A stretch of 63,751 nucleotides of DNA, the filler included, from Octopus bimaculoides (Eukaryota), in NCBI RefSeq assembly GCF_001194135.2. It is 6 parts of 5 records of this genome, joined end to end, with 100 filler letters (N's around TTAATTAATTAA, not from the genome) between each part and the next. Parts side by side here need not be neighbours in the genome. Positions count along the whole stretch, not along the records: positions 21,332 to 52,613 come from NC_068992.1; 5 more parts are not named here. One strand, 5' to 3'. The notes under the pieces were generated by a model that saw only the letters and a program-made list of their open reading frames with translations, had not been told where the DNA came from and made no database searches. A program made the position numbers and the translations under genes. Shown in pieces: positions 1 through 63,751 of this stretch. Every line of letters begins with the position of its first letter. Positions within the stretch are counted from its first letter, which is position 1.

Positions 1-104
1 TTAATTAGTATGCAAAAATATCCGATAACTTCGTGTTAAAATAGTCGGAAAAGCTCAACTTACCTTGAAAGCTACGTGGAATTAATTTATCTGTTGGTTT
101 TTAC

Positions 105-149
<45 letters not shown>

Positions 150-536
150 GTGTGTATAAATGTATGTAAATCTTACCTGAAAAATAAAGAAAGAAACATT
201 ATATAGAATTAGCCAGGCTTGTGTGTGTGTGTGTCAGAGAGTTAGAGAGAGATAGAAAATTGTATTTTATCAAATTCATTGAATTTGTAGCTTCCAGTCA
301 CTGTAGACACTAATCAAAAGAAATAAAGTCGGAACAATGAATCAGTAACTGGACACAAAGTGAGACGTGTTAACTGACAAGATAGATGTTCAATGATTTA
401 TAAATCAACTCATGATGGCTGCGCTGGCGTATGGAACTAAAATAAAACAATTTCACTTGGAGACTAATTTCTTACGTTTGTTGAAGGAATAGTTTATTAA
501 TTATTCATTTATATATCTAACAAAAACACGAAGCTA

Positions 537-835
537 TAAATTTGGGGTAAGGGTAATAATGTCAACTATATGGATCCCAATATTATTCGTTAGCACAACG
601 GGCAAAATGCTTAGCGGTATTTCGTCCGTATTTACGTTCTGAGTTTAAATTCCGCAGAGGTAGACTTTGCCTTTCATCTTTCCGGGGTCGATAAAATAAG
701 TACCAGCTGAACTCTGAGGTCGTGTAAATCTACTTACTCCTCCCTCGAAATTGGTAGCCCTGTGCCAAAATTTGAAACCAATATTACTTGACTGGTATTT
801 CATTATATCGACCCTAATCCTTGACTAATACCATA
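537..835 (-). mobile_element. Degenerate tRNA-derived SINE (family A) interrupted by a nested SINE
   Basis: Pieces 541-585 and 787-835 match the reverse complement of the family A 3' half and are split by a plus-strand copy. Confidence 0.7.
586..786 (+). mobile_element. SINE family A, 5'-truncated, nested insertion
   Basis: Contains the B box gagtttaaattcc and the tail aaatttgaaaccaatatt. Flanked by CCAATATTA at 577-585 and 778-786. Confidence 0.85.
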
Positions 836-857
836 TATCCATATTTGACAACTGTAA

Positions 858-1057
858 AGCAATGAGCTTGGCAGAATCGTTAGCAAGTCTTTACCTTCTG
901 AGCTCAAACTCCACCCGAAGTCAACTTTGTCTTACATCCTTCCGCGGTCGATGAAATAAGTTTCAATGGGGCGCTGATGGGGGTCGGGAGTCGATGTAAT
1001 CGACTTTCTCTTTTCGTCGAACTTGCTGGCCTTGTGCCAAAATTTGAAACCAATATT
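858..1057 (+). mobile_element. SINE family A
   Basis: tggcagaatcgttag head, gagctcaaactcc B box, gtcgatgtaatcgact core, gaaaccaatatt tail. Confidence 0.85.
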
Positions 1058-1264
1058 TGGCTGGCGTTTTTTCATTGATCACCCACCCACGGAGGTACTT
1101 TTCAGTTAACCATGCTTCTAGTAAAGGGTCTATATTTTCATTCATGAATATCGATGTAGCCGAAATTTTGTAATAATTGACCTGTCGCTATCATCGTTAT
1201 TCTATTTCCGAAAATCCAATTTCTCACTTTCAGAAGACTGATGAAAAGAAGCTGGAATATGAAG

Positions 1265-1590
1265 TCCCCAACGCAGAAAACGGAACAAATACTGTAATGC
1301 ATTTTGCCTGATGGTTTTAACATTTTCGCCAATCTATCGACCTGTACTGGTACTTTAATTCTCAACCCCGAAAGGGTGGAAAGAAAAGTTAACTTCGGCA
1401 GGATTTGAACTCAGAGCATAGAGGTTCGGAACAAAAACAACAATACATTCTATCTGATGCTCTAACACCTCTGTCAATTCATTACCTTTGACCCTAAAAG
1501 GCTGTAAAGAAATCTTAGCTCAGTAGAATTTGCACTCAGAACATAAAGATTTGGTACTAAGTACCACAATGCACTTTATCTGACATCCTA
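1265..1590 (-). mobile_element. Cluster of degenerate SINE family A fragments
   Basis: Repeated ggatttgaactcagagcat / gaatttgcactcagaacat and aaatactgtaatgcatttt motifs match other minus-strand copies. Confidence 0.6.
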
Positions 1591-2857
1591 TTGTTTTATA
1601 TTTGAAGACTCACCTTCTACTTAAAAATTTGAAACCCCTCATCTCTGGTTTAAATAGCTAAAAACCATCTAACCTGAAGATTCAGCTACTGCACATGCAT
1701 AATCGTTGGAACTGGAAAAGGTGTGTGTGTATGTGGGGGGAGAATAAAATTAATATAAGAAAGTCAGTTTGTATTGTGGGTTAAGTTCCACGAATACTGT
1801 ATTCTACTTGCCTCACTACACCCAATTGTAAAGAATAGACTTCTAAACTTCTGGAATTTATTACACTCAAGAAAAGACCATCAGAATATATAGAAACGAC
1901 TGATTTTGACACAAGTCAACAAGGGAGCGTTTAGGCGATCGCGTCGTTGTGTCTGCTAGACATAATAACCAAATCCCCCTTATAGATTACCATTAAAATA
2001 GAACGAAAATTTAGAAAAAAAAACAAAAGGAGATATTAAATGAAGTTCGTCTGAAAAACAAAACAAAAGGCCTGGATAACCAAGGTCGTAACATGATTGA
2101 TAATAAGTCAGCTCAAAAGCTGACGTTAAATACCTAAATATTATTTCTATGAAGAAAGAAGCCTGTAAAATCATTGCTTTCATTAACAACACAGCGATGG
2201 GATACGGGAAGTACCAAAAGATTAAAAATAATTTTTTTCAAGTTAACCACAAAGTAAAAATTAATAAACAAAACCGTTTCTCTTACGATATTCAAGGGTG
2301 TGCAGACAAACGTGCAAACGCTTTTCATATGTAATTACACTCGCAAGCTTATGCTGAACGTCTATAACTAACAATGAAAATTCTAGTGACAATGACACAT
2401 ACAATAATTTCCTTAGAATTTTTTTCAAAAGTAAAATACTATTTGTAACACGCTTTTTTTGTTAGTACTACCTTGCAGTATTTCTTAGTATGCGGTTAAC
2501 GGCGGTGTATCTATGAATGTGTATGCTTGTATATAAATATATACACCTACTCATATGTATGTTACATATATGTGTATGTACACACACCTATATATAATGA
2601 GTGTTATATGTATGTATGCATGTATGTATGTATGTACGCATAGTGTCCACAAATTTCTTATATAGTTTCCACATCACGAATTCTGAAGTGTACACTTCTT
2701 AGTTTGTAATGAGAATTGGAAAGAATAAAGAATTATGAGTAGAATATTTTAGTTTCTAGAACTTGTAGTCACATGAAAATTTGAGAACGTTTACTAACAT
2801 ACATTTCCTCTCATTCTTTCTCTTTCTCCATATGTGTGTGAAACCATTTATCGTACT

Positions 2858-2890
<33 letters not shown>

Positions 2891-3194
2891 CCTTGCACAA
2901 ACACACATAGGTGAAAGAAAAAAATGATAGGTAGGGAGAAAATTTTTTATATGAGTAAGACAAAATTTTTTTTATTTACGTTTATAAAAACGAAAAAGAA
3001 ATAAAAATTTTCATTACTGCTTTATTTATTTATTTCCTTTCCTCTCTTTCCATTTTCGAATAACAAAGTAGTAAAGAAACTTAAAATAACTTAAAATGCA
3101 ACAGTAAAATTTCTATTGAAATATTTTTGTAATATAGATAGTTCGAAATAAACTCCGGTGTGTATTATTCTGGTGTAACTCATCTAAAATTGCT

Positions 3195-3320
<126 letters not shown>

Positions 3321-3799
3321 CTGCAGGATAATTCTGTGGAAGAAATCAAATGGAAATATAATAGTAGAGAAAAATACTAAATTAGGGAATACTGAGAACT
3401 TGAAGCTTACTGGAAGCCTAAGCTATAATTCAATATATATTACGAACGTATCGTCTTACAAAATCCTTATGATATTTGAGTATCTAAGCGTAGTGAAATG
3501 ACAACATCGGTAGAATATCTGATGTGCCACCTTGCAGTATTGAGTTGTGCCTGTTTATGTTTTGAGTTCGAATCAGTTTGAGGACGACTCTGCCTTTTAC
3601 TCTCCTAGAATGGCCATTAAAATAGCAATCAAGTACGGGTCTCCAGTAAAAAATGTGTGGCCTTGTTCTTATGTGGCATTCTCCCAATGTCATTTTCTGT
3701 ACCTATTTATGCATGGTATACGAAGAGGCACGGCATAAAAGACGGCCATGAAGTAAATCATATTCCATTCATCCTCCATTTATAATTAAGTTTACGTTT

Positions 3800-4222
3800 A
3801 GGCCCAGGCTTATCTGTGTGCTGAAGAAGATCGTTTTGCAAGCACACAGTTTTGGGTTCAGTCCCACTGCGTAGCACTTTGGATGTCTTCTACTGTAGTT
3901 CCGGGCCGACCAACGTCTTGGGAGTGAATTTGGTTGAGGGAATCTGAGTGGAAGCCCGTCTTATATACATATAGGTGTGCGCGTGTATGTGTGTGCGTGC
4001 GTGCGTATGTGCGTGTGTCTTTGTGTTTGTCCCCAGCCCACACGACAATCGTGGTCCTTGGTCCTCGTAACATAGATGTTCGGCAAAAAAAACAAAAAAA
4101 AATGACAGAATAATTATCAAACTTAAAATACAAGCATTGGGAGCGACTTGTTCGACTCATCCCTTCAAGGCGGTGCCCCAGCATGGCCGCAGTCCAATGA
4201 ATGAAACAAATAAGATATAAAA
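3800..4222 (+). mobile_element. SINE family B, near full length, diverged
   Basis: tRNA-like head with gggttcagtcccactgcg, internal (TG)-rich tract, and 3' end ccagcatggccgcagtccaatgaatgaaacaaataa shared with the other family B copies. Confidence 0.9.
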
Positions 4223-6274
4223 TGTAACAAATGATAAAATGACGTGGGTGAAAACGATTCGATTTCCAGTCATAGGCATTTCATTTCACATACTAAGGCA
4301 ACAGAAATAATTCATTTTTGTTGATTCAATTTTATTTAATACTCGTCTTTTCAATTGCGAACTTTATATTAAACTAGTTTCGAAATTTTATTTGTATTGC
4401 TCAATCAACAATTGTAATTACCTGTTTAAGTTAACTACAATCATGTTTTAAACTTAGAAATATGAAGAAATAATTTCAGTGAAAAATATAAAAATAAAGA
4501 AAAAAAAACAAAAGAAAAATGTTAGGTGAATGTGATTATTCCGAAACTTCACCTTTATTACAATTTAATGGAGCTTTTGTGAATAATTATATTTTATAAA
4601 ATGACAGATTTAGCTGTATAATTTTTTTTATATGTGCTCTTGTTAGATGGCAGTTAACTTCCAACACGGAAAGGTTCCCCATTTCTTGTATAAAGATTGA
4701 ATAAATTTAAATACTAGCAATTTATGTACGTCTGTATATATGAAAATCAGTCAACCTCCCATACACACATACACTCACACGCATTTGCTTATAGATATCA
4801 CATTATGTATTATATTGAATTATATATATATATGCTTGGGCTTATAAATATAATGTATATATATGTGTGTGTGTGCGTGCATATAATATATACAGAGAGA
4901 CAGAGAGAAAGTTTGGCAGAGGGATAGATAAAAACAAAGATTGATAGGTAGGCTTATTGACAGATAGATTGATAGCTAGATAAACATGCATGCATACGTC
5001 ATACGTACATATATCATACATGATGTATTCACATATACATGCGCGAATGCATTTAGCCAATACCCATATATTAAACGAATTGAAAGAAATGAAGTGAATT
5101 TCTTTCTTTATTTTTGTTTTTGTCTTCTTCCATCTAACCAATTTACTCGATTCTTCTTGCCCATTTCTCTCTGACTCATCCGACCACGCAACAAGGGAGC
5201 ATTTCCCTGCAGCTAGCCAACCGATCAATACTTTGAAATCTGTTGCTTCAAACCCCAACCTGCCACATTGGCCAACCATGTCTCTTCTGTGCCAGAAAAG
5301 ATTCTTCCCTAAAGATTATTTGGCAGAATGATCATTCCATTAGTTGTTTAAGGTTAATGAAACTTTATTCATTACCTAAGTGGCACATTCTTTTGGAAAA
5401 CACTATTTGATCAGTTATTTGATTTCGTACAAAAACAAAACAAATAAAAGAACACAAAGAATAAAGAAATATATGAGCTGTTAGAAGCAAGCATACAAAG
5501 TACTTTTGTTGTGTGTCTTTTAGTGCATATATATTAGGTTATATGGCTGTCATTCGCTGTTTGAATGAATGTGTGTATGCGTGCTAGCGTGTGTAAGAGC
5601 GAGTAAGAGAAAGCAGAGAGAAAAGTTTAGGCGCTAGGTCTGAATAACACTAGCTGGAACAGAATACATGCATAAAGCCAAATTGATATTCTTATCCTTA
5701 ACGTGAAGTCTTTTATTAACTTACGTATTTAAAACAAATAAATTGGCAGAAACTACGAGATACATAGTATTCTATCACCTTTACATTTCTACTAATGTAT
5801 TACCTACACTTTTGTTAAATAATATTAATATACATTATGATGTATATAGATTCCCTGGGCGCTCATTTTGACTAATGTTCACATGTGTTTTCTTATATAA
5901 TGATATGTACATCCCTTAATCTTAGTGTAGTCCCCAAAAGGAATCTTATATAATATAGTTCGTTACATATGGAAAACGCAACTCAGAAATGAACACTAAC
6001 ACTAATGCTTTACTCGAGGCATTGCATGGTTAGGCAGGATTAATGCTAGCAATGCATAGATTGATGCGTTCTAAGTAAAGTCTCTAGCGAGAATACATTA
6101 GCGCATAGCGGATGGATTTAGTTCTGAGGAAGAAAGAGATTTACTTTTGGGAAAAGAGTTGCTGAAATAAGAGACATTCTATATAGCTAGTTATTTGTGT
6201 GATGCAATAGAAATGAGTAAGGCACAGAAGTATTGGGTGAAGGTTGAGAACATGGAAGTCATTTTTGCTAAGAC

Positions 6275-6528
6275 CTGTGGTTCTCAACCATTTTTTGCCA
6301 ATAGATCCCTTTAATTTCTATTTTACTCGGGTGGACACTCAGAGCCATTTGATATTTAAAAGAAACCTTATTGTATATTTATAATTAAATATCATCAGGA
6401 ATTGTATAGAAAAATTGTTAAAATATTTTGTGTAATGTAGAAGTATAACCAATTTATTGCACATAAATTTCAACAACAAAATCTTATATGGACCTAAAAG
6501 GGTCATATGGACCACAGTTGAACAACTG
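6275..6528. mobile_element. hAT (Charlie-like) MITE
   Basis: Left end ctgtggttctcaacc and right end gttgaacaactg resemble the CAGTGGTTCTCAAC hAT TIR. Imperfect 8-bp TSD gctaagac (6267-6274) / acttagac (6529-6536). Confidence 0.65.
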
Positions 6529-6894
6529 ACTTAGACTGGTATAATCCAGTAGCTGATCAAAGGCTAAAGATATGACTATGTGGTCAGTGGATGCCAACTG
6601 CTTAAGAAATCAGCATCATAAATGCATGACAACATTATATACCCAGTATTTAATATATCAACATTTAATAAAGAAAAATATGGGCGATACTGTGTCAAAA
6701 TGTATAGGTGATAGAGCAATAAAGTAAGTGCATATATTATTTGCCTCTACGCTCTTTGTAAAAATTGGGTCTGGATTGGCTTCGACATTTTTCTTCCAGT
6801 TTAGAGAGAATTTGCACCAGCTCTACAGTGCAGTCGTTACATCGATTTATATCTCAACTCTAAGGAAAAGAAAAAAAAGGTTTACATAAAAAAA

Positions 6895-7060
6895 CACTAT
6901 GGCAAAAGCGTTTGAGCGTCGAACAAAATATTTTGTACTACGTTCCGGCTCAATACGCCATTTGTTCAAATCCTGTCATCTTCACCTTTTATCCTTCATG
7001 GGTTCGACAGAATAAAGTACTAGTCAAATACGGGAGTTGGATGTAATTGACTATCCACCA
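6895..7060 (+). mobile_element. Degenerate SINE family A
   Basis: cctttatccttcatgggttcgacagaataaagtactagtca...gatgtaattgact matches the family A 3' half. Confidence 0.65.
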
Positions 7061-7397
7061 TCTATTAGTCATATTTAGTGTCATTAGTGCAACACTGCTT
7101 AACACCAATCAGATTTGGATTAAAACTTATGGATTTTCTTGAGAAACATTTACAAGCTGTCATCTTATAAGGGTGAAGTACCATATTTGCAAAGTTCGAG
7201 CTATGGTACTGCACTCCTGTCTTATCTGAAAGCCACTCCAAGATTGACAAATGATTTGATCCTTTAAAGACTGAGATCGAACCCTTTGGGAGACTGAGGG
7301 ATTTATATATTATCAATACATACTCATTCATTTCGAACTATAAGTAAAACTGGCAATAATAAATCTCTGAACGAGGTATAAACAGTAGCTGCACGAC

Positions 7398-7480
7398 AAC
7401 GTGAATTATATTTGGTACTTAAATGTGGCTAACCACTCATAGTGGTAAGCCACATTTAAGTGGCAAATATACTTCACGTT
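7398..7480. repeat. 40-bp-arm palindrome with 3-nt loop
   Basis: Arms 7398-7437 and 7441-7480 are reverse complements with 4 mismatches. Confidence 0.92.
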
Positions 7481-7584
7481 ATAAGTAAAACTGTTTCACA
7501 TGAAGTCAATATAAATTGGAATTAATTAGCAACAAACTCAAAATACCATTCGATACTACTAACGTATTCTATTTTTAAAACCAG

Positions 7585-7619
<35 letters not shown>

Positions 7620-7624
7620 CTTAA

Positions 7625-7747
7625 ATTTATAGCAAACAAAAGACAGATGAGGGAACAAGCAGATGTATTAGTTTGAAGCTTGGAGAGAATGGATAAGTTT
7701 TGACGTTTCGAGCCTACGCTCTTTGACAGAAAGGGATGAGAACAAAA

Positions 7748-7752
<5 letters not shown>
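7625..7752 (-). mobile_element. Short dispersed repeat (Penelope terminal-repeat-like), copy 1
   Basis: Reverse complement reads ccctttctgtcaaagagcgtaggctcgaaacgtc...aaactaatacatctgcttgtt. Homologous to 9395-9555 and 46990-47150. Confidence 0.75.

Positions 7753-7833
<81 letters not shown>
7752..7833. repeat. (GA)n microsatellite
   Basis: Direct reading. Confidence 0.98.
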
Positions 7834-7836
<3 letters not shown>

Positions 7837-8224
7837 GTGTCGGGATGAACGGTTCTACATGTTGAAATGCCCACTCATACGCAAGCGCGCGTGCACGCAC
7901 ACACATGTCGCTCTTTGTGCAGTAGCGTTTAGGCCACCACTATACCGCCGCCATTACTATGCACATTGTGTAGTCACCAAAATCGACCCAACTCTGATAG
8001 TAATACACCAATTTAGCCACAGGCAACTAACTGGAACTTGTAAAAGTGCGTGCATGCATGTATACATACATATACACACATGTATACACCCACGCTCACA
8101 ATTTTATCGTTAAAAATAAAATCTTACAAATTTTTTTTAGTTCATTTAGTAACCTGAAATAGTTTCTGGTTCAAGAGATCAGAATTCCAAATTTAGCTCG
8201 TTAATAAATTCATCAACAGCAGTG

Positions 8225-8595
8225 AAGACAGTGGTGAAAACGATAACAATGGTGGAATGACTAATAATGATGATGATATTGATGGTGATGGTTATGGTGG
8301 TGGAGGATTGTAAAGATAGATGCGCTACTGATGACAGTGGTGGTGCTGGTGCGAAAACAATGGACATAATGATGGTATTCCTGATGGTAAAGGCGACAAT
8401 GGCGGTGGTGTTGATTGTAAAGGATCTTCATAATGACGGTGGCCGTAGTGGTTTTAATGGCGATTGGGACACTGCTTGTGGTGGTAGTGGTGATGGTGGT
8501 AATGTTTTTATCTTTTGTGTATTTTGTTCTTATATGGATGGCGTTGACGACGGATGATGATAATGATGATGATGAAGACAACGATGATGATGAAT
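8225..8595. repeat. Degenerate (GAT/GGT)n low-complexity tract
   Basis: Direct reading. It explains the overlapping low-complexity ORFs on both strands. Confidence 0.85.
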
Positions 8596-9394
8596 GTGCG
8601 TAGATGCGATGGTGGTTTTGGCAGAATCGAAATTGAATTTGCAGTCCAATGTGCTTTCAGTTAACAAGTTTCTTTGGCAAAGCTTAAATGACTTCATCAG
8701 GGAAGGAAAAAAAAAAAACAAGACAAAAAATAAGATTTTTACCCTCTCATTTCTATCTCTGTTTTTTGCCAATATCTACATCTCAAACATTGCCTACAAC
8801 TCACTCATCCCTCCTCTCTCTCCTTCTCTTTTTTATTTTTACTCTCTGTTCTCTTTCTTTCTGTCTTCAACATTCCCATACACTGCTNNNNNNNNNNNNN
8901 NNNNNNNNNNNNNNNNNNNNNNNNNNNNNNNNNNNNNNNNNNNNNNNNNNNNNNNNNNNNNNNNNNNNNNNNNNNNNNNNNNNNNNNNNNNNNNNNNNNN
9001 NNNNNNNNNNNNNNNNNNNNNNNNNNNNNNNNNNNNNNNNNNNNNNNNNNNNNNNNNNNNNNNNNNNNNNNNNNNNNNNNNNNNNNNNNNNNNNNNNNNN
9101 NNNNNNNNNNNNNNNNNNNNNNNNNNNNNNNNNNNNNNNNNNNNNNNNNNNNNNNNNNNNNNNNNNNNNNNNNNNNNNNNNNNNNNNNNNNNNNNNNNNN
9201 NNNNNNNNNNNNNNNNNNNNNNNNNNNNNNNNNNNNNNNNNNNNNNNNNNNNNNNNNNNNNNNNNNNNNNNNNNNNNNNNNNNNNNNNNNNNNNNNNNNN
9301 NNNNNNNNNNNNNNNNNNNNNNNNNNNNNNNNNNNNNNNNNNNNNNTATATCATCATTATTATGATTGACCGTTGACTGAACACTATTCAATTT

Positions 9395-9554
9395 TTTTTC
9401 TCCGTGTTTTTCTCCTTGTCTCCGTATTCTTTCTGTTGAAGAGCGTAGCTCGAAACGTCAAAGACTTTCCGTATTCCCGAGCGTCATACTAATATATACT
9501 TTTGTTATTTACACCACCTGTCCTCGTCTGTTGTTATTTTTTGTATATTCTCCC

Positions 9555-9555
<1 letters not shown>
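9395..9555 (+). mobile_element. Short dispersed repeat (Penelope terminal-repeat-like), copy 2
   Basis: tctttctgttgaagagcgtagctcgaaacgtcaaagactttcc...actaatatatac. Homologous to the copies at 7.7 and 47.0 kb. Confidence 0.75.
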
Positions 9556-9594
<39 letters not shown>

Positions 9595-9801
9595 TTGTGT
9601 GTGTCTGTGTGTTTAAATTCAGCGATTTCTTCATGCCAGATATACTCGGAGTTTGAAGCCAAAAGCTGTCGTCGAGACAGCATGAACCATCGATTTACAA
9701 TAGCGAGTTTAAACAAATATATGAACCCTGTTATATAGACTGAGTATTTTATTACCGTTTGTATTTCGAGGTGTATTCACACAAACACACACACACGTAC
9801 A

Positions 9802-9840
<39 letters not shown>

Positions 9841-9989
9841 TTGCCAAGGAGCAAATAGTACTTTGTACTACCAAGAGAGAACTGAACATCAGTTAATTGT
9901 AAAGATTTATTGTGGGAATTTGAAAGTTCAATGCTCAACAGTTGTTCGAACTTTTGAAGTCTCATTATGTATGTGTGCATGTATGTATG

Positions 9990-10023
<34 letters not shown>

Positions 10024-10147
10024 TGTATTCGTATGTACATAGAGGCATATATACAAACATATGTACACACACACATATTTAACACCACATGTTCTCTTTG
10101 TTACTGCTTCTCTCTCTTGTACGTACATCTATTCTTTTTTTCTTTCA

Positions 10148-10247
10148 NNNNNNNNNNNNNNNNNNNNNNNNNNNNNNNNNNNNNNNNNNNNTTAATTAAT
10201 TAANNNNNNNNNNNNNNNNNNNNNNNNNNNNNNNNNNNNNNNNNNNN
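10148..10247. other. Assembly spacer N44-TTAATTAATTAA-N44 (12-mer also at 21276, 52658, 58977, 62221)
   Basis: The same 12-mer, which has stops in all six frames, sits between N runs five times; 44+12+44 = 100 bp here. Artificial gap filler. Confidence 0.95.
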
Positions 10248-11651
10248 ATATATAGTTCTCTACGCTGTAAGTTTAAAACCCTATTGAGATCAATTTTGCC
10301 TTTCATCACTTTATAAAGTGATAAATTTATTTATAAATAAAATACCTATCCTATACTCACTAACTCTTTTTTCCTGTCGGTATGTCTATTCTCGGAAATG
10401 AAAAACGGTTGTGATCAATCTTGAAGAGGGGTGCACAAAACGCCAAATGTTACGACGGATTCCTTACAATTTCATTGCAAGTTGAGAGCCTGCTGTATTT
10501 AGTGTTGGTCTTCGTAGCCGTGGTATGTGATACAGATGTAGTGCAATTTTCATGAAACTGGTATTGAAAACTATTCATTGTTTAGACTCCTTTGGATTGC
10601 TTTGGATTGGATAAACGTAGCTATCATAGACTGCAATTGTATGAAAAAGGTGTTTCACCGTGTGGCCATTTTGTGAATACTATTTCGCTAAGTAGTTGTA
10701 AATTCCCATGCTCTAATAGTGGCCGTCTGCGTCACCCGAAAATATTAGAACAAACGTTCGTACATGATAAGCTAACAATGTTTTATTGAATAGTTAGTGT
10801 TTGTATAAGACAGAAATGAGACACAAAAGTTCAGCTATCGCTAGTTAGAGGGAACGTGGTAGTAGTAAAGTTCTAAATTTTGAAACAAAAAGTTATACCA
10901 GAATATTCGCACGTAAAAATGCTGTATTGGAGATTGACGTTCAGAGTATGACAGAAATGAAATTGCGAGCTGTAAATCTGGTTTGATGGGCACCAACACT
11001 GGAATAAATTGCATATCGAACAGTGATAATTGTTCGTGTTCACACAGTAATTGTCAGTACAACCTGAAAATTTGTGAAGAAGACGTAAACACGTGGCAAG
11101 TTAACACTGTTGCAGTGTATAGTAAGTGTAAGTGTAAGATAGAACTGAATCTGCGAAATATAACCTCTGCTGGTATTCGTTAACCTCGCAATTGATTGAC
11201 AAACAGATCTTTTCCTTTGGAAAAATTTCTGATTTATTTTGTGAACATGCATTTAGATGACACGAATAGGGAAAATGTTAAATAGACGAATTATCATGAA
11301 GATTAACCGAAATCTGCTGCCAATGATTTTGTAACATTTAGTGTGATGTTACAGGCTGTGCTTCCTATAAAGATTCAATACAGGAACAAGGATTTTCCGA
11401 CAGAAGCAAATTGATATAGGAAATCCAATTGTCAGATAAACACCTACATGTAGAGCTTAAGAAAATCTCCCTGAAAGTATAATGTAAATAAAGTTTATAA
11501 AAACATTAGTTTCGCCTTGTGCGTTTACAAGCCTATAAAGCTATTCGTAGGAAAGCCTACGAAGAAGCTCTCTTCCGAGGGTAACATAACACACACTTTA
11601 GCATGTAGCCACTGTTTACCTGAAATCTGGACCACTGAACGGTGAACGGGA

Positions 11652-12321
11652 TGCAAAAATTTTTTTACCACGAGAGTTCCAGACCCCAGTTATGAACTCA
11701 TTTGCATACAGCCAATCAGAGCTCAACTATCAAACTAGAGTCCACCTAGTCACGAAAATACTCTGGTTGAGTTCAGGGGAAAATGTGCGTTACAGCAAAA
11801 TCTAACTGTTCTAAACGGGTTAATAGGGGTGACAAATGTGGAATTTAATGTATAAAGTGAATGGAGAGCTGCTCACCGATGATGCCATAAGTGTTGCCAA
11901 TTTGCGTAATTTACTAGAAAATAAGTGTAGTTTCCTCTTTTTTGACAGATTTTGTACATTCCTAATTTGAAATGTTGGTGTTGATCTAGAAACATCGTAA
12001 TCAATATGGAATTGTGTCGTATTGCGCCCTCCTTGCATATATCAATGGATACATGCAGTACCACTAATTTCAGTCTGAGCATAGGTACCTAATGTTAGCT
12101 CCATATAGAGAGAGTGCTCAATTGTTCTATAAGGATGGGGGGTGCGGTACTTATGTGAGACCTGCTATGCTGTACTTACAGAGTGGCATACACCTTTCTA
12201 TGCCTGATTGGCTGTACTGCAGTAGTATACAGTATGTGGATTTTCAAGGTGAACTCTGATTGGCTGTATGCAAATGAATTCATTACTCTGGTCCGGAACT
12301 ATCGTGGGGAAAAAATTTCAC
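11652..12321. mobile_element. Non-autonomous TIR transposon (Mutator- or hAT-like)
   Basis: ~70-bp inverted repeats at 11657-11727 and 12249-12318 (roughly 80-85% identical by eye). Direct repeat GAACGGGA at 11644-11651 and 12322-12329 is a candidate 8-9-bp TSD. Confidence 0.8.
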
Positions 12322-13201
12322 GAACGGGACGACGATATTCATGCCCGGCTCGACTTAACGTTGCTGCCTGCTCTAACACCAGAAGGAGATGCCTGATTAG
12401 ATCCTTAGCCCTGCATAATAGGTTTAATTGTACAAACATTCATTCCTGTTGTGAAATAGAACAGCAAACTCATTATCTAATCACATTATGGTCTCAAGTG
12501 ATCCCATGGTGTTTCAGTCAAGTTCGATGAATATTTCTTTCCTCCCATCCAATATGTATGCATTATTAATACATATTTGAGCAGATCCCAGTTCTTGATT
12601 TTGGACGCCAGGACTGTTTCTATTATTCTCTTAAATATTTCTCTTTAATATTTGCTACATCTGCTCATATACAAGCAGAATCTCAGACATTTGAAATTTT
12701 GATACTTTACATTAAAGTTAAAACTTCTTGAAATATTTACAAATGGTTCTAGAATGATTGGTAACACCTGTAATCCATTAGCAAAACACACTGATCTTAG
12801 AATTTGGAGCTGCTTGAAATCTTTTTCTTCAACTAAATTTACACCACATTTTTAATATTCAGCTTCCAGCTTTTCAACTCAATTAAATAGTAGTGTAGCT
12901 TCTTGAAATCTGTCGGGTGTTGAAACCATCTCCCTTGCTTTTTTTATTCTATCTCAAGCAGTAGGTTACAATGTCCTTTGAGTAAGTTTACAAAGTCCTT
13001 TTAATGGATCTTCTTCACCTTTATCTTGTCTATGTAATCTTTGATATGGTGTTTTATGTGCCATATCATTAACTCCTTTTCTGTGTTTGTCTCTCTCTTT
13101 TCTCGTGGTATAGTTTAACCAGACTTCATTCTCTCTATCTTTCTCTTTCGCTTTCTTCCTCTCTCCCTCTCCTTCGCATAGATACACACACGATCATACA
13201 A

Positions 13202-13237
<36 letters not shown>

Positions 13238-13689
13238 GTGTGTGTGCGCGCGCGTGTGTGTCTGTGTGAGTGTATGTGTGTGTGTATCAATTTAAAGAGA
13301 TCATGCAGATTGTGGTCAATACCTTATTAGCATCCAGCATACAACTGGCTAGTATAGGACGCTCAAAGGAATGCTAATCGATTTATAACTTTATTAATGC
13401 ATGTATAAAACTTTGTTCCATTCCAAAATTTTGGAAAAATTTTAACCCGTTGACAGGTGCTACACAACTCCAATCCGTAGTAATACACTAGCACGATCGA
13501 TTTTTTTCCCTGGCAGTCGCGTGTCTAATGTGGAGGGTGATGTCTCTATATAATGATGTGATACACATTTAATTGATGGATAACTTGCCAGACAAAATGA
13601 TTATCGTCGTTTCGTCCGTCTTTACATTCTGAGTTCAAATTCCGCATGTTGCATTAACTTGGGATATTTTTGTTTCTGAAGGAAACATG

Positions 13690-13850
13690 CATTATACATT
13701 TATGCATGCTTAGGAAGCATGTCTCAATATACTGTTGTAAAAGAAACTTCTCCATTGCCATGTTTTATCATTCACCCTACCATGATACTCAGTTGTATCA
13801 ATCTTATTTTCTCCTTCTACCGCACCGATATAATTGTGAAATATGTTTTT
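13690..13850 (-). pseudogene. piggyBac-like transposase C-terminal remnant
   Basis: Minus-frame translation HNYIGAVEGENKIDTTEYHGRVNDKTWQWRSFFY resembles the piggyBac YNxYMGGVD..ENID.YR....KKW.W motif, followed by a stop. Confidence 0.5.
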
Positions 13851-14509
13851 CCTTTCTAGTCTCCCAGTTCACATGATGTACTGAAAGGAAACTTGAACAA
13901 TGAATTGTAAAATTATAAAAGCGGGGTAGGATGAGTAAATTCTCATCCAAACTTTAAATAAACCATTGTGAATTCAAGACTGCACTAAAAGCACATACCT
14001 AAGGTGTTGACTAGTGCGATCGAACTCATAAACAAGCGAACTTCGTAGCAACCCAGCCATCCCCCAGCTAATATATAGATATTTTTACAGCCCTACCATC
14101 ACTTACTTATGCCAACGTACCACCAAAATATTAAATGCCTTTGTCACGTTTTACAAAAATTGATTGCTTGATTGATTACTTGCTATCGCAGAAAGTTCAG
14201 CTTTTTTTAAGAATGATTACTAAACAAAAATTTTTTTAATAGAAATTTTACTGTTCTCACAAGTTTTGTTGATATTAAATTATGCAGCCCATCTTTTATT
14301 TAATATATAATATGTTGCGCGAGTTGTAGGTGATACAGAAATATCAAAAACAAAAGTGAACGAAATAATATACAAATATGTTTCCATACGTAGGTACATA
14401 ATAAAACGATTTCTTTCAGATATTCATGGCGATATTATTCGGAAAGTAGTACAAAATACATTCAAATATTGATATGTAACATAGGAATAAGCTGACATAT
14501 ATTAGGGAA

Positions 14510-14582
14510 TAGATAGATTGATTGATAGACAGAGAGAGAAAGAGAGAGAGAGACAGAGAGAGAGAGACAGAGAGAGAGAGAC

Positions 14583-14630
<48 letters not shown>
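14510..14630. repeat. (GA)n/(GACAGAGAGAGA) microsatellite
   Basis: Direct reading. Confidence 0.95.
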
Positions 14631-14632
<2 letters not shown>

Positions 14633-15084
14633 GTTTCGGCTTACATCCTACAGATTTAACCGACTTTCTCTGAAGATGTGTGTGTGTACGCGCGCACGTG
14701 TATTTGGTTTAATAATAGGGGTTCCTAGTTCTATCATGTCATATATGGGGATCACCAGGATATTGTCAAGCAGGAAGACTTGGGCAAACCATACGCGGTG
14801 ATGTGGCGAATGGTTCTACCCCAGTTTCCTGTAGGTACCCAAAGTGCCACCTCTGTAGATACCCGGAGCAGAAACGTATTGGATTTTGAGTGAGCAATTT
14901 GGACATTTAGGACTTGCTTTCACACCCTTCACAATTGAGTGATACCAGTACCGCTACAAGGACACATAGGGTTCATTTCTTTTCTGCAGAGAAGGTCAGT
15001 TTACGAGGACTATACAAAGCCATCTTTTAGGGTAATGAGAGCTCATCCGAACTTAATTATCTATTAAAAGGTGATGGATATTCA

Positions 15085-15465
15085 AGGGTATCGACCCACT
15101 ACCACTACGACACCCAAGTACTTGACTGCTACTTTGACCTGTCGAACCCGGAAAGTTAAAAGGCAAAGTTAATGGGATTTGAACTCAAACACGGAACATA
15201 TATGGCCATAACTAAATACTACAAAGAATTCTGTTCATCACTCTACCGATTCTATCAATCCAACTTCTTGAATACATTCAACTATAATATTTGTAATTTG
15301 AATACAAGGTCACATATTTGGAGATAAGACATGATCGATTATATTTCTCCCTAGTGGTTAACGGGTACTTTATTTTACCAACTCCGGTAGGTTAAAAGGT
15401 AAAGTGAGTCTCGACGGAATAATTCAAAGTCGAAATACATACTGTCAAATATAGAACGCCTAATG
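15085..15465 (-). mobile_element. Two degenerate SINE family A copies
   Basis: tatcgaccc...aaaggcaaagtt...ggatttgaactc at 15085-15265 and a second partial copy at 15320-15465. Confidence 0.6.
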
Positions 15466-15704
15466 TAGATTTTTTTCCTTTCCGATGCCATTTGTTGGCT
15501 TTTTTTTTTAGTTAATATCGGACCAGATATTTCTTCTGACTGTTATGTTAAAGGAATGCGAAGATCACAAGTGTAGCCTTACTTCTTTAATATACTATTA
15601 TATATATTTATATATATATATATGAATGAGTGGACAAACGGAAGGGCACTCAACACATTTATTGGGAGTTACATGTATGGATCAAAGCAGTTTGGTTCAA
15701 ACTG

Positions 15705-15736
<32 letters not shown>

Positions 15737-16582
15737 NNNNNNNNNNNNNNNNNNNNNNNNNNNNNNNNNNNNNNNNNNNNNNNNNNNNNNNNNNNNNNNN
15801 NNNNNNNNNNNNNNNNNNNNNNNNNNNNNNNNNNNNNNNNNNNNNNNNNNNNNNNNNNNNNNNNNNNNNNNNNNNNNNNNNNNNNNNNNNNNNNNNNNNN
15901 NNNNNNNNNNNNNNNNNNNNNNNNNNNNNNNNNNNNNNNNNNNNNNNNNNNNNNNNNNNNNNNNNNNNNNNNNNNNNNNNNNNNNNNNNNNNNNNNNNNN
16001 NNNNNNNNNNNNNNNNNNNNNNNNNNNNNNNNNNNNNNNNNNNNNNNNNNNNNNNNNNNNNNNNNNNNNNNNNNNNNNNNNNNNNNNNNNNNNNNNNNNN
16101 NNNNNNNNNNNNNNNNNNNNNNNNNNNNNNNNNNNNNNNNNNNNNNNNNNNNNNNNNNNNNNNNNNNNNNNNNNNNNNNNNNNNNNNNNNNNNNNNNNNN
16201 NNNNNNNNNNNNNNNNNNNNNNNNNNNNNNNNNNNNNNNNNNNNNNNNNNNNNNNNNNNNNNNNNNNNNNNNNNNNNNNNNNNNNNNNNNNNNNNNNNNN
16301 NNNNNNNNNNNNNNNNNNNNNNNNNNNNNNNNNNNNNNNNNNNNNNNNNNNNNNNNNNNNNNNNNNNNNNNNNNNNNNNNNNNNNNNNNNNNNNNNNNNN
16401 NNNNNNNNNNNNNNNNNNNNNNNNNNNNNNNNNNNNNNNNNNNNNNNNNNNNNNNNNNNNNNNNNNNNNNNNNNNNNNNNNNNNNNNNNNNNNNNNNNNN
16501 NNNNNNNNNNNNNNNNNNNNNNNNNNNNNNNNNNNNNNNNNNNNNNNNNNNNNNNNNNNNNNNNNNNNNNNNNNNNNNNATA

Positions 16583-16745
16583 TACGACGGGCTTCTTTCA
16601 GTTTCCATCTACCAAATCCACTCACAAGGCTTTGGTCAGCCAGAGGCTATAGTAGAAGACACTTACTCAAGGTGCCACGCAGTGGGACTGAACCCGGAAC
16701 CATGTGATTCGAAAACAAGCTTCTTACCACACAGCCACTCCCGCG
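16583..16745 (-). mobile_element. SINE family B, 5' part (rest lies in the gap)
   Basis: Reverse complement has the tRNA-like head ggagtggctgtgtggtaagaagcttg...gggttcagtcccactgcgtggca, with A and B boxes. Confidence 0.92.
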
Positions 16746-19568
16746 ATCGACGCCTTACATTCGCGGTGTCCCTTTTAAATTCCAGCATTTTTTAAAATAA
16801 AGTACTATTCTTTCCCCACATCCCTTAATTTTGAATTGACTTTACGGTTAAGAGATTCGCTTCGAAATCAGGTAGTTCTAGATTCGATCTTATAAACACA
16901 TAACCTGGAGCAAATGTCTTCTCATTTTTCATTACGTCGACCCGCTATGAGTGAAATTGGGTAAACGGTAACTGTTAAGTTGCCATCGGATGAATTGTAC
17001 CTGTTTTTATGCGATAGACTTACCTTGTCGCTTGGTTTTAATACCCCTTCTGGCCCTTGGGATACCGTAAGCGGAATCCATTCTTTAGCAAGCATTCAAG
17101 CCTGGTACCAATCAAGGATTAGCTGAGTCATGGTTTCTTCACCCTTCCCCACTAATCTGAATTGCTCTGCAAAATATCATGGGCGCATCACTGATTAAGC
17201 GATCTTTCCATCATTGATTAAACTATTAATAAATTTCTAAGGTGATATATTTACAATAATTGAACCGGTTTGAAGATTCCTTGATTTTTAAAAGTTGTGT
17301 AAGATTGAGGGATATAGTGCTATGCTGTAACTGTCTGACCTCTGAACGGGACTTGAAAATTCGTTCACCTTAATAAAAAAATATATATATAATTCAAATT
17401 GTTATCAGTTAAGATGAGGATTAATTGGCTGAAAATGGTCACGAGGTCAGGAATACAATTTGGAAAATTCTCTGCCTGACCTCATAACCATCTTCAACCA
17501 TATTGTATGGATATTAATAGCGCCAAAAGTCACACATACACGTGTGTGGTGGATAGGGTTGTATTGTGCGTATGAGTGTAATGTAAAACAATTGTGATAG
17601 TACTTCTCCAGTTTCGCGCCTAGATACTCATCATAGAAATAGGTATTAGATGGAAGTTAGTAGAAGGAAGAGGAGATATAGTTGGTAAGTCTATTATGCG
17701 TGTTTTTGCTATTAAAGTGAATATTGTTTAAAGAAATAAGAAATTCTATTGGCTTTTTGGTTCTAGTGGAGGACGTATTGAATGATTCGTGTATTTGACG
17801 TACATTTAGGAAACTATTTACTTTATAGTGGATAATTTTAAATTTCTGTACTCAGCCTCATATATACATCTAAATAGGCGCGGTAGAACCTCATCCATCC
17901 ATTCAGGTCGGGCAACTTTCCCAAACCAATGTAACTCTTCAACACCAGACGTCCCGATCGAACGAATAGTCCTGAGTTTGAACGAAGAGTGTGGAACTTC
18001 TTCGTCATTATTGTTTCCAGGTCTATTCCGACCCTGAGTAGTGTTTCCTGTCAGGGTCCCGGTTAGTGTTAAATAACATGTAACCAACTAAGCCAGGAAA
18101 CGTTAAAATCATGGGATGTAGCATGGTGGATGTGAACTACATTTAGCTGATGAACTTATTGAGTCAATGACGAATATCATCACGAGATGCTGGGCGGATG
18201 GACAGACAACAAACTGTCAATGGCCAGGATCAACCATTTCAGTTAACAAACTATTACCATCATCTATATTCGTGGCGTGCGCAGATGAGACATTTCAGCA
18301 AGCGAAGTCTAACCAGTGTAACTAAAACCCTGGTTAAACTTTCATACCTCATCACTTGATCAGCAGAACCCCAAGAACCATATGTCTGCAAGTTATAATT
18401 TGTGTTATACTTCTTACAAGATCAGTATGTGACGTACTATATTCCTATTTATATTTTCTTTAGAATTTGTAAATTTAGTTTGTATTATAGATATAAGCCC
18501 TGTATTTTTCAATGTTTTTAATGTTTAATTTTAATATATACTGTTAAACAGAGGGATGAATTATAATCTTTTGTCAGTTTTAAAGTATATGCTATTTATT
18601 ACAAGAATATTTTAAAGAGGAGTGATTTTTTTAATTGCATATTCTTAATTACATATTCTTCATTAGTTATTCTTAAGAAAAAGATTTTTATTAAGAATAC
18701 GTAATTAAAAAAATATAATTAAAGTTTATTCTTTTGGGATGCATACGTGATGGTTTCCATTCACGAAACAGTACATGTCTTCTTTCCCAGTTATTACGCA
18801 CCCAATTTTATGTATTCACATGTATAGAATAGTTCATATGAAATCGCTTCTTTCTCAATATTTTATGCATTGAAACTAAAGAAATTTTTGAGTAGCGTTA
18901 TGTGCAGACAAATCACCCGATTAAAAAAAGAAGATCTGAAACCGATACACATTGCACACGTTCGTAATCCAATTCATTTTTGAAGAATCAAATATTTAAA
19001 ATATATGAAATATATATATACATAAATACATATATATACATAAATATATANNNNNNNNNNNNNNNNNNNNNNNNNNNNNNNNNNNNNNNNNNNNNNNNNN
19101 NNNNNNNNNNNNNNNNNNNNNNNNNNNNNNNNNNNNNNNNNNNNNNNNNNNNNNNNNNNNNNNNNNNNNNNNNNNNNNNNNNNNNNNNNNNNNNNNNNNN
19201 NNNNNNNNNNNNNNNNNNNNNNNNNNNNNNNNNNNNNNNNNNNNNNNNNNNNNNNNNNNNNNNNNNNNNNNNNNNNNNNNNNNNNNNNNNNNNNNNNNNN
19301 NNNNNNNNNNNNNNNNNNNNNNNNNNNNNNNNNNNNNNNNNNNNNNNNNNNNNNNNNNNNNNNNNNNNNNNNNNNNNNNNNNNNNNNNNNNNNNNNNNNN
19401 NNNNNNNNNNNNNNNNNNNNNNNNNNNNNNNNNNNNNNNNNNNNNNNNNNNNNNNNNNNNNNNNNNNNNNNNNNNNNNNNNNNNNNNNNNNNNNNNNNNN
19501 NNNNNNNNNNNNNNNNNNNNNNNNNNNNNNNNNNNNNNNNNNNNNNNNNNNNNNNNNNNNNNNNNNNN

Positions 19569-19607
<39 letters not shown>

Positions 19608-20880
19608 ACACGCAGTCATATATATGGTCGTATAACGGGTGTTGATGTTGCTGTTAATCTCAGTTTGCCGGCCAGAGCGATATGCATTCTGAACCGAACA
19701 ATTTCTCGATCGAAATCTTGAAAGTTATTTCTGGCAAACACGTTACGTAACAACATTTTCTCCGTACACAGTGCTTATCTTCCTGCAGGCTTCTGTCACG
19801 TTCTTGCCTTTATAAAATAAAAAGCATCATGTGTCGATAATGTTCGTTTTGGTTCTCCATTTTCAATGTAATCTCAAGCATACAAAATACAACCTGTCTC
19901 GTCACAAGTTCGTGTCGAACTACATTAAAGTGTCAAGTATCTAACGAGTATGCATGTGCAAGAGACAGTCTGGAGTTAGTTACTTATTAGAGTGCCTGTA
20001 GTTTAGCGACAACAAAAACCTAACGGATGTTTTTGCCCAACCTATTATATTGAGAGGCATCTATAATTTCGAAACCAATTAGTCAATCATTAAGAACTAC
20101 GTTCTCGCACACCAATGGATTTATATGCCTGATATGTTTATCTGAAAATTACAACATACTGATGTAACGTTTAATTTGTTAAACTAGAATTAGTTCCGTG
20201 TCTTCCTGCATTAGACAACGTGTATATATGATGAACACTTTATCAACAGGTTCGATGTTGCAAGAATCGTCTATTGTCAATGTCGGCCATATTATCAACG
20301 CCGGCCATACGCTAAGTTACCTACAAGTAGTTTTTGTATTTTTTTTTCTTTTTTAATATTCTTGAAACTCACTGCCTTTCATTGCCACAAACGATTTTTT
20401 TTTTCGTTACGTTCATTCCCCTTCGAACATATATACAAATATACACACATCCACAACATACATCCACACTCACAGAGTATACAGAATATAAACACACACG
20501 CGCTCAAACACACATACATACACGTACAAAGGCCTACGTACGAGGGGACGCACGCACTCACTCACACACATACACAGACACACACGTGTGCAACATATAA
20601 ACTGCCTCTAATACACCGCCTCTAACATTAAAGCTTTTTCAACTGGCAAGAGAAAATCAAATATTTGTGCCGTTGCTACGAATATGGCTATCTCTTCTTC
20701 GTTCACCTACTTACTGCTTTACCTTTGCTTTGTGCCGTATCGGTCCTCTTTTCACTGCTTATTCACTCGTTCTGTACACATACCGCACCAACCTTATCTA
20801 TAAAAACACTCACACACACTCACTCGTGTGTACATGCATATGTGTGTGCATGTGTATACATACATGTATATGTATAAACA

Positions 20881-20939
<59 letters not shown>

Positions 20940-21073
20940 CGCATACACTACATGTAATACAAAATACAAGCACATAGATTAATCAGAAATACATACATAT
21001 GCTCTGAATGCACACATGCATAAATAAATCTATTCACACATATATGCCTACACATGTATATGTATATGTATGT

Positions 21074-21104
<31 letters not shown>

Positions 21105-23735
21105 CATGCATACATATATACATACATATATATATACACATATATATAATATATATATACACATATATACATAAATGCATATATATATATATACTTATAT
21201 ATACATACATATATATATATGTATATATATANNNNNNNNNNNNNNNNNNNNNNNNNNNNNNNNNNNNNNNNNNNNTTAATTAATTAANNNNNNNNNNNNN
21301 NNNNNNNNNNNNNNNNNNNNNNNNNNNNNNNCTTTATTAATTAAACACGACTGACCTAAACATTTCCATTTCCTCACACACAAAGAGAAATATACCCATA
21401 TATATAAACAGAGAGAGAAAGAGATGGAAGGAGGGAGAGGGGGGGCAGAGAGAACGAGAAAAACGTTAAAAAAATGACTGATGTCAAATAAGACAGCATC
21501 GAATCAGCGACGCCAAATTGGCGGCGCCGAAACGTCACTTAGCCGTCCAAATCGATTGTTTCTTCTGGGATTATTTTGAAATTTTCACTGTTTTCATTTG
21601 CATCTCATCTGTATTTGTGTAATTGTGAATCACTTCAATTATCTGCAGTTGTTTTTTTATTGCACATTTACAAAGCTCAGTTTGTAAAAGTCTAGAAGTT
21701 TGTAAGCTCTGTAGGGTTTCGTCAGTCGTAAATTTCTGTATTGTTTGCAAATTGTTTAAATAGCGAAGTCTTAAATACAATGAAGCTGTCGAAAATCATG
21801 GCAAATGAAACGGACGACCGTAGTAAGTTGAAGAGAAGAACTACAGAAGACGTGACTAGACTCTCGTTGCAATTGAAATTTTTAAAGAACAAAATATTTG
21901 GTGTATTTCTTTTATTGGTTTTAGTCATTGGACTGTTGCTAAACTGGGGCGCCACCTATTAGGTTTTATACGCATATTCCACACACACACACACATACAT
22001 GCATTCATACATGCACACACATGCATACGTATACACACATACACACACGTACATATATTCACGCATACATACATAAATATATACGCCCGTATATACATAT
22101 ATTGTATACACACACATAATATTCTTACAATCATACATACGCATAAATACACACGCACACACACACATATATAGATTACATACATGCGTACATATTTGTG
22201 TGTGTATGTGTGTGATTGTATATATATGAAAGTGGGGAGACAAAGAGAGAGAGAAGGACTACTTTCAATGTATTTGTAAAATTATGCACAAGTCTGAAGC
22301 TGTGCAAAGCTTTAAAAGAAAAGCGTAACCATATTCTGAATAAACGAATTGTTATTATTTTCAATGTACAAACATCAACCTCCGACAGAAAAGGGGAACA
22401 AGGACGTCTGCAATTGGCAGACGTGTATATTATACTGAAAAGGGAAACTATTATGTGACAGTCATACATTTAAGTAATGTAAATGATAAAGGTTTCAGCA
22501 TTGAATGAAGACTATTTAGCAAACACACTGCACAAAAAATGTGCTGCCCCAACAGACTATCTTTTCCTTTTTGCCTTTGTAATGATAATCCCGATCTTAA
22601 GTACAAGGGGTGATTTCGATTAAAAGAAATCTTTGAACTAACTAAAATGAATAATTTATTAATGAATATTCTAAGAGTATGTAGAAGTAAGATTTAGTTA
22701 GGTCTCTTTGTGTTCCGAGTTCAAATCCATCTTTTCTAGTCAGTATAAAAAGCATAAATCAGTTATTTATTTTATTTTTTCTTATTTCCATTCCGTGCTG
22801 TATTTTACATCGCTCTCGGCGTGCATTAACCATTAAGCAAAATAGGCACGCGCTTAGGGCATCATGGGAAGTGGCGGCATCACAGATATGGTAAATGATG
22901 CACAGGACAAAAGAACCATGTTAAACTTACTAAAATAATATTCAGAATGCCTCATCTCTACTAAATATAGAAGCAGTTGTGTTATGTAAGATAAATTTTA
23001 AGGATCTGATCAAAAGCCTTGCAATTAAAAAGAAGTAGGAGAAAACTTTTCAAATATAACGAAAGTGGAATTGTGGAAATATAGACATTATCTTCCATCT
23101 TACGGTTAGTTTGGTTTCATTTTGAAAAATAAAATTTATTTTATGGCTTATTATTATTTATAGTTTGAATCATATATCAGGGTCCCTATGCTTTCTAATC
23201 CGGACCTGACGAACCTTTTGGTAGAATCTTTTTTCTTTTCTTTAGAACAGTTTGTTAATTATTTGCTCAACTCTTCTCCATCTCTGAAGAATGGGACGCT
23301 GTGAGTAGTGCTTCATGGTCTTTCTCCCTGCGGGAAGTCAAGTTTTTGGGATGTAATTTCAAATTACTGTCACAACAACTGTAGTCTTCCTTTTGTACGT
23401 TTGTTTGTGTGTTTTAGTGAGTATGTGAAGAGTAGTGAGTATATATATATATATATATATATNNNNNNNNNNNNNNNNNNNNNNNNNNNNNNNNNNNNNN
23501 NNNNNNNNNNNNNNNNNNNNNNNNNNNNNNNNNNNNNNNNNNNNNNNNNNNNNNNNNNNNNNNNNNNNNNNNNNNNNNNNNNNNNNNNNNNNNNNNNNNN
23601 NNNNNNNNNNNNNNNNNNNNNNNNNNNNNNNNNNNNNNNNNNNNNNNNNNNNNNNNNNNNNNNNNNNNNNNNNNNNNNNNNNNNNNNNNNNNNNNNNNNN
23701 NNNNNNNNNNNNNNNNNNNNNNNNNNNNNNNNNNN

Positions 23736-23806
<71 letters not shown>

Positions 23807-24049
23807 TACATACATATATATATGCATACATACATTATATATGCATACATACATACATTATATATATATATATATGCATACATACATACTTTATATATGT
23901 ATGTGTGTGTGTATGTATGTATGTATTAATATTTAGCAGAAGCAACAGAGTGACTTAAGGGCCGAGAGTTTCGTACGTTAGCACTTACCAGGCACATACA
24001 CTTATGTTTTGAATTCTACGTTTCTTGTTTGCATCACCAAACCTCTGTG

Positions 24050-24091
<42 letters not shown>

Positions 24092-25022
24092 TGTGTGTGT
24101 GCGCGTGAAGCCTATTTATATCTATCTGCATTACTACCTACTTATTATGTACAAAATAATTGTAGAAAAGCTAAAGTGTGATTTGAACGGGATTTGATTG
24201 TTATTTCTACTAGGTTGAGCAACCACCAAGAACTCTCCTTCAGCTCGAGGAAAGCAGTGGGTTGTTTTTGTATATAAAATAAACAGCTGAATGGTCGGTC
24301 CTGAAGGAAGGCCTCGTATTCCTTGCTTAAATTGCTGAAAATAGCTACATACCTTTGTTACTCAAACACTACTCTAGCGGTTACCGTCAAGCAACCGCCT
24401 CCCCGCATTAGCCCTGATAAAACATATGGATCTATATTGATGACGTCATAATAATTTATAGACTTCGAGTGAACGCGAAATAACTTTCTTATTTTTGTTT
24501 TGGAACGGTGAATTTCGAAGCAGTTAAAGCTGATGTGAGAGTATTGGATCAAAAAACTCTTTTAACCCAATATTCAAACGTTGTAATTTATAGCTTTAGT
24601 TGCTTCGAAATCCACTGTTCCCCCCTCCCCCAAAGGTTATTTTTTATAGATCTTTGATCAAAAGTATTCCATAGATGGCCATTACGTCATTTTTTAAAGG
24701 ATAAATAATATGCGCATACAATAATCGCTTGAGGAAGATTTGGCTGCGTTTTCTTGTAGATCGAGCTGTAAATCCTTCTAGTTTGTTGATTTAAATACTT
24801 TAACGTGTGTGTGTGTGTGTGTGTGTGATGCGTGTGTGTGTGTGTTAATCTGTGCGTGCATGGGTGTGTGTTATACAGGGAGAATAGGATTAGGAAAAGA
24901 ATGTATAACACTGAAAGAACTGATGTCGCTAAGGGACACCGAGCGTTTTATTACATGCACACAGAAGTTAGCCGGTACCTTTATCAGCGTTTGTTATACA
25001 CTATGAAAAATGTTATTCCCTA

Positions 25023-25061
<39 letters not shown>

Positions 25062-25719
25062 TTCTTTTTTAACCACAAGAGTTTAAATTAAGAAAAACAT
25101 TATNNNNNNNNNNTAATAATAATTTCTTTTTTAACCACAAGAGTTTAAATTAAGAAAAAACATTATGGACAGTACAGGACAAAATAAAGAATGTGTGTGT
25201 GTGTGTGTATGAGTGTGTGTTGTGAGGGTTTTGCGTCTAAACAAGACTAGCAACATCATAAGAAAGAAAGAAAGAAAGAAAGAAATCAACAATGTGTTAT
25301 CCTAAATAGGGAGGAGACGTTCGAGGGCTGCTTGTGGAAAAACCCCATAAAAAACCATGAATAAAATAATCCGTTCTATTATAGGCAAAAAAACCGGAAA
25401 TTTTTACCTTCTGTAATTTTTCAGTACATCTTTCTCACTTTTTCTGTTAAACCAAATATTTTAGTTTTCTCTCTTTCATGACGTCTAACACATTTCTATT
25501 CCCGGAAGTCTTCTCGATGCACACACCTTAAAGCTTGTCATTTATTTTCTAGTATTTCAATTGATACCAACCTTTCAACTCCATTCAGAGAACCACACAT
25601 AACAGTTTGATTTCTTTTTTTTTCTGGTTTCAATAGGTTTTCAAATGATTTTCCAACTACTTCAATCTTTCTGTCTATTTTGAATTTTGCTTCACATTTT
25701 CCTGTTTTCAGATTACAAC

Positions 25720-25955
25720 TTTCACCATTTTAAGTCATTGGACTGCAGCCATGCTGGGGTATCACCTTGAATAGATTTAGTCGAACAAATCCATCCAAAT
25801 ACATTTCTTTTTAAACCTGAAACTTATTCTCTCGAACGATTTGCCGAACCGCTAAGTTACGGGGAAAGTAAAGAAACCAACACCGGTGGTCAAGCGGTGG
25901 TGGACGACCAACACAAACATAAAGGCACACACATATCTATCTATCTCTCTCTCTC

Positions 25956-25990
<35 letters not shown>
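25720..25990 (-). mobile_element. SINE family B, 3' half
   Basis: agtcattggactgcagccatgctggg...gccgaaccgctaagttacgggga. Confidence 0.85.
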
Positions 25991-25999
<9 letters not shown>

Positions 26000-26559
26000 T
26001 ATATATATANNNNNNNNNNNNNNNNNNNNNNNNNNNNNNNNNNNNNNNNNNNNNNNNNNNNNNNNNNNNNNNNNNNNNNNNNNNNNNNNNNNNNNNNNNN
26101 NNNNNNNNNNNNNNNNNNNNNNNNNNNNNNNNNNNNNNNNNNNNNNNNNNNNNNNNNNNNNNNNNNNNNNNNNNNNNNNNNNNNNNNNNNNNNNNNNNNN
26201 NNNNNNNNNNNNNNNNNNNNNNNNNNNNNNNNNNNNNNNNNNNNNNNNNNNNNNNNNNNNNNNNNNNNNNNNNNNNNNNNNNNNNNNNNNNNNNNNNNNN
26301 NNNNNNNNNNNNNNNNNNNNNNNNNNNNNNNNNNNNNNNNNNNNNNNNNNNNNNNNNGTGTGTGTGTGTGCGTGTTTGTGTGCATGTTTGAGAGCGTGTG
26401 CATGTGTGTGTGTGCGTGTGTGTATGTGTGTGTGCGCGTGTGAGTGTGTGTGTGTGTGAGAGAGAGCGCGTGTGTGTGTGTGATATGACAGCAATCTCGT
26501 TGCAGTCTGAAACTGCAACACTTGTTCTCCAGAGAGTTTCTTATATTCCTCAATGAGAA

Positions 26560-27357
26560 TTTAAAATTTCCAACGGAGACAACGGACACCAATGGATACT
26601 TGAAAATTCTGTCATAGTTTTCTTTAATTGGTATGATCGTCACGTGAAGTTTCTCAATGACGTAGCTGTTTGTGCCTGAAGTGACGGCATTTCTAAAACA
26701 TCTTCAGGTACTGTGTAACTGCACTAGCGAGGCGCGCTAAAGTGATCCAAACTTATACAATTTCCCTTGCATTCTAAAAGTTGACATGAATCTTCCTTCT
26801 CAGACAACAAAGTTGTATTTTCTGAAGTTCTGCAAAAATATCTGAATTCCTTAGTAGTGACATTTATAAGCTGTTTGTTGCTGGGGTGCGGCTCTGGTGG
26901 ATTAGCAAAGACTGACAGATTAACAACTTCTTTACAGGAGCAGCATATTCCAGTCGTCACTTGTTTTTAATTCTTAGCTATGCACTTTTTACAATTCGTT
27001 CGGAAGCGTAATCACACACAGAATTATAGTTTTAGGCGTCTTTCCCCACCCGTTACTCATCTGTGTGTGAATAAGATCTAACCTCTGCATTTGCCTGGGA
27101 TTTTTACTCGACCTGGTGCTGCTGTAGAGTTTCAGTGTGTCTATGTGTAATCTGTCGAGCAGAATTCTGTTGAACGTAAGCCTGTTGTTCACTAATCATC
27201 TGCAGCTGTCTATCTGTAGCCTGTCTCGTAGTATTCTGTTCACAGCGAGTTTCGCATTTACTGTTAGTTTCAATTCTTCTGCGAGCTGCATTTTTTTTAC
27301 ATGGAATTTCGTCTGTCTTTTGAACCCAAACCCCGAAGAGACTTATATATATATAGA
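26560..27357 (-). mobile_element. Degenerate Helitron, Rep/Hel N-terminal region
   Basis: Frameshifted minus-strand translations: RRRIETNSKCETRCEQNTTRQATDRQ (N-terminal R/E/Q-rich region), GICCSCKEVVNLSVFANPPEP (cf. GMCCxxGKVxLP..PPEP), RKYN, FMSTFRMQGKLYKFGSL (cf. FMPTFKIQGQxYHxxGSL) and NSYV. An A|TCTATATATATAT sequence at 27357 resembles a Helitron 5' terminus. Confidence 0.8.
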
Positions 27358-27981
27358 TATGGATTGTTTGTACATCAAATAATGTATATAAGTCGAAACA
27401 AATTGTTGGCTTTTTTGGCTTTCTAATAATTTTTTTGTTATATTTTATTATAATATAAATAAATTATTGGATTGTCAATTGTATTTCTCTATTTAACTTA
27501 TTGTTTATATATNNNNNNNNNNNNNNNNNNNNNNNNNNNNNNNNNNNNNNNNNNNNNNNNNNNNNNNNNNNNNNNNNNNNNNNNNNNNNNNNNNNNNNNN
27601 NNNNNNNNNNNNNNNNNNNNNNNNNNNNNNNNNNNNNNNNNNNNNNNNNNNNNNNNNNNNNNNNNNNNNNNNNNNNNNNNNNNNNNNNNNNNNNNNNNNN
27701 NNNNNNNNNNNNNNNNNNNNNNNNNNNNNNNNNNNNNNNNNNNNNNNNNNNNNNNNNNNNNNNNNNNNNNNNNNNNNNNNNNNNNNNNNNNNNNNNNNNN
27801 NNNNNNNNNNNNNNNNNNNNNNNNNNNNNNNNNNNNNNNNNNNNNNNNNNNNNNNNNNNNNNNNNNNNNNNNNNNNNNNNNNNNNNNNNNNNNNNNNNNN
27901 NNNNNNNNNNNNNNNNNNNNNNNNNNNNNNNNNNNNNNNNNNNNNNNNNNNNNNNNNNNNNNNNNNNNNNNNNNNNNNNNN

Positions 27982-28117
27982 TTAACTTAATTGTTTCAGT
28001 CAATGCAATGCGGCCATGTTAGGGTACCGTCTCCGTCCCCTGTATTTGTGTTTTAAACTCTGGTCCTTATTCTATCAGTTTTTTGCTAAACCGCTAGATT
28101 ACGGGGACATACACAAA

Positions 28118-28130
<13 letters not shown>
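27982..28130 (-). mobile_element. SINE family B, 3' part
   Basis: gtttcagtcaatgcaatgcggccatg...ccgctagattacggggac. Confidence 0.8.
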
Positions 28131-28159
<29 letters not shown>

Positions 28160-28214
28160 ACATGCATACATACATATATACATACATACATACACTAGGT
28201 ATACGTGCCAACGA

Positions 28215-28375
28215 TTGTATTTCTGTGTGCTCCCTAGGCAAGCAAGAAATAGCAGCCAAATCACCCTGTAATTCCACTTGTGCCTTCTAAGAAAAATTCG
28301 AACAGTACGCATAGTACTTGATACATTATTATGCCTCAATAAAAGAGATGATCACGCTTGGAACGTCATTGAATA
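28215..28375 (+). mobile_element. Dispersed repeat family C (probable SINE)
   Basis: Shares gaaatagcagccaaat with 52085-52190 and 59683-59910. Confidence 0.5.
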
Positions 28376-28535
28376 TATATTCAATCAATCACAACTGATT
28401 CAACTTTGAACAACAACGGAAAAAGTAAGAAAACGGATAGAAAAGAAGAGAGATAAATGAAGAGAATGTTAATGAGAGGGAGAGGAAAAAGGAAAGTGAA
28501 ATAGAGCGGTATTAAGAGAGTGAAAAAGAGAGAGG

Positions 28536-28595
<60 letters not shown>

Positions 28596-28974
28596 AAACC
28601 ACACCCACCTATAATGTTATTACTCGGTGCATGTTCCGTGATGTTGATACTGCAGGAGTGAGGTGGAATGATGAGGGCAGTTTGAAGTCCTGTAGATGTT
28701 GGTTGCTCTGTTTTTGACACGATCACGTGACGGCAGTTGTCTTTGCTGATGTCACCTGGCGGATGTTGGCAACAACTACCGGAAGCTGCATGTAACAGTG
28801 ACTACAAATAGAAATAGAGACAACTGAGATATGAAGTCCCAAAAAACAAGCAACATGCTGTGGTTTTTATGCAATAATTTATAATTAGTTGAGTGTTTTT
28901 GAGTTCGAATCTAGTCGACGTCGACTGTGCGTTTTAGCGTTCACGGAGAGCAATAAATATGTGATTGACCCATA

Positions 28975-29190
28975 TATTGATTTCAAATTTTGGCACAAGG
29001 TCAGCTAACTCAGGGAGTGGGTAAGTTGATTATATCGACCCTATTGTTCAAACGGTATTTATTTCGTTGACCCCGAAAGGGTAAAAGGCAAAATCGACCT
29101 CCAGATTTGAATTCAGAATGTTGTAACGAACAAAATACCGCTGAGCATTTTCCCCGGCATGTTAAAGATTTTGTCAGCTTGCTGCCTTGC
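28975..29190 (-). mobile_element. SINE family A
   Basis: tttcaaattttggcacaagg...gatttgaattcagaatg...gcttgctgcc. Confidence 0.88.
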
Positions 29191-29234
29191 ACTTGTCATA
29201 TACTGGAGTCGATATTATTGAATGGTCCCTCCCC

Positions 29235-29420
29235 CACTTCAGAATCGAGACGTTAAAACCCTATGTTATTGAAAAGCATGTAGATTGGCAGAACGGTTAA
29301 AACGCCAGAAAATTGTCATTGGTGATTATTTACAGCATTTTACGTTCTAAGTTCAAATCACAACGCGGTCAACTTTGCCTTTTATACTGCAGGGGGTCGA
29401 TGAAATAAAATATCAGTTAA
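29235..29420 (+). mobile_element. SINE family A, degenerate
   Basis: ttggcagaacggtt head, agttcaaatc B box, ggggtcgatgaaataaa. Confidence 0.7.
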
Positions 29421-29499
29421 GTTAAATCTGTCTCGAACCAACAAGTTTATTAGGCCGAAGTTTATTTTAGTTTTCGTGACAGTTTAAACGTTACGGGTA

Positions 29500-29700
29500 T
29501 GAAATCTCTCCAGCCTTGAATGGGTCGCCAGTCCGTCTTAAGGATGATTTCCAGATATCGTTGGTACTCATTTTCAGCTGTGTGGATTAGAACAACAGGA
29601 AACGAAGTGTCTTGCTCAAGGATATGACGTGCCATCCAAACTGAGATTTGAACTCTCGCCTTTGCGATCGTAAGCCCTACAACTCCAACGCCTGAGCCAG
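29500..29700 (-). mobile_element. tRNA-derived SINE with a Meta/V-type conserved central domain (tentative)
   Basis: Reverse complement contains gagttcaaatctc, ccttgagcaagacact, ccacacagctgaaaatgagtacc and gacggactggcgacccattca, resembling widespread metazoan SINE cores. Superfamily not verified. Confidence 0.5.
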
Positions 29701-29808
29701 TTTAATAAAATACCAGTTTAGTACTGTTCTCGATATAATTCACTACCCTCTGTCCCTGTATTTCTGGATATATATCTATGTAATGTATTTATTGTTGCTG
29801 TTATTAGT

Positions 29809-30378
29809 GAGGCAGCGAGCTGGCTGAATCGTTACCGCGCCGGGCAAAATGCTTAGCAGCATTTCGTCCGTCTTGAAGTTCTGAGTTCAAATTCTGCCGA
29901 AATTGACTTTACATTTCATCCTTCCGAAGTCGATAAAATAAATACCAGTTGAGCACTGAGGATGATGTAATCGACTTATTCTCTTCACCGAAATTGCTGG
30001 CTTTGTACAAAAATTTGCAACCGTTATTATTAAGGTGGCGAATTAGTGGAATAGTTAGCATGCTGGACAAAATGCTCAGCGACATTTCGTCTCCCTTTAC
30101 GTCCCGAGTTCAAATTCCACCTAGGTCATATTTGCTTCTTATTCTTTCTGGGTCGATAAAATAAATACCAACTCAACACTGGGGTCGATGTAATCAACAA
30201 GTCTTTCTCCCAGCAAATTTTAGGCTTTGAGCCTATAGTAGAAAGGATTATTAAGGTGGCGAATCGTTTGCTCGCCAGGCAAAATTCTTAGCAGTATCTC
30301 GTCCCATGTTAGGTTCTGAGTTCAACTTCAACCGAGGTCGATTTTACCTTTTATTCTTTCTGGGTCGATGAAATAAGA
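29809..30378 (+). mobile_element. Three head-to-tail SINE family A copies
   Basis: Copies at 29809-30022, 30034-30246 and 30255-30378, separated by gttattattaa and attattaa. Confidence 0.9.
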
Positions 30379-30384
30379 ACTAGC

Positions 30385-30850
30385 AGAACAACAAGAACCA
30401 CAAAAACAACAGCAACAACAGCAACAAGTTAATATGCTGCAGGAATCTGTACATCTTTTTTTTACAGCAAACGCAGCAACAATAGAAACCACAATTGCAT
30501 TAAGAAGAAAACCATCAGAAGCCTCAACACCACCAGTAACAACAACAACAACAACAACAACCACAACAACAACAACAACCACAACAACGACGACGACGAC
30601 GACAACAGCTGCAGCAACAACAGCATGACCCCTGTAGACATCATGTCAGAGGAATTTCTACATCTATTTCATAACATATTTCATCACCACGAGAGCAACA
30701 AAAGCACCAACACCCATAGCAACAACAACAACAACAACAAAAACAACAACAGTGGCAGTAGTAACCATCGCAACCGCTACAAAAGCAGCAGCATCAGCAG
30801 CAGCGGCAGCAGCAACAACGACAACGACAACAGCATTAACCACGTGACCC
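30385..30850. repeat. (CAA/CAG)n low-complexity region with internal ~200-bp duplication
   Basis: Direct reading. Repeated anchors aggaat..tacatct and tgacccctgta.acatc. Confidence 0.85.
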
Positions 30851-30985
30851 CTGTACACATCGTACATGTCATAAAAATCTCGTCGGTTCAACTATGAGGT
30901 CAACTTATCCAGATAATTTGGTAAAATAAAACCGAGTCATTAATTTCAAGCGGTGAAACTAACTTTAAATAAACAAACAACAAGT

Positions 30986-30999
30986 AGCTGCTGCTGCTG

Positions 31000-31064
<65 letters not shown>

Positions 31065-31065
31065 A
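30986..31065. repeat. Compound (CTG)n(CTA)n(CTG)n microsatellite
   Basis: Direct reading. Confidence 0.95.
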
Positions 31066-31152
31066 CAACAAACAATGACAACAACCACTTCTTAACTGAA
31101 ACATGATTGGTGAAACATGAAACATCTGCTACGAAAAGCAAAAGAAGCTTGA

Positions 31153-31154
<2 letters not shown>

Positions 31155-31224
<70 letters not shown>

Positions 31225-31447
31225 CCTCTCTCCGCTGTCTTTCTCTATCTCTTTCTCTTCCTCTTTGTTTTCTTGCCCCCTCTCTTTGTCTATCTGTCTT
31301 TCTCTCTATCTCTCTCACCTAGTTTTTCTCTCAATTTGTTTCACTCTCTTCTGCCGCATCACTCGAAGTGAGTCTCTCTCTCTATCTCTCTCTCTCTCTG
31401 TCTTTCCCTCTCTCTCTAGCTTTCCCTCTCTCTCTCTCTTTTTCTCC

Positions 31448-31482
<35 letters not shown>

Positions 31483-31492
31483 NNNNNNNNNN

Positions 31493-31533
<41 letters not shown>

Positions 31534-31545
31534 GTCGAGAGAGAT
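31155..31545. repeat. (CT)n-rich microsatellite region
   Basis: Direct reading. Confidence 0.95.
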
Positions 31546-31710
31546 TCGCATGAAATCAGGATTTAATCAGTTCTATATGAAAAGGTGTGTGCTGGTGAAG
31601 CATGTCTAGATATACGCATATGTACTTACAAATTATAAAAAGCTAAAGGCATCCTTCTCGAGCCCTATGAACCCATAAGAGTAGGTTTTGCAGCTTCAGT
31701 GGTGTATAGA

Positions 31711-31745
31711 TACGAGGTGATATCAAAAAGTTCCCGGACTAGATT
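31711..31745 (+). mobile_element. Mariner-like terminal inverted repeat (solo end)
   Basis: TA|CGAGGTGATATCAAAAAGTTCCCGGACT matches the typical mariner TA|CGAGG...CAAAAAGTT..CGGACT end. No partner TIR found. Confidence 0.6.
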
Positions 31746-32489
31746 TGTAGCAGTCTGTAATGTTTTTAGGTGATTAGTTGAAGGGAAAGATGAAGTGCGC
31801 AAGAAAAAGAGGGTAAGACGAAGAATGAGAGAGAAAGTGGGAGAGTGCTGTGTATTAAGTCTCTAAAATTGTGCATAAATATATAAAGTGTATATATAAA
31901 GTGCATTAAGTAATCATCGTATTCCATTTTCCAGTATAAGTTTCCATCTTGTTCTAAAATGTTTGCGGTGGGACATCGAACGTCTTACTGTATTGCATTG
32001 TAATTGCCATTCGTGAACAAAATCGAGCTCAAGGTCTGTCCTTGTGGCGCTGTCATAGCTTCTGTGCTTCAATGAATGTGAACGTTATGCCAGCAGAGTC
32101 CAAGCTCCTGTTTGGGCTACCCGTGCTGGACAGGTCAAAGGATAGAGGCCAGACTAATACATACATACATACACCAAGCCTTCAATGTAAACAACGTAAA
32201 ATCGGCATCGTTTTTATTTCTTTTACTCTTACGTCTCTTATTCCTTTTACTTCTCTTTGATAAAAAGGTATAATCCGAAACTTGTATCACTTTCATTTGA
32301 AGTAGTCACTTCTATTGTCCATCTTCTATGATTGGTATGTTTCGTTTAATTTTTTTTTTTTTTTGCTTTCTCCAATGCGCATTTTACTAACTATATATAT
32401 TATGTATTTGTTTGTCTTCTCCTTACCTCATAATATTTCCCACTTTTTATCGATATATATGCCCATACATACATAATACGCACACACAA

Positions 32490-32520
<31 letters not shown>

Positions 32521-32884
32521 TACATACATACGTACAAAATTTAGCATATCAGTATATATGCACATGTCTAGACATGCAACTTGATGTAAGAATAATTATA
32601 CACAAAACAAAACGTACAAATCTGCATCTGCACTGACTCCAAATATTTTCACACATACACACTCAAATATTCATAACCACCCTGCTGATGTTGTTGAAAT
32701 TCCAATGAAAGAGACTTGGATCTAGGTTAGAAACCGGCTCTTTCTCCCTTGGTGAGAAATCTAAAAATAAACTAAGTAACAACATACATACATGCATACA
32801 TATTATTGGCATGAGGTCGTTCATTGAGACACTACAACTTCTGGCTCGCAGATGTGCTGTCTCCCCGCGCTCTCTCTTTCTCTC

Positions 32885-32940
<56 letters not shown>

Positions 32941-33114
32941 NNNNNNNNNNNNNNNNNNNNNNNNNNNNNNNNNNNNNNNNNNNNNNNNNNNNNNNNNNNN
33001 NNNNNNNNNNNNNNNNNNNNNNNNNNNNNNNNNNNNNNNNNNNNNNNNNNNNNNNNNNNNNNNNNNNNNNNNNNNNNNNNNNNNNNNNNNNNNNNNNNNN
33101 NNNNNNNNNNNNNN

Positions 33115-33175
<61 letters not shown>

Positions 33176-33180
<5 letters not shown>

Positions 33181-33310
33181 CTCCTATACTCGTTCCTTTC
33201 TTACTAGAGCATCTAACCTTTGGAATTCTCTCTTTCTCTCCCTCCTTCCCTATACATGTCTCTTCTTCTAACTGTAAAACAAGAACGGTAACTGCATCGA
33301 TCTCACTGGA
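33176..33310 (+). mobile_element. LINE (CR1/L2/Jockey-like) ORF2 3'-end remnant
   Basis: Translation TNSYTRSFLTRASNLWNSL matches the SFF.R...LWNSLP motif near the ORF2 C-terminus. Confidence 0.7.
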
Positions 33311-34244
33311 GAATTGATATCGGCGTGGTTATCGTTCCTGTTGAAATGTTGGAAGTCAGCTGTTGACACAAGCTGTCTCAGAAAGCCTTACAACAATATG
33401 GGCACAACCCTTTTCTCCAGAAAGTGTTCTCCGCACTCAGGACGAGGGAAGGGTAAAGACACATTTCGTGTTTTCGGGGGTTGAATTTTCGCTTCCTTCT
33501 TGCTGTACTTCAGCACGCACGTACGCACGCACATGCACACACACACACACGCACATGCACACGCGCGCGCGCGCACACACAAACACACAATAATAATCAT
33601 ATACTCGTTTACTAGGCATTGATTACATGACTGAAAGTACATCCAACATACGCCTACACACACACGCATACACTTATACGCATACATATATAATAAATGC
33701 ATAGCAAATATTATGTGTAAGTATGCATGTATATGCGTACGCATTTACGTAGGTATACATGCTTCTGTATAATGTATTTGTATGTATAAAGAGTGTGTGT
33801 ACTATTTTCGTTCATCTAAGCGAGATGTTTAATCTCTGACAGTGCACAACGATTCGATATGTTGTAGGTGCTTTGGTTTTATAATTATGTAAATTAAATT
33901 TTTAAAAAAAGGTAAAAAAAGCGAGAAGTATTAACCGCAAATATATTCTATAAAATGTATACAATATTTATCCCAAGTTACTGCGGTCCATTTAACTATT
34001 TCGCTGACTATTCACCTGCTCAGCCGCTGTTGAATTAAAGATGATTGCACATTTAGCCACGTACAAAATATAGCAGTTGTTGGCATCACTACCGGTTGGT
34101 TGGTTGGTTGGTTGGTTGATTGATGGTTTATAAATAACAGGGAACGAACAAAGCTGTAAGTGATCACTTTATGTATTACCGAGAAATAACTGGCTAAGAA
34201 AGAATAAGGAGAGCGCATTTCAGAGTGAACTCCTTTGTGCGTGT

Positions 34245-34278
<34 letters not shown>

Positions 34279-35546
34279 NNNNNNNNNNNNNNNNNNNNNN
34301 NNNNNNNNNNNNNNNNNNNNNNNNNNNNNNNNNNNNNNNNNNNNNNNNNNNNNNNNNNNNNNNNNNNNNNNNNNNNNNNNNNNNNNNNNNNNNNNNNNNN
34401 NNNNNNNNNNNNNNNNNNNNNNNNNNNNNNNNNNNNNNNNNNNNNNNNNNNNNNNNNNNNNNNNNNNNNNNNNNNNNNNNNNNNNNNNNNNNNNNNNNNN
34501 NNNNNNNNNNNNNNNNNNNNNNNNNNNNNNNNNNNNNNNNNNNNNNNNNNNNNNNNNNNNNNNNNNNNNNNNNNNNNNNNNNNNNNNNNNNNNNNNNNNN
34601 NNNNNNNNNNNNNNNNNNNNNNNNNNNNNNNNNNNNNNNNNNNNATATATACATACATATACATATATACATACATATACATATATAAATACATATACAT
34701 ATATAAATACATATACATATACATACATATACATACATATACATATACATACATATACATATACACATACATATCTATATACACATATATATATATATAC
34801 ACATACATACATACATACATACATACATAAATACATACATACATAAATATCAAACAATGAGAATGAGACCTCAATATCGCATTAGGGGATAAAGATTCTT
34901 TATCTGTGCATGAAGGCTACCATTGGTTTCATATTAAGGAATACCTCTACAATTTTCCAGTCTATCACATGGAAACATCAATGTTCGTCTCTCTTTTGAA
35001 TTTAAAATGTTTTAATCTAAAATGGAAACGAACAACGATGTTTCTATGTGATAGACTTATATGTATGTATGTGTGTGTATATATATATGTATGTTTATGT
35101 ATACATGTATACACAATGCCAATTACACAATTACGTTCTATGATGTGCGCGTGTATATGTATATATACACACACACACACACATATACATACACACATAT
35201 ACATACACGCATATACATACACACATGCCTAGATACATAATCGTAGATATAGCGAGATAAAGAGAAAAAGAAAGAAATACTTCGTCGTATTCATTAAGAT
35301 TACATTTTTTTTCAGAGAGTCAGTACGACCGGTTAGGACAGGATGGTCACGGCTGAGAGAGGGCGAAAGAACAGGAACAAATGGAATGCTTCGCATCATT
35401 AATTAGAAAGCACACACCCTTAAGCAAACTGATTCGCAAACACATTTTTAAGTATGTGTACACGGACACAAACAGATGTACGCATATACACACACATAGA
35501 GGTAGAGAGAGAGAGATGTTCGCATAGAAGAATATACTTACGCATG

Positions 35547-35590
<44 letters not shown>

Positions 35591-36112
35591 NNNNNNNNNN
35601 NNNNNNNNNNNNNNNNNNNNNNNNNNNNNNNNNNNNNNNNNNNNNNNNNNNNNNNNNNNNNNNNNNNNNNNNNNNNNNNNNNNNNNNNNNNNNNNNNNNN
35701 NNNNNNNNNNNNNNNNNNNNNNNNNNNNNNNNNNNNNNNNNNNNNNNNNNNNNNNNNNNNNNNNNNNNNNNNNNNNNNNNNNNNNNNNNNNNNNNNNNNN
35801 NNNNNNNNNNNNNNNNNNNNNNNNNNNNNNNNNNNNNNNNNNNNNNNNNNNNNNNNNNNNNNNNNNNNNNNNNNNNNNNNNNNNNNNNNNNNNNNNNNNN
35901 NNNNNNNNNNNNNNNNNNNNNNNNNNNNNNNNNNNNNNNNNNNNNNNNNNNNNNNNNNNNNNNNNNNNNNNNNNNNNNNNNNNNNNNNNNNNNNNNNNNN
36001 NNNNNNNNNNNNNNNNNNNNNNNNNNNNNNNNNNNNNNNNNNNNNNNNNNNNNNNNNNNNNNNNNNNNNNNNNNNNNNNNNNNNNNNNNNNNNNNNNNNN
36101 NNNNNNNNNNNN

Positions 36113-36154
<42 letters not shown>

Positions 36155-36339
36155 ATGCGTTTTAGATGACATTAGCTTGTCAGCTGAAGCTAATACTGAG
36201 AGTATGAAAGAATGAGTAAAAAGACAAAGTTTTACTTGGGTGGAAATCGAACACGGGGCGCATAAAGCCGGAACAAATGTCATTAAGTACGTAATGCATC
36301 CGATGCTTTAATGCTGAGGTCTGCAACTGCTGAGCAGCG

Positions 36340-36500
36340 GCCTCAACGTAGGCCATCGATGTGTTCTGGGACGACCGGTGTTGGTCTGTTTACGTCCCCG
36401 ATAGTGAAATCGATCTGTTCGACTAAACCCTTCAAGGCGATGCCCCAGCATGATCACAGTCTAATGACTAAGACAAGTAAACGGAAAAAGACACGTTTTA
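36340..36500 (+). mobile_element. SINE family B, internally deleted 3' part
   Basis: gtttacgtcccc...gttcgactaaacccttcaaggcgatgccccagcatgatcacagtc..tgactaagacaagtaaa. Confidence 0.8.
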
Positions 36501-36594
36501 ATATACATATGGACCAGAGGCAAGTGCAACACAATCGGAAATGACGCTTTACGAAAAAAAGTTGCTGATCTAATTAAGTCACAAATTAGTAGTT

Positions 36595-37344
36595 TTAAAT
36601 AGCTCCATGATATTGGTTTCAAATTTTGGCACAAGGCCAGCAATTTTGGGGGAGGGGTTATACCGATTACATCGACCCCAGTGTTCAACTGGTACTTATT
36701 TTATCGAACCGGAAAGGATGAAAAGCAAAGTTGACCTCGACGGAACTTGAACTCAGACCAAAAAAACGGACGAAATGTCGCTAAGCATTTTACCCGGCTG
36801 CCTTAAATAGCTCCACAATATTCTTATTTCTTTATTGCCCACAAGGGGCTACACACAGAGGGAACAAACAAGGAGAGACAAACAGATTAAGTCGATTATA
36901 TCGACCCCAGTGCGTAACTGGTACTTATTTTAATCGACCCCGAAAGGATGAAAGGTAAAGTTGACCTCGGCGGAATTTGAACTCAGAACGTAGCGTCAGA
37001 CGAAATACCGCTAAGCATTTCGCCCGGCATGCTAACGTTTCTGCCAGCTCGCCGCCTTAATAACTTAATAGCTCCACAATATTCTTTTCTACTCTAGGCA
37101 CAAGGCCCGAAATTTTGGGGGAGGGGTGTCAGTCGATTAGATCGACCCCAGTACACAACTNNNNNNNNNNGGAGGGGTGTCAGTCGATTAGATCGACCCC
37201 AGTACACAACTGGTACTTAATTTATCGACCCCGAAAGGATAAAAGGCAAAGCCGACCGTAAAGACAGACGAAACACCACTAAGCATTTTGCCAAGCGTGC
37301 TAACTATTCGGCCAGCACGCCGTCTTAAATAGCTCCACAATATT
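36595..37344 (-). mobile_element. Array of three SINE family A subtypes separated by four copies of a 19-20-bp target repeat
   Basis: Repeats TTAAATAGCTCCATGATATT 36595-36614, TTAAATAGCTCCACAATATT 36803-36822, TTAATAGCTCCACAATATT 37065-37083 and TTAAATAGCTCCACAATATT 37325-37344. SINEs at 36615-36802, 36823-37056 and 37084-37324 have different 3' tails. Confidence 0.93.
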
Positions 37345-37377
37345 GAAAATTAGATTGTCAATCTAATTTACAAATTC

Positions 37378-37592
37378 AAGATGGCGAGCTGGTAGAATCG
37401 ATAGAACGACGGACAAAATGCTTAGTTGCATTTGTTCTGGCTTTACGTTCCGAGTTCAAATTCCGTCGAGATCGACTTTGCTTTCAGCCTTTCAAGATCG
37501 ACAAAATAAGTATTAGTTGAGCATTGTGCTCGACGTGATCGACTGTCACTTTCCCTCAAATTTTCAGGCCTTTTGCCTGTTGTAGAAAGAAT
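37378..37592 (+). mobile_element. SINE family A
   Basis: atggcgagctggtagaatcg head, gagttcaaattcc B box, ggccttttgcctgttgtagaaaga tail. Confidence 0.88.
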
Positions 37593-38035
37593 TGTAGTAA
37601 TTCAGCGATTTCGTTGTGTCAGAGTGGAGTTTTATTTATTTATTTTTTTTCTCTAGGAAATACAATGTCGTTTGTCTGTGGGCATAGCATCGTTCGTAAA
37701 AGGCTACTAAACGCAGGACTAGATCTTCAGGCTGAAGGATGGATGTATTATTAACAATCCTGTCGTGCATTAGTCACAAAAAATTATCATGAAAGCGTCA
37801 AGAGACAGCAAACACAACCTCGTATGTTTTTAAAGAAGGCTGGCTCTTCTAGTCATGCCTATGTCAATTAACGGACTTCAGATTTATTATAATCTATAAA
37901 AATGTATGGGATATTTACCACAAGTTACTTCGCGAGACATTCGGTCGTTTCTGTGATTATTCACCTCGTCAGATATTGTGGTTTAACTCAGAGCAGATCA
38001 TTTTTTCTTTTTCATTTTTTTTTTTTCATGCGTGA

Positions 38036-38240
38036 CGTTGGTGAATTGGCAGAATCGTTAAAAAGTTAATCAAAATGCTTTGCTGTATTCATTCCGGTTA
38101 CTCATGCTCTGGGTTCAAATCCAACGAGCCCAACTTTACCTTTCACTCTTCCGAATTCGATAAAATATTATATCAGTCATATATTGGGGTCAGTTGAATC
38201 GGCTAACTTCCTCCCTTAAAATTCCAGGCTTTATGCCGAC
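38036..38240 (+). mobile_element. SINE family A, diverged
   Basis: ggtgaattggcagaatcgtt...gggttcaaatcc...aaattccaggctttatgcc. Confidence 0.8.

Positions 38241-63751: not shown

What the first reader, a model, noticed from the sequence alone, without database searches (positions are those of the whole stretch)
36595..37344. Repeat-spacer-like array: three different SINE subtypes stacked in one 20-bp target site
Seen: four copies of TTAAATAGCTCCACAATATT (one with 2 substitutions, one with a 1-nt deletion) alternate with three SINEs, all on the minus strand. Each SINE has a different 3' tail (...gaaacc, ...aagaaataag, ...gtagaaaag) and they appear to differ in divergence, which argues against simple tandem duplication. 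Established: target-primed reverse transcription duplicates the target site. Inference: independent insertions reused the same nick, regenerating the target each time and growing a CRISPR-like ledger of retroposition events. In SINE orientation the target begins AATATT, which matches the tail of other copies here (gaaaccAATATT at 778, 1050, 47978), so 3' microhomology priming could drive the reuse.
Basis: partly seen in the sequence, partly recalled or inferred. Interest (0 to 1): 0.8.

Follow-up and report, generated by a model that had tools for sequence, protein, structure and literature searches.

The report
Three SINEs stacked in one site
Three different short retroposons (SINEs) inserted one after another into the same 18-20-base cut site of an animal genome (said to be octopus), re-copying the site each time; this is a clean example of the known "multiple insertion" route to tandem transposons, not a new kind of system.

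Summary
The 20-mer occurs four times (36595, 36803, 37064, 37325) and nowhere else in the piece. It alternates with three minus-strand SINEs.

The 10-N gap inside the third SINE is an unmerged contig overlap: 41 identical bases lie on each side. Collapsed, that SINE is 190 nt and colinear with another copy.

The three SINEs are not local duplicates:
- They are 73-78% identical to each other.
- They never form a clade in 300 bootstrap trees.
- S1 and S3 pair with copies about 6-11 kb away (83% and 99% bootstrap).
- Each has a different tail, a different defect and a different 5' junction.

The 20-mer is target DNA, not SINE sequence. Its first six bases, AATATT, match the motif that starts the target-site duplication of nearly every SINE in the piece.

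Best explanation: three independent target-primed insertions re-used one staggered-cut site that sits in a 31-nt AT-rich palindrome. A fourth, opposite-strand SINE lies on the palindrome's other side. The array probably grew at the head end, but that is weakly supported.

This matches the "double insertion" model known for R1, P and jockey elements. A second clear stack and a third ambiguous one lie in the same 31 kb. No orthologous or long-read data could be reached.

The parts
36595..36614 (-). T4, the target copy 3' of the array in SINE orientation: AATATCATGGAGCTATTTAA. It has 2 adjacent transitions relative to the other copies and is followed by unique flank.
36615..36802 (-). S1, a 188-nt SINE with tail type i (...GCCAAAATTTGAAACC). 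It is 5'-truncated by about 25 nt and so lacks the box-A region. Its closest relative is the copy at 47865-47979.
36803..36822 (-). T3, an exact target copy.
36823..37063 (-). S2, a 241-nt SINE with a full head plus 5 extra 5' nt (TTATT, 37059-37063). Its 3' domain and tail are type iii (...GCCCCTTGTGGGCAATAAAGAAATAAG), which is unique in the piece.
37064..37083 (-). T2, a target copy with a 1-nt deletion (ATTTAA to ATTAA) at the junction with the S2 head.
37084..37324 (-). S3, a SINE with tail type ii (...GCCTAGAGTAGAAAAG) and a 23-nt internal deletion over the box-B region. It is 190 nt once the redundant stretch 37161-37211 is removed. Its closest relative is the copy at 43173-43272 (90%).
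37161..37211 (.). Assembly artefact: 10 Ns followed by a 41-nt exact repeat of 37120-37160 (an unmerged contig overlap).
   Evidence: family D2
37325..37344 (-). T1, an exact target copy 5' of the array, preceded in SINE orientation by unique flank. The inferred first-strand nick lies on the + strand between 37344 and 37345 (5'-ACAATATT/GAAAATTA-3').
   Evidence: the nick position is inferred from the TPRT model
37343..37373 (.). A 31-nt AT-rich near-perfect palindrome with 15-nt arms, 93% complementary, and a 1-nt centre. It contains the inferred first-nick sites of the stack and of the opposite-strand SINE.
   Evidence: (I2)
37366..37603 (+). A fourth SINE in the same hot spot, on the opposite strand. 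The body is 37378-37590 (type ii-like tail ...GTAGAAAGA). Its own target-site duplication is ATTTACAAATTC (37366-37377) and ATTGTAGTAATTC (37591-37603).
48971..49414 (-). A second stack of two SINEs: 49185-49397 (tail type i) and 48988-49166 (tail type ii). Three in-register copies of one target word flank and separate them: TAGTTTAAACTGTTTCG, GATATTTCAACTGTTTCG and ATACTTCGACTGTTTCC.
29800..30391 (+). A third, ambiguous stack of three SINEs (29809-30022, 30032-30246, 30253-30391). They are separated by ATT-rich words of only 6-9 nt (GTTATTAGT, GTTATTATT, ATTATT).

Best explanation
Three independent LINE-driven (target-primed reverse transcription) insertions of three different SINE subfamilies used the same staggered cut in one AT-rich site. 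Each event duplicated the 18-20-bp stretch between the two nicks, giving T-SINE-T-SINE-T-SINE-T. This is the multiple-insertion route to tandem transposons. Shown here: the four-fold target word, the unrelatedness of the three SINEs, their three different 5' junctions, and the family's A(A/T)TATT preference at the start of its target duplications. Inferred: the first nick is on the + strand at 37344/37345, inside a 31-nt palindrome that makes the site a hot spot. Also inferred: the outer copy T1 keeps the original nick context, so the array grew at the head end, with S1 first and S3 last (about 0.6 confidence). The array has no evident function. Only S2 keeps both Pol III box regions.
For: - The 20-mer occurs four times in register, with 0 expected by chance. 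Both outer copies abut unique DNA.
- S1, S2 and S3 are 73-78% identical to each other. S3 is 90% identical to the copy at 43173, and S1 is 84% identical (93% in the tail domain) to the copy at 47865.
- NJ bootstrap gives S1+S2+S3 as a clade in 0 of 300 trees, S3+43173 in 99% and S1+47865 in 83%.
- TRF sees no tandem repeat.
- There are three tail types, and the defects differ: a 5' truncation in S1, a 23-nt internal deletion in S3 and 5 extra 5' nt in S2. The 5' junctions therefore also differ.
- The hexamer after the SINE tail is within 1 mismatch of AATATT at 6 of 10 loci, against a 1.26% background (P about 8e-10). In solo copies the hexamer is also present in the upstream duplicate, so it comes from the target.
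- The collapsed S3 is colinear with another copy across the gap join.
- A second stack at 48971-49414 shows the same architecture.
- Four SINEs sit in an empty site of about 45 bp around a palindrome.
- The mechanism is documented for R1 (33-nt junction duplication), P element (8-nt TSD in the junction) and jockey dimers with distinct truncations (PMC5932611).
Against: - No empty, one-SINE or two-SINE allele and no orthologous locus could be examined.
- This is a short-read assembly, and one scaffold join lies inside S3.
- Re-use requires the second nick to fall at the same place three times, although TSD lengths at other loci vary from about 10 to 18 nt.
- A motif-only site model predicts only 0.04-0.08 coincident insertion pairs in this piece. 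Some additional hot-spot factor is needed, and I can only suggest what it is: the palindrome, or help from the resident SINE.
- The order of insertion rests on 2 adjacent substitutions in T4 and on nick-context reasoning. CpG decay here is mild (observed/expected 0.84).
Confidence: 0.78

Rival explanations
1. A single T-SINE-T insertion was amplified by unequal crossing-over or replication slippage between its target-site duplications, and the units then diverged. This mechanism was proposed for TSD1-(SINE-TSD1)n arrays in the blood clam.
For: The architecture T-(SINE-T)n is the same as described in PMC11481361. The target copies are nearly identical to each other.
Against: The units are only 73-78% identical while the four target words differ at just 2 substitutions and 1 indel in 80 nt. 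The three SINEs never cluster (0 of 300 bootstrap trees), and S1 and S3 pair with copies elsewhere. They have three unrelated tail domains, different truncations or deletions and different 5' junctions. TRF finds no repeat.
Confidence: 0.04
2. The array is a short-read assembly artefact: a mis-join or collapse of SINE copies from different loci or haplotypes.
For: The piece has many gaps, several of them unmerged overlaps. One scaffold join lies inside S3. SINEs are classic assembly breakers.
Against: The 20-mer is unique to this place, yet it is joined to three different SINE heads and three different tails within uninterrupted contig sequence (36595-37160 and 37171-37344). Each junction is distinct; T2, for example, has its own deletion plus extra TTATT. 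Reads must contain those junctions. Two haplotypes could not supply three SINEs plus tail-T-head junctions. The overlap at the gap is exact, and the merged S3 is colinear with another copy.
Confidence: 0.07
3. Re-use is not independent of the resident SINE. The incoming cDNA, or its ribonucleoprotein, uses homology to the resident copy. One way is by switching template onto the resident head and copying head plus target word. Arrays would then be regenerated by copying rather than by a second staggered nick.
For: In the stack at 48971-49414 the two heads are 91% identical over the first ~90 aligned columns of the alignment, against 84% or less for any other pair, while the tails are of different types and the T-head junctions are identical. 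In the stack at 29800 the second and third elements share an identical 17-nt junction, ATTATTAAGGTGGCGAAT. Re-use exceeds the motif-only expectation by about 50-fold or more.
Against: In the array under study the three heads and three 5' junctions all differ: the S2-S3 heads are 80% identical, S1 is truncated, and S2 carries extra TTATT. Nothing was copied from a neighbour. The shared heads elsewhere could reflect a shared subfamily or later gene conversion.
Confidence: 0.08
4. Chance coincidence: unrelated insertions happened to land next to each other, and the repeated word is fortuitous.
For: SINE density is high: about 16 copies or fragments in 27.6 kb of non-N sequence.
Against: Zero matches of the 20-mer are expected by chance, against 4 seen in register. 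There are 5 close same-strand junctions against 0.12 expected.
Confidence: 0.01

Closest known systems
Tandem transposon dimers formed by double insertion at one target site (McGurk & Barbash 2018, PMC5932611): the R1 tandem with 33-nt rDNA duplications, P-element dimers with the 8-nt TSD in the junction, and jockey dimers with distinct 5' truncations
   Same: The elements lie head to tail with exactly one copy of the target duplication in each junction. They are demonstrably independent (different truncations). The junction word fits the element's preferred target especially well; here it is a perfect AATATT.
   Different: Here the elements are non-autonomous SINEs of three different subfamilies, there are three events rather than two, and the genome is a mollusc's. 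The evidence comes from one assembled haplotype, not from population data.
TSD1-(SINE-TSD1)n tandem-like SINE arrays in bivalves, especially Scapharca (Anadara) broughtonii (PMC11481361)
   Same: The layout is the same: a SINE alternating with the same target duplication, in a mollusc, with arrays of two or three units being typical.
   Different: Those arrays consist of highly similar units truncated at the same position and are attributed to unequal recombination between TSDs. The units here are dissimilar and differently truncated.
SINE insertion hot spots: CanSINE loci with 4-6 independent insertions and overlapping TSDs (PMC4084570), and the mys element hot spots of Cantrell et al. 2001 (known to me only from the reference list of PMC4084570; the paper was not readable here)
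   Same: SINEs repeatedly and independently use one short stretch of DNA, so SINE presence or absence there is not homoplasy-free.
   Different: In those cases the insertions are mostly in different lineages and have overlapping rather than identical TSDs. Here all events accumulated on one chromosome with the target regenerated in register.
Correlation between 3' microsatellite-like ends of RTE-related SINEs and LINEs and the first nucleotides of their TSDs (Nishiyama & Ohshima 2018, PMC6007223)
   Same: TSDs start with a defined short motif that could pair with the 3' end of the RNA template. There is T-rich DNA just upstream of the nick.
   Different: The motif here is the palindromic hexamer A(A/T)TATT. 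The partner LINE and its clade are unknown.
CRISPR repeat-spacer arrays
   Same: Only the formal pattern matches: a short repeat is duplicated each time a new unit is added, probably at one end.
   Different: There is no adaptation machinery, no leader and no function. The 'repeats' are target-site duplications and the 'spacers' are retroposons. It is not a member in any sense.

Membership tests
Transposon tandem formed by multiple insertion at one target site | Same-orientation, head-to-tail elements | tested here: met
   Three SINE matches lie on the minus strand at 36615-36802, 36823-37063 and 37084-37324.
Transposon tandem formed by multiple insertion at one target site | One copy of the target-site duplication in every junction and at both outer ends, in register | tested here: met
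   Four copies of the 20-mer are present and no others. The junctions were read.
Transposon tandem formed by multiple insertion at one target site | Elements are independent insertions (different truncations, subfamilies or junctions) | tested here: met
   Identity is 73-78%. S1, S2 and S3 form a clade in 0 of 300 bootstrap trees. The tails, defects and 5' junctions all differ.
Transposon tandem formed by multiple insertion at one target site | The junction word matches the element's own target preference | tested here: met
   The word starts with AATATT, the consensus that starts TSDs of this SINE family in the piece.
Transposon tandem formed by multiple insertion at one target site | Intermediate alleles (0, 1 or 2 elements) exist or existed | not testable with these tools
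   No cephalopod sequence could be reached. The metagenome hits were chance matches.
SINE tandem array formed by unequal recombination between TSDs | Units highly similar and truncated at the same position | tested here: not met
tRNA-derived SINE mobilised by a LINE (TPRT) | Flanking target-site duplications of variable length at independent loci | tested here: met
   Solo copies at 28979, 37378 and 47865 have TSDs of about 10-16 nt.
tRNA-derived SINE mobilised by a LINE (TPRT) | [quoted passage not shown] | tested here: inconclusive
   Box-like strings TGGCAGAATCG and GAGTTCAAATTCC are visible by eye in the consensus. ARAGORN calls no tRNA in the piece.
tRNA-derived SINE mobilised by a LINE (TPRT) | 3' tail shared with a partner LINE | not testable with these tools
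   There is no LINE or reverse-transcriptase ORF in the piece and no repeat library was available. All three tail types share a 4-bp stem with a CUUGU loop, which is only a hint.
CORE-SINE superfamily (octopus OR2 is listed as one in PMC4758252) | Conserved CORE central domain | not tested
   The resemblance of ...CTTTCATCCTTTCGGGGTCGATAAAATAAGTACCAG... to the CORE domain is recalled from memory only.
CRISPR array | Short repeats separating unique acquired spacers, with a leader and cas genes, in a prokaryote | tested here: not met
   The units between the repeats are members of a dispersed SINE family. No ORF of at least 75 aa in the piece looks like a protein-coding gene by eye; most are microsatellite- or gap-derived, and none was searched against a protein library. 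The context is a repeat-rich eukaryotic genome.

The most novel reading that the evidence does not exclude
In this genome a resident SINE, or the target copy it regenerates, actively attracts further SINE insertions. Arrays would then grow polarly at the head end and self-reinforce, at rates far above what the A(A/T)TATT preference alone predicts (about 50-fold or more in this piece). That would be a targeting mode not described for SINE/LINE pairs, and a systematic source of tandem repeats and of homoplasy in SINE markers in cephalopods.
Probability: 0.2. Interest if true: 0.6.

Novelty: new member of a known kind. Interest (0 to 1): 0.35.

Why it matters
- **A clear case.** Three unrelated SINE subfamilies and four in-register target copies make it easy to separate "multiple insertion" from "unequal recombination" as the origin of a transposon tandem.
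- **Marker reliability.** SINE insertion in this genome has a defined target motif and local hot spots, so presence/absence markers here are not homoplasy-free.
- **Seeds for satellites.** Such stacks are the proposed starting material for satellite DNA.
- **Possible generality.** If the local excess of stacks (two or three in 31 kb) holds genome-wide, it would reveal something about the specificity of the still unidentified partner LINE endonuclease. It would also bear on how very SINE-rich cephalopod genomes are structured.

Tried and rejected
- **Same or orthologous locus in other assemblies.** Exact-protein look-ups of five ORFs that cross the flanks or junctions all returned nothing on record.
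- **SINE-derived ORFs.** A homologue search with a SINE-frame ORF found no candidates, so cephalopod SINE ORFs are not in that collection.
- **The 20-mer in metagenome contigs.** There were two hits. Both are AT-rich microbial-looking contigs with no SINE, so they are chance matches.
- **The SINE core 24-mer.** It gave 0 hits in both prokaryotic genome contigs and viral contigs.
- **ORF scan for an exon, to reach an annotated gene and its orthologues.** It found only microsatellite and low-complexity ORFs.
- **Rfam.** The only hit was a sub-threshold mir-2513 match, which I attribute to the head-to-head SINEs.
- **ARAGORN and TRF.** ARAGORN found no tRNA. TRF found no tandem array.
- **CpG ancestor for the TG/CA difference between T1-T3 and T4.** This would fix the order of insertion. 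It is possible, but CpG decay in this piece is mild (observed/expected 0.84; CpG columns differ at 19.9% against 15.4% elsewhere), so I kept it only as weak support.
- **Papers not held.** Cantrell et al. 2001 and Albertin et al. 2015 could not be read.

Full report
**What is there.** The word TTAAATAGCTCCACAATATT occurs four times:
- 36595-36614, with two substitutions;
- 36803-36822, exact;
- 37064-37083, with a one-base deletion;
- 37325-37344, exact.

Allowing three mismatches it occurs nowhere else in the window, and shuffles give no matches. The three intervals between the copies are each matched by a SINE profile on the minus strand. In SINE orientation the locus reads: unique flank, T1, S3, T2, S2, T3, S1, T4, unique flank.

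**The gap.** The 41 bases left of the Ns (37120-37160) are identical to the 41 bases right of them (37171-37211) (family D2). This is an unmerged contig overlap. Other 10-N gaps in the piece show the same feature. With the overlap collapsed, S3 is 190 nt. It aligns without any indel across the join to an independent copy at 43173-43272, at 89-90% identity. Continuity is therefore likely. The join still lies in a repeat in a short-read assembly, so it is not proven.

**The SINE family.** The piece holds about 16 copies or fragments. An alignment of 13 of them shows:
- a head starting AAGG(C/T)GGCGAGCTGG;
- a conserved centre, ...TTCGGGGTCGATAAAATAAGTACCAGTTG...;
- three kinds of 3' end: type i ...GGCCTTGTGCCAAAATTTGAAACC, type ii ...GGCCTTGTGCCTAGAGTAGAAAAG, and a longer type iii ...GCCCCTTGTGGGCAATAAAGAAATAAG.

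Type iii is seen only in S2. All three tails can form a 4-bp stem with the same CUUGU loop, and type iii uses different base pairs in the stem. This hints at a shared recognition hairpin. The folds are not significant on their own.

ARAGORN calls no tRNA. The A- and B-box-like strings are my reading by eye. The family's resemblance to CORE-type SINEs rests on my memory, not on a test; octopus OR2 is listed among CORE SINEs in PMC4758252.

**Are the three SINEs independent?** Yes, on four counts.
- Pairwise identities are low: S1-S2 73%, S1-S3 78%, S2-S3 74%. By contrast S3 is 90% identical to the copy at 43173, and S1 is 84% identical to the copy at 47865 (93% in the tail domain).
- In 300 bootstrap neighbour-joining trees S1, S2 and S3 never form a clade, and neither does any pair of them. 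S3+43173 appears in 99% of trees and S1+47865 in 83%.
- The structures differ. S1 lacks about 25 nt of the head, S3 lacks 23 nt around the B-box region, and S2 has a different 3' domain.
- The three 5' junctions differ: T1|AAGACGG; T2 with one T missing, then G, then TTATT, then AAGG; and T3|(AA)GGCAGCC.

TRF reports no tandem repeat. Three different junctions and three different tails are the signature of three integration events.

**Is the 20-mer SINE sequence?** No. None of the other copies carries it. T1 is preceded by non-SINE DNA and T4 is followed by non-SINE DNA. The reconstructed empty site has no other match in the piece. Two short overlaps with SINE features do exist:
- The final AA coincides with the AAGG start of the head. 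This is a 2-nt microhomology, so the duplication is 18-20 nt.
- The first six bases, AATATT, match the family's target motif, described next.

**Target preference.** The six bases after the tail are A(A/T)TATT-like at nearly every copy. Six of ten loci are within one mismatch of AATATT, against a background of 1.26% (P about 8e-10). Counting each stack once gives 5 of 8 (P about 2e-8).

In solo copies the hexamer is also present in the upstream duplicate:
- AGTATATG... upstream and AATATATG... downstream at 28979;
- ATTTACAAATTC and ATTGTAGTAATTC at 37378;
- ATTATTTACC and AATATTTACC at 47865.

The hexamer is therefore target-derived, or equivalently a priming microhomology, rather than a fixed SINE end. 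This fits the correlation between 3' repeats and the first TSD nucleotides reported for RTE-related elements (PMC6007223). It does not explain why this particular site was hit three times.

**Recurrence and statistics.** Same-strand SINE neighbours 25 bp or less apart number five in the piece, against 0.12 expected under random placement (P < 5e-5). The three junctions outside the finding still give P = 2e-4.
- The stack at 48971-49414 has two SINEs of different tail types and three in-register copies of (TA)TTTCAACTGTTTCG. It is a clear second case.
- The stack at 29800-30391 has only 6-9-nt ATT-rich spacers and is ambiguous.
- A site model weighted by the hexamer predicts 0.04-0.08 coincident pairs of insertions in the piece.
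- Setting aside the finding (which was selected) and the ambiguous stack, one coincidence gives only P of about 0.02-0.05.

The excess is therefore suggestive rather than established.

**Local context.** The outer edge of T1 lies inside a 31-nt near-perfect AT-rich palindrome (37343-37373, I2). On the palindrome's other side a fourth SINE sits on the opposite strand, with its own duplication. Under the standard TPRT geometry (established knowledge), the first nick is on the strand opposite the element, at the 5' edge of the duplication. The inferred first nicks then fall at 37344/37345 on the + strand and 37365/37366 on the - strand, both within the palindrome arms. Four SINEs therefore entered an empty site of about 45 bp. 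I infer that local DNA structure, together with a perfect AATATT, makes this a hot spot. This is not shown.

**Mechanism and polarity.** Each event nicks one strand at the AATATT edge of the target and primes reverse transcription of a SINE RNA. It then nicks the other strand 18-20 bp away and fills in, duplicating the target.

After the first event, the copy next to the upstream flank keeps the original first-nick context (5'-ACAATATT/GAAAATTA-3'). At the other copies a SINE tail replaces that context. At six independent loci the base 3' of the inferred nick is a purine in five (my reading; not significant). After the S3 and S2 tails it would be C.

T4 is also the only target copy with substitutions: TG to CA, two adjacent transitions. 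These could be the two decay products of an ancestral CpG, but CpG decay here is mild. Both points favour growth at the head end, with S1 first and S3 last. I put this at about 0.6.

**Rivals.**
- *Unequal recombination between duplications* is the explanation given for similar-looking clam arrays (PMC11481361). It is contradicted by the dissimilarity of the units.
- *Misassembly* is unlikely. A unique word is joined to three different heads and tails within continuous contig sequence, and each junction has its own peculiarities. Only long reads can close this question.
- *Homology-assisted copying from the resident SINE.* This is prompted by the other two stacks. In one, neighbouring heads are 91% identical; in the other, two elements share an identical 17-nt junction. 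It does not fit this array, whose heads and junctions all differ.

**Comparison and novelty.** Tandem transposons with the target duplication preserved in the junction, made by repeated insertion at one site, are described for R1, P element, jockey and bacterial IS elements (PMC5932611). That study also notes that dimers form at sites matching the target consensus especially well, as is the case here. SINE hot spots with several independent insertions are known in carnivores (PMC4084570).

I found no description of such stacks in cephalopods in the searchable literature. The finding is therefore a new and unusually clean member of a known kind: heterologous subfamilies and three events. It is not a new system, and the CRISPR comparison is only formal.

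**Limits.** No cephalopod sequence other than this piece could be reached with the tools. The organism, the subfamily consensi, the partner LINE, the orthologous locus and the genome-wide frequency are therefore all untested.

Noticed in passing
window 48971-49414 (minus strand): A second SINE stack: two elements with different tail types and three in-register copies of one target word. Their heads are 91% identical over the first ~90 aligned columns, against 84% or less for any other pair. This suggests gene conversion, a shared rare subfamily, or template switching onto the resident copy.
   Followed up: partly
window 29800-30391 (plus strand): Three SINEs lie head to tail, separated only by ATT-rich words of 6-9 nt. 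The second and third share an identical 17-nt junction, ATTATTAAGGTGGCGAAT. The same TTATT precedes the head of S2 at 37059-37063, so TTATT may be a 5' extension carried by some source genes.
   Followed up: partly
window 37343-37373: A 31-nt near-perfect AT-rich palindrome (15-nt arms, 93% complementary). SINE insertions flank it on both sides with their heads facing it.
   Followed up: partly
window 31483-31492, 42049-42058, 37161-37170, 48438-48920: Several assembly gaps are flanked by exact repeats of the sequence before the gap (24, 26, 41 and 40 nt). They are unmerged overlaps, so gap lengths in this assembly are often negative in reality.
   Followed up: partly
window 36370-36470; also 25733-25794 and 41391-41531: Another interspersed repeat family, unrelated to the SINE studied, has copies at about 80-90% identity. 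One copy lies just beside the array.
   Followed up: no
window 37284-37420 (minus strand): A sub-threshold Rfam match to mir-2513 (26 bits against a gathering score of 89, E = 0.033). It probably reflects the hairpin formed by the inverted heads of S3 and the SINE at 37378 (32 of 43 positions identical) around the palindrome.
   Followed up: partly
tails at window 36615-36650, 36823-36860 and 37084-37120: All three tail types can form a 4-bp stem with the same CUUGU loop. The type iii stem uses different base pairs (three of the four positions changed), so it may be a conserved recognition hairpin for the partner LINE.
   Followed up: partly
whole piece 21332-52613: The piece is very rich in microsatellites ((CA)n, (GA)n, (TA)n, (CAA)n and (ATT)-like runs). 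Most large gaps are bordered by them. No ORF looks like a protein-coding exon.
   Followed up: no
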